From contig NC_068981.1 of NCBI RefSeq assembly GCF_001194135.2, positions 144,221,672 through 144,285,671 on the forward strand: 64,000 nucleotides of DNA. The letters are read 5' to 3'. The notes beneath the pieces were generated by a model, which worked only from the letters and a program-made list of their open reading frames with translations, was not told the origin of the DNA and did no database searches. Shown in pieces: positions 1 through 64,000 of this stretch; position 1 is the stretch's first letter, and each line of letters starts with the position of its first letter. The translations under genes and the position numbers were made by a program. Source of the stretch: Octopus bimaculoides. Lineage: Eukaryota.

Positions 1-137
1 ACTACTATAACTTCAGGCATGGCACACTGGGCAAGTGTCAACTACTATAACTTCAGGCATGGCACACTGGGCAAGTGTCTACTACTATAACTTCAGGCAT
101 GGCACACTGGGCAAGTATCTACTACTATAACTTCAGG
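1..137 (+). repeat. 40-bp tandem repeat (3 full units plus a partial one) derived from a SINE body
   Basis: ACTACTATAACTTCAGGCATGGCACACTGGGCAAGTGTCT starts at 1, 41 and 81, with a partial unit at 121; it continues into SINE sequence (gtggatttg...gaaactgaaagaagcc). Confidence 0.9.
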
Positions 138-224
138 CTGACCCAAGGTTCTGTGTGGATTTGTTGGACAGAAACTGAAAGAAGCCTGGCCGCAGTCAAA
201 TGACCGAAACAAGTAAAGGAATAT

Positions 225-480
225 ATAAGAGATGTTAAAAGTGGTATGCAGGAGTGGAGAGTGTGTTGGTTTGGACATGTGGTGCGTATGACTGAAGACA
301 ACTGTATACAAAAGTGCCTGTCACTGAAAGTGGATGGTACCTGTGGAAGAGGGAGACCCAGGACGACTGGGATGACGTGGTGAGGACTGATCTTAGGATG
401 TTGGGCCTCACAGAGGAAATGACAGTAGACTGAGATGTTTGGCGGTATGAGGTCCTAGGGAAGACCCGTCCACGAAGCTG
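225..480 (+). mobile_element. Decayed LINE (RTE-like) ORF2 C-terminal fragment
   Basis: Translates to WRVCWFGHVVRMTEDNCIQKCLSLKVDGTCGRGRPRTT, the typical WFGHVxR...GRP end of RTE-type ORF2. Confidence 0.7.
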
Positions 481-946
481 AGTACTAGAAGTGTTGTGTC
501 TCACCCACATGTGTCCCAACACACTTCTCACCCACTCTACCCTAAGAAATCAAATTACAACTCCTCTTCTAATTGCATCTTTCTCTTCCTTACATTTCCT
601 CATCATAAATCATGATTGTTTTCCAATCCCCTTTCTTGCCCTCACTGCTCTGCTCACTATATCACTGCTCCCCACACCAACTCCCTATTTTTCTAAGCAG
701 GCTCTACACTCTTATTCTTGTTACTTGTGAGTATACCCTAGCACTACACCATCTCTTTTCTGTTCTGTCTTACACTTTTGTTGTTTCCTACTCTCTCTCT
801 CTCTTTCCCATTGGTCTCTCTCTCTCTCTTTCCCATTGGTCTCTCTCTCTCTCTCTCTTTCTCTTGTTTTTTCTCTGACTAGTGAACCAAGTATCTCCTT
901 TACACCAGCACACTTGTTTCTAGCTTCTTTCTGTACCTCTCTCTTA

Positions 947-981
<35 letters not shown>

Positions 982-2056
982 ACTGGGTAACCATGTACCT
1001 CCTCTATCGCAAGACACCTATTTCTCTGTTACTCTCTAACCTTTCATCATTTGATACTGGATCACCTTTAATACTCCTGTTGTGGCAAGACACCTGCTTT
1101 TGTCTCTCTGTCTCTTCGTCACACTCTAACTGACATCCTCTGACACAAATGCCCTCTCCCTCTCATAATTCCTTGTCTTGTGAGTTACATGGTACCACGT
1201 TAAAAGCATCCAGTCCACACTGTAACGTGGTTTACATCTGGAAGGGCATCCAGCTGCAAAAATGTTGCCAAAACTAACTTCGCCTGTGCTAGTGCCATGT
1301 AAAAAGCACTGAGTCCACTCTGTGGTGTGGTTGGCGTAAGCAAGGGCATCGAGGTGTACAATCCCTGCCAAAATATACAGAATAGCCTTGGGTAGATTTT
1401 CTACTTGGCCAGCTCCTACCATCCTACCCATGCTTGGATGGAAGATTGACATTAAACAATGATGATGATGATGGTATAAATGTATACACACACACACACA
1501 CACACACACACATGGGTATGTGTGTGTGTGTATATGTTTGTGTATGTATACATATACATGTCTGTCTGAGTGTGTTTGTGTCTGACCCTTGCCCACATAA
1601 GTTTCTGTTGCATTTTTGCCCAGTTTAGCACAAACCTTATTGCATAGTGAGCTTCCACATTGTGTTCATGCCCTGAGCGTATCCCGCTAACTAGTCAGTT
1701 GAAATAAGCAGTGTTTAGTAGGGTGTGTTCAAAGTGTTGTTACAACTGTCTTATTCAATCTGGAATAAAAAGAGGTGGCAGGTCAGATTATTAGTTGTAT
1801 AGTAATGATATACTAAAATTACAATAATCTAGAACAGTTATAACTGCTTCTCGAAATGCAACTCATGTCCTTACTGGCAAGAAATAAATTCTGTCACTGA
1901 ATGAAGAACAAATTGTATGACGCACAAGTATGAAGTGTGATTTGTACATGATAATGAAACATGGACATCAAATGTGTGTGTGTGGCGGGGGTAACGCGGA
2001 GGGGAAAAAATAAAGCTAGCATGGTTTGTCGCATGTGTAATGTAGGGTGTGTACAT

Positions 2057-2440
2057 TTTGTTGGCACTCCGTCGCTTATGACGTCGAGGGTTCCAGTTGA
2101 TCCGATCAACGAAACAGCCTGCTCATGAAATTAACATGCAAGTGGCTGAGCACTCCACAGACATGTGTACCCTTAACGTAGTTCTCGGGGATATTCAACG
2201 TGACACAGTGTGACAAGGCTGACCCTTTGAATTACAGGCACAACAGAAACAGGAAGTAAGAGTGAGAGAAAGTTGTGGTGAAAGAGTACAGCAGGGTTCG
2301 CTACTATCCCCTGCCGGAGCCTTGTGGAGCTTTAGGTGTTTTCGCTCAATAAACACTCACAACGCCCGGTCTGGGAATCGAAACCACGATCCTATGACCG
2401 CGAGTCTGCTGCCCTAACCACTGGGCCATTGCGCCTCCAC
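2057..2440 (-). mobile_element. Full-length tRNA-derived SINE with a 14-bp target-site duplication
   Basis: Minus-strand head GGAGGCGCAATGGCCCAGTGGTTAGGGCAGC...GGTTTCGATTCCC carries A and B boxes. The direct repeat TAGGGTGTGTACAT flanks it at 2043-2056 and 2441-2454. Confidence 0.9.
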
Positions 2441-2923
2441 TAGGGTGTGTACATAAAGTGAACATAAAGAATGAAGCACAAATGAAATGAGAGCAAAATT
2501 ATGTATAAAAGCAGTCTAATGTAGTGTGCAAGAGAGATGCTAAGTTGCCTGTATTTCTTTGACTGAATGGTTCAGCACTTTACTTCAGATTCACATAACT
2601 TAGGGTTCATTTCTTTCAAGGCACTTTATTTCTGATTGCTCCGGTCTACTCAGCTGGCAAAAATGAGTTGTACCTGTAAATGAAAGGGCTAGCCTTGTAA
2701 CATTCTGTGACATGCTGACTCTCTCTGAGAACTATGTTAAGGGTACGCATGTCTGTGGTGTGCTCAGCCACTTGCACATTTGTTTCATGAGCTGGCCGTT
2801 CAGTTGACTGGACGAACTGGAGAGCCAGGCCATTACAGGTCTATGTTGATCAATGCCTTGTACATGAAATTTAGTCCATGGAAACTGTAAGAAGCCTGTT
2901 GTATATGTATGTGAGTGAGCATG

Positions 2924-2957
<34 letters not shown>

Positions 2958-3313
2958 ATGCACGTGTGTGTATGTGTGTGCATGCGCATGTGTGTGTGTG
3001 CATGTGTGTTTGTGTGTGTGTGTGCATGTGTTTCTATCTTCTTCCCTTCTCATATGAACTCTAATAACTATAAACAAAGCTACCATCTTACAAACGGTGT
3101 CATTTGTTTACAATCCTTTGTGAAAGCATCTCTGACCATTGAGCTGCTCACTGTTCTAAGGACCAAATGAAATATTAACTTATATGCTAAGAGGTGGTGG
3201 GGTTGGTCACAAGAAAAGCATTTTGTTGTTTTAACATCCAATTTTCCATGCTTGCATAAATCAAACAACAGTTTTATTTGATCCATGCAAGTATTGAAAA
3301 TTGTGTGTTAAAA

Positions 3314-3368
<55 letters not shown>

Positions 3369-4850
3369 AATTGCAATATATCATTATCATTATCGTCATC
3401 ATCATCATCATCTTTGATGTCATCGTTGTCATTGTTTCAACATCTACATTTCTATATTTTCAAGCGTCAGATAAAATTCCTTGAGGCAGGTGTTTCTACT
3501 GCCAGACAGTCTTCCTGTTGCCAGCCATCACCTGTTTCCAAGCAAGGCAATATGTTTATTATTAATGTGTAATATCCAGACGCTAGACAACCAACACACA
3601 CACCCACACACAATGAGTTTTGTCTTTATTTTAGTTTCTGTCTACCAAATTCCTTCAAAAAGCTGTAATGGAGGACATTTACCCAAGGTGCCATGATGTG
3701 AAACTGAACCCAGAACCACTATACATGTGTGCGTGTACTAATAAATGAGCAGCAGAAATCTGGATTCTGCCTTTAAGGGTTTAATTAATCAATATTTTGT
3801 CTGGTGTAAGGTCTCAAGCTTCACATGAAATAGATGTTATTTCAGAATCTCATTCTCCCAGACTGATGTCTAAGTAAAGACTACAGGTCTCCCACTTCCA
3901 GCCATTGCGTGGCCATTGACACTGCTGAGTTCATCCTTTGACGAATTTTGTATTTGTCCTGCCGGGTGTCCAATGCAAACCACCCTCCTCACCAAGAGGG
4001 CTTAGTAGGGTTGCTGGTTTGGTCACCAACAGCCCAAACATGTGACAGGTTGTAGATAGCACCAAGAGTGACCTGATGTAAGATTAGTCTTTGTTTCTGG
4101 ACTACTTGGCTTTGTAGGTTAGTCTTAGTGGTGGTGTGCTAGCTGTTATTAACTTTAAGTTTCAGCATGGACATTGCTGATAGCAACCATATATGAATGT
4201 ATAGGTAAGAAAAAAAAAAGGGTAAAGTTTCCTTCTGGAGTTATGCCAACTCATAAGGGCTGATTTCCTGGTTTTCATGGCGTATATATTCCCCACCTGG
4301 ACAGGACATGCTGGTCCATCACAGGATTACTCATCTTTGCCAATTGAGTGGACTGGAATAACATGAAAAGAAGTGTTTTGCTCAAGAACACAACATGTCA
4401 CTCAGTTCAGGAATCGAAACCACAATCTTACAATCATGAGTCCAACACTGTAACCACTAAGCTATACATCCCTACTATGAATGTATAGATGTGCACGTGT
4501 ATGTATACATGCATGTATGTAAATAAAAATACATTGAAACAAATATCAATTAATGCACATTTGTTGGATGGTGAGCTGGCAGAATTGGTAGGTTGCTGGT
4601 CAAAATGTTTAGTGGCATTTTGTCTGTCTTTATGTTCTGAGTTCAAATGCTGTCAAGGTCAACCTTGTCTTTCACCCTTTTGGCATTGACAAAATAAGTA
4701 TGAGTCGAGCACTGGGGGCAATGTAATTGATGTAATAGTGTGTATGCATGTGTCTCTACATGCACACATACACACACACAATTGCATTTTTATACACTAC
4801 ATATGCTCTCTCTCTCTCTCTGTGTGTCTCTCTCTCTGTGTCTCTCTCTC

Positions 4851-5072
4851 TTTACTCTTTTACTTGTCTCAGTCATTTGACTGTGGCCATGCTGGAGCAC
4901 CACCTTTAGTCGATCAGATCGACCCCAGGACTTATTCTTTGTAAGCCTAGTACTTATTCTATCGGTCTCTTTTGCTGAACTGCTAAGTTTTGGGGACATA
5001 AACACACCAGCATCAGTTGTCAAACGACGGTGGTGGGGGAGACAGATNNNNNNNNNNNNNNNNNNNNNNNNN

Positions 5073-5122
<50 letters not shown>

Positions 5123-5302
5123 GTACACACATATATACGATGGGCTTCTTTCAGTTTCTGTCTACCAAATCCACTCACAAGGCTTTGGTCAGCCTGAGGC
5201 TATAGTAGAAGACACTTGCCCAAGGTGCCACGCAGTGGGACTGAACCCAGAACCATGTGGCTGGTAAGCAAGCTACTTTCCACACAGCTACACCTACACC
5301 TA
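4851..5302 (-). mobile_element. tRNA-derived SINE, family A (internal CA/TA microsatellite)
   Basis: Same sequence family as 34203-34609, 49545-49965, 51085-51470 and 61291-61495; B-box-like GGTTCAGTCCC in the head. Confidence 0.85.
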
Positions 5303-5586
5303 TGCATGCATCTTTTTTTCAGAAATAATACAAAAATCCTTGATAGAATTATTCTCTTCTGCTCTTATCCAGGGCCTGGTCCTGCTTGTAAAGAAGCTAA
5401 GCTACCTAAGAGGGGTCAACATGAAGAGAATTTGTACATTTTTTAAAACTTATTTCTGAAACTGCTTCTGTTTACGTTTTCATAAATGTGGTGTCGTGAC
5501 CTTGGACTGATAAATTTTCTAATTTTCTTTTTGTTCCTGTATTTTGTTTTGCTTTATCTTATCCCTTTTTTTTTCTTCTATGTAAG

Positions 5587-5685
5587 CTTTGAACCAAGCC
5601 CTGAAAAATGTCGAAGTGCCCTTGCTGCTGCTCTTAGTAAAATATTCTGGCAAGCTGGTGAACATAAATCAGCAGTCGTAACTTT
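5587..5685 (+). CDS. MINDY4: MINDY4/FAM188B-type deubiquitinase, first coding exon in the window (FEPSPEKCRSALAAALSKIFWQAGEHKSAVVTL)
   Basis: AG at 5585-86 after a pyrimidine tract and GTGAGT donor at 5686; 99 nt, phase 2-2. Resembles the MINDY4 segment as I recall it ([20 protein letters not shown]). No upstream exon with the GGPCG catalytic-Cys motif was found in the window. Confidence 0.9.
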
Positions 5686-7182
5686 GTGAGTATACTTTTA
5701 TACATTTAAATTGTAGTCATTCATATTCAAAGTCACGTGGTTATTCATTTCTTCTTATCAAATGGAATTCCTGATTTCAGTTTTTATTATCTCTTTTAAA
5801 AACAACTTTAAAAATACAGCACAGCAATAAGAAACTTTTTGCAGAGATTTGAAAACTACAGCACAATCCCTCTACCATAATAAATTAAGAATTAGCTTCA
5901 AGTCTATTTATTTATCTTTTTGCTATGTTATCTATTTTGATATGCACTCCTCCAATGCACATCATGTTTTCAACGAATCTAGAGAGCCATATTGTTGAAG
6001 TGTCTCCCTTGATGATGCGGATGCAATAAGATGTCTTTTTTTTGTTGTTGTTGTTATGTTTAGTGTCGAACAGTTTTAATCAGCATTCGTTGATGAAATT
6101 TATGGGACAGAATTACCTATTCAAATGTGTGCAGACATCTTGAAGCTGTTTTACATTAGTTGTTATGCTATACTTCAGTCTGGTTGGAAGCTACACTGTA
6201 CAGTTGCATATTTATTGCCCTCTGTTGGTGCTTTACATCTGGGAGAGGGCCGTTTTTAGTTACTGCTGTTGTTATAGAGGAAAGTGAATTACAAAAACTG
6301 CTAGTGTCAGACAAATTAGTTTATGTTATTTAGGGGCAGCTTTTTACAATCTGAATTCAAATTCCACTGTAGTTCATTTTGCCTTTCATTTTTCTGGGGT
6401 TGATAAAATAAAGTGCCAAGTGCAGGACACTATTTTCCATAATTGACTATTCCCACTCCTTGAAACTTCAGACTTTGTACATGTGTTAGAAACTTTATTT
6501 CTAAAGAGTGATAGATTTACAAAATGGTGAGCACATTGGACAAAGATACCTTGTAGTGTTTCTTTTGGCTCATTATTCTGCCAACATCAACTTTATTTCT
6601 CATTTATCTAGTGTTGATAAAATTAAATTTTGGTCAAGTTCTTGGCTTAATTTATCAACCAAACCTTCCATCAAATTTCAACTTTCAGCAATGTTGTTGT
6701 TATTTAGCCCAGATCAACCTTGATTGAGTAGATGTACAATCAAAGGAACTCCAGCCATGACTATTTATCCTGTCTTCTTTTCTGTATATTTAAGACTGCA
6801 TTATTGAGTATGTCCTTCTTTTTTTTTTCAAGATAAAGTATGATGTAAAAGAGATTTGATTGTCCTTTCTATCAAATTAAATCACTGCATGTTGCCTTCC
6901 TTGATTAGCTCATACAGCTGTTGTTTCAGTCATAGTAACATGGATATTGCTCTTTGCAGACTTTCAGATTGGCATTAATACTGTTGTTATTTAACCAGGC
7001 ACATGCCCATGCAGTGTCCTGTAAAAGTGCCTGTGTGGTGCCACGTAAAAACGCCCAGCATACTCTGTAAAGTGGTTGGAAACCATTCTAAATCAGACTG
7101 AAGCCTGGCGCAACTCCCCAGCTTCCCTGCTCTGGCCAAACTGTCTAACCCATGCCAGCATGGACAACAGATGTTAAAAGAC

Positions 7183-7258
<76 letters not shown>
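7183..7258 (+). repeat. (GAT)n microsatellite, an expanded tail of a LINE-end repeat
   Basis: About 25 GAT units following GATGTTAAAAGAC. Confidence 0.9.
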
Positions 7259-7610
7259 TGACTCTAATCAAGCGGACTTATGATTAAAAGCATTCTATCC
7301 ATGACTATATCTTCTTATTTTCAAGTATAGTGTACATAGAAGTCATAAACAAACTGTGACTCACAGAACTTTCTGAGTGGTGTGCCAATAAAAAATTACC
7401 CTGAATTGTTTTTAGTAGTGCCACCCACTTTATGACGAGTCATGTACTATGTGGCCCACTTTTTGAAAAAGGTTGCCATGGTGCCTGTTCTAGAGAAACT
7501 TTCTAAAATATTTCCTTTTCTTTTTTCAAGTGATAGAATGTAACTTGAGGGAAATTTTGGTTGCATATAAGTTCTTTCACAGATGATTTATCCCTCCAAC
7601 TTCTCTTGCA

Positions 7611-7641
<31 letters not shown>

Positions 7642-8233
7642 AATCTCTTTCTCTCCTTCTCTCTAGCATGTATTAAACTGAAGGGATGGAATTGTTAAAC
7701 TGTTGCTCTCTGTCATATGATTTCTGATAGCACCCAGTATCGTATACATGTGCAAACCAAAAGTCAGAAGCTTCTTGTCATCTTCTTTTGCAATGGTAAA
7801 ACTTTATAGCACCTCTGACATAAATGGAACTTGCAAGGTTTTACAAATATCAATACATAAAATGCAAACACATTAAAAAAAATACATCTTTGTGAACGAG
7901 TTTTTATTTTCGTACCAGAACTCAGCAGTTCGAATTATTGGATAACATTTTTCTTTTCCATATTTTCGTTATTATGTATGTTTGTGTGTGTGTGCATATA
8001 TATAAATTATAAGAAAAATATGGAAAAGAAAACTGCAATCCACACACATTCATGCATATATATAAATACATGCATATATATAAATACATGCATATATATA
8101 AACCATGCATATATCCATACATATATATTAACACATGCACATACTTACACATAATATGTGTGTGACACATATATTTCCATATGTGTGTGTATTATACACA
8201 CACACACACTCTCATTTTCTTACTCTCTCCTTT

Positions 8234-8290
<57 letters not shown>

Positions 8291-8984
8291 TATGTTTTCC
8301 TACTTCAAAATATTTTCTTTTTTCATTTGTATTTCTACTAGGAAATTGCATTGGAGATTTGAATTGCCAAGAGCCAACTTCTTGATTTCATGGCTCTTAA
8401 TATATTCAGGAATAAAATATTCATAATTGATGAATTTTGTTCTGAAATATACATATATGTAATACGTTGAGATGGTTGACAGCTCATACTCGCTACCCTT
8501 TATTCATATTCTATCAGCATGCTATTTCTTCGCACTGTATTTTCATACTATGTATTCTTACCATATCTTTGATTGTATTTCTTCTTTACTTTGTCTCCAT
8601 ATTTCTTGTATATCATGTTCTGTCTTCATACAATAATATTATAAGAAAAGACAATATTACATCTTTTTTATCTCTATAAATACTAACTGAAACGCCTGGT
8701 GGGAATTAAGACATTTTATTGCGAATAATGTAGCTCATGAATACCTTAGACCCAATGTATGATAACATGTCAGGGCTGATCAGTAAATAAAAGGGGTATA
8801 GAGCCCCTTCTCCTTTTATATTACCTTTTTTTTAATCCTTTCTACTAAAGACACAAGGACTGAAATTGTGAGGAAGGGGATTAGTCGATTACATCAACCC
8901 CAGTGTTTTAGTGGTACTTAATTTATCAACCTTGAAGGATGAAAAGCAAAATCAACATCTAATAATAATAATTAAAATAATGAC

Positions 8985-9032
<48 letters not shown>

Positions 9033-9249
9033 AAAAATGATGCACTGATACAAAACAAAGCAGTGACTCTTATGTCTTCTGATCTTAACTGATTGGAAGT
9101 GTTACCATGTACACGTTTTGTCTCAGTGTAAAAGATGGGTTACAACAAATGTTTTGCTCAGTGCCACAGATTTGCATGTTAGTCGCTTGACATTAACTGT
9201 CCATTACTGGCATGTCCATTACTGGTAGACAATAATGTTCCAGCTTCAG

Positions 9250-9620
9250 TATTCAATCCTCAGAAGAGGAGAATTTGGTAAAAAAAAAACATATTTGGTT
9301 TCTGTGCCTATCCTCAGTTTTGGTCATGAATGTTAGGCATGACCGAAAGAATATGATGATGAATTCAAGTGGTTCCTCTGAAAGATCTCTGGAGTGACAT
9401 TACTTCACAGAGTATGTAGCTCAGAGATCAGGGAGTTGAAGTACTACTTCTCTGCATTGTGAGTTCACAGCTCCAGTACTATGGACATGTGATGAGAATG
9501 CCTCAAGAAAGAACTGCAAGATAGATTCTTCAGTCTGATTTAATTGGGAGAAAAATCTAAGGGTAGACCAAAAATGAAATGGTTGGATAATATCCATAGT
9601 CTCACTTGGAAATCCAGCCG
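9250..9620 (+). mobile_element. Decayed RTE-like LINE 3' fragment
   Basis: Frameshifted PILSFGHEC...QLQYYGHVMRMPQERTAR...GRPKMKWLDNI. Confidence 0.7.
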
Positions 9621-9981
9621 AAAAGTATAATGTTGGTTGCTTCTGACAGGACCCATGGAGGAGATGATGGTGGGCTTACAGAAAAAATGAGGTTGTACCA
9701 ATTGTCATTGCAGCCATAGGAACAATGGGGAAAACGCTTGAGAAATGGACAGGAAATATTGGCTTGCAGAAGCACATAGAATACATGCAACTGGCCTGCT
9801 TTGAAATAATAATAATAATCCTTTCTGCTATAGGCACTAGGCCTGAAATTGTGAGGAAGGGATTAAGTCAATTACATTGACACCAGAACTCAACTGGTAC
9901 TTTATTTATCGACCCCAAAACGTGAAAGGCAAAGTCGATCTCATTCTGATTTGTGCACAAGGCTACCAATGCAGTGGAGGG

Positions 9982-10019
<38 letters not shown>

Positions 10020-10642
10020 NNNNNNNNNNNNNNNNNNNNNNNNNNNNNNNNNNNNNNNNNNNNNNNNNNNNNNNNNNNNNNNNNNNNNNNNNNNNNNNNN
10101 NNNNNNNNNNNNNNNNNNNNNNNNNNNNNNNNNNNNNNNNNNNNNNNNNNNNNNNNNNNNNNNNNNNNNNNNNNNNNNNNNNNNNNNNNNNNNNNNNNNN
10201 NNNNNNNNNNNNNNNNNNNNNNNNNNNNNNNNNNNNNNNNNNNNNNNNNNNNNNNNNNNNNNNNNNNNNNNNNNNNNNNNNNNNNNNNNNNNNNNNNNNN
10301 NNNNNNNNNNNNNNNNNNNNNNNNNNNNNNNNNNNNNNNNNNNNNNNNNNNNNNNTGTCACTCCGGTCAGTTATGACAACAAGTGTTCCAGTTGATCCAG
10401 TCAACTGAACAACCTGGTCATGATATCAAGCGTGCAAGTGGCTGAGCACTCCACAAACACGTGTACCCTTAATGTAGTTCTAAGGGAGATTCAGCGTGAT
10501 AGTGTGTGACAAGGCTGGCCCCTTTCAAGTACAGATACTACTCACTTTTCGCCAGCTGAGTGGACTGGAACAACGTGAAATAGTGTGTTGCTCAAGGTCT
10601 CGCAATCATAAGCAAATTACCCTAACCACTAAGCCATGTGCC

Positions 10643-10677
<35 letters not shown>

Positions 10678-11012
10678 TTAACGTCCGTTTTCCATACTAG
10701 TATGAGTGGGATGGTTCCACAAGAGCAAGCCAGGCCGAAGCCTGCACCAGACTTCTGTGACTGTTTTGGCAAGATTTCTACTGCTGGATGCCCTTCCTAA
10801 CACCAACCACTCAGTAGAGAGAACTTAGTGCCTTTTACATGGCACAAGCACAGACGAGGTCAGTTTTGGCAAGGTTTTTACAGCTGGATGCCCTTCTGAG
10901 CATCAACCACTTTATAGTGTGGACTTGATGCTTTTAAGTAGCACCTGCACTGACAGAGTTACCAAGTACTTGCTAGACATAAAAAAAAAATATAGCCAGC
11001 TGATGTTGCTAC

Positions 11013-11055
11013 TTCAGGCTGATGACGAGCAATGACTCAGAAACATGTCCCTGAA
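11013..11055 (+). ncRNA. Minimal type I hammerhead ribozyme motif
   Basis: TTCAGG-CTGATGA-C-GAG-CAATGA-CTC-A-GAAA-C-AT-GTC-CCTGAA. Stem I is 6 perfect bp, the core is intact, helix III is the palindrome ACATGT, and the 10.1/11.1 position is a C.A mismatch. Confidence 0.75.
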
Positions 11056-11209
11056 TGCACACTAGGCTGAGTGGGGGTGCTTGTCTCCCCCTCACAAATA
11101 TAAGGACACAGTCCAGCTTTCTAGGGCTAAATAGCAGCAGTATGATTCCCTTATTGGGACTGTCACATTAAGTTGACAGTATACAACTGCTTTATACACC
11201 CATATATAT

Positions 11210-11433
11210 CATCATCATCATCATCATCGTTTAACGTCCGCTTTCCATGCTAGCATGGGTTGGACGATTTGACTGAGGACTGGTGAAACCGGATGGCAAC
11301 ACCAGGCTCCAGTCTGATTTGGCAGAGTTTCTACAGCTGGATGCCCTTCCTAACGCCAACCACTCAGAGAGTGTAGTGGGTGCTTTTACGTGTCACCCGC
11401 ACGAAAACGGCCACGCTCGAAATGGTGTCTTTT
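11210..11433 (-). mobile_element. (GAT)n-tailed LINE 3'-end/SINE-like repeat, young copy
   Basis: Begins with (CAT)n-GTTTAACGTCCGCTTTCCATGCTAGCATGGG. Many more copies occur in the window, for example at 15590, 20805, 21415, 28525 and 33175. Confidence 0.8.
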
Positions 11434-11997
11434 NNNNNNNNNNNNNNNNNNNNNNNNNNNNNNNNNNNNNNNNNNNNNNNNNNNNNNNNNNNNNNNNNNN
11501 NNNNNNNNNNNNNNNNNNNNNNNNNNNNNNNNNNNNNNNNNNNNNNNNNNNNNNNNNNNNNNNNNNNNNNNNNNNNNNNNNNNNNNNNNNNNNNNNNNNN
11601 NNNNNNNNNNNNNNNNNNNNNNNNNNNNNNNNNNNNNNNNNNNNNNNNNNNNNNNNNNNNNNNNNNNNNNNNNNNNNNNNNNNNNNNNNNNNNNNNNNNN
11701 NNNNNNNNNNNNNNNNNNNNNNNNNNNNNNNNNNNNNNNNNNNNNNNNNNNNNNNNNNNNNNNNNNNNNNNNNNNNNNNNNNNNNNNNNNNNNNNNNNNN
11801 NNNNNNNNNNNNNNNNNNNNNNNNNNNNNNNNNNNNNNNNNNNNNNNNNNNNNNNNNNNNNNNNNNNNNNNNNNNNNNNNNNNNNNNNNNNNNNNNNNNN
11901 NNNNNNNNNNNNNNNNNNNNNNNNNNNNNNNNNNNNNNNNNNNNNNNNNNNNNNNNNNNNNNNNNNNNNNNNNNNNNNNNNNNNNNNNNNNNNNNNN

Positions 11998-12232
11998 CTT
12001 GTGCGGGTGGCACATAAAAGACACCATTTTGAGCGTGGCCATTTTCGTGCGGGTGACACGTAAAAGCACCCACTACACTCTCTGAGTGGTTGGCGTTAGG
12101 AAGGGCATCCAGCTGTAGAAACTCTGCCAAATTAGACTGGAGCCGGGTGTAGCCATCCGGTTGCACCAGTCCTCAGTCAAATCGTCCAACCCATGCTAGC
12201 ATGGAAAGCGGACGTTAAACAATGATGATGAT
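11998..12232 (+). mobile_element. (GAT)n-tailed LINE 3'-end/SINE-like repeat, inverted near-identical partner of 11210-11433
   Basis: Its reverse complement matches 11210-11433 with only a handful of substitutions; it ends GGACGTTAAACAATGATGATGAT. Confidence 0.8.
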
Positions 12233-13165
12233 ATAATTAATCATTGTATCCTGATACACCTCCAACACCATCTGTTTCTCTCTATCTCTCTCTCTCTGTA
12301 CTTCTCTCTAACTCCATCTCACTTCCACCTCTTTTCTTTTCCTACTGGGGTAGCCAAGTATCTTCTCTTTAGTAAGTCATCCATCTCTGTCTCTGTTTTA
12401 CTTTAACCTCTCAACTGGCGTTCTTTCACTACGACTTCCTCTCCTTGTCTTTGTCATGCAAGTTACTTGGTGACCCTGCTGGTGCTGGTGCTAGTGCCAT
12501 GGTAAAAGCGCTAGTGCTGGCACCACATAAAAAGTACCCAGTATATTCCGTAAAGTGGTTGGCATTAGGAAGGGCAACTAGCCATAGAAACCATGCCAAA
12601 GCAGACGGTTAGAGCTTGCTGCAGCTCCGTGTCTTGCCAGCTCCTGTCAAACTGTCCGTCCCATGCCAGCATGGAAAAGGAGCATTAATTGATGATAACG
12701 ATCTTCTACTATGATAATACTCTAGTGTTTTTCTTCCTTCACAATATATGAATGCGAAAGGAAGGGGTGATAGATGAATAAGGAAGGAAGGGGTGATGGC
12801 AAACTGGTTGTGGGAGCATTTCAACTCTGTGTGAGTGTATGTATGTGTGTGTGTGTGTGCACAAGGGAAGTATGTGAATGTTTGTATGTGTGAACCAGCG
12901 TTGTTTCAGTAACAAATGATGATTGATGTCACATCTCAAAAGACAACCTACTAGATAACATTGACAAATGTATTAATTTGATTTGCCATCCATATTCATA
13001 TATAAAATACAACAGTTAGCTGTCATTTTTTATAACACCGGGGGGGTGGGGGCAGCTAGTGATGATAATAATGAATTGCAAAGTTCCACAAAGACTGAGA
13101 GTGTCATGTACAAAGCTCTCAGACCTTGAGTAATTTTGTAACTTCTGCTGAGTAAATGAAATATA

Positions 13166-14381
13166 TGTAGTGAAACTAACACCTCGATCGTCATTATATA
13201 CAAAGAAGCCATCTTCTCTCGCTGTTATAAATATAATCAAGTTCGGGTGTAGTAGAAAACATCTTTCCCTGTCATCACATGACTAATTATTATTTGAAGC
13301 GGCAACTGCTTCGTACCGTTCCCGCCAGAACGCAAACTGACCAATCACAGCTCCTAATAAGGTCACGTGATAGTGTTTTTCTAATACCTCTCTGGAGCCC
13401 CTATTTTGCTTTAAATAGATTAAATTATACCCAGCTAATTCGTCTCGGTTCAGATCTCTTAGAGACCTGTTCCATGTACCACACAGCAGCAGCAGCCAGC
13501 GNNNNNNNNNNNNNNNNNNNNNNNNNNNNNNNNNNNNNNNNNNNNNNNNNNNNNNNNNNNNNNNNNNNNNNNNNNNNNNNNNNNNNNNNNNNNNNNNNNN
13601 NNNNNNNNNNNNNNNNNNNNNNNNNNNNNNNNNNNNNNNNNNNNNNNNNNNNNNNNNNNNNNNNNNNNNNNNNNNNNNNNNNNNNNNNNNNNNNNNCAAC
13701 ACCACTTCAACTACGAACTACAAGATTCGCCACCAGCGTCGCCAACATCGTCAACATGATTTCTATACGTACACCAGCTAACCAAACAACCGCGGCACAT
13801 CTCTCTTCGATTCTGTTTGTGCGATTCACCTTCGCCACGATAGACAACAGACAAGAACCTCAGCCTGCGACGAACATCTGTATACAAGAACCCGGCTTGG
13901 CATGGAAGCCCTAACATCACAACGAGTGATCGCTCTGCCCCACACACTTCAACTTCTTACATACAGACTGTTCCTATTGTGTACTCTAAGAACTGGCAAA
14001 TTCGTATGTGTTACTGACTCTCTTTTCTATCTGCTGTATCTCACGCATTCACATACATTTGTGCACACATTCTTTTGTATACACACTATTCTATTTACAT
14101 GACGGCCTGTCTTTTAATGTGTTTATTATGTCACACTCACACACACACACAGACATACATTTTAATGCAACAATAAATATTCTGTTATTCATCTCTATCG
14201 GTTGTGTTCTATCGTCTTCCTTACTGGCCATTTACGAATTCACTATGTTATCGAAGTATAACATACATATATATCATTTGATATAATTTTGTGTTCGACC
14301 GTGTGACGCGTTTAATAAAAGGAGCCCTGTTTTTCCATTCGTCACCATTTCTCCTTTTGGGTTCGCATGGTCGTTCTTACA
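13166..14381 (+). mobile_element. Probable solo LTR
   Basis: TGTAG...TTACA termini, TATA on both sides (possible 4-bp TSD, weak in AT context), CpG-richer body, CCAAT near 13340 and AATAAA near 14313; an internal gap is present. Confidence 0.5.
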
Positions 14382-14477
14382 TATATATACACACTCGTGT
14401 TTTGGGTTTTATTGTCTTGTTTGTATCACTGAACCTCTGCATATAAATACACAAATACACACATACACATATACATG

Positions 14478-14510
<33 letters not shown>

Positions 14511-14512
14511 TA

Positions 14513-15911
14513 TTAGATTATTCTGAAAATAATGGCCAATTTCAGAAAAATTTTATTCTGGAAAAATTTGATTAGTCAAAGTATGAGCTGTGAACATCTA
14601 TGCATCTCTGCCATTGATCAATGAGATTATTTATAGTTTGTTGATAAAAACCTATTGGCTTTGATGCTAAGAAATCTTCAAAAGCTAATTTCACCTCTGG
14701 TTTGAACCTGAAAGTTTTATCACTTAAAAACGTGTTTAAATATTTTAAAAAACGGTATTGGGTGAAAAATCAGGAGAATATGGAAGATGTAGTAAAGTCT
14801 CATATCTCAAGTCTGTGAGTTTTTGCAGCGTCATTCTTGCAACTTGTGGCTTTGCATTATTGTGGAGCAGAATTGGGCCATGCTGATTCACCAATGCAGG
14901 TCTCATTTTTTGCAAGTGAGCATGCATTTCAGTGAGTTGATTGCAGTAAACCTCTGCTGTAATGCTTTGATTGGCTTCCAGAAAGCTGTAATGGTCAATA
15001 CCAATTGCAAACCACCAGACAATCACCATAATCTTTTGCTGATGCAACTTTGGCTTTGGGAAATGTTTGGGGGATTCATCATGATCAAGCCATTGACCTG
15101 ATCGTTTATGGTTATCATAAAGGATCCACTTTTTGTCACAAGTGACTATTTGGTCAAGAAATGGATCATTGGTGTTTCACAGAAAGAGCATTGAGCACAC
15201 TTCAAAATGCCGAACTTTTTGATTTTCATTAAGCTCATGTGGTATCCATTTATTGAGCTTTTTCACCTTACCATTCTTCTGCAGATTACGTGAGACCACT
15301 GCAATACCATCACCAATTTCTTGAGACATTTCTCTGACACTTCGACTTGGGTTTTGTTCAACAGTTGCTTTCAATTGTTCATTGTCAAGACTGCATAACC
15401 GTCCTCTACCTTCTTCTTCAAGGCTCTCATCCCCACTATGGAATTTCTGAAACCACCTTCATACTGTGCGGTCACTTGTGGATCTCTCTCCCCATGCTCT
15501 ATTGATATTGGCAACAGTTTGAGAGGCATTGTGCCCAACCTTGAACTCATGCAAGAAAAGTAAGCAAAGGTCCTTTTTTATCATGTTTTGGCATTAGGAA
15601 GGGCATCCAGCTGTAGAAACTCTGCCAAATCAAATTGGAGCCTGGTGTAGCCATCTGGTTCACCAGTCCTCAGTCAAATCGTCCAACCCATGCTAGCATG
15701 GAAAGCGGACGTTAAACCACGATGATGATGATGATGATAATTAAGGGAACCTATGCTTCAAGAATGTTTTCTGTCTGAAATAAGTGGAAAATTATTAAAT
15801 ATGCCACTTATTAAGTATATCAAAATTCACTTAAAATATAATTAAAATATTATGATAAAATTGCGTTTCAATACACAACACAGAGCGGCCATTATTTTCG
15901 GAACAACTTAA
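14513..15911 (-). mobile_element. Full-length decayed mariner transposon containing a LINE-tail insertion (about 15590-15738)
   Basis: Imperfect TIRs TTAGATTATTCTGAAAATAATGGCC and GGCCATTATTTTCGGAACAACTTAA, both flanked by TA. Minus-strand mariner motifs WIPHEL, HNNAKP (HDNARP) and YSPDFSP, with stops and frameshifts. Confidence 0.9.
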
Positions 15912-16008
15912 TATTAAAGGATCAAAAATAAATGGTAAATGGAAACTGTGCATTTATTGTTATTGCATTTAATATTGTTTATAATTTTTTCTCTTATGAT
16001 ATATTCAG

Positions 16009-16072
16009 GTCGAGCAGTGCCACACATTTCATTGGCGGCAACAAATGTAAACCAGATCGCCTGACAGAAACG
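16009..16072 (+). CDS. MINDY4: MINDY4 exon (L-SSSATHFIGGNKCKPDRLTET)
   Basis: ttcag|G acceptor and ACG|gtaatt donor; 64 nt, phase 2 to 0, in frame with both neighbours. Aligns to the recalled MINDY4 [20 protein letters not shown]. Confidence 0.8.
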
Positions 16073-16619
16073 GTAATTACTCTATAAATATGTATTATAT
16101 AATACCATATACTATGCATATTAGACAGTGTACTCTTTCAGTCCCATGTGTACAAGAAACCTTAAGGCTAATATGATTAAGAAGTATTGTTTATTTCATT
16201 ATTATTACTGTGTGTTATGAGTTATAGTTTAGTATGTGATACAGTATGTTTTTTGAGTTGTACTACTACTGCATATAATATATTATAGAATAACTTGTCA
16301 TATGTTATATCATCATCACATCATCATCATCATCATCATCATCATCAGTTTTCCATGCTGTCACAGGTTACATGGTCTAATAAGAGCTGGTGAACCAGAG
16401 AACTATGCCAGGTTCTAATGTCTGTTTGGGCATGGTTTCTACATCTAGATGCTCTTCCTAACATCGACCACTTTACAGTGTGTACTGGGTGAAATTTTTA
16501 CATGGCACAAGCACCAGTGAGGTCACCAAGTAACTTGCAAAATGAAGTCTCCTCATTTGAGACAGGTTGAAAAATAACGGATTCAGCTTGGACTAACAAT
16601 TAAGAAGTTTACTGTGTAT

Positions 16620-16990
16620 GTGAGATATAGGATGGTACTTTTCTGTGGGTCAGCAATACAAATTTCAATTCCAGTCTCTTTCAGTCTTTTATGTAGCGTA
16701 TTGTGTGTTGTGCCAAAGTGCACCAATTACTACAGGAATAATTGTTTTCTTGGTCTCCTGCAGTCTCCTCAGCTCTTTGGCTAGATCCTGATATTCCCCA
16801 ATTTTTTTACTTTCTTTGATATGGTCTGTACTATCATAGGGAGTTACAAAATCTATGATTTTACACCATTTATTTTGTCCTCTATAGTCATATTCAGTCT
16901 TCTTGTTTCGATAGTATAATCGGTCTTTATGGGCAAGTTCCACAAGATCCTGTGATTCTCATTTTCTGTCAGTCTCTCGTTTGTGATTAT
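16620..16990 (-). mobile_element. R4/NeSL-type LINE restriction-like endonuclease fragment
   Basis: KIIDFVTPYD...KESKKIGEYQDLAKELRRL...IPVVIGALW fits the RLE C-terminal pattern (IIDVxxPxD...KYxDL...PVVIGALG). Confidence 0.75.
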
Positions 16991-18366
16991 TATTATCATT
17001 ATTATTATTGTTGTTGTTGTTTAATTCTAAGAAGGAAAAAATAATCATGCTCATATCCTTTATTGTGTTGCTATATTGTGTTGTTTAATCCAATAATATT
17101 GCATTATGTCATTATTATGTTACTAAGCAAATGTAATTATTAAAGAAATGTATTATTATCCAACAAAAAACAGCTACAGATGGAAAAAGATGCAAAATTA
17201 TCAAACAAAACTCTCATTGTCATAACACAAAAATAGATTTGAGAAAAACAAAAACATATGCCCAAACATTAAATATTAAAAAAACGAACACATTAAAACA
17301 AGCAGTGCTCCAACATGGCCTAGACTATAGTGGGTAAAACAAATAAAAGAACTAAAGTAGTTTGTTAGTTTATGAAAATGATTGATATCAAATTATAGGG
17401 AAAAATACAAAAATATATAATAAATACATAAATAAATAAACATGGCTGGGTGTTTGTAAAGAACAACTGTTTATTTGTAGATGAAAAGATCTGATATCTA
17501 ATTACAAGTAAAGAAAAAAACACAAAACAGAAATCTTAGCAAAATACAAAATAAATGATAATTAACTCATGAAAATAGTTTATATCGTACTAAGGTGTTG
17601 GTGGTGAAATAAAAAAAAGAAATGGCCATTCTTTATTAATATGGTAAATAAGTGCAGGCATGGTTGTGTGGTTAAGAAGTTTGGTTCCCAATCATATAGT
17701 TTCAGGTTCAGTCCCACTGCATGGCACTTTGGGCAAGTGTCTTCTACTACATCGGGCCAACCAAAGCCTGGTGAGTGGATTTGGTAGGTGGAAACTGAAA
17801 ACAAACCTGGAAAAAACACCCAGTACAATCTGTAAAGCAGTTGGCATTATGAAGGGCATCCAGCTGTAGAAGCCATGCCTTGACAGACATAGTGCCCGGG
17901 CAGCTCTTCAGCTGGCCAACACCTGTCAAACCGTCCAGCCCATGCCAGCATGGAAAACAAACGTTAAATGGTGATGATGATGATAATGATGATGATGATG
18001 ATGATGATGATAACAATGATGATGTGATGACAGCGATGTATATATTTATGTATGTGTTTGTTTGTGTTTCTTAGTCTTGACATAAGTGAAATAGTTGTAA
18101 ACAAGTGTCGCTATCACACAAGTGGTGTCCTTTGTTTTTAATCTTCCATGGAAACATGTCTGGCCATGGGGAGCATTACCTTGCTGGGAAACACGTGAGG
18201 GTTGGTTACTGGATAACATCTGGCTTTAGAAAATCTTCCTCAACGAATTCTGTCTCCTGCGAGCATAGACCAGTGGATGTTAAAATGCTGATGATGATGA
18301 TAATGCATTATTTAACAATCACAACATTGATTACAGCTATTTTATCAGTTTTGTGTCTTGTTTTAG

Positions 18367-18432
18367 TTGATGCTTTACCAGTTCACTTCATACAAGGAAT
18401 TAAACTCATTTATTCAGAAGAATATCATACTG
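18367..18432 (+). CDS. MINDY4: MINDY4 exon (LMLYQFTSYKELNSFIQKNIIL)
   Basis: ttttag|TTG acceptor and CTG|gtatgt donor; 66 nt, phase 0-0. Aligns to the recalled [22 protein letters not shown]. Confidence 0.82.
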
Positions 18433-18684
18433 GTATGTATATCTTTGCTTTATCATTTTTATTTTTTGTGTTTTTAAAGGTGACAAACTGGCTGAATCAT
18501 TAGCATGATGAACAAAATTCTTAGCAGCATTCCATCCATCTTTATGTTCTGAGTTCGAATTCCACCAAGGTGCCTTTGCCTTTCGTATTTTCAGGATTGA
18601 TAAAATAAATTCTAGTTGAGCATAGGGGTTGATGTAATTGGCTTACTCCTGACCAGAACTCACTGGCCTTCTAAAATTTGAAGC

Positions 18685-18742
<58 letters not shown>

Positions 18743-21159
18743 ATTGAGTGAGAGAGCAGTGCATGCCATCAAGGTAACACTGAGGTAAAATATATGAAGC
18801 CCAGTATACCCATCATGACTACCTGTCTGATAAGAGTATACCAGGCACATGCATCACAGCTATATGTTCATGACATGATGATCTCATATGAAGATAAACA
18901 GCGCATGACCTAGAATTTTCTTCAGGTCAAGTAGCCCATCCTGCTCAAATGATTCCCGAATAAGGTTTGTTTAAGGATGAATGAAACATCCATGTTTCCA
19001 GAGGTGAATTATTCAAACTCCAAAGAATTTCTCTCAAGACATGGTTATGATGCTTCCCCACTACTTCTGCTTGTGATCAGAGATGCACATATTGTCAGCC
19101 ACCAAGGGACATATTCAACTGGTTAAGGTCAAACAACTGACAAGTAAATCTGTGGTATTGAGCAGAATATTTGCTGTAACCCATCTTTTATACCAAGACA
19201 AAACAATGTACATGATAACACTTCCTGTCAGTTAAGATCAGAAGCCATGAGAGCCAGTGCTTGGTACTGTATTAGAGCACTGACAAAATGCTTAGTGATA
19301 TTACGTCTGTCACTCCATTCTGAGTTCAAATTCTGCCGAGGTCAACTTTGCCTTTCATCCTTTCAGGGTCGATGAAAATAAGTACCGGTTGAAAACTGGA
19401 GTCGATGTAATCGACTCATCCCCATCCCCCAAATTACTGTCCTTGTGGTAAAATTTGAAACTGTTATTATTATTATTATTACTATTATTATTATTATTAT
19501 TATTATTATTAAAGGCGGCAAGCTGGTAGAATTGTTAGTATGCCGGGTGAAATGCTTAGCGGTATTTCATCTGCCACTACGTTCTGACTGGCTCCCATGC
19601 CAGTGGCACATAAAAAGCAGCATCTGAATGTGGTCAATGCCAGTATCCTCTGACTGGCTCCCATGTGGGTGGCATGTAAAAAGCACTATCTGAATGTGAT
19701 TAATGCCAGGTTTGCCTGACTGACTCTTGTGCCGGTGGCACCAACAACACTCAGAGTGGTTGGTGTTAGGAAGGGCAACCAGCTGTAGAAACATTGCCAG
19801 ATCAGATTGGAGCCTGGTGCAGCCGCTGGCTCTCCAAACCTCAGTCAACCCGTCTGACCCATGCCAGCATGGAAAATAGATGTTAAACGATGATGCTGAT
19901 TAGTTCATGAATGGTAAGCATTGTAGAATAATAGCATTGTAGACTGAAGGCTTCTAATACACCAGTTACAGCTTCTAACAGTGAGAGTAACAAGGGAGTA
20001 TCTGTAAGCTGGTGCAGAACAAATACCATGACACAGTAACTCAGCAGACTTTGAAAAGCACCTGTCTTTTTTTGGCCAACATTTGTATCTGCCAACTTTG
20101 TGTGAAACACAGACACACATGCATGTAGGTACAAATATGGCTGTTTGGTTTGCAATTACATGGCTTCATGTTCACTGCAGATAGCTGGTAAGCTAGCTGG
20201 CTGGTTGGCTAGTTAGCTGAGTAGTCAGCTGGCTGGCTGGCTGGCTAGATGAATGGATTATTTATTTACTATTTTCTTTGTATTTATTAGAATACTTTTG
20301 AGAAGCTTGGAACTGGTTTCTAACAAAAGTACAGAAGTTCCATTCCTGAAATTTAGATAGAAATAATGACTATTATTACATGTTGCACTGTAAAATATAT
20401 TGTATATTTTTATTGTTCCATTTGCAGATTGTATCTGCAAAGCACATACTTCAGGTCTCTTTCCTTGCCTGAAAATTGAAATTTTTCCTGATTGTCACTT
20501 AGACAATATTAATGTAACCAAGTTCACCAATAATTATTTGTATAAATATGAATTTATAATCAGAATAGACCAGCTGCAGATTTCAAAGTAGTTGTCCATA
20601 TATTTTCTCCTTGCTGAATTTGGAAGAGATTTTCATATCTACAAAGCAGCTAACTTCTATGGCTATATATACATTATACACATATACATATATATACACA
20701 CATATACATATATATATATGTATATGTGTGTATATATATATGTATATGTGTGTATATATATGTATGTGTGTATAATGTATATATATAGTCATACATATAT
20801 CATCATCATCAGCATCATCATCATACATCTGTTTTCCATGCTGGCATGGGTTGGACGGTTTGACAGAACTAGTAAGCTAGGGAGGTGCACCAGGTTCCGA
20901 TCTGATTTGACATGGTTTTTACTGTTGGATGCCCTTCCTAACAGCAACCACTCTAAGAGTGTAGCAGGTGCTTTTTACATGCCACCAGCATGGGTACCAG
21001 ATACATGACACTGGGCATCAGCCAATACTATGATTTCACTTGGTTTGACAGGTCTTCTCAAACACAGCATATTGCCCAACGTTCAAAGGGTGTTTTTTAT
21101 GTGCTAGGATCTCACTTGGCTTGACAGGTTTTCTCAAGCATGACATATCGCCAAAGGTC

Positions 21160-21410
21160 TCAGTCACTTGTCATTGCCTTTGAGAGGCCCAACATTTGAA
21201 GATCATGTTTCCCCACCTCAATCCATGTCTTCCTGGATCTATCTCTTCCACAGGTTCCCTCCATTGTTAGAGTGTGACACTTCTTCACACAGCTGTCCTC
21301 CTCCATGCCCATCACATGACCATACCAGTGCAGTTGTCTCTCTTGTACACCACATCTGATGTCTCTTATGCCCAACTTTTCTCTCAGGGTGCTTACACAC
21401 ACTCTCTCTC
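21160..21410 (-). mobile_element. RTE-like LINE 3' fragment
   Basis: LREKLGIRDIRCGVQERQLHWYGHVMGMEEDSCVKKC...GRDRSRKTW. Confidence 0.75.
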
Positions 21411-22429
21411 ACTCATCATCATCATCATCATCATCATCATCGTTTAACGTCCGTTTTCCATTCTGGCATGGGTTGGACGGTTTGATCTGGCAATGTTTCT
21501 ACAGCTGGATGCTCTTCCTAATGCCAACCACTCCAAGAGTGTAGTGGGTGCTTTTTGCGTGCCACCAGCATGGGAGCCAGTCAGGCGGCACTGGCATCAA
21601 CCACTGGCTTAGAAGATCTTCCAAGGGAAACCAGTCTTAAATTCCTCTGTTATAGCCTGAAGAACTATGATAAACAAGAAATGGCTATATATATATATAT
21701 ATACATGCTGATATTGGGCTGTGAAAATGAGTTTCCAATGCCACATTGATGGATAAATATTCTTTATTTTTTGGATAACACACCATGTGGCAAGCTTGAT
21801 AGTTGCTGAGAATTCTAAACCTGAAACTAATGGTAACCTTGTTAACCGACAAACAATGTATGTGTGTGTGTGTGTGTGTGTGTTCAGAGAGAGAGAAGGA
21901 GAGAAAAGAAAGAATTGATTCTTCCACCAGTACATGACTGTCTCTATTTGTCAGCCCTTGAAGAAAAAAAGACCAAGTTGATTTCAACATGATTTGAACT
22001 TGGAGTGCAGAGTCAGAGCAAATACCACTAGATATTGCATGTTAAGCTCTAATGACTGCCAATTTGCCACCTTATCCATCTGGAGCAAACCATATTTCTT
22101 TTCCAACCTATTTCCTCATATGCTATTAACATTCACAATATATTAATGTGAGAAATGTCAAACTGTATAATACAGTAAAGCAGTGACCTGGAGAATTACA
22201 TTCTGCCAATTATCAGATGAAATGCTTTCAACTATGAATTTGGTTAATAATGCCTTTGGGCATTAATGTTTAGTCTAGCCACTGAAAAATTCTAGAATGT
22301 ACAAATGATTTTTTTTTTTTTTTTTTTGCTTTTCATTGTCTTTTACCAGTTTTGTTGCTATTTTTATGTTAAGAAAACATTAATTTAATATTTGGTGTTG
22401 TTGAAAGTATTTCTTGCCANNNNNNNNNN

Positions 22430-22478
<49 letters not shown>

Positions 22479-22916
22479 GAATAAAGAAATGGAGAAAATT
22501 ATTGTTTTACTTTAAATGACATAAGAATAGTTTGCGTTATTGTAACCCATGGTCACTTGTAACTGATTAAACTTATTATTAATAGCATACCTGCTATGAC
22601 AATCTCGTCTTCCCAGGCATTGTATATCTATTTCTACACTTTACAGTATGCCCTGCCTCTTTTAAGATGCTAGAGTGTCATTTGAAGGTGATCTGGTTGC
22701 AATTTCTAGCAGATCAAGCGACCACATTGTGACTCCTTCAAAAATTGAGTGATAAAATACTGGAACTTTAGCTTGTGATAGATTGGAAGATGGATAGATG
22801 AGAAGGAGAATGAGATGACTAAAGACAAATGAAGTACGGTTGTTTTTTGGAGATACTGTGGTTGCCTCATTTCACGAGTATATAATATATATGAATATCT
22901 TTATTTAACATTTCAG

Positions 22917-22987
22917 TTTGAAACTGAAGGAAGCAGTGGTCTCATTCTTGCCTTATACTCAGTAATCTTATCACGGTCCGTGCAAAA
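22917..22987 (+). CDS. MINDY4: MINDY4 exon (FETEGSSGLILALYSVILSRSVQK)
   Basis: tttcag|TTT acceptor and AA|gtaagt donor; 71 nt, phase 0 to 2. Matches the MINDY-type GxILxxxSxILSR motif. Confidence 0.9.
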
Positions 22988-24727
22988 GTAAGTGTACTTT
23001 ACTTTTTATGAAGCTCTGTCTAAATGACTACTTACATGATTAAGACACTGAATTAATTACCACAAGATAAGGGGTCCATAATTGAACTTTATGTTACATT
23101 TATTGTTGTTCTTGTTTTTATAGCTTCGTCAAAGGAAGAAGGCAACACTCAGTATTATTCTTACAGGATCTTCAAGATTGGCATAAAAGGAGTAAGGTCT
23201 CGAGACCACTAAATCATTCAAGGGTCAAGTGTTGGTTTATTTTTAACCAGGCAACAAATTAAGTCTACTGTCCACTAGCACAATAGCCATTTTGTTTTTT
23301 TTACTTGCTGGGTCCTTGGGAAAGGGTAGTGCCCTTGGTTTTTGCAAGCACTCCTTAACAGGCAAGAATGATGGCATTGATGTTCCTTCTGGACTATTGC
23401 AAGTCAACACTTGTGAGTGAGAAAGTACTGAACAGGGAGGGCTAGCTTTTTAGGAAAGGATTAGATGTAGGGATTAGTACAAGGCTTGGAGGATGAACAC
23501 AGCAAGGACAAGTGACAAAGGCTTAGAAGATGAACTTAGCAAAGACAACAAGTGACAAATGGATCAGGAATATGTGAGAAAAAGTAGCATGAGCTCAACC
23601 AGTTCTGAGAAGCAGAGGCCATTACAAGAGTAGTAGTAGAAAAGGCAAAGAATAGATAACAGGTACTTGTGGCCAGAAGCTGGAGTATGTCTGTAACTTT
23701 ATGCCAATTAGTCAGGTGGTGCTTTTCTGGATGCAGTCTAGGGAGTTTGTGCATGCATCAGCAGCACCATCTCAGATGCTGGAGTCATACTTCATTGTGG
23801 ACTTCACCCAAACTTTGTAGTGTGTCACTTGTAGGGAACTGAAGTATCTTCTAGCCCAGATGATTTGGGTCAGTTGTTGGGATGCAGTCCTAGGTGTGTT
23901 AAGGATGTGCTTTTGTCAGGAGAGATCCTCACTACTGAGGTCCAACATTTAGAGAGCAATTATAAGGGCTTTAGTTAGCTGCTACTCTTCTCATTTAATT
24001 TCTTATCTCTTCATCATCATCATCATCATCATGATTATCATTTAACGTGTGTTTCTCGTGGACTGGACAGTTTGACAGGAGCTGGAAAGCCTGAGTAATG
24101 CAGCAAACTCTAGTGTGTCTACCTTGGTATAGTTTCTACAGCTGGATGCTCTTCCTAACGTTAGCCACTATATTGAGTGTACTGCGAGCTTTTTACATGG
24201 TGCTACTATTTTTTACAATGTGCTTTTAATGTAGAGTCAGTAAAATTGCCTGTAACATAAATGAAATTCATGATTTTGGGAATATCTGTATACTGCAGAG
24301 AGAAGATGGATCTCTGTGTAAGAGAGGAAAAATATTTCTCAATAGTTGAATAATTTCTTTCTTCTCAGGTGATGAGTCTTGAAACATTAGCTTCTCTCTT
24401 CTTGTTGCTATGATCTTATCCAAATTTATCCAAGCTCATGACTTTCATTGTATAATGTTTGCCAATACAGTTTATTGCCAGTTTCCTTACGCTGTGTTTT
24501 ATACTTGTAATATAATATGCTCCCATACTTCCTTGCAGATGTTTGGACTTCTTTCTAAGTAAGCTAACAGAAATGATAAAATAAGATAATTTAGAGACAG
24601 TGCCTCTACAAGAAAAATAATAATTTAGTGTTAGTATAATTAATACCAGGATAATTAAAAAGCTAACCAGAAATAGTTGAGAAACAATGAGCAATGTTAA
24701 TCAATGATTAATATTATTTTTCTAGAA

Positions 24728-24945
24728 CAAGGCGGTGAATTGGCAGAATCTTTAGCATGCCAGGCAAAGTACTTCAGTGGTATTTTGTCTGTCTTTATGT
24801 TCTGTGTTCAAATTCCTTCAAGGTTGACTTTGCATTTCATCCTTTCAGGTTCGAGAAAATAAGCACCAGTTGAGCACAAGGGTCAATGTAAATGGCTTAC
24901 CCACTACCTCAAACTAACTGGCTTTGTGCCAAAAGTTGAAACCAT
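24728..24945 (+). mobile_element. SINE family B copy
   Basis: GGCGGTGAATTGGCAGAATC...GTTCAAATTCC...TTTCATCCTTTC; same family as 18500, 19290, 41846 and 43970. Confidence 0.8.
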
Positions 24946-24954
24946 CATTAATAT

Positions 24955-25180
24955 TATTCTTTTCTACTCTAGGCACAAGGCCCGAAATTTTTGGGGAGGG
25001 GTGGGGAACAGTCGATTAGATCGAGCCCAGTATGCAACTGGTACTTAATTTATCGACACCGAAAGGATGAAAGGCAAAATTGACCTTGGTGGAATTTGAA
25101 CTCGGAACATAAAGACAGACGAAATACCACTAAGCATTTCGCCTGGCATGCTAACATTTCTGCCAGCTCACTGACTTGCT
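24955..25180 (-). mobile_element. SINE family B copy, tail-to-tail with 24728-24945
   Basis: Reverse complement reads GTGAGCTGGCAGAAATGTTAGCATGCCAGGCGAAATGCTTAGTGG...; a partial third copy follows at about 25195-25320. Confidence 0.8.
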
Positions 25181-25688
25181 GGCATTATTATTATTCTTTT
25201 CTACTCTAGGCACAAGGCCTGAAATTTGGGGGGAGGGGCCAGTCAATTAGATCGACCCCAGTATGCAACTGATACTTAATTTAACGCCCTCAAAAGGATG
25301 AAAGGCAAAGTCGACCTCTAAGTCCAGCAGAGTCACTGTGAATTAAAATGTGTTTCTTAAAAAAATATATATTACTTGTAAAAGAAGCTAAATTCATTGA
25401 TTTTTGGGAATGTCAGCGTTGGCAAAGATTATTTAATGAAGTTTACAAATTTTGATAAGTTTGAGATGGGAATCTTGCCATTTAGAATAAGCTTATTTGT
25501 TGGAGAAGGCAAAGTATCCTTTTTTATTTTGTTCTCTCTCTGACAAAGGGTTTCACTTGAAGCATTCGAGACTTGCTTCGCATCATAGCATAGAAATTTA
25601 TCCAAATCTCTTATGTTCACCATTTGATTGTGTTGTTTGTTTGCTCTTCACTAATGATGCTATTGTGATTATGTCTTCCTTTGTGCAG

Positions 25689-25752
25689 GATACGTAGTGA
25701 AATGGATGAACCGAACAGCAAACTCATGGGTTCTTATGGCTATTGCTCACAG
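25689..25752 (+). CDS. MINDY4: MINDY4 exon (IRSEMDEPNSKLMGSYGYCSQ)
   Basis: tgcag|G acceptor and CAG|gtacag donor; 64 nt, phase 2 to 0. Matches the recalled [21 protein letters not shown]. Confidence 0.9.
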
Positions 25753-28023
25753 GTACAGAAACATTTTATGTGTAGCTCTCTTGGAATGGTAAATAGCACT
25801 GGTGAGTGAGAGCACTACTACAACTACTAACACTGCTCTTCCCACTGCTACCATTTACGCTATTACTAATATTACTACTACTAATCCTATTAACACCACT
25901 TTTGTTACCATCACTACCAATCTCTGCCGCTGCAACCACCATTAACATTTCTATTACTATCACTATAATCTCTGCTAAGTGAATGTTACCATTTACCCAT
26001 CTCTACTACTTCTCCTCCTCCTCCTTATCCTCTTCCTTATCCTTATCCTCCTCCTCCNNNNNNNNNNNNNNNNNNNNNNNNNNNNNNNNNNNNNNNNNNN
26101 NNNNNNNNNNNNNNNNNNNNNNNNNNNNNNNNNNNNNNNNNNNNNNNNNNNNNNNNNNNNNNNNNNNNNNNNNNNNNNNNNNNNNNNNNNNNNNNNNNNN
26201 NNNNNNNNNNNNNNNNNNNNNNNNNNNNNNNNNNNNNNNNNNNNNNNNNNNNNNNNNNNNNNNNNNNNNNNNNTCCTCCTCCTCCTACTCTACTACTGCT
26301 ACTGCTACTGCTGCTGCTGCCGCCACTACTAACAAAACCACTTTCATCATAACATCCCCAAAGGTATTTGCCCCCTCTCCCCCAGTGATTGCTATTGTAG
26401 CTGTTCTTATTAACACTGTTGTGATACTGGGGAATTGAATGTTTGGGTTTGCTTATACCACTTTGCTTGTCATAATATCTGTTAATTCACCACCAAAGCC
26501 ATCCCTTAATTGTAGTCAGGCCTTGTGGAATGAAAGCAGTTTTGTCTCTTTGTTTCTTTGTTTGTTTTAATGCTATAATATGAAGATATTGCACCTGTGA
26601 GGTGTCATCTGTTGCAAATAACTAGCTGCTTTTATTATTGCTTTTACTTTTACTACTTCAACCACCTTCTTTACTTCAGCCAATTAAAAAGCTTCTATAC
26701 TGTAACTGACCTGCTAGAAATATCAGTACAAGACTATCAAATGATATTCTATCATCCTTCAAATGAACACAAGTGATAGTGCACTGCTAGACATATAGTG
26801 TCTAGAAAAAGAAGTGAAAGTGAAAGTTAGAATGTGTCTTTTTGAAATAAGCTGTGCCATGGGTTTTGTAGGTCCTCTCCAGCTAGTGATCAGTTTTTCT
26901 GACAAGGGTATGTTAGTGGTGTCTATGTTCTGTACAGGACTTCCCTTGTTGGTGAGATTGATTCTGTTGATGTTCAGATTAAACATCTAAATGTCAGTGG
27001 CTATTGTTAAAAGACAAGAAAAACTTGAGCCGGCTGGTAACTCTAGGAGATTGCAGTATTTTGGGAGAGAAAAGCTGGGCAAAGTGTTTTGTTTGTTGGA
27101 TCTTAGAGACAGGCATAAGGAAGAGAAAAGGAAGATATTGAGCTTGAGTGGATAGAGGTATGCAGCTAAATAGTTCAGGAGTACAGAGGCCATTGTGGTA
27201 ACGATAGAAGATGCAGAAAGAAGGAATAGCATATCTGTGAGCTTGTGGTTAAAGGATGCTGGTAGGTGAACTGCTGCTGACACAAATACCTAGAAATAGT
27301 AACTTAATTTTCCAGAAAACACATTGCCATATTAAAAAAATGAAGGAAGGACAGGGATAATGGATTTAAAAATGTGCTGTCTTTGAGAAAAAGCTGAATG
27401 TTCACAACTAGAACTCCTTTGGTTACAAGCCTGATGATCTGAGCTGACTTGGAGTTAACAACAACACCATCTATCTCCTCCCCGTATAACAATAACAACA
27501 AGAACAGTGTTATGATGTGATGAAGTAGCTTCTACATAGTTGTACCATTGACTGGAAACTAACCAAATTTACCTCAGATAATGCTCAAATATCTTGAATA
27601 AAAAGCAAGAACACATTAAGCAATGCAGTCTTAGATAACCCTACCAAAGCAGGTTAGTCACAGCTGAAATATCTTTGATCATAGCTCTACTCGAACAAGG
27701 CTGACCGAGGGTTAAACAATTATTTCAAAGTCTCTGTGGTGTTTATGACCTGCTAGAAATAGTAGCCAAATCTCTTTCAAATTACAGACTACTGTTTTGA
27801 AAAGTGTACATTTTAGATTGGATACTGTATCTTTGATAGAAATGCAATTGCTGAGAAAATAATAGGATGGTCATGTTTGGAATGTATTTGATCATAGGTT
27901 TGCTTAATCAGGAGTGCAAACCTGGAACTAAACAAAAACAACAATAAAAACAACATCACTAGTATTCTAGGACATTGTGTAACAGTGTATTGTATTTTAT
28001 ATTATTTGTTAAATTCATTTCAG

Positions 28024-28185
28024 GAGGTTGTGAACCTTTTTGTTACTGGAAATGCTGTATCCAATGTATTTGACAACAAGATGGAACTGGATTCTGGCAC
28101 AGAGAATGTAACAGTGCTAAGAGGTATCCAGCACCCGAGTGATATTGGGTTCCTGTCATTGTTTGAGCATTACAACAACACCAAG
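28024..28185 (+). CDS. MINDY4: MINDY4 exon (EVVNLFVTGNAVSNVFDNKMELDSGTENVTVLRGIQHPSDIGFLSLFEHYNNTK)
   Basis: tttcag|GAG acceptor and AAG|gtaaga donor; 162 nt, phase 0-0. Contains the family motifs NLxxTGxAVSNVF and SDIGFLSLFEHY. Confidence 0.95.
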
Positions 28186-28225
28186 GTAAGAGATTTTGTT
28201 TACACATTTTCATTACATTTGTATC

Positions 28226-28517
28226 TGTGGTGTATGCGTGTGAGTAGAAGTAATCAGCTTACCTCGTTTGCCTTCCTTTGCACGAGTCTGTCCTGCGGTA
28301 TCCGATCCTCACGGCTGGTCCGACCCGAAGAACGCTAGAAATAGCAGCTGCTTCTCCCCACACCTAGACGATCGCTTGGCACGTCCTCTCGTCCCAACAA
28401 CCCTGTTCGAAAAGGGCATGAAATCCTGATCGAGGCTCCCTCTGCCCTTCTTCCTCTTCTGGTCAGCTCGCCGTTCCGGTCAGCGGTCAGCTCCCCAGTT
28501 GCTGACGTCATACCACA
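28226..28517. mobile_element. Solo LTR (292 bp) with a 5-bp TSD
   Basis: Termini TGTGGT...ACCACA, with GTATC duplicated at 28221-25 and 28518-22; CpG-rich compared with the surrounding intron. Confidence 0.85.
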
Positions 28518-29689
28518 GTATCATTATCATCATCATCATCATCATTTAACATCCATTTTCCATGGATTAGACGGTTTGACTAGAGCTGGTAAGCTGGTAA
28601 GCTGCATCAGGCTCCAGTCTGTTTTGGCTTGTTTTCTATGGCCAGATGCCCTTCCTAACACCAGCCACACCACAGAGTGTACTAGGTGCCTTTTATGTGT
28701 CACCAGCACAGCTAAGGTTTATGTATCATAGGCACCGGCCACAACCATGATTTCATTTAGCTTCATATGTTTTCTCAAGCACAGTAAATCGCCAAAAGTC
28801 TTGGTCGCTTGTCATCACCTCCATGACAAGTGATCCTATAATGCTTATTGTTTATAGTTCTTGATTGTTTAACTTTATACTCTCCTGGGGAAAAAAAACT
28901 TTCATTTTGGCTGAGATCTGAAGATTCTTTATACATGACCAACATTATTGCACACAGGCAGTCATAATCTATGTCAGTTGTTGAAGAATTATTGATGTTG
29001 GCAAGCCAGTATTTGCTGCCCACCTCATCTTGCATCTTTGATTTTCCATCTCATCTGCCTATTGTTGATTCTACTGTCTTTTGTCCATCACTCCTAAGTC
29101 CTCCATCTCTCATTTTCCACCACTTATACTGATCAAATTGCTCTCATCACTCTGAGTCCATCGCTCTTCACTAGGTTTATGTATCATTTTATATCATCTC
29201 CTTTATCAATACACTCTAAGTTTCCCCTTCTGTACAGCAGGTTATCACACTCTCTTTTTGTCACTTCTATTGCCACTCATTTATCTTGTTGCCCATTCTT
29301 ACTTTTGTCCACTTCTGCTTTTACAAATCACTCCCCGCCACAAACGAACTCCTCAAGTAACCCTGCTGGTTTTTGTAGTCATATTTCTTGATGTTAGTAT
29401 TTTTGGCAGTTATTTTTTTTTTATCAAATGATCTTCCTGCTTTGTCAATCTTTCATTTGATTTCTACTTCACATTTTCTGTCTTCTGATAGCATACATCT
29501 CAGCTTTATTATCTTTAGTGACAGTTCAACAGGCTTTGCTTCAATTGTAATATTTACATCTGATTGCATGTATTTCTGATATATTATCTTTAGTGTCAGT
29601 TCGACAGGCTTTCCCTCAATCTTAATATTTATCATTGGTATTTATTGTTGCTTGCTGATTACCATCGATTTTGTTTTCTTTACATTAAT

Positions 29690-30010
29690 TTCTGTTCCAT
29701 AGAGCATTCTTTTGTCATTAAAGTGGTTATAAGGTTCTGTTGAAACTTAATAAGACAATTTATCCTGCATATATAAAGTTGTTGATGTCCATACCTTCTA
29801 TTGATGCTCCTGCCATGAACTCTAACATCCCTGAAGCTCTTTTCAGTGTAGATATTAAATAGGTTAGGGGATAATACACAGTCTTGCCTGACTCATTTCC
29901 TATTTTCAAATTCTGAAGTTTTTCTCCAGTCAAGTTTTACCATTGCTGATTGCCCCCAGTACATTTTTGTTATTGTCTGGAAATCATTCTCATTTGTTCC
30001 AAATGCTGAT
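29690..30010 (-). mobile_element. RTE-like LINE reverse-transcriptase fragment
   Basis: Minus strand reads MYWGQSAMVKL...VRQDCVLSPNLFNIYTE (GVRQGCxLSPxLFN motif). Confidence 0.7.
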
Positions 30011-30011
30011 A

Positions 30012-30537
30012 TATGAGGTCTGAACAAAAAGTATTGGGACTGGTGTTAAAAAAAGGCAACTATAGCACATAGAAATTTGGCATTTAGTCTCCTTTGAAGT
30101 AGACCCCTTCTGAAGCCACACACTTTATCCAGTATCATTTCCATTAAGGGAAGCATTCCTGGAACTCCCATTTTGGGATAGTAAGCAATACCTTGTCACA
30201 TTCTCTTGGATTTCTTCCACGTCTTGAAATCTTGTTGAATTCTTCCACTGCAAAGACTGAGCCTTGGTTTCTGGGTGATAGACCTATGATTCATCACTTG
30301 TTATAACCATTTTGAAAAGGTTCCTACACTGCTGAATTCTGATCTTTTTGAAATGACCACACTCAACACATATTACTTCCAAGTACTGCTATAAACAACA
30401 GAAGTGAATGAGAATGTTATAGATTAATGTGCATGTGCAACAGAGTTCAAGATCAGTCTGTGTCAAACTGCTTTACTGTGTGTACTTTAGCTCTGTTACC
30501 ATAACAACAGTCCTGGTACTTTTTGATCGTACCTCAT
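30012..30537. mobile_element. Internally deleted mariner-like element/MITE
   Basis: Imperfect TIRs ATGAGGTCTGAACAAAAAGTATTGGGACTG and CAGTCCTGGTACTTTTTGATCGTACCTCAT. Confidence 0.65.
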
Positions 30538-31069
30538 TTCTGTATGTTTTACCTTGTTAAATGCTTAGTTTACTCTATAGAACATTTATATAAAACATTT
30601 ATATCTAGAGCTCTTTCACATTTAATTGTTAGATTAGATATTCCTTCATGAGTTCCCTTTCCCAGTCTGAGAACCACTCAGCAGTTGACTTATTTCATCA
30701 TTTATTCTTGCTGTAAATTGGATAACCTATAGTAGTAAGGCTAATGAGTCAGTTGTTATGTGGCCACTTTCATATAATCAAAAAGTTCACCCTGGGCCAT
30801 GGTCTCATTAGGCCAATTTCATGGATTCTGTCATGTACATATTCTACCCACTGGATGGGACACCAGTCTGTTGCAGTATTACTCATTTTTGCCAGCTGAA
30901 TGGCAGCATGAAATGAACTGTTTTGCTAGTTCAGGAATCAAAACATTAGTCTTATATACAAGAGTGCAACACCCTAACCACTAAACCATGCACCTCAACA
31001 CTTTCATATATTACATAAGTCTTTTATTAGATCTAAGTTGATTTTAGCCAGTACTTTTAATACTGTTAC

Positions 31070-31760
31070 TGGTATTTTTGTCTGTCCTTATTGACAATCC
31101 ATATTTCACTTTACTTTATTGCCCTTTCTGCTTTTTTCATTTCAATTAACAGATTCAAAATTTGGCATTGCCAGTCTCTCTTCATTATTGTACAGTTCTT
31201 TTATCTATTCAACTCATCTAGATGCAATCTAGTCATGATCAAACAGTATGTTTCCATTGTTGTCCTTAATGTTATCTCTTAGTCTATTCATCTAGTTCTC
31301 TTTGTGATCTCATTTATCTTATCTTACATTACTTTAGATTTATGTTGTCCATTAAGTTTTTCAGCTACTTGACATTGATCATCCGGCCATTTTGTTTTGT
31401 TTCTCTGCTTTCAGAACAGATCTCTTTATTAGGGTGTTATATCTATCTTGATAATTTTTTCTTGTATTTTTTTCTTCTTTCTATTTTAATAAAATTTCAT
31501 CAATCATCTATTTTTCTGTTTTTTTCCTTTTCACTTATAGGTATCGTTTTCTTTACTAATGTTTACTTGCAAGTTTTAATTTCCCTTCAGTTTATCCTTT
31601 GTTATAGGTTTCTTGTATGTTTTCTTTATGTAAACATTCCTATTTGTTTACATCAGTCTTCTGTTTATATTCTGTCTGATTTACCAAGTTTAAGTTTTAT
31701 TGTTCTCTCTTTTAACTATTTTCATTTTCTTAACTTTCGTTTGTGATTTCTGCTATGACT
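31070..31760 (-). mobile_element. RTE-like LINE endonuclease-RT linker fragment
   Basis: Minus strand is A-rich and includes IKDNNGNILFD, resembling the RTE IKDxNGxIL motif. It is collinear with the RT fragment at 29690-30010. Confidence 0.55.
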
Positions 31761-33174
31761 TAATTATAATGTGAACCTATGTCTGCTCCAGGGTATATTC
31801 TTTAGTAAATTTTGCTTTTACTAAACCATTGGTTTATCAGTACATAGTCCTTTTAATCTTAAGTTATGTCACCTGAACTCTTCCACATGCATACTTTTCT
31901 TGGTAGTGATGGAATAAAATTTTGGTCTCTGCTAAATTGTTTCTTTGACAAAACATCCATCAGTCACCTACTTCACCTGATCCTTGTAGACCTGTTCTTT
32001 GACAGTGTTTTTTCTGCCAACTTTTGCTTTAAAATTTCTCATAATAATTTTTTTACTCCTTCAAGTGGCTGAAACCAAGATTACTTCCTAGCTATGGCTT
32101 TAAACGGCATCCAACACTAGAGTTCAAGGTTGGGAAGCCCTAGATATTGAGAAGAAGGCAATTATCTGCTAGCTGACACTATTCTCACTTCTGTTGTGAT
32201 TCAGAACAGTAGCACCTTCAAGGATTTCAGATTAAACTGCATTATTAAATCACTTTAACCAAACATGAGGTCTTATAATGTGGAAGTAGCTAGTAACCAG
32301 GTATGGTCAAACAATGACTGCTACCTTACAGGAGGAATATATGTATATATTTTAAATGTTTCACAGAAACACAACAAGCAGAAAATTTGTAGCTAATTCC
32401 ACATCAGTCAATGTCCAAAAGATCTTTACAATTTCATGCCTTTAATGTTGATATTGTTCACTTTTGGTGGTGCCAGCGATGGAAAGCCACTTGGAATAGC
32501 TAATGGACGTACAAGGACCATGACTAGAACAAACACAACAGAGTAAAATAATAATATATATACAATGAAAATTGGCCATATGGCCTCAAGACAAGCAAAT
32601 ATGGGGTAACATAAAATTAAATATAAAAATGTCCAATAGAATTGGAAATAAGGAGATGGAAAGAAAGTCAGAATGAAGGATGAAGTAACAGATCTTGTAG
32701 AAAGAGAGTAGGAGCGTGGGAAAAACATGACTGACTGAGTCGGCCTTGGCGGAATCTGAACTCAGAATGTAGCGGCAGATGAAATACTGCTAAGCATTTC
32801 GCTGTTTCCAATGTAATAAGAACATCAAATATTCCTGGTTGATATAGTGCTTTATATTTCTAGTTCCTAAATATAAAAGCTTGTTCCCTAGTTTTCAGAG
32901 GAGCACTATCAGACAGTTACTTACCATTGAATTTAAATCCGTGTAACTTTGATGACAACTGGGAATTTCTATGAAATAACCTGCTTAGGCTACCAGTCAT
33001 GTGGCAGGAGCAATGTTCCAACCAAACCATAGATAACTTGGTGGTGGAATGAGAGAGTCATAGCACAATCGATCCATTACAGAGTAGCCCTTAGTGAAAT
33101 GTAGCTTGGCTTTGTGACTGAATGATATACTACAGATGCAAATCTTCTTAGTGAGGCAAGAGCAGGCGAAATTA

Positions 33175-33545
33175 TCATCATTATCGTTTAATGTCCGCTT
33201 TCCATGCTAGCATGGGTTGGACGATTTGACTGAGGACTGGCGAACCAGATGGCTACACCAGACTCCAATCTGATTTGGCACAGTTTCTACAGCTGGATAC
33301 CCTTCCTAACACCAACCACTCTGAGAGTGTAGTGGGTGCTTTTACGTGCCACCGGCACGAAGGACAGTTATGCGGTACTGGCAACGACCATGCTCAAAAT
33401 AGTGTATTTTACGTGCCACCTGCACAGGAGCCAGTCCAGCGGCACTGGCAACGATCTTGCTCGAATGACTTTTCACAAGCCAGGAACACGAAGCTGCGGC
33501 ACAAGTGCCAGGAAGGTGACGCTGGTAACGATCACGCTCGAACAG
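33175..33545 (-). mobile_element. (GAT)n-tailed LINE-end repeat with internal repeated TTTTACGTGCCACC units
   Basis: Same family as 11210-11433; it is followed by decayed RT sequence at about 33600-33950 (HADD-like at 33830). Confidence 0.75.
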
Positions 33546-34202
33546 TGGTGCCAAAATCAAACCACTATTCCTGGCATTCATTTACTTCGAAAGGGCGTAT
33601 GAGAGGGTACCATTTAGTAGTCCCTAAAGAAACTTAACATAGATGAATGGCTTATGAGGGCTATACAAGATATGTACAAAGATGCAGTAAGTGAGATTCA
33701 ACAACAATTTCAGTGATGAAATTAGCATGAAGATAGGAACACATCAAGGTTCACTTCTTAGTCTCATTCTGTTTGTCGTAGTCCTATAGGCTATCAGTAG
33801 AGTTTAAGACTAGCTGCGATGGGAACTCCTGCATGCTGATGATCTCTTTCTCAAAGAGTGAATCTGTGGTGGAATTAGAGATTTAATTCCATGCATATAA
33901 ACTAAGCCTGGAATTGTGAGGCCTCAAGTTAAAATTAACTGAGGCTAAGGTTTTAGTTGGTAGGAAAGAAAACAGGTAGAATTATTATTTTCAGCTATAA
34001 GTACAGAACCATGTGGCTGTCTGCTTTTGCAACTTTCAGGGGTACAATCAATTAAATCAAGCCAGCTAAAGCATACCTGTGAGTTCAAAAGCTTAAGTAT
34101 TGAGCATTCTCAGAAAAGGAAGTAAAATAAAAAACAGATTTTAGTTTAAAAAATTAGTTTTGATAATTTCTGAAATAAAGGATAATGGTACATATTGATA
34201 AC

Positions 34203-34609
34203 TCTTTCTCTTTCACTTGTTTCAGTCAATTGACTGCGGACATGCTGGAGCACTGCCTTTAGTCGAGCAAATAGACCCCAGGATTTATTCTTTGTAAGCC
34301 TAGTACTTATTCTATCAGTCTCTTTTGCTGAACTGCTAAGTTACGGGGACGTAAACACGCCAGCATCGGTTGTCAAGTGATGTTGTGGGGACAAACACAG
34401 ACACACAAACATATACACACACATACATACAAATATACATATATACAACGGGCTTCTTTCAGTTTCCGTCTACCAAATCCACTCACAAGGCTTTGGTCGG
34501 CCCGAGGCTATAGTAGAAGACACTTGCCCAAGGTGCCACACAGTGGGAATGAACCCAGAACCATGTGGTTGATAAGCAAGCTACTTACCACACAGCCACT
34601 CCTGCGCCT
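34203..34609 (-). mobile_element. Full-length SINE family A, ending about 80 nt before the exon at 34693
   Basis: Minus-strand head AGGCGCAGGAGTGGCTGTGTGGTAAGTAGC with a B-box-like GGGTTCATTCCC, and the complete family body. Confidence 0.88.
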
Positions 34610-34692
34610 AATTATAATATATTTTATTACTTTATTTCGTTGAACCTTTATATTTTTGTATTTTGTTAATATGCTACATATTTCTGTTGCAG

Positions 34693-34870
34693 GTTGGTTC
34701 TTACTATAAGAACCCAAAATATCCGATATGGATTGTTTGCAGTGAAAGTCATTTCACTGTGCTGTTTTCAATGAGTGACTCACTTGTGAAGGACAATAAG
34801 GCAGAGAAGTTTGATCTTTATTACTATGATGGGCTTGCCAAACAGCAGCAACCTATACGGCTCACCATTG
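34693..34870 (+). CDS. MINDY4: MINDY4 exon carrying the catalytic-His motif ([26 protein letters not shown]...[20 protein letters not shown])
   Basis: ttgcag|GTT acceptor and G|gtaggt donor; 178 nt, phase 0 to 1. CSESHF and [10 protein letters not shown] are MINDY4-type rather than MINDY3-type (GSETHL). Confidence 0.95.
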
Positions 34871-35004
34871 GTAGGTATATGAATTGCTGGAGAAGGAAAG
34901 GTGACAATGGTGGTGGTGGGGGAGGGGAGGAGGAGGAGGAGGAGAAACTGTGTGGATTTAGTTGTTCTTGTAGTTTTTTTTCTTGCATAAACAGCAATTT
35001 TTAT

Positions 35005-35460
35005 CACACGAGTGTTGACTGAAAAGTTCATAGGCTAACCAAGACACTCTCATAGAATGTGACCAAATGAGGTTTATTTTTCAGCATAGTCCCCCTTGCA
35101 GTCCACACACTTCTTCCATCGGTGTTGCAGTGCTTGGATCACATTGGTGAAGAAGCTCTCATTGTGTTAGTCAAAAATGTCATCAACAGTAGAAATGTCT
35201 TCACCATCACAGTGACACTGGCTCCCAGCCAGTGATGTTTCTGTGTTGGCTAACAGCTGATAGTCTGATGGAGCCAAATCAGGAAAATAGGGAGGATTAT
35301 CAACCAGTTCAAAGCCACAATCACTCACAGCAGCCATTGAAACCAAGGACTCTTGTGCTGGAGCATTGTCTTGATGAAACAAGACCCCTTTCTTCAGTTT
35401 TCCTAGGCATTTGGTCTTGATAGTCTTTCATAGCTGACTCAGCAAGATGGCATAGTATTC
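35005..35460 (-). mobile_element. Mariner transposase 3' fragment
   Basis: FHQDNAPA...PPYFPDLAPSDYQL, the mariner-type HQDNAP/YSPDLAPSDY signature. Confidence 0.8.
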
Positions 35461-36319
35461 TCCAGTTATGATGTGGCCCTCTTGTGTTTATTGTAAATGA
35501 GTGTTACTGCCATACAAGCAAAGTCAGTCATTTCGAATATTCTACAAAGGCATTTCTGGTCATGGGGAAGTTTTACCATGCTTGAAAAGGGTGAAGATTT
35601 GTGACATGAAAGGCATCTGGCTATAGAAAATCTGCCTCAAAAAACTCTATCTGACCCAAACAAGCATGGAAAAGTGGATATTAAATCATAATGATGAGCA
35701 TAATTATGATGACAATGTGTCAAATGAGAAACGACATTAAATTAAGTGTCACGTTAATGGAAGTCTCCTTTTGATAATGTAGCTTTGGGCTACTTTATTG
35801 TAATTGCCAACATCCCCAATAAGGCAGATAAAATAAAATAGCTTCATTGTATTAAACGTAAATGTCTGTATTAGCTAATTATAAGACAAATTGATGGAGC
35901 CTCTATATTATATCTCAAGATGACAGACATAACACCCACATCACCTTCACATGAAACCTTATTGACTTTTGTATGTATGTGTGTATGTAAGAGCTAACAA
36001 GAGAGGCATCTAAATTGTAGCAACTATACTTGATGGAAATGGCATCCAATTCTGTCTTAAATTACAGCCCTCTTATTTCAGCTAATGTGGGGCCTCCACA
36101 TGATATACTTAATAGTCAAAACAGAAAACAAACTCCCCTCAAACTATATATTATAATTATTATTTACCATCTCACAGAGAGATTTTGTATAAAGCATATT
36201 TTGTTATATACAAAAAATTTTATTTCGTTTTTGGATTTGGTTTGTAAGATTCATCATCATTTAACGTCCGTCTTCCATGCTAGCATGGGTGGGACAAAAT
36301 TCTCTATGTGAATTCGTGT

Positions 36320-36601
36320 GTTGAAGCATATTTTATTGTCTGGGGTGGGTCATTCTCTTTTAGTGTTTTATTATTTAATGCACTCACTGGTTCAATTTCC
36401 ACTCAGTTATTTATTTTTTCTAAAATTTTCATTGCGTCTTGCAACCTTTTCAATAATCGTTGACTCTATCTATTATCAGAGCTGTGTTCTTTTTGCTTGT
36501 CTGTTTGTGTGCATGTGTGTGTGTCAGTGTGCATGTGTATACACATATGTATGTATGTATGTATGCATGCATGTATGTGTATGCATGTATGTATGTGTGT
36601 A

Positions 36602-36653
<52 letters not shown>

Positions 36654-36872
36654 TGTGTGTAAATTTGTATGTATGTATTCTGTATATTCTTGTGTTTGTG
36701 TGTTTGTATATTTGTATGTATGCATGTGTGTCTGCATATGTATCCTTGTGTGTGTGTATGGTCATGTGTTTCAGTCTTCATTTGTGTATGTATGTGTGTG
36801 CTTGTCTGTCCATATTACTTGTGTACATATCTATCTATTTATCTATCTGTTTACTTACATATTCATTTACCT

Positions 36873-36905
<33 letters not shown>

Positions 36906-37640
36906 CATCAACATAACAGCCTACTAACAACTCTACCTGTGTATATACAAAACTGTGAGTTTTGAGGTATGGCTACCTTCTATGTATTTTTCCTATTTAG
37001 TACTGGGGATGTTTCATTTATGAGGATGTACTCCTGTATTTGTCTGAGTGTTGGGTCCTTCGGTGCTTGGATAAAATATAGATGTCAAGTTGACCCTGTG
37101 TGCCTCCATGTATGTCTTTGGCATGTTGGTAAAATATGGAGAACTGTTTTTTGTCTCAAATGTGCATTTAGTCTCTCTGCAATGCTTCTAGATGTTTCAC
37201 TTATGTATACCATGTTCTTCTCTTTACAAGCACCCTCTATGCACCTTATGCTGTAGACTACATTTCTAATTCTACAGTTAATGCCAGGGTTAATCTTGCA
37301 TGCATGAATATGCAGAATATGTACATGCATACAAATGTACACATATGCATACACACATACATGCATACACACACATACATGCATGCACACATACATACAT
37401 ATATGTGTATACACAGGCATACTGATGCACATGCATGCACACAAACAAACAAAAAAGACACAGCTCTGATAATGGACAGAGTCAATGACCATTGAAAAAT
37501 TTGCAAGATACAAAGAAAATTTTAGAAAACATAAATAAGTAAATGAGTGGAAACTTTACTGGTGAGTGTGTTAAATAATAAGGCACTAAAAGAGAATGAC
37601 TCTCCTCAGACGCAATAAAAAGTATAATGTTTTATTTCAA
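36320..37640 (-). mobile_element. Penelope-like element remnant: GIY-YIG endonuclease fragment between about 300-bp inverted arms
   Basis: About 36975-37300 on the minus strand reads NCRIRNVVYSIRC...MVYISETSRSIAERLNAH...RQIQEYILINETSPVLNR. Arms at about 36320-36610 and 37327-37640 are reverse complements. Confidence 0.75.
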
Positions 37641-38662
37641 TGTTTTAAACTTTTGAAAAGAGCTGAGTATTTTATCTTGACTTGCGTTCTCCATTTTATA
37701 GAGAGAATGAAAGGATGAGGACAAGGGAAAGCAATCATGGGAGGAGAAATTAGAGAGAATTGGAATAACAGGTGATGGAGAATGAGACCGGTATAAGTTA
37801 CAATGAGAAAGCACGAAGAAATAAAACAGCATAGTCTAAACGCCCTTGATGTTTTATTTTGTCTTTTAATATTTTATTTTTGGAATTTGATCAGGACTTT
37901 TAGGTACCTCTTTAAGTTTAATAATTCGAACAGAATTAGGTCAACCAGGATCTCTTCTCAATGATGATCAATTATATAATGTTATTGTTACAGCCCATGC
38001 ATTTGTAATAATCTTTTTTCTTGTTATACCTGGAGTCTCCTGATAAAGAGAGAGGGTGAGAGAGAAAGCAAAAGAGAGAGGGAGAAAGGGAGAGGGAGAG
38101 AACACAAAAGTAAAAATCAGAGAAAGAAGATTAAACAGAAATAAAGGGTAACAGCATTTTTACTGTAATTCTGACTTAAGTGACAATACAATGATATTCT
38201 ATTTCATTGATCAAATAGTTTGTAATGTGTTTGAGAATGAGCATATTTCTCCATCATGTTATTTCTATACTACTAACAGATATTGTTTGATCTGCATCTC
38301 CAAAAGAGAATAGCTGTACATTTGTAAAAATGATGCAGAAGGAAACACCTGTTCATTGTAGCTCTACCTGACAGAAACAGCAGCGAAATGTACCACAAAT
38401 TGCACCTTACACTCTTATTTTTGTATATAATGGGAGCACCTCTACTTAATTGCCATACCTGCTAGGAATAGCAGCCAAATCTCCCTTAATTCATAAATCA
38501 CAGTCATGCATTTCTTCATATATAAAGCCAACAAAGGGGTATCTACTCTGTATCCTGATCTGATATAAACAGCAAACAATTCTCCCTCAAACTTTGTTCT
38601 ACTGTCTTATGTATGCATGTTGTTTTAATACCCAGTCATCATTTTGTACCTCCATTAGTGTA

Positions 38663-39528
38663 CAGCGTGTCCCAAAAGTCACTGAGGGGTTTCAGTTTTT
38701 AACAACTTCCTTAACTTTACAAATAAATGCATGAAATTTTGATACAATGTAAAAGACATAATGGAAATTAATATACATTAGTCAAATTTTGCAACACCAC
38801 TACATCACATATGAAAAATGACATTACTTAAATGGCAGTCATTTTTGGCTTTGCACACCTGTGCTTTTTCCAAAACTTGCACCATAACACCCTCAAGAGT
38901 TTCAGACCCTACTTCTCTGATTTCTCTATTGATGTTCTTCAGTTGCACCAGGGTCTCTGGTTTGCTGATGCAAACCCTTTCTTTCAGGTATCCCCACAAG
39001 AAAAAATATGGGGTAGTCAAGTCTTGGGAATGTGAAGGCCAGTTGACATTGCCTTAGCAGGAGATTATTCTCTCTCGAAAGCACTGCCGTAGCAACTGCA
39101 TTGTTTCCTTTGTGGTACGAGCAGTTGCCCCATCTTGCTGGAACCATGTGTGAGGTCTACTTTGAATGGCTGGGTGCAAAAAGGTCTCAATCATGGATAC
39201 CTGAAAATGAGGGTTTACATCAACAAACCGGAGACCATGGTGCAACTGCAGGAGAACATCAATAGAGAAATCAAAGAAGTAGGGTCTGAAACTCTTGAGG
39301 GTGTTATGGTGCAACCTTTGGAAAGAGCACAGGTGTGCGAAGCTGAAAATGGCTCCCATTTAAGTGATGGCATTTTTCATATGTGATGCAGTGGTGTTGC
39401 AAAATTTAACTTATGCATATTAATTTCCATTATGTCCTTTATATTATATGAAAATTCTATATATTTATTTGTAAAGTTAAGGAAGTTATTAAAAATTGAA
39501 ACCCATCACTGACTTTTGGGACACCCTG
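38663..39528. mobile_element. Tc1/mariner foldback element made of two inverted transposase 3' ends
   Basis: TA-flanked CAGCGTGTCCCAAAAGTCA...TGACTTTTGGGACACCCTG. Both arms encode WGYLKxRVxxxKPETxVQL...HLSxxIFHM in opposite orientations. Confidence 0.88.
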
Positions 39529-40727
39529 TATATACACATAATGATTACTTCTTGTCAGATGATAGCCATCTCACATTCAGCCTGATTGTTCTGATTTACT
39601 TTCATCCTTGCATGTGCATGGATATGACTTTGCACACCATCCATCCATCACCATAGGCCTTTAAAAAGTACAAAACAGATAAAGAAATGAATTGTTAGTG
39701 AGATGTCTGTACATCACTGGATTTAAGTAACAAAAGCTTCTACAACATTCCCCCCACCCCGTTGCCATAGTTGGTTCCAATAAGAAGCATTGTCAAGATG
39801 ACTGGTACTATTTTGATTGCAAGTTTTATAGTAGAATGTCTTTTTCCTAGAAGAGCTGCCTTCCCCATGGCTTTATCAAAAATAATAGGAGCCTTGTCCA
39901 CTGCCTGGGAAATCTATTTCACCCAGAGATGAGACCCTGGCAAGAACTACTGTTCCAAGTCAGGACAGACCTAGGAGTAATGGTTCATGAGAGGAGACTC
40001 CATGCAACCTACAGCACTGAAGCCTCATCACCAGGTGCAGTTTAATGTAGTATCAAAGAAATATATATATTATGTGGTAATGCTTTATCAAGTAGAAAAG
40101 CTCTCAATCAGCTGAGAGAGTAAAGATAATCTTAAAATAAAAACCCACAAATCTTGTAATTACAGCTACCTAGGGTTTCTTGGCTACAATAATAATTTAT
40201 TCTGCCATTTATCAAGCTGTAAACAAGACCATACTAGCAAAAGTAATGTTTTACAAAACTAGATACCCTTCTTGTCACTAACCCTTGCTGTTCTTTAAGT
40301 AAAGGATCTCATATTTCACAAGTCTTTGAAAGTACAGTGCAAGAAGAAAATACACGTGGATCAGTTAATTACGATGTTATACAACATATTCCTTTCGCAG
40401 ATTGATGCACTTATTGCAGCAGTCCTTCAGTTTTTCTAAGCCCTATAAAAGAACTCAGAAGGTATCAACCAGGCATTTCATGATACCCTTAAAGCCAGGA
40501 ACTGTTCAGCGCATGTACATATAAAAAAGGTTCGACTGACACAAAACTCTTTATGATTTAGCAGGCCTTGCATGGAATTTTTGTGTTTTATCACAAATAT
40601 CACCCTGAAGAGACTCATATGTATAAATGTGAATTTTTATAAATTCACTAAAGGATTTAGCAAGGCCTGCTAAATCATAAACAAACCATCACTGGTTCCG
40701 AAGCATGGAATTTTTGTCTGTTTTATG

Positions 40728-40827
40728 AACAAATATTACCCTGAAGAGATTCATATGCATAAATGTGAATTTTTATAAATTCACTAGTGAATATGAGTCA
40801 AAACAAATTGTCGGATGTATATTTGTT
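40728..40827 (+). ncRNA. Type I hammerhead-like motif with a G12A substitution (probably an inactive Penelope-type terminal repeat)
   Basis: AACAAATATTACC-CTGAAGA-GATTCATAT...ATATGAGTC-AAAA-CA-AAT-TGTC-GGATGTATATTTGTT; a truncated upstream copy lies at about 40563-40650. Confidence 0.6.
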
Positions 40828-41132
40828 TTAATTATTTGTCATATTATGTTATATTATATTATATCTTTTTATAGTATAGTTATATAATATTATAATGTAA
40901 TTAGATTTTTAATATATAAATTGTATTTCTCTATTTCCTTTTATATATATATATATATATATATATNNNNNNNNNNNNNNNNNNNNNNNNNNNNNNNNNN
41001 NNNNNNNNNNNNNNNNNNNNNNNNNNNNNNNNNNNNNNNNNNNNNNNNNNNNNNNNNNNNNNNNNNNNNNNNNNNNNNNNNNNNNNNNNNNNNNNNNNNN
41101 NNNNNNNNNNNNNNNNNNNNNNNNNNNNNNNN

Positions 41133-41170
<38 letters not shown>

Positions 41171-41429
41171 CATACTTACTTACATACATACATGCACACA
41201 CACACAAACACACACATACATACATACATTCATACATACATACATATATACATACATATATACATGCATGCATGCATGCGTGCAGTTGTTCATTCATTCA
41301 TCCATTCACAGATTGATGCTAAGCTCAGCAGATTTGAAGGAGATACAAATATATATTTCTAAAGTGAGTTGTTATTTTAGATGATAATTACTGAGGATGT
41401 TGTTTTTGTTTTTCTAATTTCGTTTGTAG

Positions 41430-41505
41430 ACATAAGCAATCCAAACTTCAAGACACCATCTGATGATGACATGGTACCTCCACTTGACTTGTGCATTCGG
41501 ACAAA
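41430..41505 (+). CDS. MINDY4: MINDY4 exon (DISNPNFKTPSDDDMVPPLDLCIRTK)
   Basis: ttgtag|AC acceptor and AA|gtaagt donor; 76 nt, phase 1 to 2. Matches the recalled DLVPPLELCIRTK. Confidence 0.93.
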
Positions 41506-41845
41506 GTAAGTTCATAAAATAGTCAGCATTTTATTTTATTGCCATCATTTTCTGTTTGATGGATGGGCTGTAGCCATAACCTTTGCAGGTCATTATAAAC
41601 TGGTGAAGTTAAGGCAATCAGAGGAAGAAACATTATACATGTATATATGGTGTGCGTTGGATTTGTGTGTATGTGCATGCATACTCATGTCTGATTATGT
41701 GTGGATCACTCTAAGAATTTTACTTCCCACCAAGATAATTCTGATTTCATTCCCACCACATGGAGCCTTGGGCAAGTGTTTGCTACTACAACCTCAGGCT
41801 AACAAAAGTCCATGTGAGTGGATTTGGTAGACAGAAACTGAAAGA

Positions 41846-42050
41846 AGGAGGTGAGCTGGCAGAAACGTTAACACGCCGGGTGAAATGCTTAGCGGTATTT
41901 TGTTTGCCACTACGTTCTGAGTTCAAATTCCGCCGAGGTCAACTTTGCCTTTCATCCTTTCGGGGTCGATAAATTAAGTACCAGTTACGCACTAGGGTCG
42001 ATATAACCGACTTAATCCATTGTCTGTCCTTGTTTGTCCCCTCTGTGTGT
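41846..42050 (+). mobile_element. SINE family B, young CpG-retaining copy
   Basis: GGTGAGCTGGCAGAAACGTTAACACGCCGGGTGAAATGCTTAGCGG...GTTCAAATTCCGCCGAGG. Confidence 0.85.
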
Positions 42051-42849
42051 AGCCCCTTGTTATACCCAGTTTTTCTCTCACCACATTTGTACTATGTCAT
42101 TCATGCACACTTACATTATGTATCCAACAGAGCATAGTTGCTTCATTTCTTTCTGGTCTTCTGCTTTATTTCCAAGTAGCTTCACAGTTCTAACACAAGC
42201 TTTGTGCCTTCTTTCCATGTGTTACAAGCCTGTGTCTTAGCCTTTATCACCCTATCAACCATATCATTTCTCCTCCACATTACTTTCAAATTGATGTCTG
42301 ATCTGTAACCCCAAGCAGGTTATTTCATAGATATTTCCTGTTGTCATCTATGCTACTGGTGTCTAAATCTTTCTCCCTATAGTCATATACATTGGTGTGG
42401 AGGTGCATGACTTAGTTGTTAGGGTGTTGGCCTCATGAACATAAGATTGTGGTTTTGATTCCTGGATTGAGCAATGCATTCTGTTCTTGAGCAGAGCACT
42501 TCATTTTACATTGCTCTAGTCCACCCAGCTGACAAAAATGTGGTGGAGAGAGATAATTTGGTGGCTCAGTGATCAATGTAAAATGTGGACGGAGATGACA
42601 GTATATGGATGAAGGCTTGATATCAAGTTAAATGGTTCTAGGCAGTGAGAAAGATTAGCGGTAGCAAAGAAAAGCTGTATTTAGGGAGATGAGTGGTAGT
42701 GGGGATATGTAATCCTGTGACAGACCAGTGTTCTGTCCAAGTGGGGAATCTATACACCAGGAAAATTGGAAACCAGCCCTTGTGAGTCAGCATGACTCGA
42801 GACGGTACCTTTATGTTATCAACTATGTACATTGGTTAGAATTTCTCTT

Positions 42850-43340
42850 AATCTATTCCCAAATATGAGATCTTTTAGTTAGCATATCTCCTTCTTGGTG
42901 CCATCTTTCATTTCTATGTCTGACTGCCTCTGAAGTTGTTAGCCACATCTATGCTGCATAGAGCATTCTTTGCTTGGAAAGATTTTGGTATTCACCATAG
43001 TTCTTCTTTCTTGTTTCCTGGTGACAATGCCATCTAAATGATTTGTATGTTCACCAGAATGGTAGATGGTGATGTGGTTGGCTGGGTTCCTAAACTGTGA
43101 GATGCAAATGGTTAGATTAATTGCATCACAGGACTCCAGGAGCTTTATGTTCTCCACATTTCATATCTATTACCCTCATGTCATGGAAGTCATTGACACA
43201 TTAGGCAACATGTTTGTTGAAGTTGTCAGTCAAGATAATGAAATCACTGTCAAATGTCATTGAAGTAGTCTGCAGAAGGATCTCATAGAAGCAATCCTTT
43301 TGTTATCCTTTCAGGCCTGGCAGAAATAACCACTGGTGTT
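42850..43340 (-). mobile_element. LINE apurinic-endonuclease fragment
   Basis: Minus strand reads QKDCFYEILLQ...FIILTDNFNKHV, resembling the EKDxFY...IIxGDFNxHV APE motifs. Confidence 0.6.
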
Positions 43341-43461
43341 GAGTTTCCAATAACAAGTCTCATCTTAGTTATCCTATTGCACAAACTGAATTTTTCAGTT
43401 ATTTAAATCATCCACAAGAATTTATATTGCTGTCTCTTTCTTGCGAAGAGTTTGGCTGAAG

Positions 43462-43521
<60 letters not shown>

Positions 43522-44449
43522 CACACACACGCACACACACATGTAGATGAAATCATGGCTTTGAGGTTAAGAAGATCATTTCTCAACCACACAATTTCAG
43601 GTTCTATTCCACTTACTTCACACCTCTTCTTAGGTAAATGTTTTTCTATTATTGCTGGGTTAACTAGCGCATTATCAGTGAAATATATTGGACAGAAACT
43701 GAGTGTAAACTTATAAATGTATGTGAATCTTTGCATATGGTACATATGTCTGTGGGGTGGGCATCAATATCTGTGTTTATCATCACACCTCTTAAAAACT
43801 GATGTTCAGTTGAATTTTATATCCTATATCTTACAAGTTTGAGAAAAAGATTGATAACATAATACCAGATTGTAATGACTGTTTGGTTCAGTATGATTGA
43901 TTAAACACTTAAAAGATTATGTCCCAGCTTAGCTACTGTCCAGTGGATGAAAGTAGTAAAACCATGTAAGGTGGTGAGCTGGCAGAATTGTTAGTACATT
44001 GGACAGATGCATGGGTGCCTTTCTTCCGGCTCTTTCTATTCTGAACTCAAATCCTGCCGAAGTAAAATTTTTCTTTCATCTCTTTATATTTAATAAAATA
44101 AAGTACCAGTTGAATTTTGGGGTTGATGTAATTGGCTTGCCCACGCCTTTCAAAATTGCTGGCCTGGATGCCTGCAATGGACCAACTGTTCATTGGAGGA
44201 AGTTGTGATTTTGACTACATATATTCCTTACAAAATGGGTAATCAGCTTTATGAGTCCTATGGCATGAAAAGAAAAAAGAAACTATCTATCTATGTGTCT
44301 GTCTGTTCGTCAGTCTATCTGTCTGTCTGTATATTGGCCTGCTCACCTAGCCAGCAGGGTGTTATCATTCAAATGCTAAAATGATGCTAAGTACATTGTG
44401 ACCAGTGAGGTGTAACAACCTTCGATAGCCTGGTCAATCACCTGATCAT

Positions 44450-44488
<39 letters not shown>

Positions 44489-45332
44489 TCATATGTGTGT
44501 ATGTCTGTTTGTCTGAGTGTGTATATATATATATATATACATACATACACACACACACATATATATATATACATGTTTCTGCCTTTACATTTGTATATAT
44601 ATTTTATGTTCTTGTATGCATAGTGAATTTCAGTTATTTCATTTTTAATGTTTTGTTATCTGATGTGTAAAATCAATTCATATGCATGTATTTATTCCTA
44701 TATTTCTATATTTATATATAACACACACTATATATATGTGTATATGTGTGAGTGTCCGTATATACATATATATACATACACACACATTCATATTAATATC
44801 ATTAAATGATGAGAATATCTATATATGAATGCATGCGAATATATATATATATGTATATGTATACACACACATATGTNNNNNNNNNNATATATATATATAT
44901 ATATAGTCTATATATATAGTCTATATATACATAGCGTGTGTGTTAGAGATCAATAGCCTTATGTGTTAGGACAATGCAGTTGTCCAAGAACAGCAGCATT
45001 CCAGACTGAATGTATTTATTGTATCTAGTGCAATAAACCATTAAGATAGATGATATTTATTCTATGTGTCTGGAGAGGAAAGAAATTAATTTTGTAAATG
45101 GTGACTTTCCTATAGAAGACATTACAGAGAAGTAAAATGTTGCATGATGGGAAATTCAGCCTTATCCTTAGGTTAGCGAACTTAATGTGATTAATTAAAA
45201 AAAAATGCAAAAAATAATAACAAAAGAAAAATAGGAAATGGTACTATAATAAGACAAAATTAGGCTAACTTAACCAATGAGATACAAAGATCATTTCTTG
45301 GAGTCTTATCTACAACCAATTTCTATTTTCAG

Positions 45333-45381
45333 GTGGCATAATGCCCGAATAGACTGGAACTCTACAGAACCTTTGCTCTGA
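45333..45381 (+). CDS. MINDY4: MINDY4 last coding exon (WHNARIDWNSTEPLL-stop)
   Basis: ttttcag|G acceptor, phase 2, TGA at 45379-81. Matches the recalled MINDY4 C-terminus WKGASVNWNGSDPIL. Confidence 0.92.
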
Positions 45382-48300
45382 ACTGTCTTTCCTGAAAAAG
45401 CAAATCATTTTTATCGTAACAAACAGTTTGCTGTGAATTCAAGCCTATATATACATACATACATATATATATNNNNNNNNNNNNNNNNNNNNNNNNNNNN
45501 NNNNNNNNNNNNNNNNNNNNNNNNNNNNNNNNNNNNNNNNNNNNNNNNNNNNNNNNNNNNNNNNNNNNNNNNNNNNNNNNNNNNNNNNNNNNNNNNNNNN
45601 NNNNNNNNNNNNNNNNNNNNNNNNNNNNNNNNNNNNNNNNNNNNNNNNNNNNNNNNNNNNNNNNNNNNNNNNNNNNNNNNNNNNNNNNNNNNNNNNNNNN
45701 NNNNNNNNNNNNNNNNNNNNNNNNNNNNNNNNNNNNNNNNNNNNNNNNNNNNNNNNNNNNNNNNNNNNNNNNNNNNNNNNNNNNNNNNNNNNNNNNNNNN
45801 NNNNNNNNNNNNNNNNNNNNNNNNNNNNNNNNNNNNNNNNNNNNNNNNNNNNNNNNNNNNNNNNNNNNNNNNNNNNNNNNNNNNNNNNNNNNNNNNNNNN
45901 NNNNNNNNNNNNNNNNNNNNNTAAGTATATATGAACACACACTAATATATATATATATATGCATATATATACATACATACATATATGTGTTTCTATTATT
46001 ATTATTATTTTTATTATTATCTCATCATCACTGACACAGACATGCACACTAACTCACACACTGTCTATGCATAGATAAACACATGATCAATTCATTAACC
46101 AACTTTATATATATATACACACTGCAGTTAACCTAAACAAATAATTCCTTTTTCTATTTTAGAAGGGTCATGATTTTGTTCTCTTTCGAAATCTCTCATA
46201 GAATCCAATTAGACTGCTACAAAAGTTATTTACTCTGGACTGATTCTATGTAACTTTCTGGATTTTTCTTGTTTCTCTTCTTAAACTTTTAATTATTCAT
46301 TGCTGTTGCAGAAAATCTTGTTTACCACCTGCCTCTTATATGGGTCTCTGAGTTATTGCTTTTCAAGTCTCTGAGCTCTTTGTCATAAGAATCTGAGATG
46401 TTATTCATAAGATTGTGTTAGTCATGACGTATTGATTAATCAGTCATTTCTATAATTGATATGGTCTTGAATAATAGTAATATGTTTGAAGCTGGCTTTC
46501 TCTTTCATAATACCATTGATGTGTTTTTCTTTGATCAGTCATTTATTCACAGATAGGAATTATATCCTGTCATTACAGATACTTTTATTCGACTGTTTTC
46601 TAAGTATTGTCATGCAAGGAACTCATAAATAACCCAAGGTATTGACACATTGATTTTCTCTTTGTGCAAAGGATTGGAAGGTGTGACATCTCCTTTAAAC
46701 CTTTAGCATTTAAACTGGTCGTATCTGGCTCAACTATACTACTTGCTTTATGTTTAAACCAGCCAGATCCAGCTTCTTATACCTAACCTACAATGTTATT
46801 CTAAAAATAAACAATCATGTCATCAAAATCTCAAAACTGTGAGATAATGCATGATTAATTTAAAACAATATGGATAAATAAGCATTGCACTTGACAAAAT
46901 AATCTGAATACTATTGGGTTAAGCCAGCTTTTCAGAGGCTTGTTTATTTATGAAGCTATTTTTATAAGACAATCCTTGTGAGGCATATGTGCTAATTTTG
47001 GCACCAATAATGAGTTGGTAAAGGAGTTCTTGAGACAGTCAAGCATCTATATAGGATTCACAATAAATGTAATGTGCTGATCCATTGTTTGATTAGTTTC
47101 TCAGTCAAATTTTCCATCATTTTATGATCTTTTAGTTGAGGTTATCTCAATAGAGAGAGAGAAAGACAGAGTGTGTGTGTGTGTGTATGTGTGATTTGGT
47201 TGTTATTTCTAGCTGGATGTGTGATTAGATAGACATTCGATAATTAATTCATAAGTATGTATTTAGATAATGGAGGAGCACTGAGATAAGATGGTGAGTG
47301 CAGTTATAGTTTGAATGCCAGTTTTGTTAGCTGCAACTTATGAATCCAGTCTAGTAACAGTTACAAAACCAACAAACAATAAGGTGCTTAGTGATAAACA
47401 AAGATCAAACTGATGAAAACATAATGCAAATATCCATCCATCCATCCATCTATTTTCTCCACCCAACGATTCTTGGGAAGGTTGTGTTGGTAGAGTCCTC
47501 AGGCACCTCCTTCATAGGATTTTATCAGAAGCAACCATCTATCTGGATTACCAAGCATGACCAACTGAGACTATGCAAATAGAATGTACAGACTGGTGCA
47601 GCCCTTTGGCTTACTAGCCTCTGTCAGACCATCCAACCTATCACAACATGAATAACAGATGTTAAATAATGATGATGGTGTAAATGTAGACTCTAAATAG
47701 CTCAGAAAATTTTAATTTTATTAGCTATAAACTCTTCTCAGACATTTCGATATGTAATCATGCTGCAACTAATTTGTGTATTATTCTGATGCAATTTGAC
47801 TGAGTCCACTTTACCAGTATTTACTGATCGTACNNNNNNNNNNNNNNNNNNNNNNNNNNNNNNNNNNNNNNNNNNNNNNNNNNNNNNNNNNNNNNNNNNN
47901 NNNNNNNNNNNNNNNNNNNNNNNNNNNNNNNNNNNNNNNNNNNNNNNNNNNNNNNNNNNNNNNNNNNNNNNNNNNNNNNNNNNNNNNNNNNNNNNNNNNN
48001 NNNNNNNNNNNNNNNNNNNNNNNNNNNNNNNNNNNNNNNNNNNNNNNNNNNNNNNNNNNNNNNNNNNNNNNNNNNNNNNNNNNNNNNNNNNNNNNNNNNN
48101 NNNNNNNNNNNNNNNNNNNNNNNNNNNNNNNNNNNNNNNNNNNNNNNNNNNNNNNNNNNNNNNNNNNNNNNNNNNNNNNNNNNNNNNNNNNNNNNNNNNN
48201 NNNNNNNNNNNNNNNNNNNNNNNNNNNNNNNNNNNNNNNNNNNNNNNNNNNNNNNNNNNNNNNNNNNNNNGCTGGTGTGTTTACGTCCCCATAACTTAGC

Positions 48301-49150
48301 GGTTCACCAAAAAGAGACCGATAGAATAATTACTAGGTTTCTAAAGAATAAGTCCGGGGGTCGATTTGCTCGACTAAAGGTGGTGCTCCAGCATGGCCGC
48401 AGTCAAATGACTAAAACAAGTAAAAGAGTAAACGAGTAGAGTTCTCTGAACATAGGGAAATGGCACAGCTGAAATTCTTTGAACATAAATTTGTTTGATT
48501 TAGATTGATCTCTAATTAAACGACGATGACAGTCATCTGTCTATGCATCATACTTGTTGTTTTTTTAGCCCTGATCTTCTCAGAGAATGCAGATCTATGG
48601 TTAGAGGTCTTCCTGTCATGGCCATTTAGTCCATTTAAGTGTATCCGGACTACATTAACCAAAGTGTCTTTCCTATTTTTAAGAAATTAGTGATTGATTT
48701 AAGAGACATTTTGTTTTAACAGATCGAGAGTGATCATGTTGTTGTTCCCTCATTCATTCACCATGTCATTGTAAAGCCACTTGTCAGAGTGGCCTGATGC
48801 TAAATGACAACATCAGTAGTAACTATAACAACAGTAATTACTCAAAGCTGTGCCAGTCTTTATTGTTAATCAACAGTCTTGAAAAATTGTGACATCATGT
48901 AAAATAGTAGTATTTTATTCTTTCTGTTGGTGACTCAGAATGAACGAGAGTAATACATTAATATCATCATCATCATCATCATCATCATTATAATCACCAT
49001 TTTCATCACTGTTACAGTCATCATAACCATCAACATCATCATTGTATTCATCATCATCTTCACAACACAAAAACAATATGTTTATGTTTATGGCTTTGAT
49101 AATTGTAAAGCACTTTGATATATTTACTCTCTCTCTCTTTCTCTCTCCTC

Positions 49151-49192
<42 letters not shown>

Positions 49193-49686
49193 CTTGCTGT
49201 TAACTTTGCCTCTTCAATTCAAATCCAATTACAGTTGATATTACATGCATTGTACCTTCCTGAGATCCATGAGATGATGGAGCCTTGTTCACCATCAGTT
49301 TCAATAATGGGCATTCAAATGTTTGATCTATTGGACAATTTACTTGTTAAATTAAAATGCAAGTGGCTGAGTATTCCACAGGCATGTGTAGTTTTTCCAT
49401 ACCTAACAGGTAGTCAAAATGACACACCATGTGTACAATCCATCTGTCAAACTTCCACTACTTAGTTTCATTAAAAAAAACATGTGATGGAACCAAGGCT
49501 ATGGTAAATGACATTTGCCAAAGATGCTGAAGGATTATCATTGATACAGGTATAGTTTTGTGGTTAAGAAGCTTGGTTTGCAAACACAAGGTTTCAGGTT
49601 CAGTCTCACTGTACAGCACCTTGAGCAAATGTCTCCTACTGTACTCCTAGACCAATTTGGTAAATGGAAACTGTGTTGAAGCCTGT

Positions 49687-49725
<39 letters not shown>

Positions 49726-51084
49726 ATGTATGCATATGTATGTATGTATGTATGTGTGTTTGAGTGTATTTTTGTTTTTGTGTCTCTCAACACTTGACAA
49801 TTGGTATTGTTTTGTTTATGTCCCTGTGACTTAATTGTTTGTGCAAAAGAAACTGATAGAATATGTAGTGGACTTAAAAAAAGTAAGCACTGGTGTCGAT
49901 TTGTTTGGCTAAACTCTTCAGTGCAATGCTCCAGCATGGACACAGTGCAAAGACTGAAGCATGTAAAGAATTAAAGAATGCCGAGCAGTGGGATGAAAAT
50001 CACAGGACATCATGATTACAAGTGAATGTCTTATCCATTTGGCCATGTCTACACCCACTCTGTGAAATAAGGACTGGTCAAGTAATTGGTTGATTCAACA
50101 AATAAAAACCCTTTCCCCATATTGTGCCATAGTCCATCATTATCACCATCACCACTATCATAATCACATACCTGAGCCTATTCTTGTTTTGCTCAGCTGT
50201 GGTTGTTGTTGATCATAATCATGAGAAATGATGATTGATGATGGTAAAAAATAAGACTAAAAATAAGTAAAATAAATAAATTTTATTCGTAAAAAATTAA
50301 AATTGTTTGCTGTCAGAGATATGCCTAATTTGTAGCGTTAAGCTGCTGCTGTTACTACCACTACAACTATAGTTACTACAAATAATTTATAATTTGATAT
50401 TTATGCAACATACATGAAAACATCTGAGGTGAACAAAACAAAACAAAACAAACATTTAAATACAAACAAAATAAAATAAAACATTCAATCTTAAAACAGA
50501 AAATAATGTTGACCAGACCCAGGAATAAATCAGTCTGTGAAATCAATGATGAAATTTTGTATTATGAGTTAATTAGAACTATTATATAGTAAGACCTCAA
50601 GATGTTTTGTTCACAAGTGGTACTCTTATCAAAAGGTTAACCTCCACACAAAAAAGGCTTGTCTCTTAGCATCCAAAATATAAACATTATAAAAAAAGAA
50701 GCAATAGAAACAACATTGAAATGTTGCAAGCATACTGTATAGCAGCATTATCTAAAACATACTCATATCATTAAATGATCATATGAGATAGGAAGAAAAA
50801 AAAAAACCCAAAAGGAAAAAATATTACAGTAATTACACTAGTAAACGTACAGAGATTTGTAATAAATAAAATTAAGATCCTGAAGATGGATTTAACTGCA
50901 CCTTTTACTACATTACACGTTGAACATAGAACATCTGAGTTCTCATAAAAAACATACTTGCTACAAAAGGAAAAAAGTGGTCACTAAGGAACCCGTCACA
51001 TACAAGATATACGAGACCCTACATAAGAAAGATAACCCAACAGGCACAACCGCATAATCAAGAACTCAAGCCAAATTTGAAAAT

Positions 51085-51470
51085 GCTACAAAGCCTATAA
51101 ATGTGGTAAGAAGTTTGCGAACCACTCTGTGACACCTTGGGCAAGCGTCTTTTACTATAGCCTTAGGGAGCCCAAAGCATTGTGAGTGGATTTCGTAGAT
51201 GGAAACTGAAAGAAGCCCATTGTCTATATATATGTATGTATGTATATCCATGTGTGTGTGTCTGTATTTGTGTTTGTCCCTTAACACTGCTTGACAATTG
51301 GTGTTGGTTTGTTTATGTTCCCCTAACCTAGCGGTTTGGCAAAAAGGGCCGGTAGAATAAGAACCAGGCTTAAGAATTTGTTCGACTAAATCCTTCAAGG
51401 TTGTGCCCCAGCATGACCGCGGTCCAATGACTGAAAGCAGTAAAAAGTAAAGGATAAAAGATAACCGACC
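51085..51470 (+). mobile_element. SINE family A, decayed copy
   Basis: CACCTTGGGCAAG...GAAACTGAAAGAAGCCC...CCAGCATGACCGCGGTCCAATGACTG. Confidence 0.8.
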
Positions 51471-52248
51471 ACACATGAAACAAAAAGAAAAAAAAAGTGA
51501 AGTCAAACTCCCAAAGATTATGAAACCCATAAAAGCATTCAACCGAATACAAAACCACAATAAACAAATACCGACAACAAACCAAACACAAACACACACA
51601 CACACATATATATAACATGACATATTGAAGAGAAATCAATAAAGAAAATATAAGAATAAAAGAACGTCATTCGATCAATGAACAAGAATCAACTTTGGAA
51701 AGACTTTTTCCTCAAGCTACAAATGAATGAACGTTTCTATGAAATAATGGATAAATAAGGTCGCGCAAGAAACTTTGTTTATAACAAATTGAATTATCTA
51801 ATTTATTCAATAGCAATAGTAATATGGAGGGAAACTGGACTTGATTCTAATAGGGACAGATTTTCAACCAAACTGTAGAAAGAAAAATGGAACAGAAATT
51901 GAGACAGAAGAAAAGATGTATTCTTACTTAGCAAACGAGAAATGGCAAGATCCGACACGAAGAAGAAAACAAATAGATCTAAATGCTATAAAAGTACATT
52001 ATCATTGAAAAAGAAGATATTGAAAGTTGAAGAAATATGTAGAGAAAGTATAGCAAGAAAAAAACATGCACATAATAAAACGCTCTGGAGAAAAAAAAAA
52101 AAAAACGAAGAGTGTCTTCCAGTTCAATAAAGTATTTCAATCAAATACCGAAATTTTTACCGAGACACTAACAACAACAAAAAAAAAAAAAAAGAAAATG
52201 AAAAAGACTGTAGTAAATAGCAATGATTAAAATAAAGGTGTGTATGTA

Positions 52249-52899
52249 TAAATACAAATGATATATAAGCATATGCATGTATACATACATATATGTATAT
52301 ACCTACATCTTCATGTATATATAGATGCATATTCGGGTACGTGACGTTAGACAAATGAACGGGAGCATAAAAACAAAACGGACTTTGTTTACAGACAACA
52401 GAACGAACACATAGGAAAACAAACAAGCCACTTGGAATTAATCCTTCATCAGCTTAAAAGCGAGACATAGCTACTATCTCTCCGTCCAGCTTCGCCATTT
52501 CACTAGCGTTCAATATCCCACGCGTTTGGCCGTACGGCATTTTAATGTTTTCATTGTCCAATTTTCCCTGTCTTGGTTTGTGTTTGCCACCTTGGATTCC
52601 TCTGTTTAGTGAGTTAATCCACTACTCAGGAAGAAACTATTCTAAGAGTGCGTCCTGCCTTATTTTCGAAACGCCTGGTTTTAGAATAGAGGCAGCTGAT
52701 GAAGGATTAATTCCAAGTGGCTTGTTCGTTTTCCTATGTGTTCGTTCTGTTGTCTGTAAACAAAGTTCGTTTTGTTTTTATGCTCCCGTTCATTTGTCTA
52801 ACGTCCTGTACACGTATATGCATCTATATATACATGTAGATGTAGGTATATACATATATGTATGTATACATGCACATGCTTATATATCATTTGTATTTA
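52249..52899. repeat. Long inverted repeat with about 205-bp arms and a 239-bp spacer
   Basis: 52249-52454 is the reverse complement of 52694-52899 with few mismatches. Confidence 0.9.
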
Positions 52900-53778
52900 T
52901 TACATCATCGAACGCACGCGTCCATTTGCAAGTGTGTATGTATAGTTATATTTAACATGTTCATGTGCAGTCAAACATGAAAAGACTTCCACGGTAGAAA
53001 CTATCTCAGGAGAGAAATTGTTCTTATAGACTGTGTGAGAAAACTTATGTATTTGTGCAAGGAATGGCGTTGTCGGAACGTGTTAAATATCACTGTACAG
53101 AGTTTTATTTTAATCATCGCTCCTTACTGTGCCTCTAATTAATTAATCAATTGATTAATTAATTCCAGCTTGACCAAGCTTTACACTCAGTAGCAAATTT
53201 ATTATATGCTGTTCTCAGTGGGCTACGACGAGAGATTTGGTATCTGTAGTTGATGAAGCGTAACAGTGCAGTACTGTGAGTCCTGTAGTCTGATAACATC
53301 ATTCATAACCCAGGCAGTTTTTGCAGCGAAAGGTTTTCCACGTTTGAGTGTACATGAAGTGCGCGAACGTGTGAATTAAAATGTGTTGGATATAACTGTA
53401 CATAGTTTTAAAAAGACTTTTACACTGGAAGATACACCAGTATCAACAAAAATTCAGGTATACTCGGAGAAAATAAGGAGCAATGACAACACATGAAAAT
53501 ATACGATGAAGGGAAGAGATAAGATATAATATGATTCACTTTAACTGACAAGGAACCTACCAACACAATGAGAACTGTAAGTGATTGGTAAGCACTAAAA
53601 AATGCATGTCCTCCATTTCTGATTCAAGCAGCTCACCAAGACTTGTAGTTATATGGTAGCAGCATTCATTTAAATTGTAAACAAAATACTATCAACATCT
53701 GATCAACTGCTGGAGGGAAATTCTACCATTAATTACCTAAAAACAAAAATCTCAGAGCTACAAAGTTATGATTTATAA

Positions 53779-54033
53779 CAATGGTTCTCAACCGGGGCCT
53801 GTATGACCCTTGGGGCTCCATATAAGATTTTGTTTTTAAAATTTATGCGCAATAAATTAGTTATACGTCTACAATACACAACATATTTTAGCGATTTTTT
53901 AAATACAATTCCTAAAAACGTTTAATTATAAAAATATGATAGGATTTTTTAAACATCAAATGACTACGAGGTTCCAACAGAGTAAAACATGAATCAAAGG
54001 GATCCACAGGTAAAAAATGATTGAGAGCCACTG
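53779..54033. mobile_element. hAT (Charlie-like) MITE
   Basis: TIRs CAATGGTTCTCAACC and GATTGAGAGCCACTG; 8-bp TSD ATTTATAA (53771-78) and ATTTATAG (54034-41). Confidence 0.88.
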
Positions 54034-54368
54034 ATTTATAGCATGGTTACTAATAATATATAAAGCCCTTACATCCTTACTGTACAATTGCTTGATTCCA
54101 CATATGGAGAGTAATATATGATATGTTACCAGAGGACCAGAAGGGTTCCTGGAAAGGAATACACGACTGCAAATAAATAGTAGCGAACTGAACAATTATA
54201 CGACGATGATTTGTATGTTCATTCTCAATAAGTTTCAGAAGATTCAAACGTGAATATGCTAACCCTGTTGTATTTCGTCGTTGCTGAACAACTTCTTTTA
54301 GGCAAATGTGTATTGAAAACACACTCGATTCATTAGCGTAAGGAGGTTTTGGAACACACGGCGTAAAC

Positions 54369-54416
54369 CTTTGACTGACCAGACACAACGATGTCGAAAC
54401 AGCAGGTGTCTCAAAG
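54369..54416 (+). ncRNA. Type I hammerhead-like motif with a G8C substitution
   Basis: CTTTGA-CTGACCA-GACA-CAACGA-TGTC-GAAA-CA-GCAGG-TGTC-TCAAAG; all three stems pair perfectly. Confidence 0.7.
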
Positions 54417-54919
54417 TTATCTTACGCTAATGAATCGAGAGTATTCTGAACACACATTCGTCTGAAAAGAGTTGTTCTATGACAAAACATAGCATCAATT
54501 AACATATTTACGTTTGAAATCTGCCGGAAAGTATAAAGAATGAATATGAATATCTTCGTTTTGATTCTCGCAGTTCATTGTGGAAATGACGATTTTTTTT
54601 TTTATCGGCCGGCTGATATCAGCATGCATCAGTAAATAATTTGCGGAATTATGAACATGAACTGCAAACACTTATTAGATTCATTAGTCCGTAAATCTTA
54701 CACTAATGAGCCGAGTGTTATGAACACACATTCGTCTGAAAGGGGAAGTTTTACTCCAATGGCGAAATACAACAGCAATTAGTACATTCACTTTTGAATC
54801 TGCGAGAACATATTGAGAACGAATCGTCGAATCATCGTTTTGTCTCTCGCTCTTCATCGTGCACATGACGATTTATTAACAATTATAAAAGACGTTAAAA
54901 AAGAGGAAAACAAACCTTA

Positions 54920-55710
54920 AAAAGACTTGGATTGACTACCGAAAGTTATTTGAAAGCATTTGACACTTTTGGATACTGAAAGAAAACTCTATATCGATAA
55001 AGCAATACCATGCCATAACAGAATGAAAAACAACGATATTATTACAAAACAAGGTGTAAATAATTAAAACTAACTTTGTACCTCCCAGAAGAGAAATCTT
55101 CCGAGGGGATTAGTTATTCCCTCCCACTCTTTTGCTTAACTCTCTTTTAACAAACCTGTTTATTAAACCAGCACTGGGTACATATGCTTTGGGAAAATTA
55201 TAAATCACCACGACTACATAGATGACATGAAATTATTTATAGGGTATGGTATCAGATGGAAATGGCACCAAAAATCTTTCATAGATTTATAATGTGACGT
55301 GCATACAGGACTAGCCTGGAGACTCAGCCAGCGAGTGTGTGTTCAGCAAGCGCTTGCGGTGAAAAAAAGGGAATCTGTTTGTGGGCCCTTATATCCAGTT
55401 TGCCATCGCGAACCTCGTTGTGATTTCGCGCATGGCAAATGGATGCAGGTGAGATCTCGCTCCTGTCTCGGAGATTGCAATGGCTGCCGGCGAAATCTCA
55501 TCCAATATGGCGCTGACTGCTTGTGCCGCCACAGATTCAACCAAGACAGGAAAATAAGCATAGAATCAGACATATATCAAAGCTATTATAAGAAGTGGAA
55601 AATTACTTTAGAACTGAGGATATTAAACACCAAAGTCAGAGAATTAGAGCTGAACCAATCATATAGATACTTAGGAAGGGTACAAATTTATAAAATACAA
55701 AACAGAGAAA
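54920..55710 (+). mobile_element. Decayed R4/NeSL-type LINE RT fragment, interrupted at 55293-55533
   Basis: INHHDYIDDMKLF (YMDD motif) near 55200 and ELELNQSYRYLG near 55670. Confidence 0.65.
55293..55533. mobile_element. CpG-rich insertion, possible solo LTR
   Basis: TGTGAC...GCCACA termini and a sharp GC/CpG contrast with the flanks; no clean TSD. Confidence 0.45.
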
Positions 55711-55767
55711 TTAAGGTGAAGAACTATCAACCATCATCATATATCTGTCTGTCTATCTGTATATATA

Positions 55768-56960
55768 TACAAGGTACGATGGGTAAATTGTCACCATTTT
55801 ATATTTTTGATTTCGCACATGCGCGTTGTTTGTTTTTTATTTTGTCAACTACGCAGTACAGTAGGGTCAGTTGGGCACCATCTGTAAGAAAAACAACAGC
55901 ATGACGCAATTCACTCTGCCAGAAATTTGGAAATGACATGCTGTACTACTTGGCTTCGCACCGGAAGCTCCAATATGAATATTTCAGAGTGTTTGGGTGT
56001 CAATCTGAGGACAGCGCAGAGGATTCAAAAAGAGTTGGATGAGTCAAATGATGATTACGAAGGTACAGCAGCTCGGAAAACTCATTTTGATCTTTCTTAT
56101 AAGAAAAGAATTCCTGAATTTGTTGGTGAGATCAAGGCCATGATTGACAACGATCCTTCCAAGTCAGTCAGATCCGTCGCCACGGATATGGGAGTGTCTG
56201 AATTTGTTATCAGGCAGGTAATGCATGAAGACATTCGGTATTCCACATACAAGAGGAGAAAGGACTAATTTTTATCCTAAGCCATCAAGGCCAAGAGAAA
56301 AGACTGCGCTTCAAAGCTTTCGAACAAACTCAAGCATCCACTCCAACCAAACGTGCTTTCGTTTTTATCAGACAAGAAAAATTTCTGCCAGGATCAGAGT
56401 GTGAACACAGAACAACCGTTGGCTTGCCGTGTTCCCAAAACATGTACTGAGAGTGATAAAAATCAAACATCCAGCCAACATCATTGTGTTAAGAGTGATC
56501 ACTAGTGATGGTGACGGTATGACTCCATTCATCTTCCCACACGGCCTCAGACTCAACACGGAGCCCTACATCAAGTGCCTGGAGAAGTTAGTGCTTCTCT
56601 GGGTCAAGAGAGTGGCTGCTGGAAGACACTGTGCCTAGCAACAAGGCTCTGCACCATGCCACACAAGCAAGAGAACCCAGTCATGGCTGTCAGACAATTT
56701 CTGCGACCACATCACCCCTAACATCTGGCTACCTAACTCCCCAGACTGCAACCCCCTTGATTATTATGATTATTATGTGTGGGCCGCAGTTTAGCGAGGG
56801 ACCAACAAAACTCCTTGTAACACCAAAGATGAACTGAAGGCAAGGATTATGGCAGCATTCACCAACTTAAACAAAGAGACCGTCCAGAAGAGTTGCAGGA
56901 GATTCCGAAGTTGTCTGGAAGCCGTGGTTGAAGCTAATGGTGATTTTATTGAATATATTA
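55768..56960 (+). mobile_element. DD37D (maT-type) Tc1/mariner element with a pseudogenised transposase
   Basis: An HTH region (ISECLGVNLRTAQRI) is followed by QQG(D)SAPCH and SPDCNPLDY with exactly 37 residues between the second and third acidic positions. It has several stops and a 9-bp duplication, and the right end runs into a gap. Confidence 0.88.
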
Positions 56961-58920
56961 ACTCTTTAATATTTCAAGATATNNNNNNNNNNNNNNNNNN
57001 NNNNNNNNNNNNNNNNNNNNNNNNNNNNNNNNNNNNNNNNNNNNNNNNNNNNNNNNNNNNNNNNNNNNNNNNNNNNNNNNNNNNNNNNNNNNNNNNNNNN
57101 NNNNNNNNNNNNNNNNNNNNNNNNNNNNNNNNNNNNNNNNNNNNNNNNNNNNNNNNNNNNNNNNNNNNNNNNNNNNNNNNNNNNNNNNNNNNNNNNNNNN
57201 NNNNNNNNNNNNNNNNNNNNNNNNNNNNNNNNNNNNNNNNNNNNNNNNNNNNNNNNNNNNNNNNNNNNNNNNNNNNNNNNNNNNNNNNNNNNNNNNNNNN
57301 NNNNNNNNNNNNNNNNNNNNNNNNNNNNNNNNNNNNNNNNNNNNNNNNATATATATATATATATATATAAACTCAACAGAGAGGAAGTAAACCGCAATGA
57401 AAGCCAACAATGGCTGAAAATTTCTAAACTAAAATCAGGAACAAGTTTGATTCAAGCTGTACTAGGTTAATACCTAGCCCAGAACATCTACAAAACCAGA
57501 ATAGTAACGGAAGGGGAAAGCATCAAACAAAGACAATGAGAGAGCTGTCCACAGAAAAGCAAAATGGTTATAGTTTACTAAGATTGGTGAAAGAGAAAGG
57601 AAACTATTATAAAGTGATGTAGACGAGATGCAAAAATAGGTAAGTGGGAGATTGATAGCGTAGAAGGTAGAGAAGAAACAAGCAACTTGTGAGACAGGTT
57701 ATCAAGCAAGGAAACAGTGAATTATAGAGAGAAATAGAAACATGACACAGGAAACATAACGCAAGTAAGAGTGGGGAAATGAAAGGAATAAAAACAGAAA
57801 TTAATGACTGAGAAAGGGAATTAGGTAATCTGATAATCGACACATAAAGAGGGGAAGAATGTTTGAGATAAAGAGGGAGAGAGAAAAACATTGATGTGTA
57901 ATATCGAAGTGTGGGGTTGAGAAATGAAGAGGCGAAGGCAGTTGATTTTGAAGAAGAGATAAAAAAGCCATGCCAATGTATATGAGGCTAGAAACGTAGA
58001 GAAGAAATAATGAGTGGATCAATGGAAATAGTGAAGGAGAGTGAGTGATGATAAAAAAGAATATGGATGACTGAAAGAAGACAAAAAATTCAAAACTTCA
58101 GAAAAAAAAAAAAATCGGTACTCAGAGAAACACTGACTACAACCTGAAGGTATGATAGTTTGTTGTAGACTGAGACCAGAAGCAAATCTACTCCAAACTA
58201 ACTAATACGAATGCATCTGCATACACATGTGCATACGCTTGTTTTCCGCTTTCTATCTAATCTCTGTTCTGAGAGGTCAAATGAAAATTAAAGCAGGGAG
58301 CTATTAAGCGATCATTCGACACACTATAATTAACAGAAAACGTCCTTTAAAATCACAACCTGCCTTTCTAAAGAACGAAGGACTCATTGGATAATTTATT
58401 CCTGTATATACCTAACATACTGATGAGTCCAGCTGGAATGTTCTTTGACCTTAGATATACTTGATCAGCACTGTTCTGTAGTTAAACAACATCACCAACG
58501 ACAATATCGCTGTCTACTTTCTGTATCTTTTCAAGAAAATCTTTGTTAATAATAAACAGATTTCACTTTATCAAACTGTAATTGTTCTCACGTTATTAAA
58601 AACAAAATCTGTTCAATATCTAATGTGCTGTTGTTGTTGCTGATTTGTTTTTTTTTTTAATGCTGTTGTTGGATTATTTTTCATCGTAATCGTCTACAAC
58701 ACAGAAAATGATCATTAAAAAAACTCGAAAAGAATGATTAAACAACAAAAACTAACGCTATAACAATACACAAATCATAATTCAACATCCTCGATGAAAA
58801 AATCATGCAGACCGCCCCAAAATAGCTATAGTTTGAGAAAGTGAAAATGATCCACTATTAAAAAAAGACCGCCAACTTTCAAATCATAATTCTCCAATAA
58901 TTTTAGTATACTCCACTTTC

Positions 58921-58976
<56 letters not shown>

Positions 58977-59436
58977 NNNNNNNNNNNNNNNNNNNNNNNN
59001 NNNNNNNNNNNNNNNNNNNNNNNNNNNNNNNNNNNNNNNNNNNNNNNNNNNNNNNNNNNNNNNNNNNNNNNNNNNNNNNNNNNNNNNNNNNNNNNNNNNN
59101 NNNNNNNNNNNNNNNNNNNNNNNNNNNNNNNNNNNNNNNNNNNNNNNNNNNNNNNNNNNNNNNNNNNNNNNNNNNNNNNNNNNNNNNNNNNNNNNNNNNN
59201 NNNNNNNNNNNNNNNNNNNNNNNNNNNNNNNNNNNNNNNNNNNNNNNNNNNNNNNNNNNNNNNNNNNNNNNNNNNNNNNNNNNNNNNNNNNNNNNNNNNN
59301 NNNNNNNNNNNNNNNNNNNNNNNNNNNNNNNNNNNNNNNNNNNNNNNNNNNNNNNNNNNNNNNNNNNNNNNNNNNNNNNNNNNNNNNNNNNNNNNNNNNN
59401 NNNNNNNNNNNNNNNNNNNNNNNNNNNNNNNNNNNN

Positions 59437-59693
59437 CGTGGAGGGTGTTTACAAGCCATTTAAAATAACACATAAAAACCGTTAGATTCACTTCAACATT
59501 TAAATTTAATTTGTCAAAATATTTTCGTCGCTTACAGACCACGACCTGTTCACTGAGATGCAGCACAGAACTTTGTCAGTGAACAATTCGCGGTCTCAAA
59601 GCGACGAAAATATTTTGACAAATTAATTTTAAATGTTGAAGTGAATCTAACGGTTTTTGTGTTATTTTAAATGGCTTATAAACACCTTCCACG
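59437..59693. mobile_element. Foldback MITE-like hairpin
   Basis: About 120-bp arms that are about 90% complementary around a short loop; the left terminus abuts an N gap. Confidence 0.8.
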
Positions 59694-59759
59694 CTGCAGT
59701 TGTTTTCGTTCCAGCACACGATCTTAGATCAGGTCACTTGCTATGCAAGTACATCTCCG

Positions 59760-59789
<30 letters not shown>

Positions 59790-59794
<5 letters not shown>

Positions 59795-60480
59795 TTCTTC
59801 TGCCCTGTCTGTAACGCCTCCGTTAACTTAGAAATTTCCCTTACCATCTCTCACTCCTCTCTTATCACCGCCATCCATTACAAACCCACAGACTCCTGCT
59901 CCTACTTCAACGTCTTGTCCTCCCACCCTACCCATAACAAACTGTCCATCCCCTACGGTCGGCTCTGTAGTGATGAACACTAGACACAGTTCCAACTCAT
60001 AGCTCGCTGCTTTACCCGACGGGTATACACCCTCGCTGTTATCCAGAACACCCTTGCCTGCGCCCGGTCTGGTGCTCGTGCATCCGCCCTCTCTCCCGCA
60101 ACCGCCCTCTCTCCCGCAACTGCCCTCCACTTATATGCTTCCCTTCCCCTGCATATTATCCCTACACCTCCAATGTGCCATTTTGACGCGCTTCCGCCAA
60201 CTCCTATCTACCCCCACCTCCCACATCGTCGCCAGCCTACTCACCTTCAAACGAGCCTTCAACCTAAGTGACTAATAGCTTTCGTCTCCCCTCTGGTACT
60301 CAACCTAGCTCCTTCCCTTGCTCTCGTATACGCTGTCTCTTCCTCTCCAACACCACCGTCCTCACCGGTACCGACAACCGCCCCTACCATATCATCGATT
60401 GGTAACCTGATGTACTGCACCCCCTGCTCGCTTTGCTACTCCCTGTAGACTGGACAAACCCAGGCTACATTCTTAGCGCC
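59790..60480 (+). mobile_element. Decayed Penelope-like RT C-terminus plus GIY-YIG start
   Basis: AIHYKPTDSCSYFNVLSSHPTHNKLSIPYG...RLCSDE, then LLTFKRAFNLSD and NLMYC...TGQT, typical of PLE RT thumb, linker and nuclease. Confidence 0.75.
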
Positions 60481-61290
60481 CCCATGCCAACTAACCATCA
60501 GAAACATAGAACTTTTTCTGAAGCAAATTTCAGAAATAAAGCTTAATCTAACGAACCCATTATTTTGTTGTTTTTACATGAATCGCCACCCCATTATCGC
60601 CAAAACTTTCACATGAATCGCTACCCCATCATCACCCCACTTTTCTTCAACGCCTCCTGGAAGTTTCCACCGCCCCGGGGGGGGGATACTACCCACTTTG
60701 AGAACCACTGATTTAGTTGAACATCTTCGGAGCGTCAGACTCGGTAATGACACCCAGGTCTCTTACTTTTTCCGCTTGACAAGTCATTTTCTGTAACATT
60801 TGTCTTCAGACTGGCCTTGACCAGAGGCTACCCAGACCCCTGCCGCTGTCTAGAGCAGGAATTGATTTTGTCTCGCCATACTTCAGTCCTTCGCGTTCTA
60901 AATTCTCCGCCCCTTTATTTAAACCTCTCTTCCACACATTTACACAAGCCATACACCTCTTACCTTTCTACCGCTCCCTCTACTTCTTCCCCCACACCTT
61001 TTAACTTATGCACACCATGCACACCCTTCAAACAGGATAAGAAGCCCGTCGTATATATGTTTGTATTTGTGTGTCTGTGTTTCTCTCCCCATGTGACAAC
61101 CGATGTTGGTGCGTTTACGTCCCCATAACTTAGCGGTTCGGCAAAACAGACCGATAGAATAAGTACTAGGCTTTCCTAAAATAAGTCCTGGGGTCGATTC
61201 GTTCGAATAAAGGCGGTGCTCCAGCATGGGCGCAGTCAAATGACTGAAACAAGTAAAAGAGTAAAATAATAAAAAATATATAACATATAC

Positions 61291-61495
61291 GGAGTGGCTG
61301 TGTGGTAAGTAGCTCGCTTACCAACCACATGGTTCCGGGTTCAGTCCCACTGCGTGGCACCTTGGGCAAGTGTCTTCTACTATAGCCTCGGGTCGACCAA
61401 AGCCTTGTGAGTGGATTTGGTAGACGAAAACTGAAAGAAGCCCATCGTATATATGTATATGTATATATATATATATGTGTGTGTGTCTGTGTTTG
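61291..61495 (+). mobile_element. SINE family A head, young copy (preceded by the 3' half of another copy at about 61035-61265)
   Basis: A box TGGCTGTGTGG, B box GGTTCAGTCCC, CpGs retained. Confidence 0.88.
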
Positions 61496-61975
61496 NNNNN
61501 NNNNNNNNNNNNNNNNNNNNNNNNNNNNNNNNNNNNNNNNNNNNNNNNNNNNNNNNNNNNNNNNNNNNNNNNNNNNNNNNNNNNNNNNNNNNNNNNNNNN
61601 NNNNNNNNNNNNNNNNNNNNNNNNNNNNNNNNNNNNNNNNNNNNNNNNNNNNNNNNNNNNNNNNNNNNNNNNNNNNNNNNNNNNNNNNNNNNNNNNNNNN
61701 NNNNNNNNNNNNNNNNNNNNNNNNNNNNNNNNNNNNNNNNNNNNNNNNNNNNNNNNNNNNNNNNNNNNNNNNNNNNNNNNNNNNNNNNNNNNNNNNNNNN
61801 NNNNNNNNNNNNNNNNNNNNNNNNNNNNNNNNNNNNNNNNNNNNNNNNNNNNNNNNNNNNNNNNNNNNNNNNNNNNNNNNNNNNNNNNNNNNNNNNNNNN
61901 NNNNNNNNNNNNNNNNNNNNNNNNNNNNNNNNNNNNNNNNNNNNNNNNNNNNNNNNNNNNNNNNNNNNNNNNNNN

Positions 61976-62026
<51 letters not shown>

Positions 62027-62179
62027 ACACAAGCATGCACACATATATATATATACGCATAAATTATTGATTTGCCAAAATGAGTTAGGATAATAAAAAG
62101 TTTGAGAATAGGTGATGTAAAAGATATAGATATAGATATAGATATATGCTAGAGTTTAATTTCCTGCCTGCTGTACAAG

Positions 62180-62222
<43 letters not shown>

Positions 62223-63639
62223 GCACACACACGCACACGCACACACATGTGTATATATGTATGTATACATATACAGCATAACAGCTATCATGCTACTGAT
62301 GATGATGATGACGATATTGATGACGATAATCTTCACTTACATCATGAGAATTCATTTTCTTCAGGTTAGTAAATTAGTAAAGATTGCTTTTTTCTATACG
62401 TATGTATGTATATATGTATGTATGCATGTATGTATGTATGTATGTATGTAAGTATGTATGTATGTATGTATGTATGTATGTATGTATGTGTGTATGTAGG
62501 TATGTATGTACGTAAGTATGTATGTATATNNNNNNNNNNNNNNNNNNNNNNNNNNNNNNNNNNNNNNNNNNNNNNNNNNNNNNNNNNNNNNNNNNNNNNN
62601 NNNNNNNNNNNNNNNNNNNNNNNNNNNNNNNNNNNNNNNNNNNNNNNNNNNNNNNNNNNNNNNNNNNNNNNNNNNNNNNNNNNNNNNNNNNNNNNNNNNN
62701 NNNNNNNNNNNNNNNNNNNNNNNNNNNNNNNNNNNNNNNNNNNNNNNNNNNNNNNNNNNNNNNNNNNNNNNNNNNNNNNNNNNNNNNNNNNNNNNNNNNN
62801 NNNNNNNNNNNNNNNNNNNNNNNNNNNNNNNNNNNNNNNNNNNNNNNNNNNNNNNNNNNNNNNNNNNNNNNNNNNNNNNNNNNNNNNNNNNNNNNNNNNN
62901 NNNNNNNNNNNNNNNNNNNNNNNNNNNNNNNNNNNNNNNNNNNNNNNNNNNNNNNNNNNNNNNNNNNNNNNNNNNNNNNNNNNNNNNNNNNNNNNNNNNN
63001 NNNNNNNNNNNNNNNNNNNNNNNNNNNNNNNNNNNNNNNNNNNNNNNNNNNNNNNNNNNNNNNNNNNNNNNNNNNNNNNNNNNNNNNNNNNNNNNNNNNN
63101 NNNNNNNNNNNNNNNNNNNNNNNNNNNNNNNNNNNNNNNNNNNNNNNNNNNNNNNNNNNNNNNNNNNNNNNNNNNNNNNNNNNNNNNNNNNNNNNNNNNN
63201 NNNNNNNNNNNNNNNNNNNNNNNNNNNNNNNNNNNNNNNNNNNNNNNNNNNNNNNNNNNNNNNNNNNNNNNNNNNNNNNNNNNNNNNNNNNNNNNNNNNN
63301 NNNNNNNNNNNNNNNNNNNNNNNNNNNNNNNNNNNNNNNNNNNNNNNNNNNNNNNNNNNNNNNNNNNNNNNNNNNNNNNNNNNNNNNNNNNNNNNNNNNN
63401 NNNNNNNNNNNNNNNNNNNNNNNNNNNNNNNNNNNNNNNNNNNNNNNNNNNNNNNNNNNNNNNNNNNNNNNNNNNNNNNNNATATATCATTCTACATAAA
63501 AAAAACCCAACAACAACAACAACAACAACAACAAAAAGATTCTTAATATGATTTTCAGCATAAACATCGTGACTATTCTAATTTCATTCACGGTTAAGCA
63601 TTCCATTCTGTCGTATTACTTTACTTAACCTAATAGAGG

Positions 63640-63965
63640 TGGGCGGGGCACACACCGTTTATTCTTTATATTTACATGACATTTACAATGTCACTGAAAG
63701 CAAAAGGTGTGGCGAATTATATTAAGTGATGTAAAACACACATGCACACACATGAACACACGTGCACACGCACACACACGCGCGCAAAAAAAAACATGTA
63801 ATACTTAAATTAATTGACATAGCAATTTAGAAGTTTTTTCTTTTCGTTTGGTTTTTGATTTGTTAAAGAAGGAAGGGTAGTGCCCATGACATTTGCAGGG
63901 TCACCGGGACAGTGGGGCGGACGAGAGGGAAGTGGGTGTGTGAAGAGAGGAAGAAACCACGCCCT
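63640..63965. promoter_or_regulatory. Possible GC-box promoter region of a neighbouring gene
   Basis: GGGCGGGGC at 63641, GGGGCGG at 63914 and ACCACGCCC at 63956, in non-repeat DNA with raised CpG content. Confidence 0.3.
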
Positions 63966-64000
63966 TGTGGCTTGCGTTACTAAGAAGCAGCACATGAAGA

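What the first reader, a model, noticed from the sequence alone, without database searches (positions are those of the whole stretch)
11013..11055. Core-intact minimal hammerhead ribozyme in sense orientation inside a MINDY4 intron
Seen: stem I TTCAGG/CCTGAA (6 bp), CTGATGA, stem II GAG/CTC, GAAA, palindromic helix III ACATGT and a GUC cleavage triplet (cut after 11049). Every catalytic core base is present; the only defect is a C11026.A11039 mismatch at the base of stem II. Established: minimal type I hammerheads with a palindromic helix III occur in Penelope-like elements and small non-autonomous ribozyme retroelements, and generally cleave efficiently as dimers. Inference: it is transcribed with the MINDY4 pre-mRNA (intron 5686-16008) and could cut it. 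More speculative: A.C mismatches are favoured ADAR sites, so editing of A11039 to I would close stem II. If the host is a coleoid cephalopod, that would make this an editing-gated ribozyme.
Basis: partly seen in the sequence, partly recalled or inferred. Interest (0 to 1): 0.72.

Follow-up and report, generated by a model that had tools for sequence, protein, structure and literature searches.

The report
Solitary hammerhead ribozyme relic in intron
A 58-base stretch inside an intron of a MINDY-3/4-family deubiquitinase gene is a real copy of the classic animal "type I" self-cutting hammerhead RNA, but it stands alone and has a mismatch at a key base pair, so it is most likely a weak or dead leftover of a mobile element and not an editing-controlled switch.

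Summary
The motif is at 11013-11055 (+) exactly as described. With its flanks (11004-11061) it has the full layout of the canonical metazoan type I hammerhead: a 5-bp outer stem, a UAC/U internal loop 1, a 6-bp stem I, CUGAUGA, a 4-position stem II, a 6-nt loop 2 (CAAUGA), GAAA, a one-pair helix III capped by CAUG, and a GUC site. A covariance model built only from the axolotl HHR_Amex1 ribozyme finds it as the top hit in the window (32.4 bits, E about 2e-7; next hit 15.7 bits). Chance is therefore excluded, although no Rfam hammerhead model reports it. It lies in sense in a 10.3-kb intron of a MINDY-3/4-family gene. It is a single copy with no tandem partner. Its helix III type works mainly as a tandem dimer, and the conserved 10.1-11.1 pair is C.A. 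My best reading is a stranded, attenuated or dead retrozyme/PLE-lineage hammerhead. The editing-gate idea has no support in the sequence: helix II is far too short for ADAR. It cannot be excluded without RNA data. A second, weaker hammerhead-like motif with C instead of G at core position 8 lies at 54361-54427.

The parts
11004..11009 (+). Outer (closing) stem of helix I, 5' strand UGuUGC; U11006 is bulged
   Evidence: R2 alignment; the same pairs appear in the MFE folds
11010..11012 (+). Loop 1, 5' side: UAC. Sm1/N79 has UAC here and axolotl Ax330 has UGC
11013..11018 (+). Stem I, 5' strand UUCAGG (positions 2.6-2.1)
11019..11025 (+). Core box C3 U4 G5 A6 U7 G8 A9 (CUGAUGA)
11026..11029 (+). 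Stem II, 5' strand CGAG. C11026 is position 10.1, where the family has G
   Evidence: pair flagged as non-standard
11030..11035 (+). Loop 2 CAAUGA, 6 nt. Sm1 has CAAAUA and Ax330 has CAAAAA
11036..11039 (+). Stem II, 3' strand CUCA. A11039 is position 11.1, where the family has C. C11038-A11039 would be CpG if position 11039 was once G
   Evidence: the CpG-decay origin is inference
11040..11042 (+). Core G12 A13 A14
11043..11048 (+). Helix III: A15.1-U16.1 pair capped by the palindromic tetraloop CAUG. GAAACAUGUC is identical to axolotl HHR_Amex1
11049..11049 (+). C17; the predicted scissile bond lies between 11049 and 11050 (GUC triplet)
   Evidence: position in the alignment to ribozymes whose cleavage sites are marked in the source; cleavage itself was not tested
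11050..11055 (+). Stem I, 3' strand CCUGAA (positions 1.1-1.6)
11056..11061 (+). Loop 1, 3' side (U11056), then outer stem 3' strand GCACA
5686..16008 (+). Host intron of a MINDY-3/4-family gene. The upstream exon ends at 5685 (GTGAGT follows) and the next exon starts at 16009 after TTCAG. The reading frame is kept across the junction

Best explanation
This is a genuine hammerhead ribozyme sequence of the canonical metazoan type I class. That class includes newt/axolotl satellite hammerheads, Schistosoma Sm-alpha and the non-LTR retrozymes, which are thought to be non-autonomous relatives of Penelope-like elements.

In its native setting such a ribozyme sits once per 170-400-nt tandem unit. 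Two neighbouring copies on one transcript pair their palindromic helix III segments into an extended helix. Each copy then cuts after C17, which releases unit-length RNAs that are circularised and reverse-transcribed.

The copy here is stranded alone, in sense, in a 10.3-kb intron of a MINDY-3/4-family gene, between later SINE insertions. It is transcribed as part of the pre-mRNA (inferred). It lacks a partner for dimer formation, has only a one-pair helix III, and has C.A in place of the conserved 10.1-11.1 pair. It is therefore most likely catalytically dead or very slow, with no role in the host gene.

Shown here: the sequence and structure membership, the solitary state within the window, and the orientation. 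Inferred: the retroelement origin, the low activity, and the idea that the mismatch arose by one transition (for example CpG decay of CUCG to CUCA) and was tolerated or favoured because an active ribozyme in a long intron would lower mRNA output.
For: Membership:
- R2, built only from axolotl HHR_Amex1 with its loop 1 and outer stem, finds 11004-11061 at 32.4 bits, E = 1.7e-7. 15 of 16 model pairs form, and 21 of 25 unpaired positions are identical.
- R1, built from coral, mussel and two axolotl retrozyme hammerheads, gives 20.6 bits, E = 0.0014.
- The element-by-element layout equals Sm1/N79 as printed in PMC12550524.

Solitary state: no second copy by exact or 3-mismatch search, BLAST or either model inside the intron.

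Weak monomer:
- The hammerhead secondary structure with its one-pair helix III scores -0.8 kcal/mol against an MFE of -8.4. Core bases A6-G8 are paired to CAU with probability about 0.85.
- The intermolecular helix III is only -4.6 to -6.0 kcal/mol.
- Axolotl ribozymes with this helix III are weak as monomers and efficient as dimers (PMC7229834; PMC6155905).

Other support:
- G10.1-C11.1 is described as highly conserved (PMC4209133).
- Vertebrate retrozymes are depleted from introns, which the authors read as selection against genic insertion (bioRxiv 10.64898/2026.07.22.740005).
- An active hammerhead placed in a 17.5-kb intron knocks down the spliced RNA (PMC12550524).
- PLEs are abundant in octopus genomes, if that is the host.
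Against: - No Rfam hammerhead family reports the site, even at E <= 10 on 101 bases.
- No related retroelement sequence, tandem unit or PLE reading frame is visible around it, so the retroelement origin rests on family resemblance only.
- A mismatch at the base of helix II is not necessarily lethal. Axolotl HHR_Amex2 has U.U there, exists in about 60,000 copies and self-cleaves (22% in 1 h as a monomer, better as a dimer). Minizymes without helix II keep some activity.
- Loop 1 and loop 2 look intact, and in other hammerheads these loops raise activity strongly. Slow cleavage is therefore possible.
- 1095 bases of the intron are assembly gaps and could hide a partner.
- Thermodynamic folding has no power here. 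The known-active Ax330 57-mer also fails to give the hammerhead fold as its MFE (z = -0.07).
Confidence: 0.65

Rival explanations
1. It is a working, domesticated intronic hammerhead, like HH9 in RECK or HH10 in CTCL of amniotes. It cleaves the MINDY-family pre-mRNA at a low constitutive rate, and the C.A position forms a protonated A+.C wobble.
For: Sense orientation in a long intron. Complete core plus loop 1 and loop 2 layout. Intronic type I hammerheads conserved in amniotes are known (PMC6155905). A natural family with a mismatch at the same pair is active.
Against: The one-pair helix III has no partner. No conservation data could be obtained. Retrozyme hammerheads are depleted from introns in vertebrates. 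The site is flanked by SINE insertions, as expected for neutral intron sequence.
Confidence: 0.15
2. It is an editing-gated ribozyme. ADAR converts A11039 to inosine, which closes helix II with a C-I pair and switches on cleavage of the pre-mRNA.
For: A opposite C is a favoured ADAR context and the 3' neighbour is G (established knowledge, not tested here). A 217-nt, 97% complementary inverted SINE pair 160 nt downstream could bring ADAR to this part of the intron. Watson-Crick variants at 10.1/11.1 occur in cricket satellite hammerheads. The held literature describes no natural example, so it would be new.
Against: Helix II is 3 pairs plus the mismatch, far shorter than the roughly 15-20 bp duplex ADAR needs, and no long-range complement to the site exists in the window. 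The 5' neighbour C is disfavoured. C10.1-I11.1 reverses the conserved G10.1-C11.1, whose G10.1 helps form the A9/G10.1 metal site (established knowledge). Repairing the pair does not cure the helix III problem: the A27G variant still misfolds.
Confidence: 0.03
3. It is a chance match to a low-information motif with no hammerhead ancestry.
For: Descriptor-level matches arise at 1-71 per Gb per strand in random sequence. Reviews warn that relaxed hammerhead searches give many false positives (PMC6155905). There is no Rfam hit.
Against: Together they give E = 1.7e-7 with a model trained on an axolotl sequence.
Confidence: 0.02
4. It is a small C/D-box snoRNA-like RNA: UGAUGA at 11020-11025 as the C box and CUGA at 11051-11054 or 11067-11070 as the D box.
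For: Several archaeal C/D sRNA families give weak Rfam matches over 11002-11072 (7-14 bits).
Against: All matches are far below the gathering scores (36-54 bits). The boxes are about 50 nt apart, too short for a eukaryotic snoRNA. There is no terminal stem next to the boxes. The boxes are explained by the hammerhead core and stem I.
Confidence: 0.01

Closest known systems
Axolotl/newt satellite hammerhead HHR_Amex1 (non-LTR retrozyme Ax330; PMC7229834)
   Same: Every element has the same length (5-bp outer stem, 3/1-nt loop 1, 6-bp stem I, 7-nt box, 4-position stem II, 6-nt loop 2, GAAA, CAUG-capped one-pair helix III, UC). GAAACAUGUC is identical. 21 of 25 unpaired positions are identical.
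   Different: The axolotl ribozyme has a paired G10.1-C11.1, where this copy has C.A. The axolotl ribozyme sits in about 330-bp tandem repeats with about 60,000 copies, whereas this copy is solitary in the window and inside a gene. The stem sequences are unrelated.
Schistosoma mansoni Sm-alpha hammerhead (Sm1; engineered form N79, PMC12550524)
   Same: UAC/U internal loop 1 directly outside a 6-bp stem I, CUGAUGA, a 4-bp stem II, and a 6-nt loop 2 (CAAAUA against CAAUGA here).
   Different: Sm1 has G10.1-C11.1. N79 carries an engineered long helix III that makes it a fast monomer.
Axolotl HHR_Amex2 (Ax353)
   Same: A natural type I hammerhead with a mismatch (U.U) at the base of helix II and a palindromic helix III.
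   Different: The mismatch type differs. Amex2 has a two-pair helix III, occurs in tandem arrays and is shown to cleave.
Minimal hammerheads of Penelope-like elements (PMC4209133)
   Same: Type I topology, palindromic helix III, dimer logic and retroelement association.
   Different: PLE min-HHRs have a long helix II (6-8 bp), a short helix I (4-5 bp), an extra base between positions 9 and 10.1, and no loop-loop layout. This copy has the canonical 6/4 layout with loops, and no PLE reading frame is nearby.
Conserved intronic hammerheads of amniotes (HH9 in RECK, HH10 in CTCL; PMC6155905)
   Same: A type I hammerhead in sense orientation inside an intron of a protein-coding gene.
   Different: Those are defined by deep conservation and intact pairs. 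Conservation could not be tested here, and the 10.1-11.1 pair is broken.

Membership tests
Hammerhead ribozyme, canonical metazoan type I | Conserved core CUGANGA / GAA / A15.1-U16.1 / H17 | tested here: met
   All 13 core positions are present
Hammerhead ribozyme, canonical metazoan type I | Three helices around the core with helix I open (type I). Helix I about 6 bp, helix II about 4 bp, short helix III with a palindromic loop | tested here: met
   6 bp, 3 bp plus C.A, and 1 bp plus CAUG. The layout is as described in PMC4209133
Hammerhead ribozyme, canonical metazoan type I | G10.1-C11.1 pair closing helix II | tested here: not met
   C11026 lies opposite A11039 and is flagged as a non-standard pair. 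Natural exceptions exist (U.U in HHR_Amex2)
Hammerhead ribozyme, canonical metazoan type I | Loop 1 (internal loop six pairs from the core, with a closing stem) and loop 2 able to make tertiary contacts | tested here: met
   The layout and most bases match Sm1/N79 and Ax330. The contacts themselves cannot be tested
Hammerhead ribozyme, canonical metazoan type I | Score at or above the Rfam gathering threshold of a hammerhead family | tested here: not met
   No hammerhead family is reported at gathering or at E <= 10
Hammerhead ribozyme, canonical metazoan type I | Site-specific self-cleavage after position 17 | not testable with these tools
   Needs an in vitro transcription assay or RNA-end mapping
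Non-LTR retrozyme | Head-to-tail repeats of 170-400 bp, each with one hammerhead | tested here: not met
   No second copy of the motif or of its 217-bp surroundings in the window. Gaps of 336 and 564 N nearby leave a small loophole
Non-LTR retrozyme | Expression as linear and circular unit-length RNA | not testable with these tools
   No transcript data
Penelope-like element pLTR hammerhead | Location in the terminal repeat of an element that encodes RT plus GIY-YIG endonuclease | tested here: inconclusive
   No long reading frame near the site. The only nearby RT remnant (about 9100-9810) looks like the C-terminus of a non-LTR (LINE) RT by eye. No PLE library was available
Penelope-like element pLTR hammerhead | Min-HHR layout: helix II 6-8 bp, helix I 4-5 bp, an extra base between positions 9 and 10.1, no loop-loop layout | tested here: not met
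   The layout is 6-bp helix I and 4-position helix II with loops
Domesticated intronic hammerhead (HH9/HH10 type) | Sense orientation in an intron | tested here: met
Domesticated intronic hammerhead (HH9/HH10 type) | Conservation of the ribozyme in orthologous introns across species | not testable with these tools
   No eukaryotic genome collection is on hand. Protein, ORF and pattern look-ups returned nothing usable
C/D-box snoRNA | C and D boxes brought together by a terminal stem, length at least about 60-70 nt, family-level score | tested here: not met
   Only 7-14-bit matches to archaeal families with gathering scores of 36-54

The most novel reading that the evidence does not exclude
The C10.1.A11.1 position acts as a conditional switch in an otherwise complete, loop-bearing type I hammerhead. 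Either A-to-I editing of A11039, with ADAR recruited by the 217-bp inverted SINE duplex 160 nt downstream, or protonation to an A+.C wobble closes helix II. This lets the ribozyme cut the MINDY-family pre-mRNA, making it a natural editing- or pH-gated self-cleaving RNA.
Probability: 0.03. Interest if true: 0.85.

Novelty: new member of a known kind. Interest (0 to 1): 0.3.

Why it matters
If the host is a cephalopod, as the SINE content suggests to me (not tested), this shows that the canonical loop-bearing type I hammerhead lineage known from flatworms, cnidarians, mussels and amphibians is also present there and can end up in sense inside genes. I found no paper in the held library that describes hammerheads in cephalopods.

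The window holds two such motifs. Each is one substitution away from a canonical ribozyme (C.A at 10.1/11.1 here; C for G at position 8 at 54375-54381). That fits the idea that active self-cleaving RNAs are selected against inside transcription units.

As a single locus it is ordinary. It becomes notable only if cleavage or editing at the site is shown.

Tried and rejected
- Rfam at gathering thresholds and at E <= 10 on 701 and 101 bases gave no hammerhead family, only weak archaeal C/D sRNA and miRNA noise. The C/D reading was rejected.
- Folding-energy z-scores for the 43-, 58- and 120-nt versions are unremarkable. I discarded this test because a known active axolotl hammerhead behaves the same way.
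- RNAcofold cannot represent the double-hammerhead dimer because it is a pseudoknot in the concatenated order. I used only the energy of the helix III duplex.
- I searched for relatives outside the window. Two pattern scans of JGI metagenome contigs found nothing. Exact-product look-ups of the two ORFs that overlap the site are not on record. A protein search with the MINDY exon gave one unrelated metagenome protein and no cephalopod orthologue, so orthologous introns could not be fetched.
- MAFFT misaligned N79, and the axolotl pair with flanks (A1, A3, A4). I therefore used a four-sequence core alignment (A2) and a single-sequence model (A5).
- I considered the PLE min-HHR register, with C11026 as the usual extra base after A9, G11027-C11038 as 10.1-11.1 and A11039 as an insertion. 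I dropped it once the canonical 4-position stem II and 6-nt loop 2 alignment to Ax330 and Sm1 was seen.
- My relaxed descriptor (one core mismatch at most) missed the second motif at 54.4 kb. The covariance model found it.
- My last literature search was badly posed and returned only cephalopod papers.

Full report
**Observation.** The sequence at 11013-11055 (+) reads TTCAGG CTGATGA C GAG CAATGA CTC A GAAA CATG T C CCTGAA. A descriptor scan of both strands returns it as the only hammerhead-type match in the window. It has a 6-bp Watson-Crick stem I, a 3-bp stem II flanked by C11026/A11039, and a fully self-complementary ACATGT between GAA and C17.

**Is it more than chance?** I scanned 1 Gb of random sequence with the window's base composition using the same descriptor.
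- The loose form gave 71 matches.
- With stem I >= 6 bp and a usable helix III it gave 8 matches.
- With a palindromic helix III plus the mismatch it gave 1 match.

That is roughly 1e-2 to 1e-4 per 64-kb window, but several to hundreds per multi-Gb genome. Rfam does not help. No hammerhead family is reported at the gathering thresholds, nor at E <= 10 on 701 bases or 101 bases.

**The decisive evidence lies in the flanks.** PMC12550524 prints the Schistosoma-derived N79 ribozyme. It reads GCAGG TAC ATCCAG CTGATGA GTCC CAAATA GGAC GAAA ... TC CTGGAT T CCACTGC. The window reads (11004-11061) TGTTGC TAC TTCAGG CTGATGA CGAG CAATGA CTCA GAAA CATG TC CCTGAA T GCACA. The shared layout is an outer stem, a TAC/T internal loop directly outside a 6-bp stem I, a 4-position stem II and a 6-nt loop 2 of the form CAAnnA.

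The supplement of PMC7229834 prints four cloned retrozyme hammerheads. Axolotl Ax330 (HHR_Amex1) has the same length in every element and the identical GAAACATGTC. I built two covariance models that do not contain the candidate.
- R1 comes from the coral, mussel and two axolotl ribozymes (alignment A2). It scores the site at 20.6 bits, E = 0.0014, which is no better than descriptor level.
- R2 comes from Ax330 alone with its loop 1 and outer stem. It scores 11004-11061 at 32.4 bits, E = 1.7e-7, and the next hit in the window is 15.7 bits.

In the R2 alignment 15 of 16 pairs form and 21 of 25 unpaired positions are identical. The only flagged pair is C11026.A11039. The tool warns that E-values of these quickly calibrated models are rough, but a 17-bit gap over the best background hit is robust. 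I conclude that this is a real member of the canonical metazoan type I hammerhead lineage. It is not the 'minimal' PLE form, which has a long helix II, a short helix I and no loop-loop layout (PMC4209133).

**Context.**
- The window is a draft assembly with 14 runs of N.
- An exon ends at 5685 and is followed by GTGAGT. The next exon starts at 16009 after TTCAG, and the frame is kept across the junction.
- These two exons, joined to a third at 34.7 kb, hit Pfam MINDY-3_4_CD at 1.4e-33. The ribozyme strand is therefore the transcribed strand of a 10.3-kb intron. Whether the gene is MINDY4 rather than MINDY3 was not tested.
- The 217 bp around the motif (10991-11207) lie between SINE copies at about 10644-10990 and 11208-11433. 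They have no other copy in the window.
- No PLE-type reading frame is nearby. The RT remnant at about 9100-9810 looks like the C-terminus of a non-LTR (LINE) reverse transcriptase.
- The host organism was not identified by any tool. The SINEs look like octopus SINEs to me from memory only. PLEs are abundant in octopus genomes.

**How it most likely works, or fails to work.** In newts, axolotl and viroids, hammerheads with a one-pair helix III capped by a palindromic tetraloop are poor monomers. They cleave efficiently when two tandem copies on one RNA form an extended helix III (PMC6155905; PMC7229834).
- There is no second copy in the intron or elsewhere in the window, apart from a different motif 43 kb away.
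- Pairing two separate pre-mRNAs through ACAUGU is worth only -4.6 to -6.0 kcal/mol. That corresponds to a Kd of about 0.06-0.6 mM, far above any nuclear RNA concentration.
- In the monomer ensemble the core bases A6-U7-G8 pair with CAU of helix III with probability about 0.85. The hammerhead secondary structure has negligible weight. This kind of calculation has little power, however, because active Ax330 behaves similarly.
- The 10.1-11.1 pair is C.A, although this pair is described as highly conserved G-C.

A mismatch at this pair is not always fatal. HHR_Amex2 has U.U there and cleaves 22% in an hour as a monomer and well as a dimer. Minizymes lacking helix II keep some activity.

Taken together, the solitary state, the weakest class of helix III and the broken closing pair point to a dead or very slow ribozyme. 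A single transition would explain the defect. CUCG to CUCA is a CpG decay, and UGAG to CGAG is the alternative path; both are inference. An active hammerhead in a long intron reduces spliced RNA, and vertebrate retrozymes are depleted from introns. Loss of activity here would therefore be tolerated or favoured.

**The editing hypothesis.** An A.C mismatch with a 3' G is a good local ADAR context (established knowledge). However:
- The duplex around A11039 is only four positions long.
- The 5' neighbour is C.
- No long complement to the site exists in the window.
- Inosine would create C10.1-I11.1, the reverse of the conserved pair.
- Repairing the pair in silico leaves the helix III problem untouched.

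The one fact in its favour is a 217-nt, 97% complementary inverted SINE pair 160 nt downstream in the same intron. That duplex would be a strong ADAR substrate and could raise local enzyme occupancy. I put this reading at about 3%. The held literature shows no natural editing-gated ribozyme, so it would be new if true.

**Second motif.** R1 also finds 54369-54416 (+) at 20.9 bits, E = 0.0011. R2 scores it at 14.3 bits, E = 0.088, and Rfam reports nothing there. Its elements are:
- a 6-bp outer stem;
- a 6-bp stem I;
- a 4-bp stem II with G10.1-C11.1;
- loop 2 CAACGA, one base different from the candidate's CAAUGA;
- GAAA;
- a 3-bp helix III;
- a GUC site.

Its 5' box is CUGACCA, with C at position 8 where the family has the essential G8. 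Position 7 is free in the family, so this is also one substitution from a canonical core. The motif sits at the apex of a 72-nt imperfect inverted repeat, in the first of two direct repeats of about 277 bp. The second repeat lacks the 77 nt that hold it. Its MFE fold is a competing hairpin. I regard it as a possible second decayed hammerhead, not as proven.

**Verdict.** The identification as a hammerhead is supported and made stronger. The functional claims (cutting the pre-mRNA, an editing gate) are not supported by the sequence but remain untested. It is a new member of a known kind and of modest interest.

Noticed in passing
window 54361-54427 (+): Second hammerhead-like motif: outer stem GCGUAA/UUACGC, stem I CUUUGA/UCAAAG, 5' box CUGACCA (C at position 8 instead of G), stem II GACA/UGUC, loop 2 CAACGA, GAAA, 3-bp helix III, GUC. 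R1 gives 20.9 bits, E = 0.0011; R2 gives 14.3 bits, E = 0.088; Rfam reports nothing. Its MFE fold is a competing hairpin.
   Followed up: partly
window 54200-54880: Nested repeat structure around the second motif. A 72-nt imperfect inverted repeat lies at 54286-54357 / 54406-54477. Two direct repeats of about 277 bp (72-83% identical) are present, and only the first carries the hammerhead-like 77 nt. Further inverted repeats lie at 54203-54295 and 54745-54838. It could be a retrozyme-like or foldback element.
   Followed up: partly
window 11217-11433 and 12016-12232: Two SINE copies in opposite orientation, 217 nt and 97% complementary, on either side of a 564-N gap in the same intron, 160 nt downstream of the ribozyme. 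They would form a long RNA duplex (a likely ADAR substrate), or they may be an assembly artefact.
   Followed up: partly
window 10644-10990 and 11208-11433 (also about 1126-1596, 6987-7271, 19567-19848, 20592-21008, 33275-33637): Many copies of one SINE family with a (CAT)n/(ATG)n end and internal 70-100-nt repeats. From memory they resemble octopus SINEs; the host was not verified.
   Followed up: no
window 14745-15047 (-) and 39054-39359 (-): Likely mariner-type transposase remnants. The first hits Pfam Transposase_1 at 3.9e-15. The second was judged from its ORF translation only and was not searched.
   Followed up: partly
window about 9100-9810 (+): Frame-shifted remnant that looks like the C-terminus of a non-LTR (LINE) reverse transcriptase. 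It is followed by a SINE-like segment and a (TA)n run that ends in an assembly gap.
   Followed up: no
window 11002-11072 (+): Eight weak Rfam matches to archaeal C/D-box sRNA families (7-14 bits; gathering scores 36-54). They are caused by the UGAUGA and CUGA words of the hammerhead and its flank.
   Followed up: yes
window 34663-34890 (+): Exon that encodes the conserved [11 protein letters not shown]...FDLYYYDG segment of the MINDY-3/4 catalytic domain. The best database relative is a 103-aa metagenome protein at 49% identity.
   Followed up: partly
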